From assembly GCA_003599485.1 (NCBI GenBank), contig QZKM01000006.1, positions 2,922 to 66,921 on the forward strand: a DNA stretch of 64,000 nucleotides. Reading direction: 5' to 3'. Positions 1 to 64,000 of the stretch are shown here, one piece after another (position 1 is the first letter of the stretch; the number at the start of each line of letters is the position of its first letter). Under the pieces are notes generated by a model. It made no database searches and was not told the origin of the DNA. It saw nothing but the letters and a program-made list of their open reading frames with translations. Made by a program: the position numbers and the translations under genes. The DNA is from Gammaproteobacteria bacterium. Lineage in GTDB: Bacteria > Pseudomonadota > Gammaproteobacteria > SURF-13.

Positions 1-2
1 GC

Positions 3-206
3 GAAATCTATGCGCTCGCCCAGAGCCGGGGCATCAACCCCTATCGCTACGAAGAGCTGCCCGAGTTGATCCGCGCCATCCAGCGCGCGGAGGGCAACAG
101 CCCCTGTTTCGCCACGTTCACGGCCATTGAATGCTGCGAGCACGGTTGCCGCTGGCGCGCCGAATGCCTGATGCTGGCAGGCAAGTCGCCCCAAAACATT
201 CATTGA
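3..206 (+). CDS. 3' end of an upstream gene (partial): Cys-rich C-terminus (CF..ECCEHGCRWRAEC), product unknown
   Basis: Frame 3 is open from the window edge to TGA at 204-206. Translation ends ...NSPCFATFTAIECCEHGCRWRAECLMLAGKSPQNIH. I did not recognise a family. Confidence 0.3.
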   Translation, partial: EIYALAQSRGINPYRYEELPELIRAIQRAEGNSPCFATFTAIECCEHGCRWRAECLMLAGKSPQNIH

Positions 207-231
207 CCCATCACCGCGGAGGAGCACCATC

Positions 232-1221
232 ATGTGTAACCCTGTTATCACACCGCACCTTTACCGCACCGTGTTCGATGAAGCCACGAACGGTATCATG
301 ATCACCGATGCGCGCAACAACATCCTCTCCGTGAACCGTGCCTTTACGGAGATCACCGGCTATACCCAGGACGAGGTGGTGGGCAAGCATCCCCGCCTCT
401 TATCCGGCCGCGAGGGGACGGCGTTTTATCAAGAGCCATGGGAGGGTCCGGGTGTGAGCGGCCGCTGGCAGGGCGAGGTCTGGAACCGGCGCAAGGACGG
501 CGCGGTGTATGCGGAATGGCTGTCCATCAGCGCGGTGCGCGACGAGCAGGGTGACATCACGCACTATGTAGCTATTTTTTCCGAAATCAAGGAACATTTG
601 CCCGCTGCCGGTCAGGTGCGCCGCCTTGCGTATCACGACCCCTTGACCGGGCTGCCCAACCGCGCGCTGCTGTACGACCGCATCAACCGCTTGCTGTTGC
701 AGGCGCGCCGTGAACAGCGCCCGGTGGCGGTGCTGTTCGTTGATCTCGATTACTTCAAGGACGTGAATGATCTGTTCGGATACGCCGCGGGCGATTTGTT
801 GTTGCAGGCCGTGGCGGAGCGCCTGCAAAACTGCGTGCGCGAGACGGACACGGTGGCGCGTCTGGGCGGCGATGAGTTCGTGGTGGTGTCCGCCCTGCGG
901 CGCGCCGCGGATGCGCCGGAGGTGGCGCAGAAGATCGCCGCCGCGCTGGCGCGCCCCTTCCTCATCCATGAGCGTGAACTTTACTTGAGCGCCAGCGTGG
1001 GCGTGAGCCTGTCGCCTTGCGACGGCGAGGACGCGGAAACCCTGATCATCGCCGCCGATCTGACGATGTATCAAGCCAAGCAGGAAGGCGGCGGCTACCG
1101 CTTGCGCAGCGCCCGCGCCCTGGAGCAGGCGAGCGAGGAGGCGGTGTCCGTGGAACGGATCCCGGCGTTCCTCATTTCTGAGGACGGAGGACTGAAGACA
1201 GAGAAGCGATCCGTATACTGA
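232..1221 (+). CDS. PAS-domain diguanylate cyclase (PAS + GGDEF)
   Basis: The N-terminal PAS-like region reads ITDARNNILSVNRAFTEITGY. The C-terminal GGDEF domain has an intact RLGGDEFVV motif and a D-x-LTGL-NR region. Confidence 0.8.
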   Translation: MCNPVITPHLYRTVFDEATNGIMITDARNNILSVNRAFTEITGYTQDEVVGKHPRLLSGREGTAFYQEPWEGPGVSGRWQGEVWNRRKDGAVYAEWLSISAVRDEQGDITHYVAIFSEIKEHLPAAGQVRRLAYHDPLTGLPNRALLYDRINRLLLQARREQRPVAVLFVDLDYFKDVNDLFGYAAGDLLLQAVAERLQNCVRETDTVARLGGDEFVVVSALRRAADAPEVAQKIAAALARPFLIHERELYLSASVGVSLSPCDGEDAETLIIAADLTMYQAKQEGGGYRLRSARALEQASEEAVSVERIPAFLISEDGGLKTEKRSVY

Positions 1222-1235
1222 AGACAGTCTTCCAA

Positions 1236-1970
1236 TCAGCCCCTCAGCCTCTTCAAGGCGGCGGGGTCCTTGATTTCAACGTCCTTGTGCTGCACGCTGA
1301 TCAAGCCGTCTTTTTGAAACCTGGAGAACAGGCGGCTCACCGTTTCCAGGGTGAGCCCCAGATAGTTGCCGATTTCCTCGCGCGTCATGCGCAGATAAAA
1401 GTGGCTGGGTGAATAGCCGCGCTTGGCGAAGCGCTGCGACAGGCCAAGCAAAAAGGCCGCCAGGCGCTGCTCCGCCTTCATGCCGCCCAGCATGAGCATG
1501 TGCCGTTCTTCTTCCATGATCTCGCGGCTCATGAGGCGGTGGAAGTGATGCTGCAAAGCGGGGAGGCGGCTGGCGAGCTTTTCCAGATCGTTAAAGGGCA
1601 CCTCGCACACCGTGCTGTCCTCCAGCGCCACCGCGTGATACTGGTGCTGATCGGTGCTGATCGCATCCATGCCCATCAGCTCGCCCAGCATGTAAAAGCC
1701 GATGATCTTTTCCTCGCCCTCGGCGTTGGATTCCACGATCTTGAAGAAGCCGTTGCGGATCGCGTACAGGGATTGAAAGGGGTCGCCCGCGCGGTAAAGG
1801 TATTCGCCGCGCCGCAGGCGCTGGCGGCGGCCGTCCAGAAGGCTGTCCAGGCGCGCCGTATCATCCGCGCCCAGGCCCATGGGCAGGCACAGCTCATGCA
1901 GGCTGCAACTGGAACAGGTGGCCTTGAGGTTGGCGAGGCTGACCTTGATGGGTATGGATTGCAGCGGCAT
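1236..1970 (-). CDS. fnr: FNR/ANR-type oxygen-sensing Crp family transcriptional regulator
   Basis: 244 aa. The N-terminal Cys cluster C-x2-C-x5-C (CSSCSLHELC) plus the internal Cys in STVCEVPF match the FNR [4Fe-4S] ligand pattern. A cNMP-binding fold and a C-terminal HTH (REEIGNYLGLTLETVSR) are present. Confidence 0.85.
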   Translation of the reverse strand: MPLQSIPIKVSLANLKATCSSCSLHELCLPMGLGADDTARLDSLLDGRRQRLRRGEYLYRAGDPFQSLYAIRNGFFKIVESNAEGEEKIIGFYMLGELMGMDAISTDQHQYHAVALEDSTVCEVPFNDLEKLASRLPALQHHFHRLMSREIMEEERHMLMLGGMKAEQRLAAFLLGLSQRFAKRGYSPSHFYLRMTREEIGNYLGLTLETVSRLFSRFQKDGLISVQHKDVEIKDPAALKRLRG

Positions 1971-2050
1971 GGCGCCCCCTTTTGTTTAATGGTACTCCAC
2001 TACTGTGACAAGTTAAATCAATGAACGTCACGATTTAGACTCATTATAGA

Positions 2051-2671
2051 TCAGAATTCCTCAGCCGCGGTAAAACGGCCGCGCTTGAGGAAGGCGCAGA
2101 CGTAACGCGCCGCGCGTGCGGAAAACAGCAGCGCGGTGTGAGAGGCGCCCACCACCCGCGTATCGCCTGCGCCAGGCAGGTGCGTCTCGGCTACCGCCAC
2201 CGTGCCATCATTGGGGCGCGCGATGCCGGGAATCAGCCAGCCGAGGCCGAAGTTGAGATTGCCCGCAATCACCCCGGTCTCCCTGCCAGCGGGCGCGAGG
2301 GCCAGGCCGTGCGCCAGGGCGGGCAGCGCCGCGCCAAGCAACCGGCTCCCGATGCGCGTTCCGGCCAGCCGGCGCGCGGCAAAGCTGCCCTGATGGGGCG
2401 TGCCCAGCGTCACGATGCGCCCCGGCCGCTGCCCGGGATGCTCTTTAAACAATTGCAAAATCAACAAACCGCCCAGGCTGTGGCCGACGAAGTGCACCGT
2501 TTCGCCCGGCACGCGGCTTAAAAATTCCTGCAATTGCGCGGCGTTCCCGGCCAGGGTGCGCGCGCTGGAGGGATAGGAATAACACACACAGCGGTAACCA
2601 CAACGCCGCAGGCGCCGTTGCAGGCAGGCCATGGCCCAGGCTCCCAGCCACAGGCCGTGCACCAATACCAC
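2051..2671 (-). CDS. alpha/beta-hydrolase fold protein (GHSLGG serine hydrolase)
   Basis: Nucleophile elbow GHSLGG and VLVHGLW at the N-terminus. The ORF extends to 2767 but then overlaps the nadA 3' end by 70 nt. A GTG/TTG start at VVLV (around 2671) avoids the overlap; the exact start is uncertain. Confidence 0.55.
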   Translation of the reverse strand: MVLVHGLWLGAWAMACLQRRLRRCGYRCVCYSYPSSARTLAGNAAQLQEFLSRVPGETVHFVGHSLGGLLILQLFKEHPGQRPGRIVTLGTPHQGSFAARRLAGTRIGSRLLGAALPALAHGLALAPAGRETGVIAGNLNFGLGWLIPGIARPNDGTVAVAETHLPGAGDTRVVGASHTALLFSARAARYVCAFLKRGRFTAAEEF

Positions 2672-2696
2672 CGTTTCGGTTTCCCTGCCGATGGGG

Positions 2697-3812
2697 TCAG
2701 GCACGTAAGGATTTGAGCGGCGGGGGCTGACTGACGGCCAGCATGCGCTCGATGGCGCGGCGCGCACGCGGGATAAGTGCGGCGGGCACCTCGACCCGCG
2801 GGCTCAGGGTGCGCAGCGAGTCGAGTATCCTGGGCAGGGTAATCTTCTGCATATAGGGGCACAGCACGCACGGACGCACGAAATCCACTCCGGGGTTTTC
2901 CGCCGCCACGTTGTCCGCCATCGCGCACTCGGTGACCATGAGCACCTTGGCCGCGTGTGCGCTCTGCACGTCGGCGATCATCTTGGAGGTGGAGCCGACG
3001 AAGTCCGCCTCGGCGCACACCTCCGGCGGCGCCTCCGGATGCGCCAGCACGCGCACGCCGGGGAACTGCGCGCGCAGGGTGCGAATGTGCTCAGGGGTAA
3101 AGCGTTCGTGCACGATACAGGTTCCGTGCCAGGCGATGATTTTGATTTTAGTCTGTTGCGCGACGTTGGCGGCGAGGTAATGGTCGGGCAGGAAGATCAC
3201 GCGCTCGCTGCTGAACGAGCGCGCCGCTTCCTCCACGATGCGTGCGGCATTGCTGGAGGTGCAGCAGTAATCCGACTCGGCCTTGACCTCGGCCGAGGTA
3301 TTCACGTAGCTCACCACCGGCGCGCCGGGATAGCGTTCCTTTAACAGGCGCACGTCGGCGCCGGTAATGCTCTCGGCCAGCGAGCAGCCCGCTTCTTTAT
3401 CAGGGATCAGCACGGTGCGATCCGGCGCCAGCACCTTCACCGTCTCGGCCATGAAGTGCACGCCGCACATCACTACGATAGGCGCTTCATCGGGACCAAG
3501 CGCGGCGGCGCGCCGCGCCAGCTCCAGCGAATCGCCCACGTAATCGGCTACGCCGTAATAGATGTCCGGCGTCTGATAATTGTGCGCCAATATCAGCGCG
3601 CGCCTTTCTTTTTTAAGCCGGTTGATTTCATGCACCAGCGGCGCCTTGAGCAGCCAGTCCACGTCGCTGATCAGGCCGTGAATCTTTTCCCACACCGGCT
3701 GCGTGGCGCGCGCCACTTCATCGGTGTAGCGCTCGTCACGATAAGCCAGCACCGGCGCGCCGCCACGCCGGCCTGCGGTAACGCGCGTCACGACGGGATC
3801 GGTGATGCTCAT
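2697..3812 (-). CDS. nadA: quinolinate synthase NadA
   Basis: 371 aa with the conserved NadA blocks (MCGVHFMAE, FLPDHYL, three Cys ligands). Confidence 0.85.
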   Translation of the reverse strand: MSITDPVVTRVTAGRRGGAPVLAYRDERYTDEVARATQPVWEKIHGLISDVDWLLKAPLVHEINRLKKERRALILAHNYQTPDIYYGVADYVGDSLELARRAAALGPDEAPIVVMCGVHFMAETVKVLAPDRTVLIPDKEAGCSLAESITGADVRLLKERYPGAPVVSYVNTSAEVKAESDYCCTSSNAARIVEEAARSFSSERVIFLPDHYLAANVAQQTKIKIIAWHGTCIVHERFTPEHIRTLRAQFPGVRVLAHPEAPPEVCAEADFVGSTSKMIADVQSAHAAKVLMVTECAMADNVAAENPGVDFVRPCVLCPYMQKITLPRILDSLRTLSPRVEVPAALIPRARRAIERMLAVSQPPPLKSLRA

Positions 3813-3857
3813 AAAAATTAGACAATGCCTCCGCCGGGAAGTGGCTTGGCGGCTGAT

Positions 3858-5639
3858 TCAAGCCTTCCCTGGCTGGCGCAGGCGGATATGCAGTTCGCGC
3901 AGTTGCGCCTCGCCGGTCGGCGTGGGCGCGCCGGTGAGCGGGCAGGCGGCGGTTTGCGTCTTGGGGAAGGCGATCACCTCGCGGATGGACTGGCTGCCGG
4001 TCATCAGCATCACCAGGCGGTCCAGGCCGAAGGCGATGCCGCCGTGCGGCGGCGCGCCGTACTTCAACGCCTCCAGCAGGAAGCCGAATTTTTCCCCGGC
4101 CTCTTCCGCGCCGATGCCGAGTAATTTAAACACCGCGCTTTGCATTTCCGGTTTGTGGATGCGCACCGAGCCGCCGCCGAGCTCGGTGCCGTTCAGCACC
4201 ATGTCATAGGCGCGCGACAGGCAGGCGCCTGGGTTCTGCTCCAGCGCGGCGACGTCATCCGTCTTGGGCGCGGTGAACGGGTGATGCAGCGCCTGCCAGC
4301 GCTGATCGTCATCCGAGCGCTCGAACAGGGGGAAATCGGTGACCCAGAGCGGACGAAATCCGTGCTCGATCAGTCCACGGTCATGGCCGAGCTTCACGCG
4401 CAGCGCGCCGAGCGAGTCGTTGACGACCTTGGCGCTGTCCGCGCCGAAGAAGATGAGATCGCCGGTTTGCGCGCGCGTGCGCCGCATGATCTCCGCAATC
4501 ACTTCATCGGGCAGAAACTTGAGTATCGGCGACTGCAAGCCCTCCCGCCCAAGCGCCGCGTCATTCACCTTGATGTAAGCCAGCCCTTTCGCCCCGTGCG
4601 CGGCGACGAACTGGGTGTAGTCGTCTATCTCCTTGCGCGTGAGCGCGCCGCCGCCCGGGACGTTGAGCGCCGCGACGCGGCCCCTGGAGTCACTGGCGGG
4701 CGCGGCGAATACCTTGAACTCCACGTCGCGCATCAAATCGCCCACGTCCACCAGTTCCATCGGAACGCGCAGGTCGGGTTTGTCCACGCCGTAGCGGCGC
4801 ATGGCGTCAAAGTGGCTCATGCGCGGGAACGGGTTGGGCAGCGCGACTTCAAGAGTCTTGGCGAACAGTTCGCGCATCATCTGCTCCATCAGCGTCATGA
4901 TCTCGTTCTCATCCATGAACGAGGTCTCGATGTCGAGCTGGGTGAATTCCGGCTGGCGGTCGGCGCGCAGGTCTTCGTCGCGGAAGCAGCGCGCGAACTG
5001 ATAGTAACGTTCGAACCCCGACATCATCAGCAGTTGCTTGAACAACTGCGGCGACTGCGGCAGGGCGAAGAAGCTCCCTGAGTGGGTGCGGCTCGGCACC
5101 AGGTAATCGCGCGCGCCTTCCGGCGTGGCCTTGGTGAGGCACGGCGTTTCCATGTCGAGGAAGCCGTGCGCGTCGAGAAATTCGCGCAATTGACGGGTAA
5201 TGCGCGCGCGCAGGCGCAGGCGCGTGGCCATCTCCGGGCGGCGCAGGTCAATGTAGCGGAAGCGCAGGCGCGTCTCTTCGCCCACGCCGTCTTCATCAAG
5301 CTGGAACGGCAACGGCTGCGCGCCGTTCAGGATTTCCAGTTGTTCACACAGCACTTCCACCTCGCCGCTCGGCAGATTGGCGTTTTCCGTGCCGCCGGGC
5401 CGGCGGCGCACCTGGCCGGTGACGCGCAATACATATTCGTTGCGCACCCGTTCCGCGAGGTGAAAGGTGTCCGCGTTGGCCGGATCGAACACCGTCTGAG
5501 CGATGCCTTCGCGGTCGCGCAGGTCCACGAAGATCACGCCGCCGTGATCGCGGCGCCTGTTGGCCCAGCCGCACAGCGTCACCCGCTGTCCGATGTGCGC
5601 GGCATTGAGTGTTCCGCAGGGATGGGTGCGCATGCTCAT
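3858..5639 (-). CDS. aspS: aspartate--tRNA ligase
   Basis: 593 aa. N-terminal anticodon-binding OB fold ([26 protein letters not shown]) and class II aaRS motifs ([27 protein letters not shown]). Confidence 0.95.
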
Positions 5640-6283
5640 GATCCAAGGGAGTCCCGTTCAGGTTTAGGCGGCTCGGCCTGGCCGCGCCACGGCGGCACCA
5701 CCACGCCCAGCGAGATGACCATCTTGATGGCGTCGTCCACGCTCATGTCCATTTCAATCACGTCGCGGCGCGGCACCATAAGGATAAATCCTGAAGTCGG
5801 GTTGGGTGTGGTGGGGACGAATACGGGGATAAGGTCCTCACCGGTGCGGCTTTTCGCTTCAGCCGAACCCGCGGCGGTTTGAAACGCGATGCACCACAGT
5901 CCGCGGCGCGGATATTCGACCAGCAGCACCTTGCGGAACGCAAGGCCGCCGGGTTTAAACAGGGTCTCCGACACCTGCTTGGTGCCGGAGTAGATTGAGC
6001 GCACCAGCGGGATGCGCGCCAGCAAGCCTTCCCACATTTCCACCAGCCGGCGCCCGAAAAGATTGGCCGCCAGCATGCCGGTGCCGAGCACAATCACGAT
6101 GGACAGCAACACGCCCAGGCCCGGCAGGTGGAAGCCGAGCAGCGTGTCCGGGTGATAGGCGGCGGGCAGCACCAGCAGGATACCATCCAGCAAGTCCACC
6201 ACCATGTTGATGACCAGGATGGTGACTCCGAGCGGAATCCAGATCATCAGTCCGGCGATGAGATAACGGCGCGTGTGGGTCAT
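5636..6283 (-). CDS. DUF502-family membrane protein
   Basis: 215 aa with two N-terminal TM helices and a DUF502-like N-terminus ([21 protein letters not shown]). There is a 4-nt overlap with the aspS start. Confidence 0.55.
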
Positions 6284-6292
6284 GACCGGTTT

Positions 6293-6625
6293 TCAGGCGG
6301 CCCCGGAGGAGGGTTTGGCGGTATTTCCCGTCTGCGCGCCGGCGGTTGCGGCTTTGGCCTCGCCTGCGGGCTTGGCGGCGCCTGCTTTGTCAGCGCTGGC
6401 TGGTTTGGAGGTCTCGCCGCCGGCATCAGGCTTTTTCCTGCCCATGCCTTTAAAGTCGGTTTGATACCAGCCGCCGCCCTTCAATTGAAACGAGGGCGCG
6501 GAAATCATTTTTTGCAACGCGGATTTGCCGCACTCCGGGCAATCGGTGAGCGGCGCGTCGCTGAATTTCTGGATCACCTCCAGCCGGTGGCCGCAGGCGC
6601 TGCATTGGTATTCGTAAATGGGCAT
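6293..6625 (-). CDS. FmdB-family zinc-ribbon protein with low-complexity Ala/Lys/Pro C-terminal tail
   Basis: MPIYEYQCSACGHRLEV...CPECG is the classic FmdB CxxC...CxxC ribbon. Confidence 0.7.
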   Translation of the reverse strand: MPIYEYQCSACGHRLEVIQKFSDAPLTDCPECGKSALQKMISAPSFQLKGGGWYQTDFKGMGRKKPDAGGETSKPASADKAGAAKPAGEAKAATAGAQTGNTAKPSSGAA

Positions 6626-6686
6626 GATTCAACGTATGAAAATACAGATACAAAATCAACGTTCCATTATACGTTAAAATGGCCGC

Positions 6687-8516
6687 ATGCGTACCACCAC
6701 CGCCTCGCCTGCCGCCACGCGCTACGAGTGGCAGACCATCCGCACGCTGATCCCGTATCTGTGGGAGTTCCGCTCCCGCGTGGTGTTCGCCATGCTGCTG
6801 CTGGTGCTGGCCAAGCTCGCCACCGTCGCGGTGCCGCTGGCGCTCAAGCAGATCGTGGACGCCCTGGATGTGGCGCGCCAGCCGCTGCTGATTCTGCCGC
6901 TCGGCCTGCTCGCCGGTTACGGCCTGCTGCGTCTGGCCAGCGCCCTGTTCGGCGAACTGCGCGACGCGATATTCGCCAAGGTCACGCAACGCGCCATGCG
7001 CCGCGTGGCGCTGCAAGTGTTCCGCCACCTGCACGCGCTCGCGCTGCGCTTTCACCTGGAGCGCCAGACCGGCGGGCTGTCGCGCGACATCGAGCGCGGC
7101 ACGCGCGGCATCACGTTTCTGCTCTCATTCATGCTGTTCAACATCCTGCCCACGCTGTTGGAGATCGGGCTGGTCACCGGCATCCTGCTCATATATTACG
7201 ACGTGTGGTACGCGCTCATCACCTTCATCACTCTGATTGTTTATGCCGCGTTTACCTTTCTCATCACCGAGTGGCGCATGAACATCGTGCGCGAGAAAAA
7301 TGAGCTCGATTCCAGGGCCAACACCAGGGCGATAGACAGCCTGCTCAACTACGAAACCGTCAAGTATTTCGGCAATGAGGACTACGAGGCGCGCCGTTAC
7401 GACGAACAGATGGCGGTGCTGGAGCGCGCCTCGGTGCGCAACCAGACCTCGCTCGCCGCGCTCAACTTCGGCCAGAGCGCGATCATCGCCGTGGGCGTGA
7501 CCTTGCTCATGATCCTCGCCGCGCAGGGCGTGGTGCAGGGCAAGCTCACGCTGGGTGATCTGGTGCTGGTGAACGCCTTCCTGATCCAGTTGTTTCTGCC
7601 GCTCAATTTTCTCGGCTTCGTGTACCGCGAAATCAAGAACTCGCTCGCCGACATGGAGCGCATGTTCAGCCTGCTGCGCCGTGAAACCGACATCCAGGAC
7701 CCTCCCGGCGCGCCCGCCCTCAACGTGGGCGCGGGCGCGGTGCGTTTCGAGCGCGTGAACTTCGGCTACGACGCCGATCGCCAGATACTGTTTGACGTGG
7801 ACTTCGAGATTCCGCCCGGGCGCAAGGTAGCGGTGGTGGGGCCGAGCGGCGCGGGCAAATCCACGCTCTCGCGCCTGTTGTTCCGGTTTTACGACGTCAC
7901 GGGCGGGCGCATCCTCATCAACGGCCAGGACATCCGCGGCGTCACGCAGCAAAGCCTGCGCGCAGCCATCGGTATCGTGCCGCAGGACACGGTGCTGTTC
8001 AATGACACCATTTATTACAACATCGCCTACGCCAGGCCCGATGCGGCGCACGAAGAGATCGTGCGCGCCGCGCGGCTGGCGCACATCCATGATTTTATCG
8101 AGTCCCTGCCCAGGGGTTACGACACCGTGGTGGGCGAGCGCGGTCTGAAATTGTCCGGCGGCGAGAAGCAGCGCGTGGCGATAGCGCGCACCATTCTGAA
8201 AGCCCCGCGGATACTCATCTTCGACGAGGCCACCTCGGCGCTCGACACGCAATCCGAACAGGCGATTTTAAACGCGCTGGCCGAGGTCGCCGCCGACCAC
8301 ACCACGCTGGTCATCGCGCACCGTTTGTCCACGGTGATAGACGCCGATGAAATCCTGGTTTTGGAGCAGGGGCGCATCGTGGAGCGCGGCACGCACCGTG
8401 CATTGCTCGCGCAGAACGCGATCTACGCGCGCATGTGGGCCTTGCAGCAGGAGGAGCGGCGCCGTATCGAACAGATCCATCAGCCTGATACAGCCCTGGG
8501 GCATGCGCATGGCTAA
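6687..8516 (+). CDS. ABC transporter, fused permease/ATP-binding protein (ABCB/Atm1-like exporter)
   Basis: 609 aa with six predicted N-terminal TM helices. Walker A GPSGAGKST, ABC signature LSGGEKQRVAIAR, Walker B ILIFDEATSALD and H-loop are all present. Confidence 0.85.
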   Translation: MRTTTASPAATRYEWQTIRTLIPYLWEFRSRVVFAMLLLVLAKLATVAVPLALKQIVDALDVARQPLLILPLGLLAGYGLLRLASALFGELRDAIFAKVTQRAMRRVALQVFRHLHALALRFHLERQTGGLSRDIERGTRGITFLLSFMLFNILPTLLEIGLVTGILLIYYDVWYALITFITLIVYAAFTFLITEWRMNIVREKNELDSRANTRAIDSLLNYETVKYFGNEDYEARRYDEQMAVLERASVRNQTSLAALNFGQSAIIAVGVTLLMILAAQGVVQGKLTLGDLVLVNAFLIQLFLPLNFLGFVYREIKNSLADMERMFSLLRRETDIQDPPGAPALNVGAGAVRFERVNFGYDADRQILFDVDFEIPPGRKVAVVGPSGAGKSTLSRLLFRFYDVTGGRILINGQDIRGVTQQSLRAAIGIVPQDTVLFNDTIYYNIAYARPDAAHEEIVRAARLAHIHDFIESLPRGYDTVVGERGLKLSGGEKQRVAIARTILKAPRILIFDEATSALDTQSEQAILNALAEVAADHTTLVIAHRLSTVIDADEILVLEQGRIVERGTHRALLAQNAIYARMWALQQEERRRIEQIHQPDTALGHAHG

Positions 8517-9183
8517 CCTGCGCCTGCCTTTTTCCGGACGGGTGCTGCTGTTTATCTTTCTCGTCGCCTTTTTGCTGACTTTCGTCCAGATCGGTATTTT
8601 GACCATCGCCTTTGAGAAACTCGGTCTGTCACAGCGTTCGGCGTTTCTGTTGCTGCTCACGGCGCTCATGGGCAGCGCAATCAATCTGCCCCTGTTTCGC
8701 GTCAAGTCAGAGCCGCTGGACCCGGAAACTGTTCCAGAGCCGCTGCGCGAACTGGTGCGCCGCAGCATGCGCGACTTCAAGGGCGTCACCGTGATCGCGG
8801 TCAACGTGGGCGGCTGCCTCATCCCGCTCACGTTTTCTTTTTACCTCATGCGCCATAGCGCGCTTGCCGTCATGGACATGGTGCTTGCCACCCTTGTGGT
8901 GACGATACTATGCCGCGCATTGAGCCGTCCCATGCCGGGCGTGGGTATTGCGCTGCCGGTCTTTATCGCTCCGGTCGCAGCGGCGCTCGCCGCCCTGTTG
9001 CTGGATACGCAAAACAGCGCGCCGCTGGCCTACATCTCCGGCACGCTCGGCGTATTGATCGGCGCCGACCTGTTGCGCCTCGGCGATATAAGAAAAATGG
9101 GCACGCCCGTCGCCTCCATCGGCGGCGCGGGCAGTTTCGACGGCATCTTTCTCACCGGCCTGGTGGCGGTGCTGCTGGCGTGA
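8503..9183 (+). CDS. polytopic inner-membrane protein of unknown function (possibly DUF1614-like)
   Basis: About 226 aa and very hydrophobic. The ATG overlaps the ABC gene stop (ATGCGCATGGCTAA). The family assignment is tentative. Confidence 0.45.
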   Translation: MRMANLRLPFSGRVLLFIFLVAFLLTFVQIGILTIAFEKLGLSQRSAFLLLLTALMGSAINLPLFRVKSEPLDPETVPEPLRELVRRSMRDFKGVTVIAVNVGGCLIPLTFSFYLMRHSALAVMDMVLATLVVTILCRALSRPMPGVGIALPVFIAPVAAALAALLLDTQNSAPLAYISGTLGVLIGADLLRLGDIRKMGTPVASIGGAGSFDGIFLTGLVAVLLA

Positions 9184-10067
9184 ACAGCGTGCTCATCACC
9201 GGCTGTTCCAGCGGCATCGGTTTATGCCTGGCCGAGGGGCTGCATGCGCGCGGCTGGCGCGTGTTCGCCGCCGCGCGCAAGCCCAACGACGTGCAAAAGC
9301 TCATCGCGCAAGACATGGAAAGCCTGCGCCTCGATCTGGATGACTCCGAATCCATCCAGGACGCCGTGCGCGAAATCCTGCAACGCACGGGCGGACGGCT
9401 GGACGCGCTCATCAACAACGGCGCTTACGGCCAGCCGGGCGCGGTGGAAGATTTACGGCGCGACGTGATCCGCACGCAGTTTGAAACCAATCTGTTCGGT
9501 TTACTGGAACTGACCAACCTGATTATTCCCGTGATGCGCAAGCAGGGCAGCGGGCGCATCATTAATATCAGCTCGCTGCTCGGTTTTGTCGCGCTGCCGT
9601 ATCGCGGCGCGTACAACGCCAGCAAATACGCCCTGGAAGGGTTGACCGACACACTGCGCCTGGAACTGAACGGCAGCGGGATTTCCGTATCGCTGATCGA
9701 GTGCGGTCCCATCACCAGCCGATTCCGCGCCAACGCCTACGCCATGTACAAGAAAAACATCAATCCACAACACAGCGCGCACCGGAATATTTACGCCGCG
9801 CTGGAACGCCGCCTCACCAAACCCGGTCCCGCCGCCCCGTTCACCCTGCCGCCGCAGGCGGTGCTGAAAAAAGTCCTGCGCGCGCTGGAAACCCCGCACC
9901 CCAGAGCGCGTTACTTCGTCACCGCGCCCAGCCATTTTTTTGCGTTGCTGAAGCGCCTGCTGCCCGCCCGTGCACTGGACTGGGTGCTGCGCCGCGTGTC
10001 GCAGGGTGAACTGAACCAGCCTCGGAGAAAGAACCCTCCCCTTGGCGGGGAGGGAAAGCAGGAGTGA
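9180..10067 (+). CDS. short-chain dehydrogenase/reductase (SDR) family oxidoreductase
   Basis: The GTG start overlaps the previous stop (GTGA). TGxxxGIG cofactor motif (ITGCSSGIG), NNGA and YxxxK (YNASKYAL) are present. Confidence 0.8.
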   Translation: MNSVLITGCSSGIGLCLAEGLHARGWRVFAAARKPNDVQKLIAQDMESLRLDLDDSESIQDAVREILQRTGGRLDALINNGAYGQPGAVEDLRRDVIRTQFETNLFGLLELTNLIIPVMRKQGSGRIINISSLLGFVALPYRGAYNASKYALEGLTDTLRLELNGSGISVSLIECGPITSRFRANAYAMYKKNINPQHSAHRNIYAALERRLTKPGPAAPFTLPPQAVLKKVLRALETPHPRARYFVTAPSHFFALLKRLLPARALDWVLRRVSQGELNQPRRKNPPLGGEGKQE

Positions 10068-10070
10068 ATA

Positions 10071-10550
10071 TCAGTCGCGCAATTTGCTGAACACGTATTG
10101 GCTTTTTTCCTCCGGCTTGTGGCACGCAAAGCAGGATTGGCCGCCGTCCTTGGTCAGGCGCTCTGTTTTGCTGTTGCCGGCGAAGCCTTCGAAGCCCCAG
10201 CCGCCGGTGTCCTTGAAGCGTTTGGCGTCGCGCTGCATCACGCCGATGAGCTTGCGCTCGCCTTCCTGCAGGGCGTTGCCGCCTTCGTTGTACTTCAATA
10301 GATCAAACACGATTACCGCGCCGTCAGGGTAGTTGCCGGTCTTCAGGCCCTGCACGGCCTTTTTGTTGGCGTACACGTGGTGGATGCCGCCGAACGGATT
10401 TTCCAGCGGGTGGCCGGGCTGAATCACCATGCTTTTTACGTGATGCCAGTCGCGGTAGCCCTTGGGATAGGCCACCTCGGCGGCCAGCGCCGTGCCGGAG
10501 AAAGTCAGGCCGAGCAGGCCCAGGATAAATGCTTTAACGAGTTGGTTCAT
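10071..10550 (-). CDS. cytochrome P460 / cytochrome c'-beta family haem protein, periplasmic
   Basis: 159 aa with a signal peptide (LLGLTFSGTALAA). The single C-terminal CxxCH motif (CFACHK) and overall size and pattern are typical of P460-fold proteins. Confidence 0.7.
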   Translation of the reverse strand: MNQLVKAFILGLLGLTFSGTALAAEVAYPKGYRDWHHVKSMVIQPGHPLENPFGGIHHVYANKKAVQGLKTGNYPDGAVIVFDLLKYNEGGNALQEGERKLIGVMQRDAKRFKDTGGWGFEGFAGNSKTERLTKDGGQSCFACHKPEEKSQYVFSKLRD

Positions 10551-10571
10551 TGTGGCGTCCTCCGTTTATTG

Positions 10572-10586
10572 GTATCGAGACGATAC
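10572..10586. promoter_or_regulatory. perfect 6-3-6 inverted repeat GTATCGAGACGATAC (operator candidate, copy 1)
   Basis: Lies in the 91-bp divergent intergenic region between the P460 gene and marR, 22 bp upstream of the P460 start codon. An identical second copy is at 10618-10632. Confidence 0.45.
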
Positions 10587-10617
10587 TTTATGGCTGCGGC
10601 CGGGATTTGTCAATACC

Positions 10618-10632
10618 GTATCGAGACGATAC
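10618..10632. promoter_or_regulatory. perfect 6-3-6 inverted repeat GTATCGAGACGATAC (operator candidate, copy 2)
   Basis: Identical to the copy at 10572-10586 and 10 bp upstream of the marR ATG. The two copies are 46 bp apart centre to centre, as expected for MarR dimers. Confidence 0.45.
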
Positions 10633-10641
10633 TATAGAGCC

Positions 10642-11214
10642 ATGCAACGACACCAGGGTTATGAATTGCTGGAGCGTATCGGCAGCCTGCTGCGCGCCGA
10701 ACTGCGCAAGAGCGGGGCCGAATACGGCTTGCAGCCAGCGCATCTCCAGGCGCTCGGTTTCTTTGCCCAGGCCAACCGTTACAGCAATACCCCGGCGGCG
10801 CTCACCGAGTATCTGGGCGTGACCAAGGGCACGGCTTCGCAGACCTTGCTGGTGCTGGAAAACCTGGGTTTGGTGAAAAAAACCGAAGACATCTGTGACC
10901 GCCGCGTGGTGCGCGTGGAGCTGACGCGCAGGGGGCGTAGTATTCTCGCCGCGCTGGCGCCACCAGAACTGTGGGGCGCGACATGCGCAAAACTGGGCAA
11001 GCGTGATCTGGATGATCTGGCTGGGAGGCTGGAGCAAGTCTTGCGTGTGATGCAGCAGGTGAACGGGACGCGCACGTTCGGCGTATGCCGCACATGCAGA
11101 CACTTCCTGAGCGAGGGGGCGAGTAAATTCCGCTGCGGCCTGACACGTGAGCCGCTCAAGGCCGAAGAGTCACTCAAGATTTGCCGCGAACACGAAGCGG
11201 CGCCAGCCGCATAA
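10642..11214 (+). CDS. MarR-family transcriptional regulator with Cys-rich C-terminal extension
   Basis: The winged-HTH core (LTEYLGVTKGTASQTLLVLENLGLVKK...DRRVVRVELT) is MarR-like. An extra ~45-aa tail carries four Cys (CRTCRHF...FRCGL...ICREH). Confidence 0.7.
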   Translation: MQRHQGYELLERIGSLLRAELRKSGAEYGLQPAHLQALGFFAQANRYSNTPAALTEYLGVTKGTASQTLLVLENLGLVKKTEDICDRRVVRVELTRRGRSILAALAPPELWGATCAKLGKRDLDDLAGRLEQVLRVMQQVNGTRTFGVCRTCRHFLSEGASKFRCGLTREPLKAEESLKICREHEAAPAA

Positions 11215-11225
11215 AGGAAAGCCCG

Positions 11226-12050
11226 GTGGCCACTTACGCTGTTGGTGACGTCCAGGGTTGTTTTGATGAATTGCAGCAACTGCTGAGGAATCTCTCCTTT
11301 AAAGCCGACGATATCCTGTGGTTCACGGGCGACTTGGTCAATCGTGGCCCGAAGTCGCTGGAGACCTTGCGCTTCGTGAAAGGGTTGGGGACGCGCGCCG
11401 TCACGGTGCTGGGCAATCACGATTTGCACCTGCTGGCGGTGGCGCAAGGTTGCGAGCGTTATAAGTGTGGAGACACTTTCGAAGACGTATTGAATGCGCC
11501 GGATCGGGATGAGATACTGAACTGGCTGCGCGCGCGGCCGCTGCTGCACCATGACGAGGCGCTCAGTTTCACCTTGATCCACGCCGGGTTGCCGCCGCAG
11601 TGGGACCTGGCGCAGGCGCGTGCTTGCGCGCAGGAAGTGGAGGCGGCGTTGCGCGGGCCGCATTATGCGGAGTTTTTGCGCGAGATGTATGGCGGTGAGC
11701 CGCAACAATGGTCGGGTACGCTGGGCGGCTGGGACAGGCTGCGCTTCATCACCAATTGCCTGACGCGATTGCGTTACTGTGATGCGCACGGCAGGCTCGC
11801 ATTGCAGGAAAAGGGCGCGCCGGGCACGCAGCCCGAGGGTTATATGCCCTGGTTTGAGGCGCCGGGGCGGCGCAGCGCGAATTTAAAAATCATCTTTGGC
11901 CACTGGTCCACGCTGGGCGCCTGCCCCGTGGCCAAGGTATTTCCGCTCGACGGCGGCTGTGTGTGGGGCGGCGGTTTGCTCGCATTGCGCCTCGACGGCG
12001 CGCGGCGCGAGCACACGCGGCTGGAGTGCCGCGCGCATCAAAAGTATTAA
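11226..12050 (+). CDS. apaH: bis(5'-nucleosyl)-tetraphosphatase (symmetrical) ApaH
   Basis: Calcineurin-like phosphoesterase motifs (GDVQGC, GDLVNRGP, GNHD). Start placed at the GTG giving VATYAVGD; the upstream part of the ORF looks non-native. Confidence 0.8.
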   Translation: MATYAVGDVQGCFDELQQLLRNLSFKADDILWFTGDLVNRGPKSLETLRFVKGLGTRAVTVLGNHDLHLLAVAQGCERYKCGDTFEDVLNAPDRDEILNWLRARPLLHHDEALSFTLIHAGLPPQWDLAQARACAQEVEAALRGPHYAEFLREMYGGEPQQWSGTLGGWDRLRFITNCLTRLRYCDAHGRLALQEKGAPGTQPEGYMPWFEAPGRRSANLKIIFGHWSTLGACPVAKVFPLDGGCVWGGGLLALRLDGARREHTRLECRAHQKY

Positions 12051-13462
12051 ATGCGGCTGTTGACCCGATAGACCTTATTGTCCTTGATCGCAAAATACTG
12101 AATCTCGCTTGCAGAGAGGAAGGCGATCTCGGTCAAGATGAGGTCGTAGATTTTCTGCTCCTTTCCGTCCACCACCACCACGCTGCTGTCTCCCACCCGT
12201 GCACGATAGACGGCATGGCGCCCGTCCGGACTGAACAGCGGATTGCCCTTGCCGATGGCGGCATAGCGCTTGTGCGCCACGCCGTCCACGACTGCGAACA
12301 ACTCCTGGCCGCCCAGGGCGTAATAGGCCACGCGTTTGCCGTCGGGGCTGAAGAACGGCGACTGCGTGCCCACGCCATCATGGGGGGTCAGCTCCTTGCC
12401 GTCTACCACCAGAAACTGCTTGCCGTTTTGCCGCGCAACGTAGGCGTAGTGCGCGCCGTCGTTGCTGAAGGTGGCGTTGAAGCTGGCGATTTCGTCATAG
12501 CCTTTGCCGCGCGCGCCGTCCACCACCGCGAAGAACTTTCCATTCTCTTCCACGATATAGGCCACGTGTTTCCCGTCAAGACTGAACACGGGCGCAGGGC
12601 TGAAAATTTTCTGGTGCGGCGGGCCTTCCTTGCCATCCATCACCAGAAACTGCCGCGAATCACGTTCGGCGAAGTACGCCAGACGCCGGCTGTCCGGAGA
12701 AAACACGGGGATGATGGTGTTGACGCCTTCGTAGCGCCGCTGTTCTTTTCCGTCCAGCACCGCGTATTGCAGATCGTTGTCGAAGGCGCGATACGCCAAA
12801 TGTTGACCGTCTGGACTGAAGACCAGCGAGTTTTCGCCGATGAGTTCATGGCGCGCGCCTTCGACACCATCCACCACGACGAACATCACTCCATCGCCGT
12901 TTGGCGTTTCTTCCCTGGCGACAAAGGCCAGGTGATGGCTATCGGGACTGAACAGGATGGAGTGCGGGGTGACGCCATCGTAAACCTTCCCGCTCACGCC
13001 ATCCACTACTACCGTGACGCCCTGTTCCAGCAGTATGCTGTAGGCGATACGGCGGCTGTCGGGACTGAACACCGGCGCTTCCACCGCACGGTAGGGCCCG
13101 GCTTCCTTGTCATCCACCACCATATACCAGGCGCCGTTCTGCATGGCGCTGTAAGCCACGCGCCGGCTGTCCGGGCTGAAGAAGCTGGAGTGTGCGCCGA
13201 TGCCGTCGTAACGTTTGCCCTCTTTGCCGTCGAGCACGATGAACTGCTTGCCGTCCCGTTCCATTACATAGGCAAGCCGCCGCCCATCCGGGCTCGCATA
13301 GGTGGACGACACCATCCATCCGGCCGGATCAATCTCGCCGACCACGGTTTCCGTGGTGTGCTCAACCTGCGGCAGGGACGGCGCGGTGCAGGACGCCAGC
13401 GCCAGGATGGAGATGAGTGACAGCCAGTGATATCTCAACACAAACGATCCTCGCTGCCGCAT
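12047..13462 (-). CDS. periplasmic lipoprotein built from ~10 PD40/TolB-like beta-propeller repeats
   Basis: The lipobox ILALASC follows the signal peptide. About 10 tandem ~40-aa repeats follow, each ending in FSPDG/FSPDS-x3-AY after a YxxxDGKE-x4-YD core. Confidence 0.6.
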   Translation of the reverse strand: MRQRGSFVLRYHWLSLISILALASCTAPSLPQVEHTTETVVGEIDPAGWMVSSTYASPDGRRLAYVMERDGKQFIVLDGKEGKRYDGIGAHSSFFSPDSRRVAYSAMQNGAWYMVVDDKEAGPYRAVEAPVFSPDSRRIAYSILLEQGVTVVVDGVSGKVYDGVTPHSILFSPDSHHLAFVAREETPNGDGVMFVVVDGVEGARHELIGENSLVFSPDGQHLAYRAFDNDLQYAVLDGKEQRRYEGVNTIIPVFSPDSRRLAYFAERDSRQFLVMDGKEGPPHQKIFSPAPVFSLDGKHVAYIVEENGKFFAVVDGARGKGYDEIASFNATFSNDGAHYAYVARQNGKQFLVVDGKELTPHDGVGTQSPFFSPDGKRVAYYALGGQELFAVVDGVAHKRYAAIGKGNPLFSPDGRHAVYRARVGDSSVVVVDGKEQKIYDLILTEIAFLSASEIQYFAIKDNKVYRVNSRI

Positions 13463-13523
13463 TGACGGCATTGGAGTGCGGTAACTTCGCAGCGCCATCA
13501 GTTCATAACGGCGCAGAGTGCTT

Positions 13524-13733
13524 TTAGCCGGATCCCGCCCGTGTTGCGGGACACGTATTGATGCCGAGCAACGCCCAGACCGGGCACCAGCTTACCGCCG
13601 CCGTTACGATGGGAATGATGCCAATCAGGCCCAGATAGCGCATATTCCCTTCCAGTACAAACAGCAATGACAACAAGACAACTCCGATGATGACACGAAT
13701 AATCCTTTCGGTGTTTCCAACGTTGGGTTTCAT
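13524..13733 (-). CDS. DUF2892 (YgaP-like) small membrane protein
   Basis: 69 aa with two TM segments and a conserved CP...W...G..TCP C-terminus typical of DUF2892. Confidence 0.55.
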   Translation of the reverse strand: MKPNVGNTERIIRVIIGVVLLSLLFVLEGNMRYLGLIGIIPIVTAAVSWCPVWALLGINTCPATRAGSG

Positions 13734-13825
13734 GGGTCACCTCCGCGGCCAATCGTGTTTACGCCCACCCGCATACAGGAGCAGACCCTTCTAGCATAGG
13801 CGCAAAGGCCGTTGTGATGCAAGAC

Positions 13826-14320
13826 TCAAGGTTGCCGCCGCCTCTCCCAGGTTACAAAGCTGTAAGCATGGGGATTTTTTTCATCGGCAGCGTGATTACT
13901 GCGGTCAGTCTCCACCCATTCTCCCGTATCAAAAGCGGGAAACCAGGCGTCGCCGCTGAAACACGCATGGATTTCAGTTAAATACAGGCGCGCGGCGCGC
14001 AGCAGAAGCTGGGCGAACAAGTCTGCGCCGCCCAGCACCATCAGTTCCTCGCTATCCGCGGCGGCGGCCAGCGCCGCTTCGATCGTGTGCGCCACCTCAC
14101 ACCCCGGCGCATGGTAGTCCGTGTCGCGTGTCAGGATGATGTTGCGCCTGCCGGGCAGCGGCTTGCCGATAGACTCGAACGTCTTGCGTCCCATCAAAAG
14201 CGGCTTGCCCATGGTCACTTCACGAAAGTGGCGCATGTCGGCGGGCAGCCGCCACGGCAGGGCGTTGTTCCGGCCGATGACGCGGTTTTCATCCATGGCC
14301 GCGATCAGTGAAATGCGCAT
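13826..14320 (-). CDS. folA: dihydrofolate reductase
   Basis: MRISLIAAM..NRVIGR..LPW..PADMRHF...GRKTFESIG are classic DHFR motifs. Start taken at MRISL rather than the longer ORF start. Confidence 0.9.
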   Translation of the reverse strand: MRISLIAAMDENRVIGRNNALPWRLPADMRHFREVTMGKPLLMGRKTFESIGKPLPGRRNIILTRDTDYHAPGCEVAHTIEAALAAAADSEELMVLGGADLFAQLLLRAARLYLTEIHACFSGDAWFPAFDTGEWVETDRSNHAADEKNPHAYSFVTWERRRQP

Positions 14321-14363
14321 GTGTTTTGCGTGCAACTGGTAAATAGGGCGATAATACCATGTC

Positions 14364-15215
14364 ATGCGCCACTACAGATTGACGCTCTCCTGCCCCGACC
14401 GCCCCGGCATCATCGCCGCGGTGAGCGCGTTTATCGCCGCGCACGGGGGCACCATCGGCGAGAGCGCGAGCCACAGCGAGCCGGACACGCGCCACTTCTT
14501 CATGCGCCAGGAAATACTCGCCGCATCGCTGCCGTTCGGGGCGGACGGGTTCCGCGAGCGTTTTTCAGCCATCGCCTCCGGCTTCAACATGCAGTGGAAC
14601 ATCAGCGACTCCGCGCAGAAAAAGCGCATGGTGATGCTCGCAAGCAAGCAGGATCACTGCTTGGCGGATTTGCTGTACCGCTGGCGCAGCAAGGAGTTCG
14701 ATTTCGACATCCCGTGCGTGATTTCCAACCACGAGGATTTGCGCAGCCTGGCCGAATGGCATGGTATTCCTTATATACACGTGCCGCTGGGTCCGGAAAA
14801 TAAACCGGCGGGGCACGTGAAAATTTTAGACCTGTGCCGTCAGCACAAGGCGGACGCCATCGTGCTTGCGCGCTACATGCAAATACTGCCCGATGCCTTT
14901 TGCGCGGCCTACCCCAACCGCATCATCAATATCCACCACGGACTGCTGCCCGCCTTCGTGGGCGCGCGCCCTTATCATCAGGCGTTCGAGCGCGGCGTGA
15001 AACAGATCGGCGCGACCTGTCACTACGTCACCGCCGAGCTCGACGCCGGCCCCATCATCGAGCAGGACGTGATCCGGGTGGATCACAGCGAGGCCGTCGA
15101 GGATTTAATCCGCCTGGGGCGCGACGTGGAAAAGACTGTACTCTCGCGCGGCGTGCGCTATCATGTGGAAGACCGGGTGCTGGTGCACGGCGAGCGCACC
15201 GTGGTATTCAGGTGA
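14364..15215 (+). CDS. purU: formyltetrahydrofolate deformylase
   Basis: N-terminal ACT domain (LTLSCPDRPGIIAAVS) followed by a formyltransferase domain (HHGLLPAF, SNHEDL). Confidence 0.9.
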   Translation: MRHYRLTLSCPDRPGIIAAVSAFIAAHGGTIGESASHSEPDTRHFFMRQEILAASLPFGADGFRERFSAIASGFNMQWNISDSAQKKRMVMLASKQDHCLADLLYRWRSKEFDFDIPCVISNHEDLRSLAEWHGIPYIHVPLGPENKPAGHVKILDLCRQHKADAIVLARYMQILPDAFCAAYPNRIINIHHGLLPAFVGARPYHQAFERGVKQIGATCHYVTAELDAGPIIEQDVIRVDHSEAVEDLIRLGRDVEKTVLSRGVRYHVEDRVLVHGERTVVFR

Positions 15216-15767
15216 GTGAGCAACACTTATCCAATTGGAGTGAACATGACGATGAAACCATTGCAATACGGCCTGCGCACAATCCCGTTTTTATTGGCAG
15301 CCCTGCTCAGCGCCGCCTGCGCCGGCATGAGTGGCGGCGCGCATGGCTACAAAATAAACAGCATCTCCGGCGTTGGCGCCGGGCATAACTCGGTGCTGAT
15401 CGGCACCCATTGCGCGGATGACGTAACCATGATCAAGGTCGAGGTGGTCTCCGCCCAGGAGACAACCGTCGCCGACGTTTATGTGCGCGCCTATCTTTAC
15501 GACGCGGACAAAGAACTGCTCAAGGCCCACGACCGGCCGCCGACGTCGCCCTGCATGTTTGTGGGCGACGCCAAACCGCAATCCATGCCGATCATGTATG
15601 AGGCGGGAATGCCGCGCGTATTCCATTTCCCCACCCAGGGGCCGGATGATTTTCCCTGGAAAAGCATCGTGGTGGTGTTCGGCGATGATGATAAAGCGGT
15701 CGCCAGCGTATATCCCTCCGGCAACCCGCGCGATTTTGATTTCCCGGAAAGGGCGCTGCTTAAATAG
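15216..15767 (+). CDS. hypothetical secreted lipoprotein
   Basis: Signal peptide with lipobox LLSAAC. No recognisable domain. The start may be at the internal MTMKPL. Confidence 0.35.
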   Translation: MSNTYPIGVNMTMKPLQYGLRTIPFLLAALLSAACAGMSGGAHGYKINSISGVGAGHNSVLIGTHCADDVTMIKVEVVSAQETTVADVYVRAYLYDADKELLKAHDRPPTSPCMFVGDAKPQSMPIMYEAGMPRVFHFPTQGPDDFPWKSIVVVFGDDDKAVASVYPSGNPRDFDFPERALLK

Positions 15768-15775
15768 GGGCTGCG

Positions 15776-16720
15776 TCAGCCGAAACAGTCCGGCTCATCG
15801 TGCATGATTTTGAGCGTACCCACCAGTTGCGAGACATGATTTAACCGGTGGCGCTGCAGATAGTCCACGATGCCTGCGTTGATTTTCGGACATACCAGCG
15901 GATCGTAAAACAGCGCGGTGCCGATGCCCACGGCGGAGGCCCCGGCGATGATAAATTCCAGCGCATCCTGCGCCGTCATGATACCGCCCTGGCCGATGAT
16001 GGGAATGTTGTGCTGCTTCGCCACCTGATACACCTGGTGCACCTTGAGCAGCGCAATGGGTCTGATGGCCGGACCGGACAGCCCGCCCTGTCCGTTGCCC
16101 AGCACCGGCGTGCGCTGCTCGATGTCCACCGCCATGCCCATCAGGGTGTTGATGACGGCGAACCCATCGGTGCCCGCCTCGATGCAACGGCGCGCGTTCT
16201 CCACGATGTCGGTCTGATTGGGTGATAATTTAGTGATGAGCGGCTTTTTGGTCTGCGCGCGGCATGCCGCCACCACGCGCGCCGACATGTCCGGGTCGTT
16301 GCCGAACGCCACCCCGCCTTCCTTCACATTGGGGCAGGAGATATTGATCTCCATCGCGTCTATCGGCGAGTCGTCGAACAGGCGCGTGATCTCGGCGTAT
16401 TCCTCCACCGTGGAGCCGGACAGATTGGCGATGAAGCGCGTCTCGCTGAAATCCAGCGCGGGGAGGATATTTTTGATGACGTATTCCGTGCCCGGATTCT
16501 GCAAACCGATGGCGTTCAACATCCCCATCGGCGTTTCCCACACCCGGTGCGGCGCGTTGCCGAGACGCGGCGCGAGGGTGGCGCCCTTCAGGCACACTGC
16601 GCCCGCGTCGCGATTGGAAAATCCGCTCACGCGCGTGTATTCTTCACCAAACCCCACGCAACCGGAAAGCAGCACCAGCGGCGTGTTGAAGCGCATGCCG
16701 CAGAACTCCATCGCCAGCAT
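15776..16720 (-). CDS. class 1 dihydroorotate dehydrogenase-like flavoprotein (PyrD family 1 catalytic subunit)
   Basis: TIM-barrel FMN motifs, with active-site Cys in NISCPN (class 1) rather than Ser (class 2). Start moved to MLAMEF to avoid overlapping the divergent trmL. Confidence 0.65.
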   Translation of the reverse strand: MLAMEFCGMRFNTPLVLLSGCVGFGEEYTRVSGFSNRDAGAVCLKGATLAPRLGNAPHRVWETPMGMLNAIGLQNPGTEYVIKNILPALDFSETRFIANLSGSTVEEYAEITRLFDDSPIDAMEINISCPNVKEGGVAFGNDPDMSARVVAACRAQTKKPLITKLSPNQTDIVENARRCIEAGTDGFAVINTLMGMAVDIEQRTPVLGNGQGGLSGPAIRPIALLKVHQVYQVAKQHNIPIIGQGGIMTAQDALEFIIAGASAVGIGTALFYDPLVCPKINAGIVDYLQRHRLNHVSQLVGTLKIMHDEPDCFG

Positions 16721-16748
16721 GTCCTGACTGCCGCCGTTAATATCTTTC

Positions 16749-17213
16749 ATGTTTCATGTCGTGTTATTCGAGCCTGAGATTCCCCCCAACACCGGCAACA
16801 TTATACGCCTGTGCGCGAACAGCGGCGCGCAATTGCATTTAATCCAGCCCCTCGGCTTCAGCCCCACCGACAGCAAACTCAAACGCGCCGGCCTCGACTA
16901 CCACGACTGGGCCAGCGTGCATCAGCACGAAAATCTGGAGACCTTCCAGCAAACCGTGCAGCCTCCACGTCTGTTCGCCATCTCCACCCGCGGCACGCGC
17001 AATTACGCGGATGTTTCTTATCAACCAGGCGACGCCCTCCTGTTCGGCCCCGAAACCCGCGGCCTGCCCCAGACATTACTCGATGGTTTACCCAGCGAAC
17101 ACACCCTGCGCATCCCCATGCAACCCCACAACCGCAGCCTCAACCTCTCCAACGCGGTGGCGATAGTACTGTACGAAGCCTGGCGGCAGCAGGGGTTTGC
17201 CGGGGCGGATTAA
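16749..17213 (+). CDS. trmL: tRNA (cytidine/uridine-2'-O)-methyltransferase TrmL (SpoU family)
   Basis: 154 aa with the SPOUT knot motifs (EPEIPPNTGNIIRLC, LLFGPETRGLP). Confidence 0.85.
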   Translation: MFHVVLFEPEIPPNTGNIIRLCANSGAQLHLIQPLGFSPTDSKLKRAGLDYHDWASVHQHENLETFQQTVQPPRLFAISTRGTRNYADVSYQPGDALLFGPETRGLPQTLLDGLPSEHTLRIPMQPHNRSLNLSNAVAIVLYEAWRQQGFAGAD

Positions 17214-17340
17214 ACGATTTGCGTCTTTGCGGAATGGATAAATTCGGGGTACAGTACAGACTGTGGGTTTGGATATCGAAGGTGCATAGAAGCAGGCGTT
17301 AATGTGTTATTGCAAGACTTGATTCTGGTGCGTTCTGCGC

Positions 17341-17652
17341 GTGACCGCGAAGATCGTCTATGATTTTGAATGGGACGCTGCCAAAGCGCTCGCCAATGTG
17401 GCGAAACACGGCGTCACGTTCGACCGGGCGGCGACGGTGTTTCGGGATGCGCTGGCGCTCACGGTCTTCGATTCGGCCCACAGCCAATCTGAGGAGCGCT
17501 GGTTCACGATCGGGTACGACGCCGCAGGTATGCTTTTGGCGGTGGCGCATACCTACCAGACCACCGGGCCGGCTGGCGCCCGGGTGCGCATCATCTCAGC
17601 GCGCGAAGCCAGCAAACGTGAACGACGTTTTTATGAGGACGAACCTCGATAG
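17341..17652 (+). CDS. brnT: BrnT-family toxin (DUF497)
   Basis: F-x-WD-x2-KA-x2-N-x2-KHGV-x-F-x-A-x2-VF matches the BrnT signature. Confidence 0.75.
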   Translation: MTAKIVYDFEWDAAKALANVAKHGVTFDRAATVFRDALALTVFDSAHSQSEERWFTIGYDAAGMLLAVAHTYQTTGPAGARVRIISAREASKRERRFYEDEPR

Positions 17653-17660
17653 GTGACACT

Positions 17661-17900
17661 ATGAATGCAACGAGCAACTCATCCAACGACGACATGCCTG
17701 CCGAGATCGACTTCTCGGGGGGTGTGCGCGGCAAGTTCTACCAGCCGGACGCCATGTTCAATGTGCCGGTGTATCTTGATGCGGACGTACAGGCGTATCT
17801 GTCCGTAATTGCCTCCAAGAAGGGTGTGCCGCTCTCCGATCTCACCAACGAACTGCTCAAGAAGGAAATCGCAATTCTTGAGGCGATGAAGCAAGCATAG
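17661..17900 (+). CDS. brnA: BrnA-family antitoxin
   Basis: 79 aa lying 8 bp downstream of brnT. The conserved IDFSGGVRGKFY motif and a C-terminal helix match BrnA. Confidence 0.65.
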   Translation: MNATSNSSNDDMPAEIDFSGGVRGKFYQPDAMFNVPVYLDADVQAYLSVIASKKGVPLSDLTNELLKKEIAILEAMKQA

Positions 17901-17933
17901 CTCGGATTAGCGCAGCGTAATCCGGGAGTGGGG

Positions 17934-18956
17934 TTAAATCGTCTCCGCCTTCTGTTCGCGTGCGAGCAGCGCCTGCACCGCGGCGCGCGGGTTTTTGTTT
18001 TCGTGCAGCACGCAGTATACCTGCTCGCTGATGGGCATTTCTATTTTGTGCGCTTTCGCCAAACGCATGACTTCGCGCGCGGTGGGGACGCCTTCCACGA
18101 TTTGGCCGATGTCGCGCAGTGCATCCGCGAGCGCTGTGCCGCGCGCCAGGGCGAGCCCCAGGCGGCGGTTGCGGGACTGGTCGTCGGTGCAGGTGAGCAC
18201 GAGGTCGCCCAATCCGGCGAGGCCCATGAAGGTCTCGCGCTTGCCGCCGAGCGCGACGCCGAGGCGCATCATTTCCGCCAGGCCGCGGGTGACGAGCGCG
18301 GCGCGGGTGTTGGCGCCAAAGCCCAGGCCGTCAGCGATGCCGGCGGCGATGGCGAGTACGTTTTTGATCGCGCCACCCAGCTCCACACCGATGACGTCGT
18401 CCGAGGTGTAGGCACGAAACGTATCGTTGTGCAGGCGCGCGGCGAGATCGGCGGCAAATTGCGCCGTGGCGGAAGCGACGGTGAGCGCGGTGGGCGAGCC
18501 TGCCGCCACTTCGCGCGCGAAGGTGGGGCCGGAGATCACCGCCGTGGCGCGCGCGCCTATCAATTCTTGCGCCACTTCGTGCAGCAGCTTTCCCGATTCC
18601 GGCTCCAGCCCTTTGGTGGCCCAGGCGACACGCATGTGCGGTTTCAAGTGAGGTGCAAGGCGCGACAGGGTTTCGCGGAAGGCGTGGCTGGGTACGGCGA
18701 TCAGACAGTCATGCGCCACGCCCAGTACATGTGTTAAATCGGCGCTGACCTGCAGGCTGTTGGGGAAGGCCACGCCTGGTAAAAAACGCTCATTGCCGCG
18801 CTCTTTTGCGAGTCGCGTCATGTGCTCTGCGTTGTGGCCCCACAATAGAACGGGCGCGTTATTGTGCGCGAGCAGCACCGCGAGCGCCGTGCCCCAGGCG
18901 CCCGCACCGAGGATACAGAGCGGGGGAGGCGATACGTTAGCCGGGCGTGGACGCAA
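17934..18956 (-). CDS. gpsA: NAD(P)H-dependent glycerol-3-phosphate dehydrogenase
   Basis: GAGAWGTALA Rossmann motif. Conserved synteny gpsA-secB-grxC-yibN. Confidence 0.9.
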   Translation of the reverse strand: MRPRPANVSPPPLCILGAGAWGTALAVLLAHNNAPVLLWGHNAEHMTRLAKERGNERFLPGVAFPNSLQVSADLTHVLGVAHDCLIAVPSHAFRETLSRLAPHLKPHMRVAWATKGLEPESGKLLHEVAQELIGARATAVISGPTFAREVAAGSPTALTVASATAQFAADLAARLHNDTFRAYTSDDVIGVELGGAIKNVLAIAAGIADGLGFGANTRAALVTRGLAEMMRLGVALGGKRETFMGLAGLGDLVLTCTDDQSRNRRLGLALARGTALADALRDIGQIVEGVPTAREVMRLAKAHKIEMPISEQVYCVLHENKNPRAAVQALLAREQKAETI

Positions 18957-18965
18957 GGCGCAGTA

Positions 18966-19433
18966 TTAATGCGAGGCCGGCTGCTCGGCGCGTTGTTTCT
19001 GCGCGTGGGCGTAGATGGCTTCGAAATTGACCGGGGCGAGCAGCAATTGCGGAAAGCCGCCTTTGGTGACCAGGTCGGAAACCACCTCGCGCGCGAATGG
19101 GAACAACACGTTGGGGCAGAAGCTGCCCAGGGTGCGCGCCAACTCTTCTTTTTCCAGTCCCTTGATGGTGAACAGTCCGGCCTGCTGCACTTCCGCCAGG
19201 AAAGCGGTCTTGTCGCCGAGCTTGGCGGTGACGGTCACGCTGAGCACCACCTCATGCGTGTGATCGCTTTGGTGCGTGGCGTGGCTTTGCAGGTGCAGGT
19301 TGATCTCCGGTGTCCATTGCTGGATGAAAATCTGCGGCGAGCCCGGCGTTTCAAAGGACAGGTCCTTGACGTACACCTTCTGGATGAAAAACTGTACGTC
19401 GTTGCCCGTCTTGGGTGTGGCGGTGTCAGTCAT
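18966..19433 (-). CDS. secB: protein-export chaperone SecB
   Basis: 155 aa; [14 protein letters not shown] is the SecB signature. Confidence 0.9.
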
Positions 19434-19464
19434 AGATATCCCTTAAATTTGGTGGTGTGACGCA

Positions 19465-19734
19465 TCAGGCGCATTTGAGCAGCACATCCAGTTCACCGCG
19501 ATGTTCCATGCGCGCCATCTCCTCGAAGCCGCCCACGTGCGTCTCGCCGATGAAGATTTGCGGCACGCTGCGGCGGCGGCTGCGCTGTTCCATCTCCGCG
19601 CGACGCACGGGTTCCTGGTCCACGCGCACTTCGGTGTAGCGCACGCCTTTCTTTTGCAGCAACTGGCGCGCCATCACGCAATACGGACACACACCGGTGC
19701 TGTAGATTACAACTTCTTTATGTGACTGCGTCAT
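19465..19734 (-). CDS. grxC: glutaredoxin 3
   Basis: 89 aa with the CPYC active site. Confidence 0.9.
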   Translation of the reverse strand: MTQSHKEVVIYSTGVCPYCVMARQLLQKKGVRYTEVRVDQEPVRRAEMEQRSRRRSVPQIFIGETHVGGFEEMARMEHRGELDVLLKCA

Positions 19735-19743
19735 GACCGCGGC

Positions 19744-20172
19744 TTACCTGGTGCTGAGCGGGAACTTGGCGTCCTTCCAGGCGAGCAGGCCGCCCGCCAG
19801 TTTGTAAACCTGCGGAAAGCCCTGTTTGCGCAGAATCGTGGCGGCGCGCGCCGAGAACTGGCCGTTCTGGCAGCTTACGATAATGGGCTTGTTTTTGAGC
19901 CTTTCCAGTTCCGCCGTGCGTCCTTCGAGGTGCACCAGCGGGATGGATACGGCGTTCACGATATGGCCCTGCTTGAAATCCGACGCCTCGCGCACGTCCA
20001 GCACGGCGGCGTCTTCGCGGTTGATGAGACGCGCGGCCTCCTGCGGCGAGACTTCCTTGAAGCCCAGCACTTTCTGCGCCAGGCCGTCGGACAAGATCAG
20101 AACCACGATCACCAGCAGCGCCGTGAACAGTATCCAGTGATTGATAATAAATTGACCGATCTGCTCCATCAT
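19744..20172 (-). CDS. rhodanese-domain inner-membrane protein (YibN-like)
   Basis: N-terminal TM helix plus a rhodanese domain with active-site Cys in CQNG. The start at MMEQIGQF matches E. coli YibN. The longer ORF extension only translates the antisense of the hairpin repeat. Confidence 0.7.
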   Translation of the reverse strand: MMEQIGQFIINHWILFTALLVIVVLILSDGLAQKVLGFKEVSPQEAARLINREDAAVLDVREASDFKQGHIVNAVSIPLVHLEGRTAELERLKNKPIIVSCQNGQFSARAATILRKQGFPQVYKLAGGLLAWKDAKFPLSTR

Positions 20173-20268
20173 TCTCCTGCCCACGTATGCGTCCAGCGGC
20201 GGACGCCCCCGCTGCAACGGATAAATAAAATGGTATATAATACAGCGGTTTTGGCTCATGCCGCTATA

Positions 20269-20417
20269 GCAGGCTGTTGAGAAACAGCCTGCGTGCGGTG
20301 CAAGGTCGCACCGCCATTTTTCAAGCACGCTTTATGTGCTTGAAAAATGAAGCAAAGCAAAAATCACATTTTTTGCTTTGCGGATTGGAAAAGGCCATGG
20401 ATGGCCTTTTTCAATAA
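20269..20417. repeat. ~150-bp multi-hairpin intergenic repeat element, copy A (five consecutive stem-loops)
   Basis: It reads as five consecutive stem-loops. Examples are gcaggctgttgagaaacagcctgc, catttttcaagcac..gtgcttgaaaaatg, aagcaaagcaaaaa..ttttttgctttgc and ggccatggatggcc. The reverse complement reappears at ~85-90% identity at 36292-36440. Confidence 0.55.
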
Positions 20418-20497
20418 TTTAATTGGCGCGGTCATGATCTTGAAAACACGTCTGCGTCACCCGAACTATAACCAGATATATAGCTTAAAACCTAGTC

Positions 20498-22066
20498 ATG
20501 CCAGAGAAACCAAGTCCGCTGCTGCTCGTTGTTCTTGACGGCTGGGGTTACAGTGAAAGCACCCGGGGCAACGCCGTGCACGGCGCGCGCAAGCCGGTGT
20601 GGGACGGGCTTTGGAAAAATTACCCGCATACCCTGATCCGCACCTCCGGCACGGACGTAGGCCTGCCCGCCGACCAGATGGGCAACTCCGAGGTGGGGCA
20701 CCTGAATCTCGGCGCTGGGCGCGTGGTGTATCAGGAATTCTCGCGCATCAGCCGCGCCATCAAGACCGGCGCGTTTTACGACAATCCCACCCTCACCGGC
20801 GCGGTGGACAAGGCGCGCTCGCACGGCAAGGCGGTGCACATCCTGGGGCTGCTCTCGCCCGGCGGCGTGCACAGTCATGAAGACCATATTCTCGCCATGG
20901 CCGAACTGGCGGTGAAGCGCGGCGCGAAGAAGGTGTACATGCACGCGTTTCTCGACGGGCGCGATACCGCGCCGAAGAGCGCGCACGGCTCGCTCAAGGC
21001 GCTGCAGGATAAACTCGATGCGCTGGGCTCCGGGTGTATCGCCTCCATCATCGGCCGCTACTACGCCATGGACCGCGACCATCGCTGGCCGCGCATCCAG
21101 CAGGCGTATGACCTCATCACCCAGGGCAAGGCGGAATTTCAGGCCGCCGATGCGTTAAGCGCGCTCGATCTGGCCTACGCGCGCGGCGAGTCGGACGAAT
21201 TCGTCAAGGCCACCGCCATCGTGCCCGCGCGCGCCAAGCCGGTGCGGATGGAGGACGGCGACGTGGTGGTGTTCATGAATTTCCGTTCCGACCGCGCGCG
21301 CCAGATCACGCGTCCGTTCATCGAACCGGATTTCGACGGCTTTCAGCGCGAGGTCAAACCCAGGCTCGGCGCGTTTGTGAGTCTCACTGAGTACAGCGAT
21401 GATTTCGACATTCCGGTGGCGTTCCCAGCGGAGCGATTGAACAACGTATTCGGCGCCTATGTTGCGCAGCGCGGCCTGCATCAACTGCGCATCGCGGAGA
21501 CCGAAAAATACGCGCATGTCACGTTCTTTTTCAACGGCGGCGAGGAGCAGCCGTTCGAGGGCGAAGACCGCATCCTGGTGCCGTCGCCGCTGGTGGCCAC
21601 CTACGATCTAAAGCCGGAGATGAGCGCGCCGGAAGTGACCGGGCGTCTGGTGCAGGCCATCGAAAGCGGCAAATACGACGTGATTATCTGCAACTTCGCC
21701 AACCCGGACATGGTGGGGCACACCGGCAGCCTCGATGCCGCGGTCAAGGCTATCGAGGCGGTAGATGCCGCGCTGGGGAAAATTCACCAAGCTCTGCAGC
21801 GCACCGGCGGCGAGATGCTCATCACCGCCGACCACGGCAACGCCGAGCAGATGATCGGCGAAGGCACCGGCCAGGCGCACACCGCGCACACCACCAATCC
21901 GGTGCCGTTTATTTACGTGGGGCGTCCGGCGCTGATCGCCAAGGGCGGTGTGTTGTCCGATGTCGCGCCCACGCTGTTGTACCTGATGGGGCTGCCCATA
22001 CCCGCCGAGATGACAGGCCGCCCGCTGGTGACGCTGGTTGAGGAAGGCCGCGCTTACGCTGGTTAG
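20498..22066 (+). CDS. gpmI: 2,3-bisphosphoglycerate-independent phosphoglycerate mutase
   Basis: 522 aa with iPGM motifs (LLVVLDGWG, catalytic Ser region, GDHGNAEQM). Confidence 0.95.
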
Positions 22067-23204
22067 CGCAGGGTTGTGCGGCGCGAGCCTCTTGGCCGCC
22101 GGCGCGCCGGGCAAGGCGACGCAGGCCGATCTTGACCAGTTGCGCTCCCGTATCGAATCCCTGCGCGAGAACCTGACGCGCTCCGAAGGCGAACGCAGCG
22201 CGGTGCGCATCGAGCTGCGCGACATGGAGCAGAAGATCGCGCTGTCCGGCAAGCGGCTGCATCAGATCGCCCGCGAACTGCAATCGCGCGAACGTAAACT
22301 GGACGAGTTGCGGCGCGAGCAGGCGCGCGAGCAGGAGAAGTTGGGCGCGCAGCGCAACGCGCTGGCGGCGCAAATGCGCGCCGCGTACATCATGGGCCGC
22401 GAGCCTTACCTGAAGCTGCTGCTGAATCAACAAGACCCTTCCGCCCTGGGCCGCAGCCTCGCGTACTACGGCTATTTCAACCGCCTGCGCAGCGCACGCA
22501 TGACCGAGGCGGCCGCGCGGCTGTCCAGCCTGGCCAGGCTGGAGCAGGGCATCCGCGAGGAAACCGCGCAACGCCTGATATTGCGCGAGCGGGAGCAGGC
22601 GGAGCGCAAGGCCTACCTGGCGAACCGCGCGGCGCGCACGGAGGTGCTGGCCAAACTCAACAGCGAAATCCGCACCCGCGGTGATGAGCTGGAACGCGCG
22701 GTACAGGATGAGAAGCGGCTTGCGGAACTGTTGCGCAAACTGGAACCCGCGCTGGCGCGTATTCCGCGTGAGACGGGCGGGCCGCCGGATACACCGTTTG
22801 CCGCGCTCAAGGGCAAGCTGCATTGGCCGGTGCAGGGGCAAATCAGCGCGCCGTACGGCAGCGAGCGCCTGGAGGGCCGGCTGAGATGGCAGGGGGTGCT
22901 GATCGAGGCGCCGGAAGGAAACGAGGTGCACGCCGTGTCGCGCGGACGCGTGGCCTTCAGCGGCTGGCTGCGCGGGTTGGGCCAGCTTGTGATCGTGGAT
23001 CACGGCGGCGGCTACTTGACGCTGTACGGTCACAACCAGGCGCTTTATAAGGAGGCCGGCGACTGGGTGGAGGCGGGCGAGGCGATAGCCAGCGTGGGCG
23101 CAAGCGGCGGACGCGACAAACCCGCCCTGTATTTTGAAGTGCGCGAACAGGGTGAGCCGCGCGATCCGGCGCTGTGGTGCGCGCGCGATAGTCAAATGTT
23201 ATAA
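22038..23204 (+). CDS. envC: murein hydrolase activator EnvC-like (coiled-coil + M23/LytM domain)
   Basis: Long N-terminal coiled coil followed by a C-terminal LytM domain. Synteny gpmI-envC-ctpA is conserved. The start is uncertain because of overlap with the gpmI end. Confidence 0.7.
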
Positions 23205-23269
23205 ACCCGGTTAATATAGGAACATAATGCTGGCGTTTAAACTTCACCGCTTTATCCAGCCGTTTTATC

Positions 23270-24601
23270 ATGGAGTTGTTAATGAAATTCACGCCCCGTA
23301 ATTTGCTGGTCTTGCTGCTCGGCGCCGCGCTGGGTGTTTCCATCAGCCTTGGCGCCAGCGTGTTCGCGCAGCGCGAGGAGGCGCGTTCCGGTCTGCCGCT
23401 CGATGAACTGCGCACCTTCACCGATATCTTCGGCAAGATCAAAAGCGATTACGTGGAGCCGGTGGAAGACAAGATGCTGCTGGTGAACGCCATCCGCGGC
23501 ATGCTGTCCGGCTTGGATCCGCATTCCAGCTATCTCGACGCCGAGGAGTTCAAGGACCTGCAAGCCGGAACCACCGGCGAGTTCGGCGGCCTGGGGCTGG
23601 AGGTCGGCATGGAAGACGGCTTCGTCAAGGTCATCGCGCCAATAGACGATACCCCCGCCAGCCGCGGCGGGATACTGGCTGGCGACCTCATCATCCGCCT
23701 CGACGACACCCCGGTACAGGGTATGCCTCTCAACGAGGCGGTGAAACTGATGCGCGGCCCGGCGGGCAGCAGCATCACTCTCACCATTATCCGCAAGGGC
23801 GAGGAAAAACCGCTCAAGATCACGCTTACGCGCGCGGTCATCAAGGTGAAGAGCGTCAAGTCGCAAACCCTGGAACCGGGATTCGGCTACCTGCGCGTCT
23901 CGCAGTTCCAGTCGCAGACCGGCGATAACCTGATTGAAGCGGTGAAAAAACTCAAGCAGGAGAACGGCGGCAAGCTCAAGGGCATGGTGCTGGACCTGCG
24001 CAATAATCCGGGCGGCGTGTTGAACGCCGCCGTCGCGGTGAGCGATGCGTTTCTGGAGAGCGGGCTGATCGTCTACACCGAAGGCCGCATCAAGGACTCG
24101 CAACTCAAATACAGCGCTACCTCCGAAGACGTATTGAAGGGCGCGCCGCTGGTGGTGCTGGTGAACGGCGGCTCGGCCTCGGCTTCGGAGATCGTGGCGG
24201 GCGCACTGCAGGATCACAAGCGCGCGGTGGTGATGGGCGGCAAAACCTTCGGCAAGGGCTCGGTGCAAACCATCCTGCCCATGACCAATGACACCGCGCT
24301 CAAACTCACCACGGCGCGCTACTTCACGCCGAACGGACGCTCCATTCAGGCGGAAGGCATCGTGCCCGACATCGTGCTCGCCGATGTCAAGCTCACGCTG
24401 ACGGAAAAGTCCGACGTGGAACCGCTCAAGGAGGCCGACCTGAAGCGCCACTTGACCAACGGCAAGCCCTCCAACGGCGACAAGCCCAGCGCCGCGCCGG
24501 GCGCAGATAGCACCAGGGAATCGCTTATCAGCACCGACTACCAGCTTTATGAAGCGCTCAACCTGCTCAAGGGTTTGACCACCTTGCAGGGGCGTAACTG
24601 A
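23270..24601 (+). CDS. ctpA: carboxy-terminal processing protease (S41A, CtpA/Prc-like)
   Basis: Signal anchor, PDZ domain and S41 catalytic region (GGSASASEIVAGALQDHKRAVVMGGKTFGKG). Confidence 0.9.
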   Translation: MELLMKFTPRNLLVLLLGAALGVSISLGASVFAQREEARSGLPLDELRTFTDIFGKIKSDYVEPVEDKMLLVNAIRGMLSGLDPHSSYLDAEEFKDLQAGTTGEFGGLGLEVGMEDGFVKVIAPIDDTPASRGGILAGDLIIRLDDTPVQGMPLNEAVKLMRGPAGSSITLTIIRKGEEKPLKITLTRAVIKVKSVKSQTLEPGFGYLRVSQFQSQTGDNLIEAVKKLKQENGGKLKGMVLDLRNNPGGVLNAAVAVSDAFLESGLIVYTEGRIKDSQLKYSATSEDVLKGAPLVVLVNGGSASASEIVAGALQDHKRAVVMGGKTFGKGSVQTILPMTNDTALKLTTARYFTPNGRSIQAEGIVPDIVLADVKLTLTEKSDVEPLKEADLKRHLTNGKPSNGDKPSAAPGADSTRESLISTDYQLYEALNLLKGLTTLQGRN

Positions 24602-24613
24602 TAAGATTTCGCA

Positions 24614-24672
24614 CCACGCGAGATGAACTCGCGTGGGCGACTAAAGGGGAGAACTGCGTCTCTCCCCTTTAG
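24614..24672 (+). terminator. two tandem GC-rich hairpins downstream of ctpA (terminator candidate, no U-tract)
   Basis: The two hairpins are ccacgcgag-atgaa-ctcgcgtgg and ctaaaggggaga-actgcg-tctcccctttag, 13 bp after the ctpA stop. Confidence 0.4.
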
Positions 24673-24726
24673 AAACCCCATTGCCTGTAAAAGCAAGCAC
24701 AGATTATTTCTTAGGCAGGAGGTGCG

Positions 24727-25281
24727 GTGAGTAAAAAAGTGCTCGTGCCTTTGGCGCAAGGGTGTGAAGAACTGGAAGCGGTCACCATCATAGACCTGTT
24801 GCGCCGCGCGGAAATTACGGTGGTGACGGCCGGACTCGACGCCGGGCCGGTGCGCGCCAGCCGCGGCACGCGCCTGTTGCCCGACGCTACACTGGATGAA
24901 GCGCTCAAGCAGGATTACGACATGGTGGTGCTGCCGGGCGGCCAGCCGGGCAGCGACAATCTCAACCGCGATCCGCGCGTCCACGCCTTACTCAGGAAAA
25001 TGGCCGACAACGGCAAGTTCACCGCCGCGATCTGCGCCGCCCCCTCTGTGCTCGCCCACGCGGGTGTATTGAAAGGGAAGCGCGCCACCAGCTTTCCCGG
25101 CGTGCTGGAAAAGCTCGGTCACACCGGCGTCGTGCTCCAGGATCAACCCGTGGTGAGGGACGGCAAGGTCATCACCTCCAGAGGCCCCGGTACGGCGATG
25201 GATTTTGCGCTGGAGTTGATCGAAACGCTGGCCGGGAAGGAAAAGCGCGCGCAGGTGGAGGCGGGACTGCAGCGCGCTTGA
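24727..25281 (+). CDS. DJ-1/PfpI family protein (YajL-like)
   Basis: Class I glutamine amidotransferase-like fold with nucleophile Cys in AAICAAP. Confidence 0.8.
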   Translation: MSKKVLVPLAQGCEELEAVTIIDLLRRAEITVVTAGLDAGPVRASRGTRLLPDATLDEALKQDYDMVVLPGGQPGSDNLNRDPRVHALLRKMADNGKFTAAICAAPSVLAHAGVLKGKRATSFPGVLEKLGHTGVVLQDQPVVRDGKVITSRGPGTAMDFALELIETLAGKEKRAQVEAGLQRA

Positions 25282-25286
25282 TCTGT

Positions 25287-26945
25287 TCAGTCGCGGTTGC
25301 CAAACCAGAGGCGGATGAGTATCAGCGCGCCCGCACCGCCCAGCAGCCAGGCTAACACGGGCACGTTCCAGAGCGTAAGCGGCTCGAAGACGCTCGCGCC
25401 CTTGATGATGGCCGCGCTCACCAGCAGGGCCGCGCCCACTATGGCGTAATAGTTGCGCTGCGCGTTCCGCTTCATTTCGCGGCGCAGCTTTTCCAGTTCG
25501 GTGGACTTCCATTCGGCTTGCAGCTTGCCGTCGCGCGACTGTTGCAAAAACTCATACAGCAGCAGGGGCAGGTGCGGGAGTTTTTCAGCCACCAGCGGGG
25601 CGTTGGCGCGCAAGGTTTTGAACATGGCGCGCAAGCCCACCTGTTCGCTCATCCAGCGCTCCAGAAACGGTTTGGCGGTGGTCCACAGATCCAAGTCGGG
25701 ATACAGCTCGCGCCCCAGGCCTTCGATGGCGAGCAGCGTCTTTTGCAGCAGCACCAGTTGCGGCTGCACCTCCATGTTGAAGCGGCGCGCGGTTTGGAAC
25801 AGGCGCAGCAGCAACTGGCCGAAGGAGATTTCGCTCAGCGGGCGCTCGAAGATCGGCTCGCACACGCTGCGGATGGCCGACTCGAATTCGTCCACGCGCG
25901 TGCCGTGCGGCACCCAGCCCGCCTCCACGTGCGCCTGCGCCACGCGCTTGTAGTCGCGGTTGAAGAAGGCCATGAAGTTTTCCGCCAGATAACGCTGGTC
26001 GCGCTCGTCCAGCGTGCCCATGATGCCGAAGTCCACCGCCATGTAACGGCCGTCCCTGGCGACGAAGATGTTGCCGGGGTGCATGTCGGCGTGAAAGAAA
26101 TTGTGGCGGAATACCTGGGTAAAAAAGATTTCCACGCCGCGCTCGGAGAGCGTTTTAAGGTTGACGCCCTGCGCGATGAGCGCATCCACGTTGCTGATGG
26201 GCGTGGCGAAGATGCGCTCCATCACCATCACATTGCGGTGGGTGAGCGGCCAGATGATCTCCGGCACGTAGAGCAGATCAGACCCGGCGAAATTACGCCG
26301 CAACTGGCTGGCGTTGCCCGCCTCGCGCAGCAGGTCCAGTTCATCGTGCAGGGTCTTGTCAAACTCCGCCACCACCTCACGCGGGCGCAGACGTCTGGCC
26401 TCCGCCCAGTAACGCCCGGCGAGTCCGGCGATAAAATAAAGCAGGTCCAGATCGCGCTCAATGTCCTTTTCCACGCCGGGGCGCAGCACCTTGATGATGA
26501 CCTGCCGGCCGTCAAACAGGCGCGCCGTGTGCACCTGGGCGATGGAGGCGGCGGCGAGCGGCGCCGGATCGAATTCCTGGAATACCTCCGCCACGGGTTT
26601 GCCGTACGCCTGCTCGATGATGCGCTGCGCCTGCTCGCCGGGGAACGGCGTGACGCGATCCTGCAGCAGGGCCAGCTCGGCGGCGATGTCTTCCGGCAGC
26701 AGGTCGGGGCGGGTGGAGAGCAGTTGGCCGAACTTGACGAAGATCGGCCCCAGTTCCTCCAGCGCCAGACGGATCCGTTCCCCGCGTGGCGCGCGTTTGC
26801 CGCGCAGCCAGTACCAGGGCAGGAAATACACCAGATAACGCAGCGGACGGAATAAATGCGTGGCCAGTATCAGCTCGTCCAGTCCATGCTTGACCAGCAC
26901 GAAGTTGATGTGCAGCAGGCGCAGCACCTGGCGCGGCGCTTTCAT
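25287..26945 (-). CDS. ubiB: ubiquinone biosynthesis regulatory protein kinase UbiB (ABC1 family)
   Basis: 552 aa with an ABC1 atypical-kinase core and C-terminal TM helices. Lies in a ubiE-ubiJ-ubiB operon arrangement. Confidence 0.9.
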   Translation of the reverse strand: MKAPRQVLRLLHINFVLVKHGLDELILATHLFRPLRYLVYFLPWYWLRGKRAPRGERIRLALEELGPIFVKFGQLLSTRPDLLPEDIAAELALLQDRVTPFPGEQAQRIIEQAYGKPVAEVFQEFDPAPLAAASIAQVHTARLFDGRQVIIKVLRPGVEKDIERDLDLLYFIAGLAGRYWAEARRLRPREVVAEFDKTLHDELDLLREAGNASQLRRNFAGSDLLYVPEIIWPLTHRNVMVMERIFATPISNVDALIAQGVNLKTLSERGVEIFFTQVFRHNFFHADMHPGNIFVARDGRYMAVDFGIMGTLDERDQRYLAENFMAFFNRDYKRVAQAHVEAGWVPHGTRVDEFESAIRSVCEPIFERPLSEISFGQLLLRLFQTARRFNMEVQPQLVLLQKTLLAIEGLGRELYPDLDLWTTAKPFLERWMSEQVGLRAMFKTLRANAPLVAEKLPHLPLLLYEFLQQSRDGKLQAEWKSTELEKLRREMKRNAQRNYYAIVGAALLVSAAIIKGASVFEPLTLWNVPVLAWLLGGAGALILIRLWFGNRD

Positions 26946-27562
26946 TTAACGCCATCCTTCGCGGCCAATCGGGTTTGCAGGCGCGCGATGCGCGCTTCCA
27001 GGCGCGCCGTGCCGTCGCGCAGGGTGTCCACTGCGGTTAAGAATTCCGCTACTTCCGTTGCGGCCGGCAGGCTGCGCGCGTCGAACTGCTGATACTCGGC
27101 GAAATTCAGGCCCAGGGTGTACAGCGTGTCTGTGCCGAAGGCATGCGCCGCGCGCACACTGCGGCCGATCTGGTGCGCGATCACGTCGCCGGTCAGCCGG
27201 GAGAGATGCTCTTCCCAGTCTATGTCCATGTTGTCGAGCAGTTCCTTGAAGCGCCGTCCCACTTCTGCGTCGCCGCTGATCTCCACCGCGCCGGAATTGA
27301 ACGCCTCACGCCCCTGGCCGGGCAGCGCCATGCGCAGCATGGCCCACGGCGTGCCGCGAACAGTGGCGTCGGGTGCGCCGTCAATGCTGTCCCGTACTTC
27401 GATGCCGCCGGCGCCCGGTTTTAAATAGAACCGGAGCCCACTCATCTCAAACGCAATCACCTTGCCGGACAGCGCGCTCACGCGCGAAAGCGCATCGGGG
27501 TCGAGGCGCAGATAACGATTCAACGCGCTTTCAAACAGCCGGGTGAGCACGTGCGTGTTCAA
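26942..27562 (-). CDS. ubiJ: ubiquinone biosynthesis accessory factor UbiJ (SCP2-like)
   Basis: Sits between ubiE and ubiB as in E. coli. The TTG start at 27562 overlaps the ubiE TGA (TTGA). The longer 261-aa ORF would overlap ubiE by 170 nt and is rejected. Confidence 0.65.
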
Positions 27563-28302
27563 AACTTGTAACCCCGGTGCAGGGCGACGATGCCGCCGCT
27601 CAGGTTTAAATAATCGCAGCGCTCGAAGCCCGCAGCCATCATCATGGTTTTCAGCGTCTCCTGGTCGGGATGCATGCGGATGGACTCGGCGAGGTAACGG
27701 TAGCTCGCCTCGTCTTTGGCGATCCATTTGCCGAACCGCGGCAGGATGCTGAACGAGTACCAGTCATACAGGCTTTGCAGCACGGGCACGCGCGTGCGGG
27801 AGAACTCCAGTATCAGTGCGCGTCCGCCCGGTTTTAATACGCGGTGCATGGCGGCCAGCGCCTTGTCCTTGCGCGTGACGTTGCGCAGGCCGAAGGCGAT
27901 GGTGACGCAGTCAAAGTAATCGTCCGGGAACGGCAGGTGTTCGGCATCGGCCTGCACATACAGGATGTTGCCCGTTACTCCCTCATTGAGGAGACGGTCG
28001 CGCCCCGCGCTCAGCATGGCGTGGTTGATGTCGGCGACAATCAACCTGCCTTGCGCATTGATGCGCGCGGCAAGCCGGGCCGCCATGTCGCCCGTGCCGC
28101 CGGCGAGATCGAGCACGCGGCTGCTGGCGCGCACGCCGGCGAGGTGCGCGGCAACGTGCTTCCACCAGCGGTGGACGCCGAACGACATGACATCGTTCAT
28201 GAGATCGTAGTTGGGCGCGACCGAGTCAAACACCTCGCCGACCTTGCGCGCCTTTTCCGCTTCGCTGACCGTTTGAAAACCAAAGTGGGTGTTTTTTTTC
28301 AT
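27559..28302 (-). CDS. ubiE: demethylmenaquinone/ubiquinone C-methyltransferase UbiE
   Basis: Class I SAM methyltransferase ([10 protein letters not shown]) with a UbiE-type N-terminus (HFGFQTV). Confidence 0.9.
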
Positions 28303-28308
28303 GGCGTT

Positions 28309-28671
28309 TTACAATGCGGCGCGCTGTATGCCCGCTTTTTTCAGGCGCTCCAGATAGCCGCGCCATTTTTCTTCATGGTGCGCGCCCAGCTCGTAGAGCA
28401 GATTCCAGGAATAAAGTCCGCTGTCGTGGCCGTCATCGAAACACAGGCGCACGGCGTAGCTCCCTACCGGCTCGATGGCGCTGATGGCGACGTTTTCCTT
28501 GCCGGTCTGCAACACCTCCTGCCCCGGCCCGTGGCCGCGCACCTCGGCCGAGGGCGAGTACACGCGCAGGTACTCGCACGGCAGTTGAAAGCGCGCGCCG
28601 TCATCGAAGCTGATTTCGAGCAGGCGCGACTTCTGGTGCAAGATGATGCCGGTGGGGCGGGGCTGGCTCAT
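28309..28671 (-). CDS. DUF971 (gamma-butyrobetaine hydroxylase-like N-terminal domain) protein
   Basis: 120 aa matching the DUF971 pattern. Confidence 0.65.
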   Translation of the reverse strand: MSQPRPTGIILHQKSRLLEISFDDGARFQLPCEYLRVYSPSAEVRGHGPGQEVLQTGKENVAISAIEPVGSYAVRLCFDDGHDSGLYSWNLLYELGAHHEEKWRGYLERLKKAGIQRAAL

Positions 28672-28674
28672 GGA

Positions 28675-29994
28675 TTACAGGATATAGCGCGACAAATCTT
28701 CATCCTTGACCAGCTCGCCGAGCTGTTGGTCCACGTAGGCTGCGTTGATTTCCACCGTCCCGCCCGCCCGGCCGGGGGCGTCAAAGGAAACGGCCTCCAG
28801 CAGGCGCTCCAGCACGGTGTGCAGGCGGCGCGCACCGATGTTCTCGGTGCGCTCATTGATGTGACAAGCGATCTCGGCGATGCGCGCGATGCCGTCCCCG
28901 GTGAAGCGCAGATCAACGCTTTCGGTGGCGAGCAGGGCGCTGTACTGTTTAGCGAGCGAGGCGTCCGGCTCGGTGAGAATGCGCACGAAGTCTTCCACGC
29001 GCAGTGCGTCCAGCTCCACGCGGATCGGCAAACGGCCTTGCAGTTCCGGTATCAGGTCGGACGGCTTGGCGAGGTGAAACGCGCCGGAGGCGATGAACAG
29101 GATATGGTCGGTCTTGACGATGCCGAACTTGGTGGATACCGTGCTGCCCTCCACCAGCGGCAGCAGGTCGCGCTGCACGCCTTCGCGCGAGACATCCGCG
29201 CCCGCATATTCGGAGCGGCGGGCGATTTTGTCTATCTCATCCAGGAACACGATGCCGTTTTGCTCCACATTGCGCAGCGCGCGCGCCCGCAATGCTTCCT
29301 CGTCTATCATCCTGGCGGCGGCTTCATCGGTGAGAAGTTTCAGCGCTTCTTTCACGCTGAGCTTGCGCGTGCGCGTGCGGCCTGTGGCCAGGCTCTGAAA
29401 CATGCTCTGCAACTGACTGGTCATCTCCTCCATGCCGGGCGGGCCCATGATCTCCACCCCCAGTGGCGCTGCGCTGACTTCTACCTCGATCTCGCGCTCA
29501 TCGAGCGCGCCCTCACGCAGTTTTTTGCGGAACACCTGGCGCGTGGCGGGTTCCTCTTCCGCGGGCGCGGGCGCCGCGCCGCGCGCGGGGCGCAACAAAA
29601 TATCCAGGATGCGCTCCTCGGCGTTGTCCACGGCGCGCTCGCGCACCTTGGCCATTTCCTCTTCACGCGCCATCTTGATCGCGCCGTCCACCAGGTCGCG
29701 GATGATGGTTTCCACGTCGCGCCCGACGTAACCCACTTCGGTGAACTTGGTCGCCTCGACCTTGATGAACGGCGCGTTGGCGAGCCGCGCCAGGCGACGC
29801 GCGATTTCAGTCTTGCCCACGCCGGTGGGGCCGATCATGAGGATATTCTTGGGCGTGATCTCGCTTTGCAGCGGCTCGGCGACCTGCGCGCGGCGCCAGC
29901 GGTTGCGCAAGGCGATGGCCACCGCGCGTTTGGCGGCGGCCTGGCCGACGATGTGCTTGTCCAGCTCGTGGACGATTTCATCAGGGGTCAACAT
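28675..29994 (-). CDS. hslU: ATP-dependent protease ATPase subunit HslU
   Basis: AAA+ Walker A GPTGVGKT plus the intermediate domain. Adjacent to hslV. Confidence 0.95.
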
Positions 29995-30024
29995 GGCGTT
30001 AAGGCGGCGGCGGACAGCCGGTTT

Positions 30025-30558
30025 TTACAGTTCTTCCAGGGTAAGCGCGCGGTTGGTGTAAACGCAAATATCCGCCGCGATGGCGAGCGCCTTTTCCACG
30101 ATGGCGCGCGCGTCGAGCCCGGTGTTTTCCAGCAGCGCGCGCGCCGCGGCCTGGGCATACGGTCCGCCGGAACCGATGGCCATGACGCCCTGTTCCGGCT
30201 CGATCACGTCGCCGTTGCCGGAGAGGATAAGCGAGGTGGATTTGTCGGCCACTGCGAGCAACGCCTCCAGGCGGCGCAGGATGCGGTCGGTGCGCCAGTC
30301 CTTGGCCAGTTCCACCGCGGCGCGCGTGAGGTTGCCCTGATGCTTTTCCAGTTTGCCCTCGAAGCGCTCGAACAGGGTGAAGGCGTCCGCCGTGCCGCCG
30401 GCGAAGCCCGCGATCACCTGATCGTGATACAGGCGGCGCACCTTGCGCGCGTTGGACTTCAGCACGGTATTGCCGAGCGACACCTGGCCGTCGCCGCCGA
30501 TCGCCACCTTGCCGTTGCGGCGTACCGATACTATTGTGGTTCCGTGATATTGTTCCAC
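30025..30558 (-). CDS. hslV: ATP-dependent protease subunit HslV
   Basis: Ntn-hydrolase with Thr at position 2 (TTIVSVRR). Confidence 0.95.
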
Positions 30559-30633
30559 TGACAGGTTTCCTGAAGAGGGACGCCCTTACATTATAAGGGC
30601 ATATCCTGCGGCAGGGGAGGCTTAAGGGCACCC

Positions 30634-31884
30634 TCAAAGTAACAGGCGCTCGGCGGCGAATAGCGCGCTGATCTGTTCGCGTTCGCGCACCAGGTGCATC
30701 TTCGCGCCGTCCACCATGACTTCCGCCGGGCGCGCGCGGGTGTTGTAATTGGAAGCCATGCTCATGCCATACGCGCCCGCGTCCATGATGGCGAGCAGAT
30801 CGCCCTCGGCGATATACAATGCGCGCTCGTGACCGAGAAAATCACTGGTTTCGCACACCGGGCCGACGACTTCATACACTTCGGTTGCGCCGCGTTGCTG
30901 ATGCACCGGCTGTATCGCGTGGTAGGCGTCGTACAACGCCGGGCGCAGCAAGTCATTCATGGCCGCGTCCACCACGGCGAAACGCCTGGCGCCGGTTTGC
31001 TTTAAATATTCCACTTTGGTCAACAATGCGCCCGCATCGCCCGCAATGGCGCGCCCCGGTTCGATCAGCAGCTTGAGCGTTTGCCCGCGCCGTTGCATCA
31101 GTTCCAGCAGCGCCGAGGCATAGCGCGCGGGCGCGGGCGGTTGCTCGCCCTGGTAGGCGATGCCCAGCCCGCCGCCGGTGTCAATGTGGCGCAGAACAAT
31201 GCCTTGCTTGCTCAATTCGTCCACCAGATCGAGCACGCGGTTTAATGCGTCCACAAACGGCCCAACCTCGGTAATCTGCGAGCCGATGTGACAATCCACT
31301 CCCGTGATCTCGATGTGCGCCATGGTCTTCGCCTCGGCGTACAGGCGCGGCGCATCCGCGATGGGAATGCCGAACTTGCTGCTGGAGAGGCCTGTGGAGA
31401 TATACGGATGGGTGCGCGCGTCCACGTCGGGGTTGACCCGTAGCGCCACCGGCGCGCGCCGCCGCATGCCGCCCTCGACCCGGTTCAGACGCTGCAATTC
31501 GGCCTCCGACTCGACGTTGAAACACAAAATGCCCACTTCGAGCGCGCGCTGCATTTCGTCTTCGCGCTTGCCCACGCCGGAGAACACCACCTTGCGCGCC
31601 TCGCCCCCGGCGGCGAGCACGCGCTCCAGTTCGCCCCCCGACACCACGTCAAACCCGGATCCAAGGCGCGCCAGCAGATTCAGCACTGCCAGATTGGAGT
31701 TGGCCTTGACCGCGAAACAGACCAGATGATCGTGCCCGGCAAAGGCTTGATCGAAGGCGCGCCAGTTGGCCTCCAGAGCGGCGCGCGAGTACACGTAGCA
31801 CGGCGTGCCGTGCGCGCGCGCGACGTCTTGCAGCGCCACGTCTTCGGCGTACAACTGCCCGTTGCGGTAAGTAAAGCAAGTCAT
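30634..31884 (-). CDS. lysA: diaminopimelate decarboxylase
   Basis: PLP fold III decarboxylase with conserved Lys in CFAVKAN and the GGG motif. Confidence 0.9.
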   Translation of the reverse strand: MTCFTYRNGQLYAEDVALQDVARAHGTPCYVYSRAALEANWRAFDQAFAGHDHLVCFAVKANSNLAVLNLLARLGSGFDVVSGGELERVLAAGGEARKVVFSGVGKREDEMQRALEVGILCFNVESEAELQRLNRVEGGMRRRAPVALRVNPDVDARTHPYISTGLSSSKFGIPIADAPRLYAEAKTMAHIEITGVDCHIGSQITEVGPFVDALNRVLDLVDELSKQGIVLRHIDTGGGLGIAYQGEQPPAPARYASALLELMQRRGQTLKLLIEPGRAIAGDAGALLTKVEYLKQTGARRFAVVDAAMNDLLRPALYDAYHAIQPVHQQRGATEVYEVVGPVCETSDFLGHERALYIAEGDLLAIMDAGAYGMSMASNYNTRARPAEVMVDGAKMHLVREREQISALFAAERLLL

Positions 31885-31928
31885 GGGAAGTAAAACACGG
31901 CCCGCGCGGTCAGGCAGGCGCGGTAAAT

Positions 31929-32057
31929 TTAATACGGCTGCTTTTGTTCGCCCGCGCGGTTGTCCGGCAGATACAGATCACCTTTCTGCCCGCAGCCGCT
32001 CAGTGCGACGCATAGCACGAGGCTCAACAGCCAATACAGGTGTCTGGATAGCGTCAT
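31929..32057 (-). CDS. lptM: small lipoprotein LptM/LppL-like (42 aa), not in ORF track
   Basis: Translates to MTLSRHLYWLLSLVLCVALSGCGQKGDLYLPDNRAGEQKQPY. Lipobox LSGC followed by the CGQKGDLYLP motif characteristic of the LptM/YifL lipopeptide. Lies just upstream of lysA, as lppL does in Pseudomonas. Confidence 0.55.
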   Translation of the reverse strand: MTLSRHLYWLLSLVLCVALSGCGQKGDLYLPDNRAGEQKQPY

Positions 32058-32214
32058 ATTCACTCCGCCGGAAATTAGGTACTGGTTATTATACGTCAGC
32101 CTGGCTGCGCTGGATTAACGAACCCGCGTCAACCAACAGCAAGCCGCGCGCCTATCGCGCGTCGTGCTGTAATCCCCGATTCAGAGGCCTCTTCGCCAGA
32201 GGCCGGTACTGCGG

Positions 32215-32415
32215 TCAGGCGGGCTTGACGTTCGCCGCTTGCAGGCCCTTGGGCCCTTTGGTGGTTTCAAATTCCACCTTCTGCCCTTCGTTGAGGGTTT
32301 TGAAACCACTTGCCGCGATGGCCGAGTAATGTACAAATACGTCGGGACTGCCATCGCTGGGTGTAATAAAACCAAAACCTTTACTTTCGTTGAACCACTT
32401 TACCGTACCAATCAT
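32215..32415 (-). CDS. cspA: cold-shock protein (CspA family)
   Basis: 66 aa; RNP1 KGFGFI and RNP2 VFVHY motifs. Confidence 0.9.
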
Positions 32416-32505
32416 GCTTGCAACCTCGTTATGTGTGATTTATTCCGGCCGCTGCGTGCACCAGCGTCCGCTCGGGCGTATCCGTTGGATACGCACAGCC
32501 TGAGT

Positions 32506-33255
32506 TTACCTCTTTTCCGGTTTCTGTCCAGCATATTTTGTATCGGCGCTGGGTTGCAGGAGCGGCGCCAACCAGCGCGAATATAAAATGCGCGCAACGC
32601 GCTGCAAGGCGTCCGCCTTGGCGCGCACGTCGCGCAGCATCTCGCTCGCGCCCTGCACGCCGGGCGCTGGATGACGCACCGTCTCCGGTTCCTCCTCACA
32701 CCAGGTCTGCACCATGGCGGCGGTCATCTCGATATGACATTGCAGCGCCAGCATGTTGCCGAGCACAAAGGCCTGGTTGGGGCAATACGCGCTCGATAAA
32801 ATCAGTGTGGCCCCCGGCGGCAGGGAAAATGTTTCGCCGTGCCAGTGAAACACCTCAATCTCCGCGGGGAGGTCGTCCAGCCAGTCGCGCGCCGCCGCGT
32901 TTTCAATACGACGCACCGTGCCCCAGCCGATCTCCTTGACCGGATTTTTAGTCACCCGTCCGCCCAGGGCCTTGCTGATGAGCTGACCGCCCAGGCAGTG
33001 TCCCAGCACCGGCATGGTGTTTGCAGCGGCCAGGCGGATGAGCGCCAGTTCCTTCTCAATCCAGGGCAGCGTATCATTAACGCTCATCGGGCCGCCCATG
33101 AATACCAGGGCGGAGGTGGCGTCGAGCCGCTCCGGCACCGGATCGCCTTGATCTATGCGGATAACTTCATAGGGTATGCGCCGTTCGTCCAGAAACCCGG
33201 CGAAGTGCCCCGGTCCCTCGTGCGGGGCGTGGCGGAAGATGGTGATGGGCTTCAT
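32506..33255 (-). CDS. class I glutamine amidotransferase-like protein (GMP synthase-type GATase domain)
   Basis: Catalytic triad Cys in GHCLGGQ, with His/Glu near the C-terminus. Start taken at MKPITIF. Confidence 0.7.
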   Translation of the reverse strand: MKPITIFRHAPHEGPGHFAGFLDERRIPYEVIRIDQGDPVPERLDATSALVFMGGPMSVNDTLPWIEKELALIRLAAANTMPVLGHCLGGQLISKALGGRVTKNPVKEIGWGTVRRIENAAARDWLDDLPAEIEVFHWHGETFSLPPGATLILSSAYCPNQAFVLGNMLALQCHIEMTAAMVQTWCEEEPETVRHPAPGVQGASEMLRDVRAKADALQRVARILYSRWLAPLLQPSADTKYAGQKPEKR

Positions 33256-33291
33256 GGCGTTATTATGGAACAAATTGTGTGGGTGCTGCAC

Positions 33292-33930
33292 ATGAGATGG
33301 CTGCTGATTGCGTGCGGTTTATTTTTAAGCATGCCCGCCTGGGCGGTGAAAAACGTGACCGTGGTGGGACTGTTCAAGGATCGCGTGGTGCTGTTGATAG
33401 ACGGCAGGCAGCAGGCGCTTGGCGTCGGTCAAACCAGCCAGGAAGGGGTGCGGCTGATCTCCGCTACCAGCAAGGAGGCGGTGCTGGAGGTGAACGGCAA
33501 ACCCGCCCTGTATCGCTTGAGCAACCAGGTCGGCACAAATTACGCCAGGCGCAAGGAGAGCAGCGTACAGATCGCGCGCAACCCGCAAGGCATGTACATG
33601 GTGGACGGCAACATCAACGCCTTTGCGGTGCGCTTTCTGGTGGATACCGGCGCCACCAATGTCGCCATGAACGCGGCGGAGGCGAAGCGCCTGGGGATAG
33701 ACTACCGCCTCAACGGCCGGCCGCTTACGGTGTCCACCGCCTCCGGCAACGCGCCGGCCTATCAGGTCAGGTTGGGCAAGGTGAAAGTCGGCGACATCGA
33801 GCTGCGCGACGTGGAAGGCGTGGTGGTGGAAGGGGGGTTTCCGACCGAGGTGCTGCTCGGCATGTCGTTTCTGGGACGCCTGGAAATGCAGAATACCGGC
33901 CAGACGCTGGTGTTAAAGCAGACGCATTAG
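33292..33930 (+). CDS. retropepsin-like (clan AA) aspartic protease, membrane-anchored (TIGR02281-type)
   Basis: N-terminal signal anchor and active site VDTGATNVAM. Confidence 0.65.
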   Translation: MRWLLIACGLFLSMPAWAVKNVTVVGLFKDRVVLLIDGRQQALGVGQTSQEGVRLISATSKEAVLEVNGKPALYRLSNQVGTNYARRKESSVQIARNPQGMYMVDGNINAFAVRFLVDTGATNVAMNAAEAKRLGIDYRLNGRPLTVSTASGNAPAYQVRLGKVKVGDIELRDVEGVVVEGGFPTEVLLGMSFLGRLEMQNTGQTLVLKQTH

Positions 33931-33947
33931 GGGTAGTGCTTTCAAAG

Positions 33948-34328
33948 TCAGCCTTCGGAATAGCGTGCGCACGCGCGCTCGGTTTCCCAAAGCGTCACGC
34001 TGCTCACGCGCAGATGCGGAGTGTTGAGTGCCCTGGACAGGCCCTGATAAAAAAACGCGGCGAGGTTTTCCGCGGTGGGGTTCACCTTGTCAAACGGCTC
34101 GATGTCGTTCAAATAGCGATGATCGAGTTGCCTGGCGAGCGAGCGCGTCGCCTGCTTGATGACCTTGAAGTCCACGCCCATGCCGGCGGCATCCAGTCGC
34201 TGCGCCACCACTTCCACCTCGATCTTCCAGTTGTGGCCGTGCATGCGGTTGCAGTCGCCGGGATAATCGCGCAGCGTGTGCGCCGAGGCGAAGTCCTCGA
34301 CGATTTTTAATGTGTAGCGCGCCGGCAT
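33948..34328 (-). CDS. queD: 6-carboxy-5,6,7,8-tetrahydropterin synthase QueD
   Basis: CxxHGH motif (CNRMHGHNW). Start taken at MPARY; the longer ORF would run into dxs. Confidence 0.8.
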   Translation of the reverse strand: MPARYTLKIVEDFASAHTLRDYPGDCNRMHGHNWKIEVEVVAQRLDAAGMGVDFKVIKQATRSLARQLDHRYLNDIEPFDKVNPTAENLAAFFYQGLSRALNTPHLRVSSVTLWETERACARYSEG

Positions 34329-34329
34329 A

Positions 34330-36210
34330 TTATTGTGTCGCCTGAGCGGCGCGCTGCGTTTCAAAATGCGCGCGCACCGCACGCAGGACGCCCTCGGTAT
34401 CCAGGCCGCAATCCGCCAGCAGTTCTTCACGCGCGCCGTGCTCGACAAAGCGGTCGGGCAGACCGAGGTTTATCAGCGCGGTTCGTACCCTCGCTTGCGT
34501 CAGACATTCGGCGACCGCGCTCCCCGCGCCGCCCATGACCGAGTTGTCCTCCAGCGTAACCAGCAGTTCATGCGTGGCCGCGATCTGTAATACGAGATTC
34601 ACATCCAGCGGCTTGACGAAGCGCATGTTGATGACCGTGGCGTTGAGTTCGTCCGCCGCCGCGAGCGCTGGCTGCAGCAGGGCGCCGAAGGCGAGCAGCG
34701 CTATTTTCTTACCCTTGCGCCGCAGTTCCGCCTTGCCGATGGGGAGTGTGGCGAGACCGGGTTTGACGGCGGCGCCCGGGCCGCCGCCGCGCGGATAGCG
34801 CACCGCCGCCGGGCCGCTGTGCAGAAAGCCGGTGCTGAGCATGGCGCGGCTTTCATTTTCGTCGCCCGGTGTCATGATGACCAGATTCGGCACGCAGCGC
34901 AGAAAGCTCAAATCGAACGCGCCTGCGTGCGTCGGGCCGTCGGGGCCGACCAGACCGGCGCGGTCTATGGCGAACAGCACCGGCAGGTTTTGCAGCGCCA
35001 CGTCGTGGATCACCTGATCGTAGGCGCGTTGCAGAAAGCTGGAGTAGATCGCCACCACCGGCTTGCGGCCCTCGCACGCCAAGCCCGCGGCCAGCGTCAC
35101 GGCATGTTGTTCGGCGATGCCGACGTCGAGATAGCGTTCGGGATAGGCTTCGGAAAACTTCACCAGCCCGGAACCCTCGCGCATCGCGGGCGTGATGGCG
35201 ACGAGGCGTGAATCACGCGCGGCCATGTCACACAGCCAGTCGCCAAACACCTGCGTGTAGCTCGGTTTGGCGCCGGCCTTGGACAGCGGCTCGCCGCTTT
35301 CGATGTCGAACGCGGCGACGCCGTGATAGGCGCACGGGTCGTTCTCGGCGGGCTGGTAGCCCTTGCCTTTTTGCGTCACGATGTGCAAAAACTGCGGGCC
35401 TTTGAGCGCGCGCATGTTGCGCAGCGTGGTGAGCAGCGTGGGCAGGTCGTGGCCGTCTATCGGCCCGATATAATTAAAACCGATTTCCTCGAACAGCGTG
35501 CCGGGCGTCACCATGCCCTTCATGTGCTCCTCGGCGCGCCGCGCCCAGTCCTGCACCGGCGGCACGGCGGCAAGAATGCGTTTGCCGCGTTCGCGCACGG
35601 TGGAGTAAATCTTGCCTGACAGCACGCGCGCCAGATAATTGGACATGCCGCCCACGTTGGGCGAGATGGACATGTCGTTGTCGTTCAGTATCACCAGCAG
35701 GTTCGCGTTCAGATCGCCCGCGTGATTCAGCGCCTCGAACGACAAACCCGCGGTGAGCGCGCCATCGCCCAGCACCGCAATGACCTTGCGCTCATCCCCG
35801 TGACCGCTTTCCAGAGATTGCGCCAGCGCCATGCCCAGCGCGGCGGACACCGCGGTGCCCGCGTGGCCGGCGCCGAAGGCGTCATACGGACTTTCGTCGC
35901 GCCTGGGGAAACCGGCCAGACCGTTTTTTCGGCGCAGGTTTTTCATCTGCTCGCGCCGGCCGGTGAGGATTTTGTGCGGGTAGCTTTGATGGCCCGTGTC
36001 CCACACCAGGCGGTCGTGCGGCGTGTCAAACACGTAATGCAGCGCGATGGTCAACTCCACCGTGCCGAGGCCCGCCGCCAGATGGCCGCCGGTGCGGCCG
36101 ACGGACTCAATGAGGAACGCGCGCAGCTCGGCGGCGAGCCGGGCGAGCTGCGCTTCATCCAGCCGGCGTAAATCATCCGGCGTGCGTACTGTCTCTAGCA
36201 GAGGATACAT
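34330..36210 (-). CDS. dxs: 1-deoxy-D-xylulose-5-phosphate synthase
   Basis: 626 aa with a TPP-binding GDG-x25-N motif. Operon xseB-ispA-dxs. Confidence 0.95.
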
Positions 36211-36291
36211 GAGGCGGCGTTGGGCGAATGGTGAGGCTGACTGCGTAGTGTCACTTTAACACATTGTCAAATGCCGGGGTATCCTAACAGG

Positions 36292-36440
36292 TTGTTGAAA
36301 AAGCCCTTCCATGGGCTTTTTCAACTCGCAAAGCGAAAAGTGTCATTTTCGCTTTGCTACATTTTTCAAGCACATAAAGCGTGCTTGAAAAATGGCGGTG
36401 CGTCCCTGCACCGCACGCAGGCTGTTTCTCAACAGCCTGC
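36292..36440. repeat. ~150-bp multi-hairpin repeat element, copy B (inverted relative to copy A)
   Basis: Reverse-complement homologue of 20269-20417 at ~85-90% identity, filling the ispA-dxs intergenic region. Its last hairpin overlaps the ispA stop codon. Confidence 0.55.
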
Positions 36441-37327
36441 TAGCTTGTCCTGGCCACGATATAGTGCGCGAGCTGGCGCAATGCCTCGGCGCGGCCGTCC
36501 AGGCCGGCCAGACTGTCCAGGGCCGCGTCACGCAGGTCATTGGCGATTTGCCTGGCCTGGCTGAGGCCGAGCAGGGCGGGATAGGTGGGCTTGTTGCGCG
36601 CACGGTCCGCGCCTTGGGTTTTACCCAGGGTTTGCGTGTCGCCGGTTTCATCCAGGATGTCATCCTGAATCTGAAACGCCAGCCCGATGCGTTTGGCGTA
36701 GCGGTCAAGCTGGCTTAATACAGCTTGATCCAGGTTCGGGCCGCAGTAAGCGCCGAGCAGTACGCTGGCGCGGATCAGCGCGCCGGTTTTCTGTACATGC
36801 ATCAGTTCCAGTTCGGCCAGGCTTAAGGTTTTGCCGGCCGCCGCGAGGTCCAGCGCCTGGCCGCCCGCCATGCCGTGTGAACCGCTCGCCTGCGCCAGTG
36901 TTTCAATCATCTTGACGCGCATCGAGTCAGTGACCGGCGGTGCAGCGCGGGCAAGCAACTGAAACGCGAGCGCGATCAGCGCATCGCCCGCCAGAATGGC
37001 GGTGGCCTCGCCGAACGCCTTGTGACAGGTTGGTTTGCCGCGGCGCAGGTCATCGTCGTCCATCGCGGGCAGGTCGTCATGCACCAGCGAATAGGCGTGA
37101 ATCATCTCCACCGCGCAGGCGGGCGCATCGAGTAGCGCCGGCTCCGCGCCCGTGACGCATCCGGCGGCGTACACCAGGGCGGGGCGGATGCGCTTGCCGC
37201 CGTCCAGCACCGCGTAACGCATCGCGCGATGCAACTCCGCGGGGGCGGAGCCGGCCGGCGGCAGGCAGGCGTTCAACGCGCGCTCAACGCGCGCCTGATA
37301 CTCGTTGAGCAGCGCTTCGGCTGACAT
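36440..37327 (-). CDS. ispA: (2E,6E)-farnesyl diphosphate synthase
   Basis: First DDxxD motif (LVHDDLPAMDDDDLRRGK) and second DD motif (FQIQDDILD). Start taken at MSAEALL. Confidence 0.9.
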   Translation of the reverse strand: MSAEALLNEYQARVERALNACLPPAGSAPAELHRAMRYAVLDGGKRIRPALVYAAGCVTGAEPALLDAPACAVEMIHAYSLVHDDLPAMDDDDLRRGKPTCHKAFGEATAILAGDALIALAFQLLARAAPPVTDSMRVKMIETLAQASGSHGMAGGQALDLAAAGKTLSLAELELMHVQKTGALIRASVLLGAYCGPNLDQAVLSQLDRYAKRIGLAFQIQDDILDETGDTQTLGKTQGADRARNKPTYPALLGLSQARQIANDLRDAALDSLAGLDGRAEALRQLAHYIVARTS

Positions 37328-37349
37328 GGAAATGGAAAGCGGGAGGCGC

Positions 37350-37586
37350 TTACTCTTCTTCCGGCTCAAAAGGTTCGACGCGCAACGCGCCGTCCTTTTC
37401 CATGAGGATGTGCACCTTCTGCTCCGCGTCGCGCAGGGCCTTCTGACAGGCGCGCGTGAGTTCGATGCCGCGCTCGAAGTGTTTGAGCGAGTCCTCCAGG
37501 CTGATCTCGCCTTGTTCCATGCGCTCGACCAGCGCCTCCAGCTCCTTCAGGGCTTTTTCAAAATCCAGCGGCGTTTTCTTGGACAT
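37350..37586 (-). CDS. xseB: exodeoxyribonuclease VII small subunit
   Basis: 78 aa; LEELE..LE.G...LE.SL..FE.G consensus. Confidence 0.9.
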
Positions 37587-37719
37587 GGGCGCGGTAGCGG
37601 CGCAAGTAAGGGCTTATTTTCCGCATGGTAGCTTACTTAGGGCGGGCGCGGCAACGGCATGGCGGCGCGGGCTGACTTTAGCTATGCTGTGTGTGGGGTC
37701 AGGCGGGTTGGGGGCGTAC

Positions 37720-38772
37720 ATGTCGCTGACGGAAAACTGGGCCGAGGAGATGCGCTCGGCGTATCTTTACCGTGTTCTGGCGCAGGTGGAGCGCGATCCG
37801 GTAAAGAGCGCGCTGTTCCATAAGCTGGCCGAGGCCGCTGAAGCGCAGGCGCACATCTGGGCGCGGCAGGCGCGCGAGGCCGCCACCCCCGTTCCTGCCG
37901 GATTTCATCCCTCTCCGCGCGTGCGCCTGGTGGCGCGGCTGCTGCGCTGGTTCGGCCCGCGCGCGCTGCGCCCGGTGCTCGCCGCGGCCAAGGTGCGCGG
38001 CCTGTCCCTATACAGCGCCGGTTACAGCTCCGGGTACGGCGCCGGGCATCCCATGCCCGCTTCGCTGCAGGATTTCGGTCAGCGGCATCGAGGCGTGAAC
38101 AGCGGCGGCACGCTGCGCGCCGCCGTGTTCGGCGTCAACGACGGCCTGGTCTCCAATACCAGCCTCATCATGGGCGTGGCGGGCGCGGCGGCGGACGCCG
38201 GGATTATCCTGTTGACCGGCGCGGCGGGTCTGCTGGCGGGTGCATTGTCCATGGCGGCGGGCGAGTATGTCTCCATGCGCTCGCAGCGTGAAATGTATGA
38301 GTACCAGATCGGGCTGGAGCGTGAGGAACTGGAACAATATCCTGACGCAGAGGCCGAGGAACTGGCGCTGATCTATCAGGCGCGCGGCGCGGACATGGAG
38401 CGGGCGCGTGAGTTCGCGCGCGGTTTGCTGAAACATCCGCAGCATGCGCTGGACACGCTGGCGCGCGAAGAGCTGGGGTTGAATCCGGCCGAACTCGGTT
38501 CGCCCTGGGGCGCGGCGCTGTCTTCGTTTCTTGCCTTCGCGGCGGGTGCGTTGATTCCACTTGCGCCGTTCGTTCTAAACGTGAACGTAACCAACGCCGT
38601 GCCGCTCAGCGCCGGGCTTGCCGCCTTGAGCCTGTTTGCGGTAGGCGCGGTGCTCAGCCTGTTCACCGGCCGCCGCGCCTTCTGGGGCGGCGCGCGCATG
38701 GTGTTGATCGGCGCGGGCGCGGGCGTGGTCTCGTATTTAATAGGCAGCGCGATCGGGGCGGGGCTGGCCTGA
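37720..38772 (+). CDS. VIT1/CCC1-family iron/manganese transporter with N-terminal ferritin-like domain (MbfA-like)
   Basis: C-terminal VIT1 domain (AAVFGVNDGLVSNTSLIMGVAGA...) preceded by a ~110-aa helical, ferritin-like N-terminal region. Start (37720 or 37684) is uncertain. Confidence 0.55.
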   Translation: MSLTENWAEEMRSAYLYRVLAQVERDPVKSALFHKLAEAAEAQAHIWARQAREAATPVPAGFHPSPRVRLVARLLRWFGPRALRPVLAAAKVRGLSLYSAGYSSGYGAGHPMPASLQDFGQRHRGVNSGGTLRAAVFGVNDGLVSNTSLIMGVAGAAADAGIILLTGAAGLLAGALSMAAGEYVSMRSQREMYEYQIGLEREELEQYPDAEAEELALIYQARGADMERAREFARGLLKHPQHALDTLAREELGLNPAELGSPWGAALSSFLAFAAGALIPLAPFVLNVNVTNAVPLSAGLAALSLFAVGAVLSLFTGRRAFWGGARMVLIGAGAGVVSYLIGSAIGAGLA

Positions 38773-38926
38773 AAACGCCGCGCTTGACGCCAGTCCGGGG
38801 GGACGGAATGATGAACGGCTATGGGCAGGACGGCCGGCGTTTGGCGAGGCAGCGGGGCGATGCAAGGCGCGGTTTGCGTCAACTTTAAAGTTCATTACCT
38901 GGCGTTTGACAACTGAGGGGGGCGTT

Positions 38927-40138
38927 ATGAACCTGGTCTATAAACACGAAAAACCGCTGTTCTATATTCTGGTGGTTATCTCACTGTTGATTTGGATTGG
39001 TGTAATTGCCGTTACCTCCGGCATCGCGCTGATTTACGTGGCAGTGGCTTTTATCTTTTATCTGTTTTTCCAGTCGGCCTTTATTTCTTATTTGAAGGGT
39101 ACGGCGGTCAAAATCACCGTGCAACAGTTTCCCGATCTCCATGAGCGCGTTACAGCGTGCTGCGCCAGGCTTGGTATCAGTAAAATTCCCGATGCCTATT
39201 TGCTGCGTTCCGACGGAGCATTCAATGCCTTCGCCACGCGCTTCCTGGGGCGTAATTTCATCGCCCTGTATTCCGAGCTCGCCGACGCGCTGGAGGCGCA
39301 ACCGGGCGCCCTCGACTTTTATATTGGCCATGAGTTGGGCCACATTCATCGCGGCCATCTCAAGTGGCATGTATTCACCTGGCCCGCGAGCATTCTGCCG
39401 TTGCTCGGCGCGGGCTATTCCAGGGCGTGTGAATATACCTGTGATCGCTATGGCCTTGCCTGTGTCACCGATCCGAACGATGCAAAAGCGGGGATGGCGG
39501 CGCTGGCGGCGGGCGCCAAACGCTGGCGCACGCTCAGTCATCAGCACTATGCCGCCCAGGACACGCGTGGTTTCTGGATGTCCTTTCATGAGTTGACCGG
39601 CGACTATCCCTGGCTCACCAAGCGTATGGCCACGCTGGATGCCTTGATCGCCAGGCAGCCCGTGCGCCTGCCGCGGCGCAACATTTTCGCCTGGCTGCTC
39701 GCGCTGTTTGTCCCGCGCCTGGGGCTGGGTAAAGGGGCGGCGGGCGGGATGATTGTCCTGCTGGTCATCGTCGGCGTACTCGCCGCGATTTCCTTTCCGG
39801 CGTATCAAGAGTTTCAGATGCGTGCCAACGTGGCGGGCGTCTTTGCCGAAATCGGCCATGTGAAGACCGCCATTGACACCTACCGTTTGGATAATAACGC
39901 CCTGCCCAACAGCAATGAGGAACTCAACCTGCCGGTAACGGGCGACTATGGTAAAAATATCCAATCCATTGCAGTGAGCGAGGGCGGGATCATCACCGTC
40001 ACGTTGACGGGGGCGCTGGAGGATAAGTCAGTGGTGCTGGGCTATATTGAAGGGAGCGAAGGGGAGGTATGGGCGTGTGAAAGCGATACCCTCGACAAAA
40101 AATATCTGGAGCGATATTGCCAGGTGGTAGGCCAATAG
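38927..40138 (+). CDS. M48-family zinc metallopeptidase fused to a C-terminal leaderless type IV pilin-like domain
   Basis: HExxH motif HELGHIHRGH within a membrane-embedded M48 core. The last ~140 aa resemble a mature type IVa pilin: hydrophobic alpha1 (MIVLLVIVGVLAAISFPAYQEFQMRANVAGVFAEIG) and a C-terminal Cys pair (WACESD...YC). It lacks the G|FTLIE prepilin cleavage motif. An RBS (gaggggg) precedes the ATG. Confidence 0.6.
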   Translation: MNLVYKHEKPLFYILVVISLLIWIGVIAVTSGIALIYVAVAFIFYLFFQSAFISYLKGTAVKITVQQFPDLHERVTACCARLGISKIPDAYLLRSDGAFNAFATRFLGRNFIALYSELADALEAQPGALDFYIGHELGHIHRGHLKWHVFTWPASILPLLGAGYSRACEYTCDRYGLACVTDPNDAKAGMAALAAGAKRWRTLSHQHYAAQDTRGFWMSFHELTGDYPWLTKRMATLDALIARQPVRLPRRNIFAWLLALFVPRLGLGKGAAGGMIVLLVIVGVLAAISFPAYQEFQMRANVAGVFAEIGHVKTAIDTYRLDNNALPNSNEELNLPVTGDYGKNIQSIAVSEGGIITVTLTGALEDKSVVLGYIEGSEGEVWACESDTLDKKYLERYCQVVGQ

Positions 40139-40176
40139 CCCGATTGAAAACCGGAATATCACAGGGGACCCTGTTC

Positions 40177-41121
40177 ATGAAATGTGATTTGCATGGAATC
40201 ATCAAAGCGCTGTGGATAGTCATGAGCCTGATGGCTGCGGGCAGCGCCGCGTTCGCGGCGGAGCCGGCGCCGGATTATCTTGCCCAGGGGCAGCAGAAAT
40301 ACCAGGCCAAGGACTATCAGGGCGCGCTGGCGGACTTTGATCTCGCGGTGAACGCCGCGCCTAGGCGCGCCGAGGCCTATTATTGGCGCGGGGTGACCAA
40401 GATTGATCTCAAGCTTGCCAAATCCGCCATCACCGATTTTGACCAGGCCATCCGCCTGAAGAAAAATTACGCCGATGCCTATTACGAGCGCGCGTACGCC
40501 AAAAGCGAGATCGGCGATTATCAGGGCGCGCTCAAGGATTTGGACAAGGTAGTCGCGCTCAAGCCCGATCACGTCAATGCCTACAACGAGCGCGGCTGGG
40601 TCAAGACGCAGCTTGGCGACCACCGCGGCGCGATCAAGGATTCGGACAAGGCCATTGCGCTCAAGCCCGATTGGGCGACGCCCTACCGCGTGCGCGGCGA
40701 CGCCAAAAACAAACTGCAAGACCTGGGCGGAGCCATCGCGGACTGGCAAAGGGCGATCCAGCTTGACGCCAGTTTTGCCCAGATATTGAATCCGGAGATA
40801 GACAAGGCCCAGGCCGCGCTCAAGACCCAGGCCCACGCCGGAAAGTGCGCTGGCGAATTGATTACGACCAGTGGTTATGTCATCAACTGGACCGAGTGGG
40901 GCGAGCGCTATGGCATCGCCAATCCGTTTCTCATCATCAGCGGTCCGGAATATCAGGGCGAGGATGGCAAGACCCCGTACTATGGTTTGTATAATTTTCC
41001 CCATCTCAAGGACGCTGGGAACATAAGCCTTACCGGCTGCGTGCCGCAGCAGCGCTCGCCATACCGGGGCCTCAAGTACTTCAGCGAGGTGTATGAGGTG
41101 CAGTCGGTGGCGCCGCACTAG
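40177..41121 (+). CDS. TPR-repeat protein, secreted
   Basis: Signal peptide (LMAAGSAAFAA) followed by ~5 TPR units (AEAYYWRG.., ADAYYERA.., VNAYNERG.., ATPYRVRG..) and a C-terminal domain of unknown function. Confidence 0.7.
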   Translation: MKCDLHGIIKALWIVMSLMAAGSAAFAAEPAPDYLAQGQQKYQAKDYQGALADFDLAVNAAPRRAEAYYWRGVTKIDLKLAKSAITDFDQAIRLKKNYADAYYERAYAKSEIGDYQGALKDLDKVVALKPDHVNAYNERGWVKTQLGDHRGAIKDSDKAIALKPDWATPYRVRGDAKNKLQDLGGAIADWQRAIQLDASFAQILNPEIDKAQAALKTQAHAGKCAGELITTSGYVINWTEWGERYGIANPFLIISGPEYQGEDGKTPYYGLYNFPHLKDAGNISLTGCVPQQRSPYRGLKYFSEVYEVQSVAPH

Positions 41122-41277
41122 CAGTTCGTTGAAAAACGAACTGCTAGGCGCCACAAGGATGTGTCGCATCGAAAATCGAACACGCCAGTGTTTGATTTTC
41201 GATGCGAGCCGCGGGCGTGTACCGCGGCGAGCGAGTTGAAAAACGCCAGGGACGGCGTTTTTCAACAAACTGCTAGT
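41118..41277. repeat. 160-bp multi-hairpin element bounded by 9-bp inverted repeats CTAGCAGTT / AACTGCTAG
   Basis: Contains four stem-loops (gcagttcg-ttgaaaaa-cgaactgc, gcatcgaaaatcgaa..ttgattttcgatgc, ccgcgg..ccgcgg, ttgaaaaacgcc..ggcgtttttcaa). The first hairpin shares the GCAG-N4-GTTGARAAAC-N4-CTGC design of the A/B repeats. It begins at the TPR gene stop codon. Confidence 0.4.
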
Positions 41278-41441
41278 CCCGCCGCCGGCTATTTCTAAAG
41301 TGTGAACGGCGCCAGGCCCCGTACCGCGGCCTGTCCGCACGCTTCTTCATGCGTCAATTTTGCCCGCTTTAACAGGCGTTTTTCATCCAGAGGCCGCATT
41401 TTTACTGTATAATGGGCGGTTTGGTTTCCCGGATGTTTCCC

Positions 41442-43262
41442 ATGCTGGATAAATTACGCAATATCGCCATCATCGCCCACGTGGATCACGGCAAGACCAC
41501 GCTGGTGGACAAGCTGTTGCAGCAATCGGGCGCCTTTGGCGAACGCGCGGCGCTGACCGAACGGGTGATGGACTCCAACGATCTGGAGCGCGAGCGCGGC
41601 ATCACCATCCTGGCCAAGAACACCGCGCTGCGCTGGAACGATTACCGCATCAACATCGTGGACACCCCCGGCCACGCCGACTTCGGCGGCGAGGTGGAGC
41701 GCGTGCTCTCGATGGTGGATTCGGTGCTGCTGCTGGTGGATGCGGTGGACGGCCCCATGCCGCAGACCCGTTTCGTGACGCAGAAGGCGTTTGCGCTGGG
41801 TTTGAAGCCCATCGTGGTCATCAACAAGGTGGATCGCCCCGGCGCGCGCCCGCACTGGGTGCTGGACCAGACCTTCGATTTGTTCGACAATCTCGGCGCC
41901 ACCGATGAGCAACTGGACTTTCCGGTGGTATACGCCTCGGCGCTGCACGGCTATGCCGGTCTGGATGAAACGGTGCGCTCGGGCGACATGACGCCGCTGT
42001 TCGAGACCATCGTCAAGCACGTCAAGCCGCCGCAGGTGGACCCGGCGGGGCCGTTCCAGATGCAGGTGAGCTCGCTGTCTTATTCCAGCTACGTCGGCGT
42101 GATTGGCATCGGGCGCATCACGCGCGGGCGCATCAAGACCAATACGCCGGTGGTGGTGGTGAACCGCCAGGGCGAAAAGCGCAACGCGCGCGTGCTGCAA
42201 CTGTTCAACATGCTCGGCCTGGAGCGCATCGAAATTCCCGAAGCCGAGGCGGGCGACATCATCGCCTTCACCGGCATCGAAGGGCTGGGGATTTCCGACA
42301 CGCTGTGCGACCCCACCGCCGTCGAGGCCCTGCCCGCGCTGGTGGTGGACGAGCCGACGGTGAGCATGACGTTTCAGGTCAACACCTCGCCGCTCGCGGG
42401 CAAGGATGGCAAGTACATTACCAGCCGCCAGATCCGCGAGCGCCTGCAACGCGAACTGATACACAATGTCGCGCTGCGCGTGGACGAAACCGACGACCCG
42501 GACAAGTTCCGCGTCTCCGGGCGCGGTGAACTGCACCTCTCCATCCTGATTGAAAACATGCGCCGCGAAGGCTATGAGCTGGCCGTGGGCCGCCCGCAGG
42601 TGATTTTGAAACAAGTGAACGGCGTGTTATGCGAGCCGTATGAAAACCTGGTGGTGGACGTCGAGGAGCAGCATCAAGGCGCGGTGATGGAGCGCCTGGG
42701 CGCGCGCAAGGGCGACCTTGCCAATATGCAGTCCGACGGCAAGGGGCGGGTGCGTCTCGACTACATGATTCCCACGCGCGGGCTGATCGGCTTTCGCAAC
42801 GAATTCCTGACCCTTACCTCCGGCACCGGCCTGCTGCACAGCGTTTACCATCACCACGGCGAGCAGAAAAAGGGCGGCATCGGCCAGCGCGTGAACGGCG
42901 CCCTGATCAGCAACGGCGCGGGCAAGAGCGTGGCCTACGCGCTGTTCAGCCTGCAGGAGCGCGGCCGGTTGTTTATCGGCCCGGGCGAGGAGTTGTACGA
43001 AGGCATGGTGATCGGCATCCACTCGCGCGATAACGATCTGGTGGTGAACCCGCTGCGTGGCAAGCAGCTTACCAACATCCGTTCCGCCGGGGCGGACGAA
43101 AATATCATCCTGACGCCGCCAATACGCATGACGCTGGAACAGGCGCTGGAATTCATAGACGACGATGAACTGGTTGAAGTCACCCCGCACTACACCCGCA
43201 TCCGCAAGCGGTTGTTGCTGGAACACGAGCGCAAAAGAGCTTCGCGCGCGGCGGCGGGCTAA
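41442..43262 (+). CDS. typA: translational GTPase TypA/BipA
   Basis: G1 [10 protein letters not shown]3 DTPGH and EF-G-like domains. A TATAAT at ~41408 precedes it. Confidence 0.95.
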
Positions 43263-43277
43263 GGTTTTCCTTGAGCC

Positions 43278-43985
43278 TCAGCCCGTGCGCGATTGCGCCG
43301 CGGGCGCGAAGAAGCGGTAGCCTGAGCCGCGCACGGTTTCTATCAAGTGATCGTGGCCGTATTTTTTCAGCGCCAGGCGCAGACGCCGGATGTGAACGTC
43401 CACGGTGCGCTCGCCGATGTAGACGTTCCTGCCCCACACCAGATCGAGCAACTGACTGCGGCTGTACACGCGCCCGGCATGGGTCATGAAAAAGTGCAGC
43501 AGGCGGAATTCCGTGGGGCCCATCTCCACCGCGTGCCCGCGTGAACTGACGCGGTGGCTGACGGGATCAAGATGCAGGTGGGCGATTTCAATGGCGTCGT
43601 CGGTGGCCTGCGGCGCGGTGCGGCGCAATACCGCGCGGATGCGCGCCATCAGTTCGTTGGGCGAAAACGGCTTGGTGATGTAATCGTCGGCGCCGGTTTC
43701 CAGGCCCTTGATCTTGTCGGCCTCTTCGCCGCGCGCGGTGAGCATGATGATCGGTATCCCGCGCGTCGCCTCTTCACGCTTCAGGCGCCGCGCAAAATCT
43801 ATGCCGCTCAGCCCCGGCAGCATCCAGTCCAACAGTATCAGCACCGGAGGTTCGGCGATGATTTTCGCCTGCGCCTGTTCGGCATTGTGCGTCTCGCTGT
43901 AGTCGTAGCCCGCGCGCGCAAGCGCGAAACCGATCATCTCACAGATGGCCGGCTCGTCATCTACGATCAGTATCGTGTTGGCCAT
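43278..43985 (-). CDS. phoB: phosphate regulon response regulator PhoB (OmpR family)
   Basis: Receiver domain (ILIVDDE...D at [10 protein letters not shown]) plus a PhoB-like winged helix. A canonical Pho box lies upstream. No phoR is adjacent. Confidence 0.75.
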
Positions 43986-44040
43986 GGCTGGCTTGTTGGT
44001 CTTTAATATTCATGTTGAATGACTATTAAAGTGTAAAATT

Positions 44041-44058
44041 ATTACAGTTATATTACAG
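44041..44058 (-). promoter_or_regulatory. Pho box (CTGTAAT-ATAA-CTGTAAT) upstream of phoB
   Basis: On the minus strand it reads CTGTAATATAACTGTAAT, a 7-4-7 direct repeat matching the PhoB-binding consensus CTGTCAT-N4-CTGTCAT. It sits ~56 bp upstream of the phoB ATG. Confidence 0.5.
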
Positions 44059-44068
44059 GGCCGGGATT

Positions 44069-45913
44069 TTAGTTCAGGAGCGGCAATTGGTCGGCGGAAT
44101 GGTCCGCCGTACGGCGGTCTATGAACAGGCTGTTGCCGCTCATGCTCTTGGCCTGGTGCTTGATCTCACCGGCGCGCACGGAAATCTCATGATGGGTCGA
44201 GAAGCGCCCTGACGGCGCCTCCACGGCGGCGATGGAGAGGCTCATGACCGGATAAAACAATTCATGGCCGCGCCGGTCCTTGGCCCACATGCCCCCCGCC
44301 GCGCGATGTCCGGCGTCATAGAGATGCAGGATTTCGCGCTCGAAACGTTGCAGGATGGAGCGGCAACGCTGTTGCCAGTCCTGGCTCAAAAACACCACGA
44401 TAAAGTCATCGCCGCCGATATGCCCCACAAAGTCATGCCTGTCATGCGCATGCTCGGCCAGAATGCCGGCCAGCAGTTTAATCGCTTCGTCGCCGCGGGC
44501 GTAGCCGTAGACGTCATTGAACGGCTTGAAATTGTCCAGGTCGCAGTAACACATGACAAAGGCCCAGCGTTTCTGCAGCAGGTCGTCCAGACATTCGTTG
44601 ATGGGCACGCTGCCGGGCAACAGGGTGAGCGGATTGGCGTAACGGGCGTTGCGCACCTGCAGGTCGGTGATCTTGCGCAGCAGGTCGGTGAGCGTGCCTA
44701 CCCCGGCATAGTGGCCGCGCGCGGTGATGATGAATTCATCGCTCATCTGCAACCCCGATTCGCTGGTAACGAGCTTGCTCAGTTTTTCCAGAGGCAGGTT
44801 CTGGTCCACGATCAGGGGTTTTTTGTCCATGAAGCGCGCGACGGGTTTTTTGCTGTGCAACTCGCGCCCGTAACGGCTGGCGAACACGTTCATGAACTGG
44901 TTGCGCCGCACCAGGCCGACCGGCACGTTGTCCTCGCGCACCACGGGCAGGGAGCTTAAGTGCGGCGCGCCGCAAAACAACTCGCCTACTTCGTGGAATG
45001 TCAGGCTTGGGCGTATGGACGCGCGTTCCATGATGAGCGCCGCCGTGGTGCTGAAACGCTGTGAACTGCGCAGATGAAACTGCGAGCTGCGCATGCGCCC
45101 GGCCATCATCACGGCCTGCGGCAGCATCCGGAGCGCGATGGCGTGAGGACGGGAAAAATAGTAACCCTGCCCCATCGGGATACCGAGATCCCGAATCGCC
45201 AGATACTCCTCTTTTGTTTCTATGCCCTCCGCGATCACTTTGCAATTCAGCGTCAGCGCGATTTCATGGATGGATTGCACGAACTTGCGCTTGACCACGT
45301 CTTCGTGGATACCCTGCACGAAGTGCATGTCTATTTTCACGTAGTCGGGACGCAGTTCCGACCACAGGCGCAACCCGGAATAACCCGCGCCCAGGTCGTC
45401 AATGGCCACCTCCAGCCCCATGGTTTTATAGTGCAGCGCCGCATTGTGCAATACCGTGTGGTCGTGTATCGGAGTATGTTCGGTGATCTCCATGACCACT
45501 TGCTCCGGGTCCATGCCCAAGGCCGCCATGTGCTGCAGGGTGAGCCCCGGTTTGAAGTCCGGCTGCAAAAGGCAGGCGGGGTTGATATTAAGAAACAGCT
45601 TGCCGGTCAGGCGTTGCTCTTTATAAGACTGCAGGGCCGCCTGCCGGCACAGCAGATCGAGTTCCAGCAGCCGTCCGGCGCGCAGCGCGGTGTCGAATAA
45701 ATTATCCGGCGTATGCAGTACGCTGTCCGAGGGGCCGCGGATCAGCGCCTCATAGCCGTAAATCGTGTTGTCCGAAAGCAACACGACGGGCTGAAATAAA
45801 GGGGTAAGCAACCGCTGTTCCATGATGTCATGGAGGGTCCTGGCCTGTGTCCAGTGTGCTTCCGCCTGATCGGCGGAAGGAGGGGCGTGCTGCTCAGCAC
45901 GGTAAGTAACCAT
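44069..45913 (-). CDS. c-di-GMP phosphodiesterase: EAL domain - CBS pair - degenerate GGDEF (GGDDF)
   Basis: The N-terminal EAL domain has all catalytic motifs (EALIR, EITE, DDLGAGYS, KIDMHF, AEGIET, QGYYFSRP). The central region is CBS-like. The C-terminal GGDEF fold has HIGGDDF in place of GG(D/E)EF. Confidence 0.75.
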   Translation of the reverse strand: MVTYRAEQHAPPSADQAEAHWTQARTLHDIMEQRLLTPLFQPVVLLSDNTIYGYEALIRGPSDSVLHTPDNLFDTALRAGRLLELDLLCRQAALQSYKEQRLTGKLFLNINPACLLQPDFKPGLTLQHMAALGMDPEQVVMEITEHTPIHDHTVLHNAALHYKTMGLEVAIDDLGAGYSGLRLWSELRPDYVKIDMHFVQGIHEDVVKRKFVQSIHEIALTLNCKVIAEGIETKEEYLAIRDLGIPMGQGYYFSRPHAIALRMLPQAVMMAGRMRSSQFHLRSSQRFSTTAALIMERASIRPSLTFHEVGELFCGAPHLSSLPVVREDNVPVGLVRRNQFMNVFASRYGRELHSKKPVARFMDKKPLIVDQNLPLEKLSKLVTSESGLQMSDEFIITARGHYAGVGTLTDLLRKITDLQVRNARYANPLTLLPGSVPINECLDDLLQKRWAFVMCYCDLDNFKPFNDVYGYARGDEAIKLLAGILAEHAHDRHDFVGHIGGDDFIVVFLSQDWQQRCRSILQRFEREILHLYDAGHRAAGGMWAKDRRGHELFYPVMSLSIAAVEAPSGRFSTHHEISVRAGEIKHQAKSMSGNSLFIDRRTADHSADQLPLLN

Positions 45914-45986
45914 GTATGCGCCTTATCATAGGTGAAGTTCAGCGTTGAAACAATTCCAGCCGCCGGGCCAAAGCCCGGCGCCGGAA

Positions 45987-46301
45987 TTACACCGTGCCGG
46001 CGCCATGAAGCCGGGTTATAGTGTCCATGTCTTCTATATAGACGCGCGGGATGCGCTGCACGGCCCCGTCGCCTGTATCCAGCATCGGGTCCGTGAACGC
46101 CAGTAGATGGCCCTGCCAGCAGGCATCGTTCAAGCGCTCGTCCAAGGGCGCCATCTCCACATACACGCCACTTTCGCCACCCGGCCTCAGGATTTTTGTC
46201 ACCTTGAGTTCAATGCCCTGCTCGTTGATATAAATATCGCCCAGCTTGATAATGTTGCCGTTGGGCGTGGACAGTTCCAGAAACAAACGGTCTTTGCTCA
46301 T
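45987..46301 (-). CDS. hypothetical ~104-aa protein upstream of the EAL gene
   Basis: An RBS (ggagagg) precedes MSKDRLFLELS. No recognised domain. Co-oriented with the EAL-CBS-GGDEF gene. Confidence 0.35.
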   Translation of the reverse strand: MSKDRLFLELSTPNGNIIKLGDIYINEQGIELKVTKILRPGGESGVYVEMAPLDERLNDACWQGHLLAFTDPMLDTGDGAVQRIPRVYIEDMDTITRLHGAGTV

Positions 46302-46433
46302 TAACGCCTCTCCATAAATAGCAGCGCGCATCATGCGGCAGATGCGTGACAGGATAATGACACCGGGGGCGAAAGCGCGGCTCGTCCCGGGCTTTCATGC
46401 CGCGAACTGCCGGGAGGCGCAAATTTATTTATC

Positions 46434-46462
46434 CTGTAACAACTTGTTCATTTTTCTGTAAC
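46434..46462 (+). promoter_or_regulatory. Pho-box-like triple 7-mer array (CTGTAAC-N4-TGTTCAT-N4-CTGTAAC) upstream of porin gene
   Basis: Three CTGTNAY-like heptamers at 11-bp periodicity, ~118 bp upstream of the porin ATG and ~2.4 kb from phoB. Confidence 0.4.
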
Positions 46463-46579
46463 ATGACACCGGCAAGCTACGCCCACGGTTTTGAGATTGC
46501 TGGCCGGTTGACGGTTTGGCACAGCGGATTACTTCAGGATTAATCAACAAATTCATAATGTTACTTTAAAAAGGAGAGT

Positions 46580-47644
46580 ATGGCCATGAAGCAGCACCCA
46601 CATAAAAAACTCTACGCGGCGCTTGTCACGGCGCTGTGCGCAGCGTCCTTTGCGGCACAGGCGGACGAAACCTACAAGATTTACGGCAAGGCGCGCGCCT
46701 CCGTGGATTTCACGGACGACGGCTCAGATAACGTCACCAACGTCTCCAGCAACAGCTCGCGTTTGGGCTTCAAGGGCAGCGAGGACCTGGGCAATGGGTT
46801 GAGGGCCCTCTTTCAATTCGAGACGCTGGTCAGTCTCGATGGCGAGGAAAGCACGCTGTTCGCCTCGGCCCGCAACAGCTACGTGGGCCTTGCGGGCGGC
46901 TTCGGCACCCTGGTCTTGGGCGTCACGGACAATCCCTACAAGCTCGCCACCGGCAAGCTCGACAACTGGGGCGACAGCATGGGTGATTTCAACGCCATCA
47001 TTGGCAGTATCAGCACAACGAAAACGCCGTTCAACGAACGCGACCCCAACAGCATCAACTACTGGAGTCCGAAGATGAGCGGCTTCCAACTGTTAGCCGC
47101 CTTCCGTCCTGATGAAACCGGCGGCGTGAAACGGGACAGATACAGCGTGAACGCTACCTATGAAAACGGTCCCTATTACGCCAGTGTTGCCTACGAAAAG
47201 CATGATAATGATACCACGGACGGTGCGGGTGGTAATGACACCGACGGCCTGACAGTCGGCTTGAGCTACCTCTTCAACCAGGACAAAACCAAGCTGGGCT
47301 TGGTATATGAGTCGCTGTCGGAGGATAAGATAGCAAGCGCGTTCGACCGCGACGCATGGTATCTGGCCTTGTCGCACAAGATGGGCAGCAACACCCTCAA
47401 GATTGCCTACGCCCAGGCCGATGACAATGACTCGGCAAGTAACACCGGCGCGGATTGGTTTGTGGCCGGTCTTGCGCACAAGATGGGCAAACGCACCGAA
47501 CTCTATGCCCTGTACGCCAACACCAACAACGACAGCGGTGCGAAGTATGGCTTGGGCACGGGCGGCTCCAGCGGTGCGGCCACAAATGCTACTGCCGGGA
47601 AAGACCTGTCCACCTTCTCCATCGGCATCAACCACAACTTCTGA
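46580..47644 (+). CDS. outer-membrane general/phosphate-starvation porin (Gram-negative porin family)
   Basis: Signal peptide (ALCAASFAAQA), amphipathic beta-strand periodicity and a C-terminal aromatic residue (...INHNF). The upstream Pho-box-like repeats suggest Pho-regulon membership. Confidence 0.7.
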   Translation: MAMKQHPHKKLYAALVTALCAASFAAQADETYKIYGKARASVDFTDDGSDNVTNVSSNSSRLGFKGSEDLGNGLRALFQFETLVSLDGEESTLFASARNSYVGLAGGFGTLVLGVTDNPYKLATGKLDNWGDSMGDFNAIIGSISTTKTPFNERDPNSINYWSPKMSGFQLLAAFRPDETGGVKRDRYSVNATYENGPYYASVAYEKHDNDTTDGAGGNDTDGLTVGLSYLFNQDKTKLGLVYESLSEDKIASAFDRDAWYLALSHKMGSNTLKIAYAQADDNDSASNTGADWFVAGLAHKMGKRTELYALYANTNNDSGAKYGLGTGGSSGAATNATAGKDLSTFSIGINHNF

Positions 47645-47664
47645 TTTTCTCCTAGAGTTGTAAC

Positions 47665-47703
47665 CAGCCGTTTGACGGCCACCCGCGGGTGGCCGTTTTT
47701 TTT
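47665..47703. terminator. bidirectional rho-independent terminator between convergent porin and sixA genes
   Basis: Hairpin ggccacccgcgggtggcc with a T-run (gttttttt) on one side and an A-rich stretch on the other. Confidence 0.6.
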
Positions 47704-47713
47704 AGGGGGTTAT

Positions 47714-48208
47714 TCAGACCAAACGCAGCAGGTCCTGCGGGCGGTAAAAGTACAGCAGCGTGCCTGCGCCGCGCGCCGCGCGGCGGTTGAACGCTATGCC
47801 CATGACGGCGCTTTTGCCGAACTTTATTGGGAAGTCCGCGCCCAGCAGCGCCTGGGCCAGCTCACTCAGGTCCGGCTCATGGCCGACGCACAGCACGGTC
47901 TCATCAGGTTTACAGCGTGTGAGCAGGGTAAGCGCGGTTTTGAGCGAATAGCGGCCGCCGAGCGCTTCGTCTTCGCTCACCGTGTTCGCCAGCCCCAAAA
48001 TCCTGGCCGTGATCCCGGCCGTGTGGCGCGCGCGCAGGCGCGGGCTGGTGAGAATGCGATCAGGCTTGATCCTCATGCGCTTGAGCGCCTTGGCCATGGC
48101 GCGCTGGGTTTTTTTGCCGGTTGAGTTGAGCGGGCGCAGATCGTCGTCAGGATAACGGCGCAGGCTGGCTTTTCCGGCCTCGGCGTGACGCATTAAAATG
48201 AGCAGCAT
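47714..48208 (-). CDS. sixA: phosphohistidine phosphatase SixA
   Basis: Histidine phosphatase RHAEA motif (LILMRHAEAG). Confidence 0.8.
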   Translation of the reverse strand: MLLILMRHAEAGKASLRRYPDDDLRPLNSTGKKTQRAMAKALKRMRIKPDRILTSPRLRARHTAGITARILGLANTVSEDEALGGRYSLKTALTLLTRCKPDETVLCVGHEPDLSELAQALLGADFPIKFGKSAVMGIAFNRRAARGAGTLLYFYRPQDLLRLV

Positions 48209-48210
48209 GG

Positions 48211-49029
48211 TTATACGGCGCCGTCCGTGTCTTTCTTGAAACTGTATTGCCCGATCTTGCCGCGCAGCGGCAGCAGTAACAGGTCAAGCAAGCCCAGCCG
48301 CGCGCGGTATTCCTTCAAGCCGATTTCAAAGCCCACTTGTCCCAGTGCCGGCTGCGCGCGGTAAGTGCCGCACAGCCGGTCCCACAGCGAAATGGAAAAT
48401 CCGAAGTTGGAGTTGGTTTCGTTGACCACGCTGGAGTGATGCACGCGGTGCATATCCGGCGTGACGATGACGAGGCGCAGCCAGCGGTCTATTTTTTCCG
48501 GGATGTGCACGTTGCCGTGATTGAACACCGAGGCGCCGTTCAGTATCAGCTCGAACGCCAGCACCGCCCAGGGCGGCGCGCCCAGGGCGGCGACGGCGGC
48601 CATTTTGTACAGCATGGAGATGACGATTTCAACCGGATGAAAGCGCACGCCGGTGGTGAGATCGAAGTCCAGATCGCTGTGGTGCACGCGGTGAAGACGC
48701 CAGAACACGGGTAGCGCGTGCGAGATTACATGCTGCAGATACAGTGCAAAATCAAGCAGCAGCCAGGCGAGCAGGAATTCCGTCCACATGGGCCAGGCGG
48801 TGAGATTGAACAGCCCCCAGCCGTGCTGCTGCGCATACAGCGCCGTGGCGTAGGCCCCGGCGCCCAGCAGCAGGCGCACCAGCAGCGCGTCCACGGCGAG
48901 CAGCGAGAGGTTGGTGCGCCAGTGCCGGCTGCGCGGCCCGGTGGGCGCACGGCGCGGACGCTGCGTTTCCCACAGCGCCATCACGATCGACAGGACGATA
49001 AAGCTGCCAAGGCGGATCAGGGTTTCCAT
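48211..49029 (-). CDS. fatty acid hydroxylase/sterol desaturase superfamily membrane protein
   Basis: His boxes HRVHHSD and HRVHHS with multiple TM segments. Confidence 0.75.
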   Translation of the reverse strand: METLIRLGSFIVLSIVMALWETQRPRRAPTGPRSRHWRTNLSLLAVDALLVRLLLGAGAYATALYAQQHGWGLFNLTAWPMWTEFLLAWLLLDFALYLQHVISHALPVFWRLHRVHHSDLDFDLTTGVRFHPVEIVISMLYKMAAVAALGAPPWAVLAFELILNGASVFNHGNVHIPEKIDRWLRLVIVTPDMHRVHHSSVVNETNSNFGFSISLWDRLCGTYRAQPALGQVGFEIGLKEYRARLGLLDLLLLPLRGKIGQYSFKKDTDGAV

Positions 49030-49030
49030 A

Positions 49031-49183
49031 TTATTGACATTTACCTAATTGGTTGACACGTATGTTTCCAGAGATCGTCATTCCCGCGCAAGCGGGAATC
49101 CAGCAGTGTGGCGGCTTTGGCCTTGGGTCCCCGCTTTCGCGGGGACGACGAATTTTGTCATCCATTTAGGTAATCTTCAATAA
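49031..49183. mobile_element. MITE-like element: 18-bp imperfect terminal inverted repeats (TTATTGACATTTACCTAA / TTAGGTAATCTTCAATAA) enclosing two REP-like GC hairpins
   Basis: The terminal repeats match at 16 of 18 positions. The interior carries attcccgcgcaagcgggaat and tccccgctttcgcgggga hairpins. The left repeat abuts the start codon of the desaturase-like gene. Confidence 0.35.
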
Positions 49184-49185
49184 AT

Positions 49186-49255
49186 ACAGTGGCGAGTGGC
49201 TAGTCGCTAGCAACAGAAATGTTCTTGTCACTTGTCACTAGCCACTCGCCACTGT
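49186..49255. repeat. 19-bp perfect inverted repeat (ACAGTGGCGAGTGGCTAGT ... ACTAGCCACTCGCCACTGT) immediately 3' of tRNA-Gly
   Basis: Arms at 49186-49204 and 49237-49255 with a 32-bp spacer. It ends 7 bp from the tRNA 3' end. It shares the AGTGGCGAGTRGCTAGT motif with the thiG 3' end. Confidence 0.45.
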
Positions 49256-49262
49256 TGTAATT

Positions 49263-49336
49263 TGGAGCGGGTGATGGGAATCGAACCCACGTTATCAGCT
49301 TGGGAAGCTGAAGTTCTACCATTGAACTACACCCGC
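49263..49336 (-). tRNA. tRNA-Gly (anticodon CCC)
   Basis: 74-nt cloverleaf folded by hand. Acceptor GCGGGUG/CACCCGC, U8, D-stem GUUC/GAAC, anticodon stem UCAGC/GCUGA with loop UUCCCAA, T-loop UUCGAUU, discriminator U73 and an encoded CCA. Confidence 0.85.
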
Positions 49337-49464
49337 GCGTTTTTAGCTTAGCATAACAGTCAGGATACCGAGAAAGCCTTTGCTTATTATTCATTGGCCT
49401 CCCTCGCACCGATGCCTTAAAATAGCCGCTTGAAGTGCCCCCGAAGGGGTGAGAGTTGTATTTT

Positions 49465-49665
49465 ATGCAAATTTTCGTGAACGGACAGGCGCGCGACGTC
49501 TCCGAAGGCTGTAACGTCACGCAGCTCCTCATGCAACTGGATATGGCCGGCAGGCGCTGCGCCCTGGAGATCAACCGCGAGATCGTGCCGCGCAGCGCCT
49601 ACGCCACTCGCAGGCTGCGCAGCGCCGATCAGGTGGAAATCATCCATGCCGTCGGAGGGGGTTAA
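49465..49665 (+). CDS. thiS: thiamine biosynthesis sulfur-carrier protein ThiS
   Basis: 66 aa starting MQIFVNG and ending in the GG C-terminus. Confidence 0.8.
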
Positions 49666-49666
49666 T

Positions 49667-50485
49667 ATGAGCGCTCTGCCGTCAACCCAGCCTCAGCACG
49701 CCGATCCGCTCATCATCGCGGGCAAACGCTATACGTCACGCCTGCTGGTCGGCACCGGCAAGTACCGCGATCTGGATGAGACGCGCCGTGCCGTCGAGGC
49801 GAGCGGGGCCGAGATCGTCACCGTCGCCATCCGCCGCACCAACATCGGCCAGCATGCGAACGAGCCCAATCTGCTCGACGTGCTGCCGCCGCAGCGTTAC
49901 ACGATACTGCCCAACACCGCGGGCTGTTACACGGCCGAGGACGCGATACGCACCTGCCGCCTCGCGCGCGAGCTGCTGGACGGCCATGATCTGGTGAAGC
50001 TTGAAGTGCTGGGCGATCAGAAGACCTTGTTCCCTGATATTCCCGCGACCCTCAAGGCCGCGGAAATCCTGGTTAAAGAGGGCTTCAAGGTGATGGTGTA
50101 CACCAGCGACGACCCGCTCATCGCCAAGCGCCTGGAGGAGATGGGTTGCGTGGCGGTGATGCCGCTCGCCGCGCCCATCGGGTCGGGCCTTGGCATACGC
50201 AACCCTTACAACATCCGTTTGATCGTGGAAAACGCCAAGGCGCCGATACTGGTGGACGCCGGCGTGGGCACCGCCTCCGACGCCGCCATCGCCATGGAGC
50301 TGGGCTGCGACGGCGTACTCATGAACACCGCCATCGCCGCGGCGAAAAATCCGGTGTTGATGGCCACTGCCATGAACAAGGCGGTGCAGGCCGGGCGCGA
50401 GGCGTATCTGGCCGGGCGCATGCCGCGTAAGCTCTATGCGAACGCATCGTCGCCCATTGACGGAATGTTCTTTAGTGGCGAGTAG
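49667..50485 (+). CDS. thiG: thiazole synthase ThiG
   Basis: [19 protein letters not shown] followed by a TIM barrel with conserved Lys. Start taken at MSALP. Confidence 0.9.
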
Positions 50486-50552
50486 CTAGTGGCGAGTAGC
50501 CAAGAAAAGAATTGATACCTCGCCACTGGCCACCCGCAACTCGCTACTGCCT
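50473..50552. repeat. tandem 14-bp duplication TAGTGGCGAGTAGC x2 spanning the thiG stop codon, followed by inverted partial copies (large dyad)
   Basis: The 14-mers at 50473-50486 and 50487-50500 are identical. Inverted partial copies lie at 50519-50532 (cctcgccactggcc) and 50537-50552 (gcaactcgctactgcc). It shares its motif with 49186-49204. Confidence 0.4.
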
Positions 50553-50554
50553 TT

Positions 50555-51217
50555 ATGCGCCCCATCCGCAGTTACGTGTTGCGCCAGGGGCGCATGACGC
50601 GCGCTCAGCAGCATGCGCTTGATACACTATGGCGGCGCTATGGGGTAGGGTTTCAGGATGCTCCGTTTGATTTCGATGCGCTGTTTGGCCGCCGCGCGCC
50701 GCGTGTGCTGGAAATAGGCTTCGGCGCGGGCGATGCGCTGCTCGCCGAGGCGGGCGCGCATCCGGAAAACGACTATCTCGGCGTCGAGGTGCACCGCCCC
50801 GGCGTGGGGAACTTGCTGCGGCGTCTCGACGCGCAAGGCCTGGTCAACGTGCGCGTCATCTGCCGCGACGCGGTGGAGGTCTTGCAGCGCTCGATCCCCG
50901 ACGCGAGCCTGAGCGCAGTGTACGTATTTTTCCCCGACCCCTGGCCCAAACGCCGCCATCACAAGCGCCGCCTGGTGCAGCCGTCTTTTGCTGATCTCGT
51001 TGCCCGGAAGCTCACGCCGGGCGGGCGGCTCCATCTCGCCACGGATGACGAAGACTACGCGCGACAGGGTATGCACGTGCTAACCCGCTGTTCAAAGTTA
51101 AAAAATATTCATGGTCCGGGAGTGTTTGGCGGCGCCTTGCTGCGCGCGCCCAGCCGCTTCGAGCAGCGCGCCCTGAGGGAGGAGCGGCCGGTATGGGATA
51201 TGGTATTTGAGGGGTAG
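50555..51217 (+). CDS. trmB: tRNA (guanine46-N7)-methyltransferase TrmB
   Basis: SAM-binding motif (LEIGFGAGD) and a DPWPKRRHHKRR block. Confidence 0.9.
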   Translation: MRPIRSYVLRQGRMTRAQQHALDTLWRRYGVGFQDAPFDFDALFGRRAPRVLEIGFGAGDALLAEAGAHPENDYLGVEVHRPGVGNLLRRLDAQGLVNVRVICRDAVEVLQRSIPDASLSAVYVFFPDPWPKRRHHKRRLVQPSFADLVARKLTPGGRLHLATDDEDYARQGMHVLTRCSKLKNIHGPGVFGGALLRAPSRFEQRALREERPVWDMVFEG

Positions 51218-51326
51218 GATATTTGTCAGTTTATTATATTTACAACAATAACTTACTATGATAAGTTGGAGTGAAGCCTGACGAGGTTTGGCTTTAAGGG
51301 TTGTAAAATAAAGGCAAAAACAAGCA

Positions 51327-52316
51327 ATGGCCGGCGCCATGAAAAATGTACTGTTAAAATTGTTCCATAAACCTGCGCACAGCGAAGGGGTGGCCGGTAT
51401 CGCCCTTGCACCCGGCGGCGTCAGCCTGGCGCGCATTGTGCGAACCGAAGGCGGGCGGCCGCGTGTCACGCTGTGCGTGCATCACGCGCTGCCGGACGAG
51501 CGCGGTGAGTCATTCGCCGCGCTGGTCAGGCAGCATGGGCTGGCCGATGCCCGATGTGTTGAGTTGCTGGAAGTGAACAGCTACCAGTTGCTGCTGGTGG
51601 AAGCGCCCAACGTTACCCCCGCGGAGCTCAAGGCTGCGGTGCGCTGGCGCATCAAGGACCTCATCAACTTTCATATTGACGACGCGGTGATTGATGTATT
51701 CGACATTCCCGCGCAGAATCTTTCCGGTCAGAGCAGGATGATGTATGTGGTGGTGACGCGCGCCGCCCTGGTGCAGGAGCATATCGCGCTGGTCAAAAAC
51801 GCCGGCCTGGATTTGGCGGTGATAGATATTCCGGAGATGGCGCTGCGCAACATCACCGCGCTGTTTCCCGAAGACAGCGCGGGCGTGGTGCTGGTGCATC
51901 TGACGCCGCAGGGCGGGCATATCATCCTGACGCGCGCGGGCACGCTGTATCTGGCGCGCAAAATCGAGCTCAATTTCGCCCGGCTGTTCAGCGGGCTGGA
52001 GGCGGCGCGCCCGGACGAGGCGCTGCCCGACGACGTGCAACGCCTGCTGGACAACATCGTGCTGGAAGTGCAGCGCTCCCTGGATTACTGCGAGAGCCAC
52101 TATTCTCAGCCGTCCATTACCCACCTGCTGTTTGCCCCCCTGGAGCGGGAGCTGCCCGGCGCGGTGAACCACGTCGCCAACAGCCTGGGTTTAAAAGTCA
52201 GACAGATAGACTTGAACGAGGTGCTGCAGTGTGAGGCGCCGCTCAGCCGGACACTGCAAGCGCAGTGCCTGCTCGCCGTGGGCGCGGCGCTGCGCGATGC
52301 CGCCTCGCTGCAATGA
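51327..52316 (+). CDS. mshI: MSHA biogenesis protein MshI, N-terminal PilM-like (actin-like ATPase fold) part
   Basis: First gene of an MSHA-type cluster (I-J-K-L-M-N-E-G-F...pilins). PilM-like fold. Start possibly at MKNVL (51339). Confidence 0.6.
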   Translation: MAGAMKNVLLKLFHKPAHSEGVAGIALAPGGVSLARIVRTEGGRPRVTLCVHHALPDERGESFAALVRQHGLADARCVELLEVNSYQLLLVEAPNVTPAELKAAVRWRIKDLINFHIDDAVIDVFDIPAQNLSGQSRMMYVVVTRAALVQEHIALVKNAGLDLAVIDIPEMALRNITALFPEDSAGVVLVHLTPQGGHIILTRAGTLYLARKIELNFARLFSGLEAARPDEALPDDVQRLLDNIVLEVQRSLDYCESHYSQPSITHLLFAPLERELPGAVNHVANSLGLKVRQIDLNEVLQCEAPLSRTLQAQCLLAVGAALRDAASLQ

Positions 52317-52323
52317 GACCGGC

Positions 52324-52962
52324 ATGATAGGCCAGCAGATCAATCTGTATCTCCCCATCTTCCGCGGCGAGCGGCAACCGTTTTCCGCGCAGACCCTGTT
52401 GTATGCCCTGGCGGGCGTAGCGGTCGTGCTGATGCTTTACTACGGTTATGCCTTGTGGAGTCTGGGGCCGGTGAAGAAAGAGCTGGCGAGCGCGCAGCAG
52501 CGGCACGGCATGGCGCTTAAACGCCTGGAGGAACTGGGTCAGCAGGCGCAGGCCAATCAGAAAGACGCGGCTCTTGAACAGGAGGTAGCGCGGCTCGATG
52601 CCGAGCGCGGCGCGAAACAGCAGGCGCTCGCCAATATTACCGGCGGCGGTTTGGGCAACACCAGGGGATTTTCGGCCCAGATTGAAGGGTTGGCGCGGCA
52701 GCGCGTGGAAGGAGTGTGGCTGACCAATATCGTCATCAGCCAGGGCGGCGCCGACTTTGCGCTGAACGGCGGCGCCCTGGCTCCTGAACTGGTGCCGGTG
52801 CTGTTGCAGGCGCTTGGAAAAGAACCGGTGTTCAAAGGCATGGAGTTCAAGACCCTGTTGCTGGAGCGCTCCGAACAGCAGCCGGCCTGGATTAATTTCA
52901 CCTTGCGCACCGGCAACACGGCGTCCGCCGGGCAAGCTGCGCTCACCGCAGGCGCCGGATGA
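52324..52962 (+). CDS. MshI C-terminal / PilN-like bitopic assembly protein
   Basis: MIGQQINLYLPIF resembles the PilN INLLP motif, followed by a single TM helix and a periplasmic coiled coil. It is a separate ORF in another frame, 7 nt after the upstream stop. Confidence 0.5.
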   Translation: MIGQQINLYLPIFRGERQPFSAQTLLYALAGVAVVLMLYYGYALWSLGPVKKELASAQQRHGMALKRLEELGQQAQANQKDAALEQEVARLDAERGAKQQALANITGGGLGNTRGFSAQIEGLARQRVEGVWLTNIVISQGGADFALNGGALAPELVPVLLQALGKEPVFKGMEFKTLLLERSEQQPAWINFTLRTGNTASAGQAALTAGAG

Positions 52963-53606
52963 AGGAGAAGCTGCGGCAACTGCTGGCGCGCGTAGATGCG
53001 TTCGCGTTGCGCGAGCGCATCCTGCTGTTCGTGACGCTGGGGGTTGTCCTGGTTATTGTCTGGAACGGTGTTCTGCTCGGCCCGGTCAACGTGGAAAAGA
53101 AACGCATCACGGCCGAGCTTTCCGGCTTGAAGCAACAAATCGTCACCGCCGAACAGCAAATACAGGACGCCACCGCCGGAATTGTGGTGGACGTAAACAA
53201 GGAAAACCGCGAACGCGCGGCCACGCTCAGGCAGGAGTTGGCCGATCTCGACCGGCGCATCGGTCAGCTCGCGTTGGGGGGTGAGGAGCTGACCAAGGTG
53301 CTGGCGGAGATGCTGACCAAAGAGCCGGAACTCAAGCTGATTCGGATCAGAAACCTGGAGCGCGTGCCGCTGGAGGTTTCCATCGCGCCGCAGGCGGGTG
53401 GCGCGGGCAGGCTGTACAGGCACGGGCTGGTGATAGAGATGGAGGGCGGCTATTTCAGCGCGCTGCGCTACCTGAAGGCCCTGGAGGGGTTGCCCTGGCA
53501 GTTGTCGTGGAGCAGTTTCAATTACAAGGTGAACGCGTACCCGCTCGCGCATATCACCCTTACCCTCTACACCCTGGGGCTGACGGAGGGCGCGGTGGGT
53601 GTGTGA
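52959..53606 (+). CDS. mshJ: MSHA biogenesis protein MshJ (PilO-like)
   Basis: N-terminal TM helix and coiled coil at the PilO position. Overlaps the upstream gene by 4 nt. Confidence 0.55.
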   Translation: MKEKLRQLLARVDAFALRERILLFVTLGVVLVIVWNGVLLGPVNVEKKRITAELSGLKQQIVTAEQQIQDATAGIVVDVNKENRERAATLRQELADLDRRIGQLALGGEELTKVLAEMLTKEPELKLIRIRNLERVPLEVSIAPQAGGAGRLYRHGLVIEMEGGYFSALRYLKALEGLPWQLSWSSFNYKVNAYPLAHITLTLYTLGLTEGAVGV

Positions 53607-54024
53607 AATACAGAGAAAAGGGGAAAGGGCAAAGGGCAAAGGGAACAGAATTAGGATTTTTCCCTTTGTCCTTTCCCCTTTTCTCTTTGCCCTGTTCTCG
53701 GTTCAAGCCGGATTGCCACAGGTGGAAGGAGAGCTTTCCGATCCCACCAGGCCCCCGGACTATCGGGCGGCCGCCGCCGGGATCGCCGATGCCGTGGCCG
53801 CGCCGCAGTGGGTGCTGAAATCCATACTGATTTCACCCGGCCGGCGCAGCGCTGTTTTGAATGGACGCGCAATCAAAAAGGGCGAACAATTGGACAACCA
53901 GGTGACGGTGCTGGACATCCTGCCCGGCTCGGTATTATTGAAAGGCGCGGAGGGCGAATTTTCTGTGAATTTATTACCCACAACGGTCAAGATGCCGGTC
54001 AATTCCGGGAGCCCGGTCCAATGA
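53599..54024 (+). CDS. mshK: MSHA biogenesis protein MshK (PilP-like lipoprotein/periplasmic)
   Basis: The GTG start overlaps the mshJ end. Lys/Arg-rich n-region then hydrophobic FVLSPFLFALFSVQAG. Overlaps mshL as caATGa. The start assignment is uncertain (ATT/CTG alternatives). Confidence 0.45.
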   Translation: MCEIQRKGERAKGKGNRIRIFPFVLSPFLFALFSVQAGLPQVEGELSDPTRPPDYRAAAAGIADAVAAPQWVLKSILISPGRRSAVLNGRAIKKGEQLDNQVTVLDILPGSVLLKGAEGEFSVNLLPTTVKMPVNSGSPVQ

Positions 54025-55745
54025 CGGACGTTACCATCTCGCGGGTGTGGCGGAGATTGGCGCCGGCGCTGATAATGGCCATCGCGCTGGCGGGCTGCAC
54101 CGCGCCGCCGCAAAATGACAGCGCCGCGCGAAACATTGAAAAAACCCTGGAACACGCCGCGCGCGAGTCCGAGGCGCAGGCGCGCGCCAAGGATCAACCG
54201 CCACGCGAGGTGCTGGACGCCCTGTTGCCGCCGCTCGACGCCGGCAGCCTGCGCGGCCCGGCGGCCGAACCGGTGTTCGATATCGCGGTGAACAATCTCA
54301 ACGCCCAGGAATTTTTCCTCAGCCTGGTGGAAGGGACTCCCTATAATGTCGTGGTGCATCCCGAGGTGACCGGCGCAATCTCGCTCAACCTGAAGGGAAT
54401 GACCATCCCGCGCGTCATGGAGAGCGTGCGCGACGTGTACGGCTATGACTTCCAGCGCACTGGCGCCACCTTCCGCATATTGCCCGCCACGCTACAGACG
54501 CGCCTGTTCAAGGTGGATTATCTGCGCGTGAACCGCACCGGCCAGTCCCAGACGCGCATCAGCTCCGGACAGCTTTCGCAGCAGGTGGGCAGCACCAGCG
54601 GCACGACCACCGGCACGACCACCGGCACAACAGGCAGCGCCACGGGCGTCACCTCGAATGAGGTGAAGACCGAGTCCAAATCAGACTTCTGGACTGAACT
54701 GGAGGCCTCGCTTACGGCGTTGGTGGGTTCGGGGGAGGGCAGAAGCGTGGTGGTGAGCCAGCAGTCGGGCGTGGTGGTGGTGCGCGCCCTGCCCAGCGAA
54801 CTGCGCAATGTGGAACTGTTTCTTAACTCCACGCAAACCTCCATCGAACGCCAGGTGATACTGGAGGCCAAGATTCTGGAAGTGGAATTGAGCGATGGTT
54901 TCCAGTCCGGCATCAACTGGACCGCGTTGGTCGAGCCCGGCAACAATAAAAGCATCACCGTTGGCCAGACAGGCGTCAGAACCAGCGCCACCGGAGCGGT
55001 AAGCGGCGTTCTGGCCGCCACCGGCGTTGCCGCCGGGGGGGCGTTCTCGGCCGCCAACGGAGTATTCTCGCTGGCCTTGGCGCTCAATGACTTCAATGTC
55101 TTTATTGATTTGCTGAAGCAACAGGGCAATGTGCACGTGTTGTCCAGTCCGCGCGTCTCCACGGTCAATAATCAGAAGGCGCTCATCAAGGTGGGCTCGG
55201 ATGAGTTTTTCGTCACCAGCGCCACGGCCACCACCACCACCACCACCGGCACGACGACGACCACGCCCAGCGTCACACTCACGCCCTTCTTTTCCGGCAT
55301 CGCACTGGAAGTGATTCCGCAGATCAACGAGGCCGGCGAGGTTATTTTGTACATCCATCCGTCCGTAAGCGAGGTGCGGGATCAACAAAAGTCCATTACT
55401 TTCGGCGGCGTCACTCAAACCCTGCCGCTCGCCTTGAGCAATGTGCGCGAATCCGACAGCATTGTGCGCGCCGCCAACAATCAAGTGGTGGTGATCGGCG
55501 GCCTGATGCAGGATAGCTCGCGCAACGACAGGGCCAGTGTGCCGGGCGCGGACGGGCCGGTGCTGGGCAAGCTGCTGGGCCACAAACGCGGCTCCTCGCG
55601 CAAGAGCGAGCTGGTGATTCTGCTGCGCCCCACCGTGGTCGAGAGTGATTACCAATGGGCGGAGTCGCTGCGCACTACCGCCGACTCCTTCAAGAGCATC
55701 AAGCGGGCCGCCCCGGAAAGCGCCCGCGCTGATGAAATCCGCTGA
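54021..55745 (+). CDS. mshL: MSHA secretin MshL (GspD/PilQ secretin family lipoprotein)
   Basis: Lipobox LAGC. C-terminal secretin domain (VVVIGGLMQD...ELVILLRPTVV). Thr/Gly-rich linkers (TSGTTTGTTTGTTGSATG; TATTTTTTGTTTTTPS). Confidence 0.8.
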   Translation: MTDVTISRVWRRLAPALIMAIALAGCTAPPQNDSAARNIEKTLEHAARESEAQARAKDQPPREVLDALLPPLDAGSLRGPAAEPVFDIAVNNLNAQEFFLSLVEGTPYNVVVHPEVTGAISLNLKGMTIPRVMESVRDVYGYDFQRTGATFRILPATLQTRLFKVDYLRVNRTGQSQTRISSGQLSQQVGSTSGTTTGTTTGTTGSATGVTSNEVKTESKSDFWTELEASLTALVGSGEGRSVVVSQQSGVVVVRALPSELRNVELFLNSTQTSIERQVILEAKILEVELSDGFQSGINWTALVEPGNNKSITVGQTGVRTSATGAVSGVLAATGVAAGGAFSAANGVFSLALALNDFNVFIDLLKQQGNVHVLSSPRVSTVNNQKALIKVGSDEFFVTSATATTTTTTGTTTTTPSVTLTPFFSGIALEVIPQINEAGEVILYIHPSVSEVRDQQKSITFGGVTQTLPLALSNVRESDSIVRAANNQVVVIGGLMQDSSRNDRASVPGADGPVLGKLLGHKRGSSRKSELVILLRPTVVESDYQWAESLRTTADSFKSIKRAAPESARADEIR

Positions 55746-55768
55746 GAACAGAATGAGAGGACACCGTC

Positions 55769-56698
55769 ATGTACCTTGAACACTTCGGTTTGCGTGAGAC
55801 GCCCTTCACCCTCACGCCGGATACCAGTTTTTTCTACGCCTATGATTCGCACGTGGCCACGCTCAACACCCTGCTGGTGGCGCTGCGCAGCGGAGACGGG
55901 TTTATCATGGTGACGGGCGAGGTGGGCACCGGCAAGACCTTGCTGTGCCGCAAGCTGCTTTCTTCACTGCGCAACGAGGAATTCGTCACCGCCTATATCT
56001 ACAACCCTTATCTGGAGCCGATGACCTTGCTGTACGCCGTGGCGGACGAATTGCGCGTCCAATACAAGGATAAGCTGAATCAACACCAGTTGTTGAAAGT
56101 TATCACCAAGGCGCTGATTGATTTCTACGCCGCGGGCAAGCGCGTGGCGCTGTGTCTGGACGAGGTGCAGGCGATGCCGGTGGAAACGCTGGAAACGCTG
56201 CGCCTGCTCACCAACCTGGAAACGGAAAAGCGCAAATTGCTGCAAGTGGTGTTGTTTGGCCAGCCTGAATTGCACCAGGTGCTGGACCAGCCGTCGGTCA
56301 GGCAGCTCAAACAACGCATCGTGTTTTCCCACAGCCTGTTGCCTCTGGACAGGGACGGCACGGAAGGCTACGTGATGCACCGCTTGACCGTCGCGGGCTA
56401 TAACGGCAAGCGGCTGTTTACCGGCGATGCGCTGCGCGATTTATATCGGGCGAGCGGCGGCATCCCGCGCCTGGTGAATGTCATCTGCCATAAGGCGCTG
56501 ATGGCCGCCTACGGCCAGGGTAAGCGCAGCGTCGAGCGTCGGCACATGCGCCTGGCGGTGCAGGACACGCTCGGCGGCGACGTGGTCCCGCCCGCCGCCT
56601 CGCACCGCTGGGCCTATTCGCTGCTCGGCGCCGGAGGTCTGCTGCTGCTCGCCGCCGGCGGTTACTATTACTACGGAGCCAACTTGTTCCCGGCATGA
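55769..56698 (+). CDS. mshM: MSHA biogenesis protein MshM (ExeA-like AAA ATPase)
   Basis: Walker A GEVGTGKT and Walker B LCLDEVQ; ExeA/MshM family. Confidence 0.8.
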   Translation: MYLEHFGLRETPFTLTPDTSFFYAYDSHVATLNTLLVALRSGDGFIMVTGEVGTGKTLLCRKLLSSLRNEEFVTAYIYNPYLEPMTLLYAVADELRVQYKDKLNQHQLLKVITKALIDFYAAGKRVALCLDEVQAMPVETLETLRLLTNLETEKRKLLQVVLFGQPELHQVLDQPSVRQLKQRIVFSHSLLPLDRDGTEGYVMHRLTVAGYNGKRLFTGDALRDLYRASGGIPRLVNVICHKALMAAYGQGKRSVERRHMRLAVQDTLGGDVVPPAASHRWAYSLLGAGGLLLLAAGGYYYYGANLFPA

Positions 56699-57902
56699 GT
56701 CTGATTAATCAAGTGCTGCGTGACCTGGAGAGCGGACGCCCTCGGGGCCCGGCGGCCAATGCGCTGGGTGATTTACGCCCGGCCCAGTCACCGTCCCCGT
56801 CTTCCATGCTGCGGCAAGTCAACTGGCGGCGGCTCGCGGCGATAGTGTCCGGGTTCGCCCTGCTGCTCGGAGGCTATCTCTGGTATGCGCGCATGAACCC
56901 GGCGCCGCCGCCGCTGACCTTCAGCGTGGCGCCCGCGGTAACACCCGCCGTTGCGCCGCAGACCGGCGGAGGCGGGACCCCGGAAGCGCCGCCGGCGCAA
57001 ACCGGGGTGGCGGCAAGCGTTGCTACTCAGGGCGCGCAAGCGCCGTCCATGGATACCCCGCCCCCCGTCCCGGAGGCGGTCACGTCCGAGGTTCCTGTTT
57101 CTGCGCCCGGCGCCGCGCCGCCGGTGGAGGCGCTCCCCCCGCAGCAGGATGCCGGGCAGCAGGATGCCGGTAAAAAGACCGATGCGGATGTTGCCGCGCA
57201 GACGGCGGGCAATGAACAGGCGCAACGCGCACCCACGCCGCCCGCTGCCCAGCCGCCCGCACGCGTGCAGGACAGCACCCCGGCCGGCCGCCCGCCGCGT
57301 ATCAAAAAGCCCAGCGTCCAGGGACCCTCCCAGTTGGCTGAGCGCAACTATCAAGAGGCCGTCGAGGCGCTGCAAAACGGCAAAGTTGCGGACGCCCGGC
57401 AAAGACTGCGTGAGGCCCTGGCGCAACAGCCGCGCCATCACCAAAGCCGCGAGCTGCTGGCCGAGATTTATCTGCGCGGCGGCCAGACCGGTGAGGCGGA
57501 AAGCCTGCTCGCGGCGGGCGCGGCGCTGGATCCGGGCCATACCCTGTTCAGCAAACTGCACGCGCGCCTGTTGGCGCAGCGCGGCGATATTTCCGGCGCG
57601 CTGCGGGTTTTAGAGCGGTATCCGGCGGACGCCGCCGGCGACCCCGAACACCACGCCCTGCTCGGCGCGCTTTATCAGCGCGCCGGGAATCACGCGCAGG
57701 CAATTTCCGCTTACCGGGCCGCGCTGCGCCTGCAATCGAACCAGGGCCAGTGGTGGATGGGGCTCGCCATTTCCCTGGAGGCGGAGCAAAATCCAGGCGA
57801 GGCGCTGAGCGCCTACCGGCGCGCGCAGAGCTCCGGCGCCCTCACCGGGGCCGCGCTGGACTTCGTGCAACGCAAGATCACGCGCCTGGAGGCGTCCGCG
57901 TC

Positions 57903-57906
<4 letters not shown>
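56695..57906 (+). CDS. mshN: MSHA biogenesis protein MshN (TPR repeats, Pro/Ala-rich linker)
   Basis: TM anchor, a ~130-aa Pro/Ala-rich low-complexity segment, then C-terminal TPR repeats. Confidence 0.6.
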
Positions 57907-59678
<1,772 letters not shown>

Positions 59679-59731
59679 TATCTCGTAACGTCTGAAATTT
59701 CCAGATCAGAAAAGATGATTATTCTTTCGCC

Positions 59732-59974
59732 GTGAAAGGATACAAGTTCACACCGTATTTCGAAAATGAGGTATTACGTAAACGTCCTTATCTGAGCAAA
59801 GAGTGGTGTATTCGAGTTCTTGAAAGCCCTATTAAGGTTGAAACTCAGGAGGGTAACCGCTTCCGTTTTTGGGGCACAATTGCCGAACTAAATGGTAAGA
59901 TATTACGAGTCATTACCCTGGAAGATAAGGTTACCATCCATAACGCCTTTCCGGACAGAGGGTTTAAACCATGA
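59732..59974 (+). CDS. DUF4258-family toxin-like protein
   Basis: 80 aa within a sharply AT-rich segment (~59690-60200). Paired with a DUF2283 gene by a 4-nt overlap. Confidence 0.6.
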   Translation: MKGYKFTPYFENEVLRKRPYLSKEWCIRVLESPIKVETQEGNRFRFWGTIAELNGKILRVITLEDKVTIHNAFPDRGFKP

Positions 59975-60189
59975 GACTTAAATACTATCCTGAAACTGAT
60001 TCGCTCTATATTGATCTTTCAGAAAAGCCCAGCACCGAGAGCAAGGAGATTTCTGAGGGGGTGGTGCTGGATTATGATGACAGCGGGAATCTGGTGGGTA
60101 TTGATATTGACAATGCCAGTAAAAAGATAGAACTCAAAGAATTGACATTAAGTCATCTCCCCTCCATTGTCCACACAGTCGCTGCTTGA
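59971..60189 (+). CDS. DUF2283-family antitoxin-like protein
   Basis: 72 aa. Y-x-PE-D-LYI-L...G-LVGIDI pattern typical of DUF2283. Start overlaps the DUF4258 stop (ATGA). Confidence 0.6.
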   Translation: MRLKYYPETDSLYIDLSEKPSTESKEISEGVVLDYDDSGNLVGIDIDNASKKIELKELTLSHLPSIVHTVAA

Positions 60190-60266
60190 TACTACGTTTG
60201 AAGGAGATTGGAGGGAGGCGGGGTTTTTCTTGATCCCATAAACCTCGTCCCGCGAGCGAACCCGTC

Positions 60267-61496
60267 ATGCCGCTGTTCAACTACCAAGGCCGCAGTGCGC
60301 GCGGAGAGCTCATCAAGGGCTCCGTGGACGGGATGAGCGCCGACGCGGTCGCCAGCCAGTTGTTCAACAGCGGCATCACCCCGATAGACATCGTCGAGGC
60401 GCGGCCGGAGACGGACGTGCTGGTATTGCTGAAGCGCCATCTTGCTCAAGGCAAGGCGGAGTTGTCGGATCTGATTCTGTTCAGTCACCAGATGTACACC
60501 CTTACCAAGGCCGGCGTGCCCATTACCCAGGCGCTCGCCGGTCTCGCCGAGTCCACGCGCAAGCACGACTTCAAGGAGGTGCTCAAGGACGTCGCGGACA
60601 GCCTGCAAAGCGGACGCGATCTGGCGAGCTCGCTCAACCGCCACCCGCGGGTCTTCAACCGCTTGATTGTGAGCATCGTCCAGGTGGGCGAGAGCAGCGG
60701 CAACCTGGATCAGGCGTTTGTGCAACTTTCAAAATATCTGGAAACGGAAAAAGATACGCGCGACCGCATCAAGTCGGCGCTGCGCTACCCCGTCATCGTG
60801 ATGATTGCGATTGCCGTGGCCGTGGCCATCATCAATATTTTCGTGATCCCGGCCTTCGCCAAGCTCTTCGCCAGCTTCAAGGCCGAACTGCCGTGGGCCA
60901 CCAAGCTGCTCATCGGTACGTCGGATTTTTTTGTCGCCTACGGACCTTATATACTGGCCGCGCTGCTGATCGGTGGCATCGGCCTGCGCGCATGGATCAA
61001 GACCGACGAGGGGCGTTATGCCTGGGACCGCTTCAAGCTGAGAATACCCCTGCTCGGCGACATCCTCAACCGCGCCACTCTGGCGCGCTTCGCGCGCTCC
61101 TTCGCCATGGCGCAGCGCGCCGGCGTGCCGCTGGTGCAGGGGCTCACGGTGGTGGCCAACGCGGTGGACAACCGCTACATCGGCGACCACATCCTGGCCA
61201 TGCGCAACGGCATCGAGCGCGGCGAGAGCATGACCCGCACCGCCGCCCTCTCCGGCATGTTCACCCCCATGGTGTTGCAGATGATGGGCGTGGGCGAGGA
61301 AACCGGCGCGCTGGACGACATGATGCAGCAGGTGGCGGAGTTCTACGAGCGCGAGGTGGACTACGACATCAAGAACCTGAGCGCCAACATAGAACCGGTC
61401 CTGATCGTGGCCATCGGCATCATGGTGTTGATTCTGGCGCTGGGCGTATTCCTGCCCATGTGGGACCTGGCCCAGGCCGCGCGCCGCGGGGGATAA
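60267..61496 (+). CDS. mshG: MSHA biogenesis inner-membrane platform protein MshG (GspF family)
   Basis: 409 aa with two GspF repeats and three TM helices. Confidence 0.85.
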   Translation: MPLFNYQGRSARGELIKGSVDGMSADAVASQLFNSGITPIDIVEARPETDVLVLLKRHLAQGKAELSDLILFSHQMYTLTKAGVPITQALAGLAESTRKHDFKEVLKDVADSLQSGRDLASSLNRHPRVFNRLIVSIVQVGESSGNLDQAFVQLSKYLETEKDTRDRIKSALRYPVIVMIAIAVAVAIINIFVIPAFAKLFASFKAELPWATKLLIGTSDFFVAYGPYILAALLIGGIGLRAWIKTDEGRYAWDRFKLRIPLLGDILNRATLARFARSFAMAQRAGVPLVQGLTVVANAVDNRYIGDHILAMRNGIERGESMTRTAALSGMFTPMVLQMMGVGEETGALDDMMQQVAEFYEREVDYDIKNLSANIEPVLIVAIGIMVLILALGVFLPMWDLAQAARRGG

Positions 61497-62020
61497 TGGA
61501 TAAGGCACGCGGATTCTCGCTGATCGAGATGGTGATCGCGGTCATCCTGGTGGGCATACTCTACGTCATCGCCATTGATAAACTTCTGGAGATGCGCGTG
61601 GACGCCGAGCGCGTGGCCATGGAAAACGTGGTGGGCGCCCTGAAGAGCGCGCTCAGCATCGAGGTCGCCGCGCATATCGTGCGCGATGACATCAAGGGTC
61701 TGTACACCCTGGAAGGAACCAACCCCATGCGGCGTCTGAGTGAAAAACCCAGGAACTATCTGGGCGAGCTGGCCGCTCCGGATCCGGCCGCTATTGAGGG
61801 CGGCAACTGGTACTTCGATACGCGCGAGGCGGCGTTGATCTACCGCGTCCAATACGGCGACTTTTTTAAGACAACCCTGCTCGGCCCGCCGCGCGCGCGC
61901 TTTGCGGTAAGGCTGGATTACGATGACCTGAACGGCAACCGCGTCTTCGACCAGGGCGTGGAAGAAGTGCACGGTCTGCGCCTTGAGGCTTTGGAGAGCT
62001 ATGCGTGGAACCTGAGTTAG
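61496..62020 (+). CDS. mshF: MshF-like minor (pseudo)pilin with class III prepilin leader
   Basis: MDKARG|FSLIEMVIAVILVGIL prepilin peptidase site. Start overlaps the mshG stop (TAATG). The larger 60893-62020 ORF is an out-of-frame artefact across mshG. Confidence 0.5.
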   Translation: MDKARGFSLIEMVIAVILVGILYVIAIDKLLEMRVDAERVAMENVVGALKSALSIEVAAHIVRDDIKGLYTLEGTNPMRRLSEKPRNYLGELAAPDPAAIEGGNWYFDTREAALIYRVQYGDFFKTTLLGPPRARFAVRLDYDDLNGNRVFDQGVEEVHGLRLEALESYAWNLS

Positions 62021-62064
62021 CAGCAGGTATGGGAATTTCCCTCACAGTATGAGACTATTTCATC

Positions 62065-62712
62065 ATGCAAATACACCTCCTGAATGAGATTCTGCTGGAA
62101 ACGCTGCTTGCCCTGCTGCTGGGCGGGGCGGCGTTAAGTTTGATCGTCGGCGTGTGGTTGTACTTCCACCCTGAGCGGCTGTTTTCGCTCGGTCAGCGGC
62201 TCAATCAATGGTTTTCCACGCAGTCGCTCACCCGGGCCATGGACGCCACCTTCCACATCGAGCGCCCCGTGTACCGCCGGCACCGTTGGATCGGCGCGCT
62301 GCTGGCCGTAAGCGCGCTCTACATACTGTACCAGTTGAGTTTCCGCTACGACAAAAGCGCCACCTTGCGCATGCTGGAGAATCACAACCTCCAGCTTGCC
62401 GGCTGGCTGCTGGATTCGGCCGCTTTTTTAATCGCGCTCACCAGCGTACTGACGCTGGCGATCGGCATTTGCCTGCTGATCAGGCCCAGCCTGCTGCGGG
62501 CGTTTGAAACATGGAGCAACCGCTGGTACCGCGGTGGCGACAAGGTGGCGCAGCTTCTGGACGACATGCATCATCACCCCGACCGCCTGGCCGTTCGCCA
62601 CTCACGTTTTATTGCGGTTTTGATCGTGCTGGGCAGCCTGTACGTGTTGACCAACCTGGGCTTTGTCGCGTTCACGCACGGCTGGGGTGTATTGTCGGTG
62701 CTCTACCGGTAG
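62065..62712 (+). CDS. hypothetical 4-TM inner-membrane protein inside the msh cluster
   Basis: 215 aa with four hydrophobic helices. No recognised family. Confidence 0.4.
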   Translation: MQIHLLNEILLETLLALLLGGAALSLIVGVWLYFHPERLFSLGQRLNQWFSTQSLTRAMDATFHIERPVYRRHRWIGALLAVSALYILYQLSFRYDKSATLRMLENHNLQLAGWLLDSAAFLIALTSVLTLAIGICLLIRPSLLRAFETWSNRWYRGGDKVAQLLDDMHHHPDRLAVRHSRFIAVLIVLGSLYVLTNLGFVAFTHGWGVLSVLYR

Positions 62713-63005
62713 CCGGATGCACTATATATCCTACCTTTACAGTAGGTTAAAAAGGTGAAGACGGGCAGGGACACTTGTTATGAAACAGCCAGTGCATTAT
62801 AGTAAACCTGTTTTTTATGGGGAAATAATATTGAAATAGTATTACTTTAAGCTTGGTTCCGCACGGAGGGCGTTCAAGCGCGCGCTGCGGCGCACGCGCG
62901 GACCGGAACTTGAGCATGGCGGATAGAAATCCGCGCAGTAGATTTATGGTGCTAGGGTAAGACAATGGGCTGCGGCCCCTTATACTTGACATTCTGGAGA
63001 AAAAT

Positions 63006-63464
63006 ATGGATATCAGAAAACAACCCGGCTTCACCCTCATCGAACTGGTGCTGGTCATCACCATCCTCGGTATCCTCGCCGCCTTCGCGGTGCCGCGCTT
63101 TATCAGCATAAGCGCAGACGCCCGCCTGGCGACGGTGAACAGCCTGGCCGGCAGCCTGCGCAGCGCCGCGGCGCTGGCGCATAGCGTCGCCCTGGTGCAG
63201 GCCGCGGGGGCAAGCTCCTCCATCAGCGTGGACGGAGCGACAGTAACCATGGTGCAACACTATCCCGCGGGCACCGCCGATGGTATCGTTGCCGCACTTC
63301 AGGATTTGACAGGATTCACCTCCTCCGCTTCAGCCGGCATCGTCACTTTCCAGGTCAAAGGCGTAGCCACGCCGGCTTCGTGTCAGGTGCAGTACACACA
63401 GGCAAGCGGGACAGGAGGGGCGCCCACGATCACCGTGACGGCGAGCACTTCGGGTTGTAGTTAA
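63006..63464 (+). CDS. mshB: MSHA-type type IV pilin (MshB-like), class III prepilin
   Basis: MDIRKQPG|FTLIELVLVITILGILAAFAVPRF leader and alpha1 helix. Confidence 0.75.
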   Translation: MDIRKQPGFTLIELVLVITILGILAAFAVPRFISISADARLATVNSLAGSLRSAAALAHSVALVQAAGASSSISVDGATVTMVQHYPAGTADGIVAALQDLTGFTSSASAGIVTFQVKGVATPASCQVQYTQASGTGGAPTITVTASTSGCS

Positions 63465-63526
63465 GCACGCGACGGTTACAGATTACGGTATGGGCTGCGG
63501 CCCTTGACTTTGAAAGGAGAACAAAC

Positions 63527-63976
63527 ATGAAAAAGCAAACCGGCTTCACCCTCATTGAGCTTGTATTGGTCATCACCATCCTCGGCATCCTCGCCGCCTT
63601 CGCGGTGCCGCGTTTTATCAACATCACCGGAGACGCCCGCCTGGCGACGGTGAATGCCTTGGCCGGCAGCATGCGCAGCGCCGCGGCGCTGGCGCACAGC
63701 ATGGCGCTGGCCACCGCTGCGGGCGCTGCTTCTTCAATCAGCATGGAAGGGGCCACCGTCACCATGGCGTTCCACTATCCTACCGGCGACGCAGCCGGGA
63801 TAGGGACGGCGCTGCAGGATACGGGCGGCTTTTTTTCAAACGCGTCGGGGAGCACCATCACTTTCAGCCCTGGTGCGGCTATTGATAGCGACTGTCAGGT
63901 GACCTACACCTCCTCCACCGGCACGGGGCTGTCTCCGACCATCACAGTAACCGCCAGCGCGGCAAACTGCGCCTAA
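63527..63976 (+). CDS. mshA: MSHA-type major pilin (MshA-like), class III prepilin; paralogue of upstream pilin
   Basis: MKKQTG|FTLIELVLVITILGILAAFAVPRF. The first ~60 aa are nearly identical to the upstream pilin; the C-terminal halves diverge. Confidence 0.75.
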   Translation: MKKQTGFTLIELVLVITILGILAAFAVPRFINITGDARLATVNALAGSMRSAAALAHSMALATAAGAASSISMEGATVTMAFHYPTGDAAGIGTALQDTGGFFSNASGSTITFSPGAAIDSDCQVTYTSSTGTGLSPTITVTASAANCA

Positions 63977-64000
63977 GCCTGAACGGGGCTCCGCCCTCCG

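Follow-up and report, generated by a model that had tools for sequence, protein, structure and literature searches.

The locus analysed here raised the question of what the AT-rich DNA lying between mshE and mshG, two genes of an MSHA-type pilus operon, actually is and how it came to be there. The window, i.e. the whole stretch of DNA under study, comprises 64,000 nucleotides; the features of interest and their coordinates are shown in Table 1. A preliminary description of this DNA had proposed a horizontally acquired toxin-antitoxin (TA)-like cassette inside the pilus operon, and had assigned its two small genes, ORF1 and ORF2 below, to DUF4258 and DUF2283, respectively.

The location of the cassette within an MSHA operon, between mshE and mshG, was confirmed by the Pfam and NCBIfam matches of the flanking genes. 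In addition to the Pfam domains given in Table 1, the mshE product displayed the MshE-related c-di-GMP domain NF053729 of NCBIfam (75.6 bits for a cut-off of 38), and the MshG protein was 88 and 87% identical, over its full length, to those of the related loci L003 and L004. Genes coding for AAA_22 (MshM-like) and TPR (MshN-like) proteins were found upstream of mshE, and pilin-like genes occurred after mshG. The locus displayed the hallmarks of an MSHA-type operon, namely the mshM-N-E-G gene order, with the MshG platform protein encoded after an MshE ATPase that carries MshEN, the c-di-GMP-binding domain, at its N terminus. The listed mshE open reading frame, which begins with GTG at 57750, overlapped the 3' end of the TPR gene by 157 nt; its true start probably lies about 50 codons further in, near 57900, since the c-di-GMP-binding motif begins only at residue 59. 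Downstream of mshG, a pilin-like gene (61496-62020) was followed by an ORF coding for a hydrophobic protein of 215 aa without Pfam match (62065-62712) and then by two pilin paralogs in tandem (63006-63464 and 63527-63976), each of which displays the N-methylation motif GFTLIELV.

Table 1. Features of the mshE-mshG region (positions in the window)
Feature	Position	Strand	Evidence and remarks
mshE-type pilus assembly ATPase gene, upstream host gene	57750..59678	+	Pfam T2SSE 449 bits, MshEN (PF05157) 56.7 bits
Inserted segment of about 580 bp, AT-rich (GC 0.42 vs 0.62)	59679..60258	+	Junction alignment, tblastn coordinates, GC trough
Promoter-like element, weak	59698..59725	+	-35-like TTTCCA (59698-59703), 16-nt spacer, -10-like TATTCT (59720-59725)
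ORF1, basic 80-aa protein (pI 9.6), putative toxin of an unnamed family	59732..59974	+	GTG start, BECR/RelE-like fold
ORF2, acidic 72-aa DUF2283/YuzE-type protein (pI 4.5), putative antitoxin or immunity partner	59971..60189	+	Pfam DUF2283
Spacer from the ORF2 stop to the mshG ATG	60190..60266	+	No terminator, fold z-score -0.55, no Rfam match
mshG-type (T2SSF/PilC-like) platform protein gene, downstream host gene, intact	60267..61496	+	Pfam T2SSF 199 bits

A sliding GC profile bore out the AT-richness reported for the gap between both genes. In 200-bp windows, GC content was 0.415-0.45 over positions 59700-60200 against 0.60-0.70 on both sides, and the 500 bp starting at 59701 displayed the lowest value (0.424) of the whole 64 kb (mean 0.617, sd 0.039), i.e. 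about 5 sd below the mean. Only two other regions, at about 20051-20600 and 49001-49500, fell below 0.50, both of them being ordinary divergent intergenic regions (the glutaredoxin/rhodanese-iPGM spacer and the fatty-acid hydroxylase-thiG spacer). The bias was also observed at third codon positions, where GC3 was 0.41 for ORF1 and 0.45 for ORF2 vs 0.78-0.86 for five neighbouring genes (mshE 0.81, mshG 0.86). Recoding the two ORFs with host codon usage gave an expected total GC of 0.55-0.56, as compared with the observed 0.42-0.43.

Low GC by itself is no proof of transfer, since cassettes of this family lay below their flanks in 61 of 63 loci, by 7 points on average and even where GC3 was host-adapted, a deficit that is largely an effect of amino-acid composition. 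Across the family, cassette GC tracked host GC (r=0.78, GC3 slope of 1.28), which indicates that most copies have resided in their hosts for a long time. The copy in the window clearly departed from this trend: its GC3 of 0.43, for a predicted value of 0.67, was situated 3.1 sd below it (z=-3.1). This cassette is foreign to its host in codon usage, for which horizontal acquisition would be the best reading.

The edges of the inserted segment were established from a junction alignment of the window with L003 and L004, which are devoid of the insert, and with locus L002, which carries the same one. The left edge falls immediately 3' of the mshE TAA (59678), and the right edge about 8 nt 5' of the mshG ATG, where the window sequence AACCCGTCATG realigns with AAACCGTCATG of the relatives. 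A border-repeat check did not reveal meaningful terminal repeats or TIRs, target duplication (TSD) or attC site at these borders, nor did any recombinase family recur among the neighbours of 80 family loci. The segment displayed none of the features of a transposable element, an integron cassette or a MITE (TIR, TSD, attC-like site, adjacent transposase or integrase). A candidate degenerate duplication, CGTAACGTC/CGAACCCGTC, was too weak to count as a mobile-element signature, and the 19-nt D1 repeat belongs to native mshE/mshG sequence. Likewise, no Rfam family, terminator or structured RNA was found in the insert by Rfam search, terminator scan and folding.

Comparison with related genomes substantiated the proposal that two normally adjacent genes had been separated by an insertion. 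When GTDB genomes were scanned with MshG, ten loci were obtained, nine of which (L003 to L011) carried no cassette and displayed mshG within about 12-70 bp of mshE according to tblastn coordinates. Counted from the mshE stop, the distance was 6-70 bp in relatives vs 588 bp in the window. The cassette-free set includes L003 and L004, whose MshE proteins are 83% identical to that of the window, as well as a Shewanella locus (L008) in which mshE and mshG are adjacent. Absence of the cassette from these nine loci indicates that the segment is an insertion. The close mshE-mshG coupling encountered in relatives (6-9 nt apart in L003 and L004) is lost in the window.

The same mshE-cassette-mshG junction was present in L001 (SRR28842984) and L002 (SRR28285715), which come from two other sequencing runs. 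A further copy occurred in L096 (NCBI GCA_038923785.1, JBCKVM010000013.1), which derives from a related MAG (89% identity with the window in the PilM-like protein) and displayed the end of mshE (~45 bp), ORF1 with an ATG start, ORF2 and the beginning of mshG (~190 bp). The cassette in its msh setting is common to at least three sequence-distinct lineages (L001, L002 and L096), across which its divergence is similar to that of its flanks. The notion of an acquired cassette was upheld as regards insertion and foreign GC, but three other assemblies carry the insertion, which is not a novelty at the strain level.

At the nucleotide level, the L096 cassette was ~89-90% identical to that of the window and the mshG fragment 87.8%. 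Values of dS relative to L096 were 0.34 for ORF1, 0.68 for ORF2 and 0.25 for the mshG fragment, the corresponding value for mshG against cassette-free relatives being ~0.4. The omega values were 0.16 for ORF1 and 0.04 for ORF2, and both ORFs are under purifying selection. The arrangement persisted through ~12% sequence divergence, and its simplest reading is one insertion in the ancestor of the L001, L002, L096 and window lineages, inherited since then with little compositional amelioration. Between L002 and the window (59378-60635), the cassette was 99.5% identical, the mshE tail 97.4% and the mshG head 95.4%; this stronger conservation of the cassette as compared with its host flanks suggests either strong constraint or recent recombination between strains.

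The L096 copy displayed some peculiarities. At positions 4461-5671, a 243-bp segment from the 5' part of argJ was duplicated with 99.2% identity and flanked a 725-bp insert composed of the mshE tail, ORF1, ORF2 and 190 bp of mshG (a 65-aa T2SSF_N fragment), the mshG-to-argJ junction displaying the microhomology CAcGGgCAG. Either the msh cassette and its flanks were copied into argJ, ~4 kb upstream of the msh operon of L096 itself, or this argJ copy is an assembly artefact. Its spacers (4740-4765 and 5219-5250) comprised 18 nt before ORF1 and 29 nt after ORF2, against 53 and 77 nt in the window. The 18-nt leader was GC-rich and contained no -10/-35 element; the promoter-bearing leader seems to have been lost in the L096 lineage while the ORFs were kept.

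ORF1 begins with GTG, the sole canonical start in its frame. Its product did not match any Pfam model even at E=10, including DUF4258 (PF14076) and BrnT (PF04365/DUF497), nor any entry of NCBIfam, PADLOC or PHROGs, and sequence and profile searches against PDB chain sequences yielded chance matches only, for ORF2 as well. Assignment to DUF4258 could not be retained: the family HMM missed ORF1 and 56 of its 57 relatives, the last one giving a non-significant E of 0.08. Gene order was discarded as a DUF4258 criterion, as two papers disagree on it. ORF1 displayed a BECR (Barnase-EndoU-Colicin-RelE)/RelE-like fold, and its best structural neighbours were BrnT/RelE-type toxins, all of them active, the closest one being of BrnT type. 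This superfold would be the only feature that ORF1 shares with DUF4258. Since the latter has been classed as BECR (PMC11980606; bioRxiv 10.64898/2026.08.28.747851), the DUF4258 label is wrong at the family level and right at the superfold level. No link between ORF1 and a characterised toxin was detected at the sequence level, and catalytic residues could not be mapped.

Clustering at 90% identity gave over 3,391 clusters for the family to which ORF1 belongs, and clustering at 50% gave 930 representatives; nearly all members are exactly 80 aa long and 75-85% identical to ORF1. The conserved polar residues of ORF1 are R18, R43, R59, H70, N71, D75 and R76. Their source labels include Gammaproteobacteria, Bacteroidota, Ignavibacteriales, Binatia, Chlorobaculum, Nitrospira and Deltaproteobacteria, and the family consensus reads T.YFE..VLRKRPYL..EWC..V.E.P...E.Q.DGR.RFWG.I.EL.GR.LRVVTL.D..TIHNAFPDR.FK. 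Family-wide protein identity was 72-85% across phyla (median ~76%), with saturated synonymous sites and a pN of ~0.15. The constraint on the pair across phyla is unusually tight for a putative TA pair.

Assignment of ORF2 to DUF2283 held true, with a Pfam match (PF10049) of 66.3 bits for a cut-off of 23 that spans model positions 2-49 out of 49. Its homologs carried a precomputed PF10049 annotation together with the JGI name YuzE (COG5428). In the structure model, residues 1-50 formed a beta domain of five strands and residues 51-72 a conserved C-terminal tail, which was modelled with low confidence and may be disordered. No DNA-binding fold, RHH or other, was recognisable among the structural matches of ORF2; classical autoregulation is therefore unsupported, and ORF2 would be more immunity-protein-like. 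ORF2 also matched the structure of a CdiI immunity protein, but so weakly (below customary significance) that this is only suggestive of such a likeness. The net charges of both products are complementary, with +4.6 for ORF1 and -7.3 for ORF2. Searches of PHROGs returned for ORF2 only matches of unknown function with E>0.01, and no anti-phage defence match was recorded in PADLOC for the cassette.

DUF2283/YuzE has been called a predicted antitoxin (PMC12521503). The literature searched contained no paper mentioning DUF4258 and DUF2283 together, and so lent no backing to the earlier statement that they form a widely predicted pair; it yielded no experimental data on any member of the ORF1 or DUF2283 families, nothing relevant on YuzE/COG5428 (author-name matches only) and no mention of '7VD7'. 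A link between DUF2283 and the ICE antiactivators QseM/FseA was rejected, the all-beta model of ORF2 not being that of an HTH-like regulator. The domain concerned was named DUF2285 in later work, and its designation as 'DUF2283' in a 2015 commentary is presumably a misprint. Text mining spuriously ties DUF2283 to ICE antiactivation through the wording of this commentary, in which the FseA/QseM domain is called 'DUF2283' (PMC4755241).

The survey of the pair as such covered 81 loci, originating from metagenomes or from a single viral contig, 79 of which had room downstream. A DUF2283 gene directly followed the ORF1 homolog in all 79, and an identical 4-nt ATGA overlap was observed in 77 of them. 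The two small genes of the window overlap through the same ATGA junction, as had been noted in the preliminary description. No third gene was conserved, and no flanking family occurred in more than 6 of 80 loci. Nucleotide similarity between the window and the 80 other loci was confined to 59720-60190, which covers the ORFs and the promoter, and at the 79 other loci the contexts were unrelated, with no linkage of the pair to pilus genes.

Two small adjacent genes that are autonomous, patchily distributed and independent of context, one of the partners displaying a known toxin fold, correspond to the general outline of type II TA systems; a DNA-binding domain, the usual attribute of the antitoxin, was not found. 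The proposed TA-like nature of the cassette was hence sustained by its type II anatomy and by its DUF2283 partner, but not by a DUF4258 match of ORF1.

Expression signals were conserved across the family as well. Of 72 unique sequences preceding ORF1, 45 contained a -10-like hexamer whose end fell 5-9 nt short of the start codon, mostly (39) at a distance of 6-7 nt; other 5-nt bins contained 2-11. A -35-like element, TGGCCA/TGGCTT, was situated 17 nt further upstream. A -10 box at 6-7 nt from the start codon implies a leaderless or near-leaderless mRNA. SD-like 4-mers preceded ORF1 in 9 of 81 loci, the window not being among them, vs 55 of 58 unique upstream regions with an SD-like motif before ORF2. 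The latter SD forms part of the conserved ORF1 codons for D-R-G, GACAGAGGG, and reads AGAGGG in the window. The TATTCT of the window ends 6 nt before the GTG, which is the canonical distance in the family; a generic promoter scan returned none in the window cassette, this element remaining below threshold. GTG is generally a poor start for leaderless translation, and it was the start codon in 17 of 72 members of the ORF1 family. No obvious SD for mshG was detected in the spacer that precedes it (60190..60266). As neither terminator nor stable structure was found between ORF2 and mshG, transcription from the msh promoter or from that of the cassette would reach mshG.

The segment is probably a self-contained, horizontally acquired module of type II TA-like nature, inserted into the mshE-mshG spacer. 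Such a two-gene module would have entered the short spacer in the same orientation as the operon, and would normally carry its own promoter, with the -10 box close to the ORF1 start. ORF1, a basic protein with a BECR fold, would most likely be an RNA-targeting toxin, to which we ascribe a putative RNase activity, and ORF2 would most likely bind and neutralise it, using both the beta domain and the conserved tail. Translation of ORF1 is expected to occur from a leaderless mRNA without SD, and that of ORF2 from the internal SD site within the last ORF1 codons, by translational coupling through the ATGA overlap. Because the ORF1 cistron is SD-less whereas that of ORF2 is SD-coupled, synthesis would be biased toward the neutraliser, and an excess of antitoxin could be ensured in a module where the toxin comes first. 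Addiction or defence might be the outcome for the module itself, and its insertion may exert a polar effect on mshG.

Chances are about even that ORF1 and DUF2283 together represent an undescribed and widespread TA family with a BECR toxin unrecognised by Pfam and NCBIfam, a leaderless organisation and an all-beta, immunity-like partner lacking a DNA-binding domain. Such a family would comprise thousands of clusters at 90% identity in Proteobacteria, Bacteroidota, Chlorobiota, Nitrospirota, Binatia, KSB1, Rhodothermota and others. If this is indeed a new TA family, its exceptional conservation would argue for constraint imposed by interaction with a universal target such as the ribosome, a tRNA or EF-Tu.

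Several observations count against a textbook TA system and would be in better agreement with a conserved non-toxic pair, e.g. a BECR-fold regulator that binds RNA or ribosomes and has lost its catalytic activity, DUF2283 serving it as partner or chaperone, in a housekeeping-like or stress role. The 75-85% identity maintained across phyla, although synonymous sites are saturated, is atypical for TA toxins, and the host-adapted composition of most copies implies long residence. Furthermore, hardly any sequenced plasmid (2 of 72,556) and no phage of the collection (0 of 50,697) carried the family, and ORF2 does not display a DNA-binding domain. Yet, the pair is patchily distributed, its context varies from locus to locus without conserved neighbours, it is missing from the closest relatives of the source genome and it is found among other TA genes. 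A basic protein paired with an acidic one, coupled translation and a leaderless layout with the toxin first are all typical of TA modules, and the structural neighbours of ORF1 mentioned above are all active toxins. We consider this explanation unlikely, though worth keeping in mind.

It is more doubtful still that the module became an inert remnant in the source genome, where it would be passively transcribed with the msh genes and ORF1 barely or not translated, the main effect being the loss of translational coupling between mshE and mshG. Both ORFs are intact and full-length, the omega values given above reflect selection since the split from the L096 lineage, and the cassette is closer to that of L002 than are its flanks. 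These observations have to be weighed against the GTG start of ORF1 without upstream SD-like motif, the weak -35 and the empty generic promoter scan, which, like the GTG itself, also count against the TA-like reading, and against the 588 bp that now separate mshG from the mshE stop. As to the start codon and the promoter, GTG is shared with other family members and the -10 hexamer has been kept at its canonical 6 nt.

Domestication as a regulator of the MSHA pilus, with a cassette promoter driving mshG and the downstream pilin genes or with ORF1 modulating msh mRNA, appears very improbable. The orientation of the cassette along the operon, the absence of a terminator before mshG and the maintenance of the arrangement through ~12% nucleotide divergence in at least three lineages would be compatible with it, but the module is a generic one, none of its 79 other loci with unrelated contexts being pilus-linked; the closest msh operons work without it, and no sequence tie to msh function was found. 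An assembly chimera or contamination, in which a low-GC fragment was misjoined into a high-GC contig, scarcely deserves consideration despite the abrupt switch in composition at both borders, the metagenomic origin of the source assembly and the odd rearrangements of the same segment in L096, since the junction is repeated in the independent assemblies L001 and L002, the L096 copy is also msh-flanked and, on either side, the flanks fall back into exact register with those of relatives. The mshE-cassette-mshG junction is real and not an assembly artefact.

Among known systems, the TA-like module proposed here is related by its organisation to BrnT/BrnA of Brucella abortus (BrnT, PF04365/DUF497; PDB 3u97), with which it shares a RelE-like fold and a toxin-first operon. 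It differs by the failure of ORF1 to match the BrnT HMM and by its all-beta DUF2283 partner, BrnA being a ribbon-helix-helix protein. RNase activity of BrnT was demonstrated in vitro (PMC11980606), whereas that of ORF1 is putative. DUF4258 (PF14076), which overlaps Ntox49 and belongs to the colicin-like BECR branch, would resemble ORF1 by its superfold, and does so by its small size and predicted toxin role with a downstream partner, and both are experimentally uncharacterised. However, the structural neighbours of ORF1 are BrnT/RelE-type and not colicin-type, and the partners reported for DUF4258 are HicB- or MqsA-like instead of DUF2283.

CdiA-CT/CdiI pairs of the EF-Tu-dependent tRNase type (PDB 5i4q, 7vmc) are another point of comparison. 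In contrast to these, ORF1 is a free-standing cytoplasmic protein without delivery domain, and the cassette displays gene overlap and an own promoter, both features of TA modules; the likeness of ORF2 to CdiI is weak and sub-significant. As for DUF2283/YuzE (COG5428), ORF2 is a bona fide member of this family, the function of which is only predicted, and its toxin partner here is unnamed. By analogy, the cassette appears most similar to toxin-first BECR modules of the BrnTA or HigBA type, without being a member of any named toxin family.

There is nothing unusual about a TA-like cassette within an operon; the novelty resides in the unnamed ORF1 family as defined here, in its obligate partnership with DUF2283 and in its leaderless architecture. 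At the level of the operon, this locus indicates that the few nucleotides separating core pilus genes coupled in translation can accommodate a selfish two-gene module, and the persistence of the latter through ~12% divergence constitutes a natural experiment on the tolerance of operons to insertions. At the level of annotation, a very large and uniform family of 80-aa BECR-fold proteins, currently 'hypothetical', has been exposed, while the 'predicted antitoxin' DUF2283 gains a defined partner and an operon architecture in which a leaderless toxin gene precedes an SD-coupled one. Should toxicity prove true, ORF1 would stand for a new toxin family of Pfam level in catalogues of TA and defence systems.

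Some individual copies deserve separate mention. The closest one outside the msh context, with an ORF2 90% identical to that of the window, was found at L094:4176-5219 (NCBI GCA_049322975.1, a Pseudomonadota MAG), immediately after a HigB-like toxin/HTH_3 pair, at a site bounded by two porin genes. This 5-kb patch forms a small TA island that also contains two HicB-like genes and a Phd/YefM gene. The sole relative from a putatively viral contig (L013:4998-5467; IMG/VR UViG_3300029327_000054) was 49% identical for ORF1 and 36% for ORF2, and displayed a 5-nt gap in place of the ATGA overlap. A cultured source of the pair, practical for experiments, is provided by plasmid pRMAR01 of Rhodothermus marinus DSM 4252 (L097:2998-3478; RMAR_RS14345/RS14340), where an ORF1 homolog of 53% identity, annotated as 'hypothetical protein', is separated by a 13-nt gap, not an overlap, from a 'DUF2283 domain-containing protein', with a VapC gene a few kb away.
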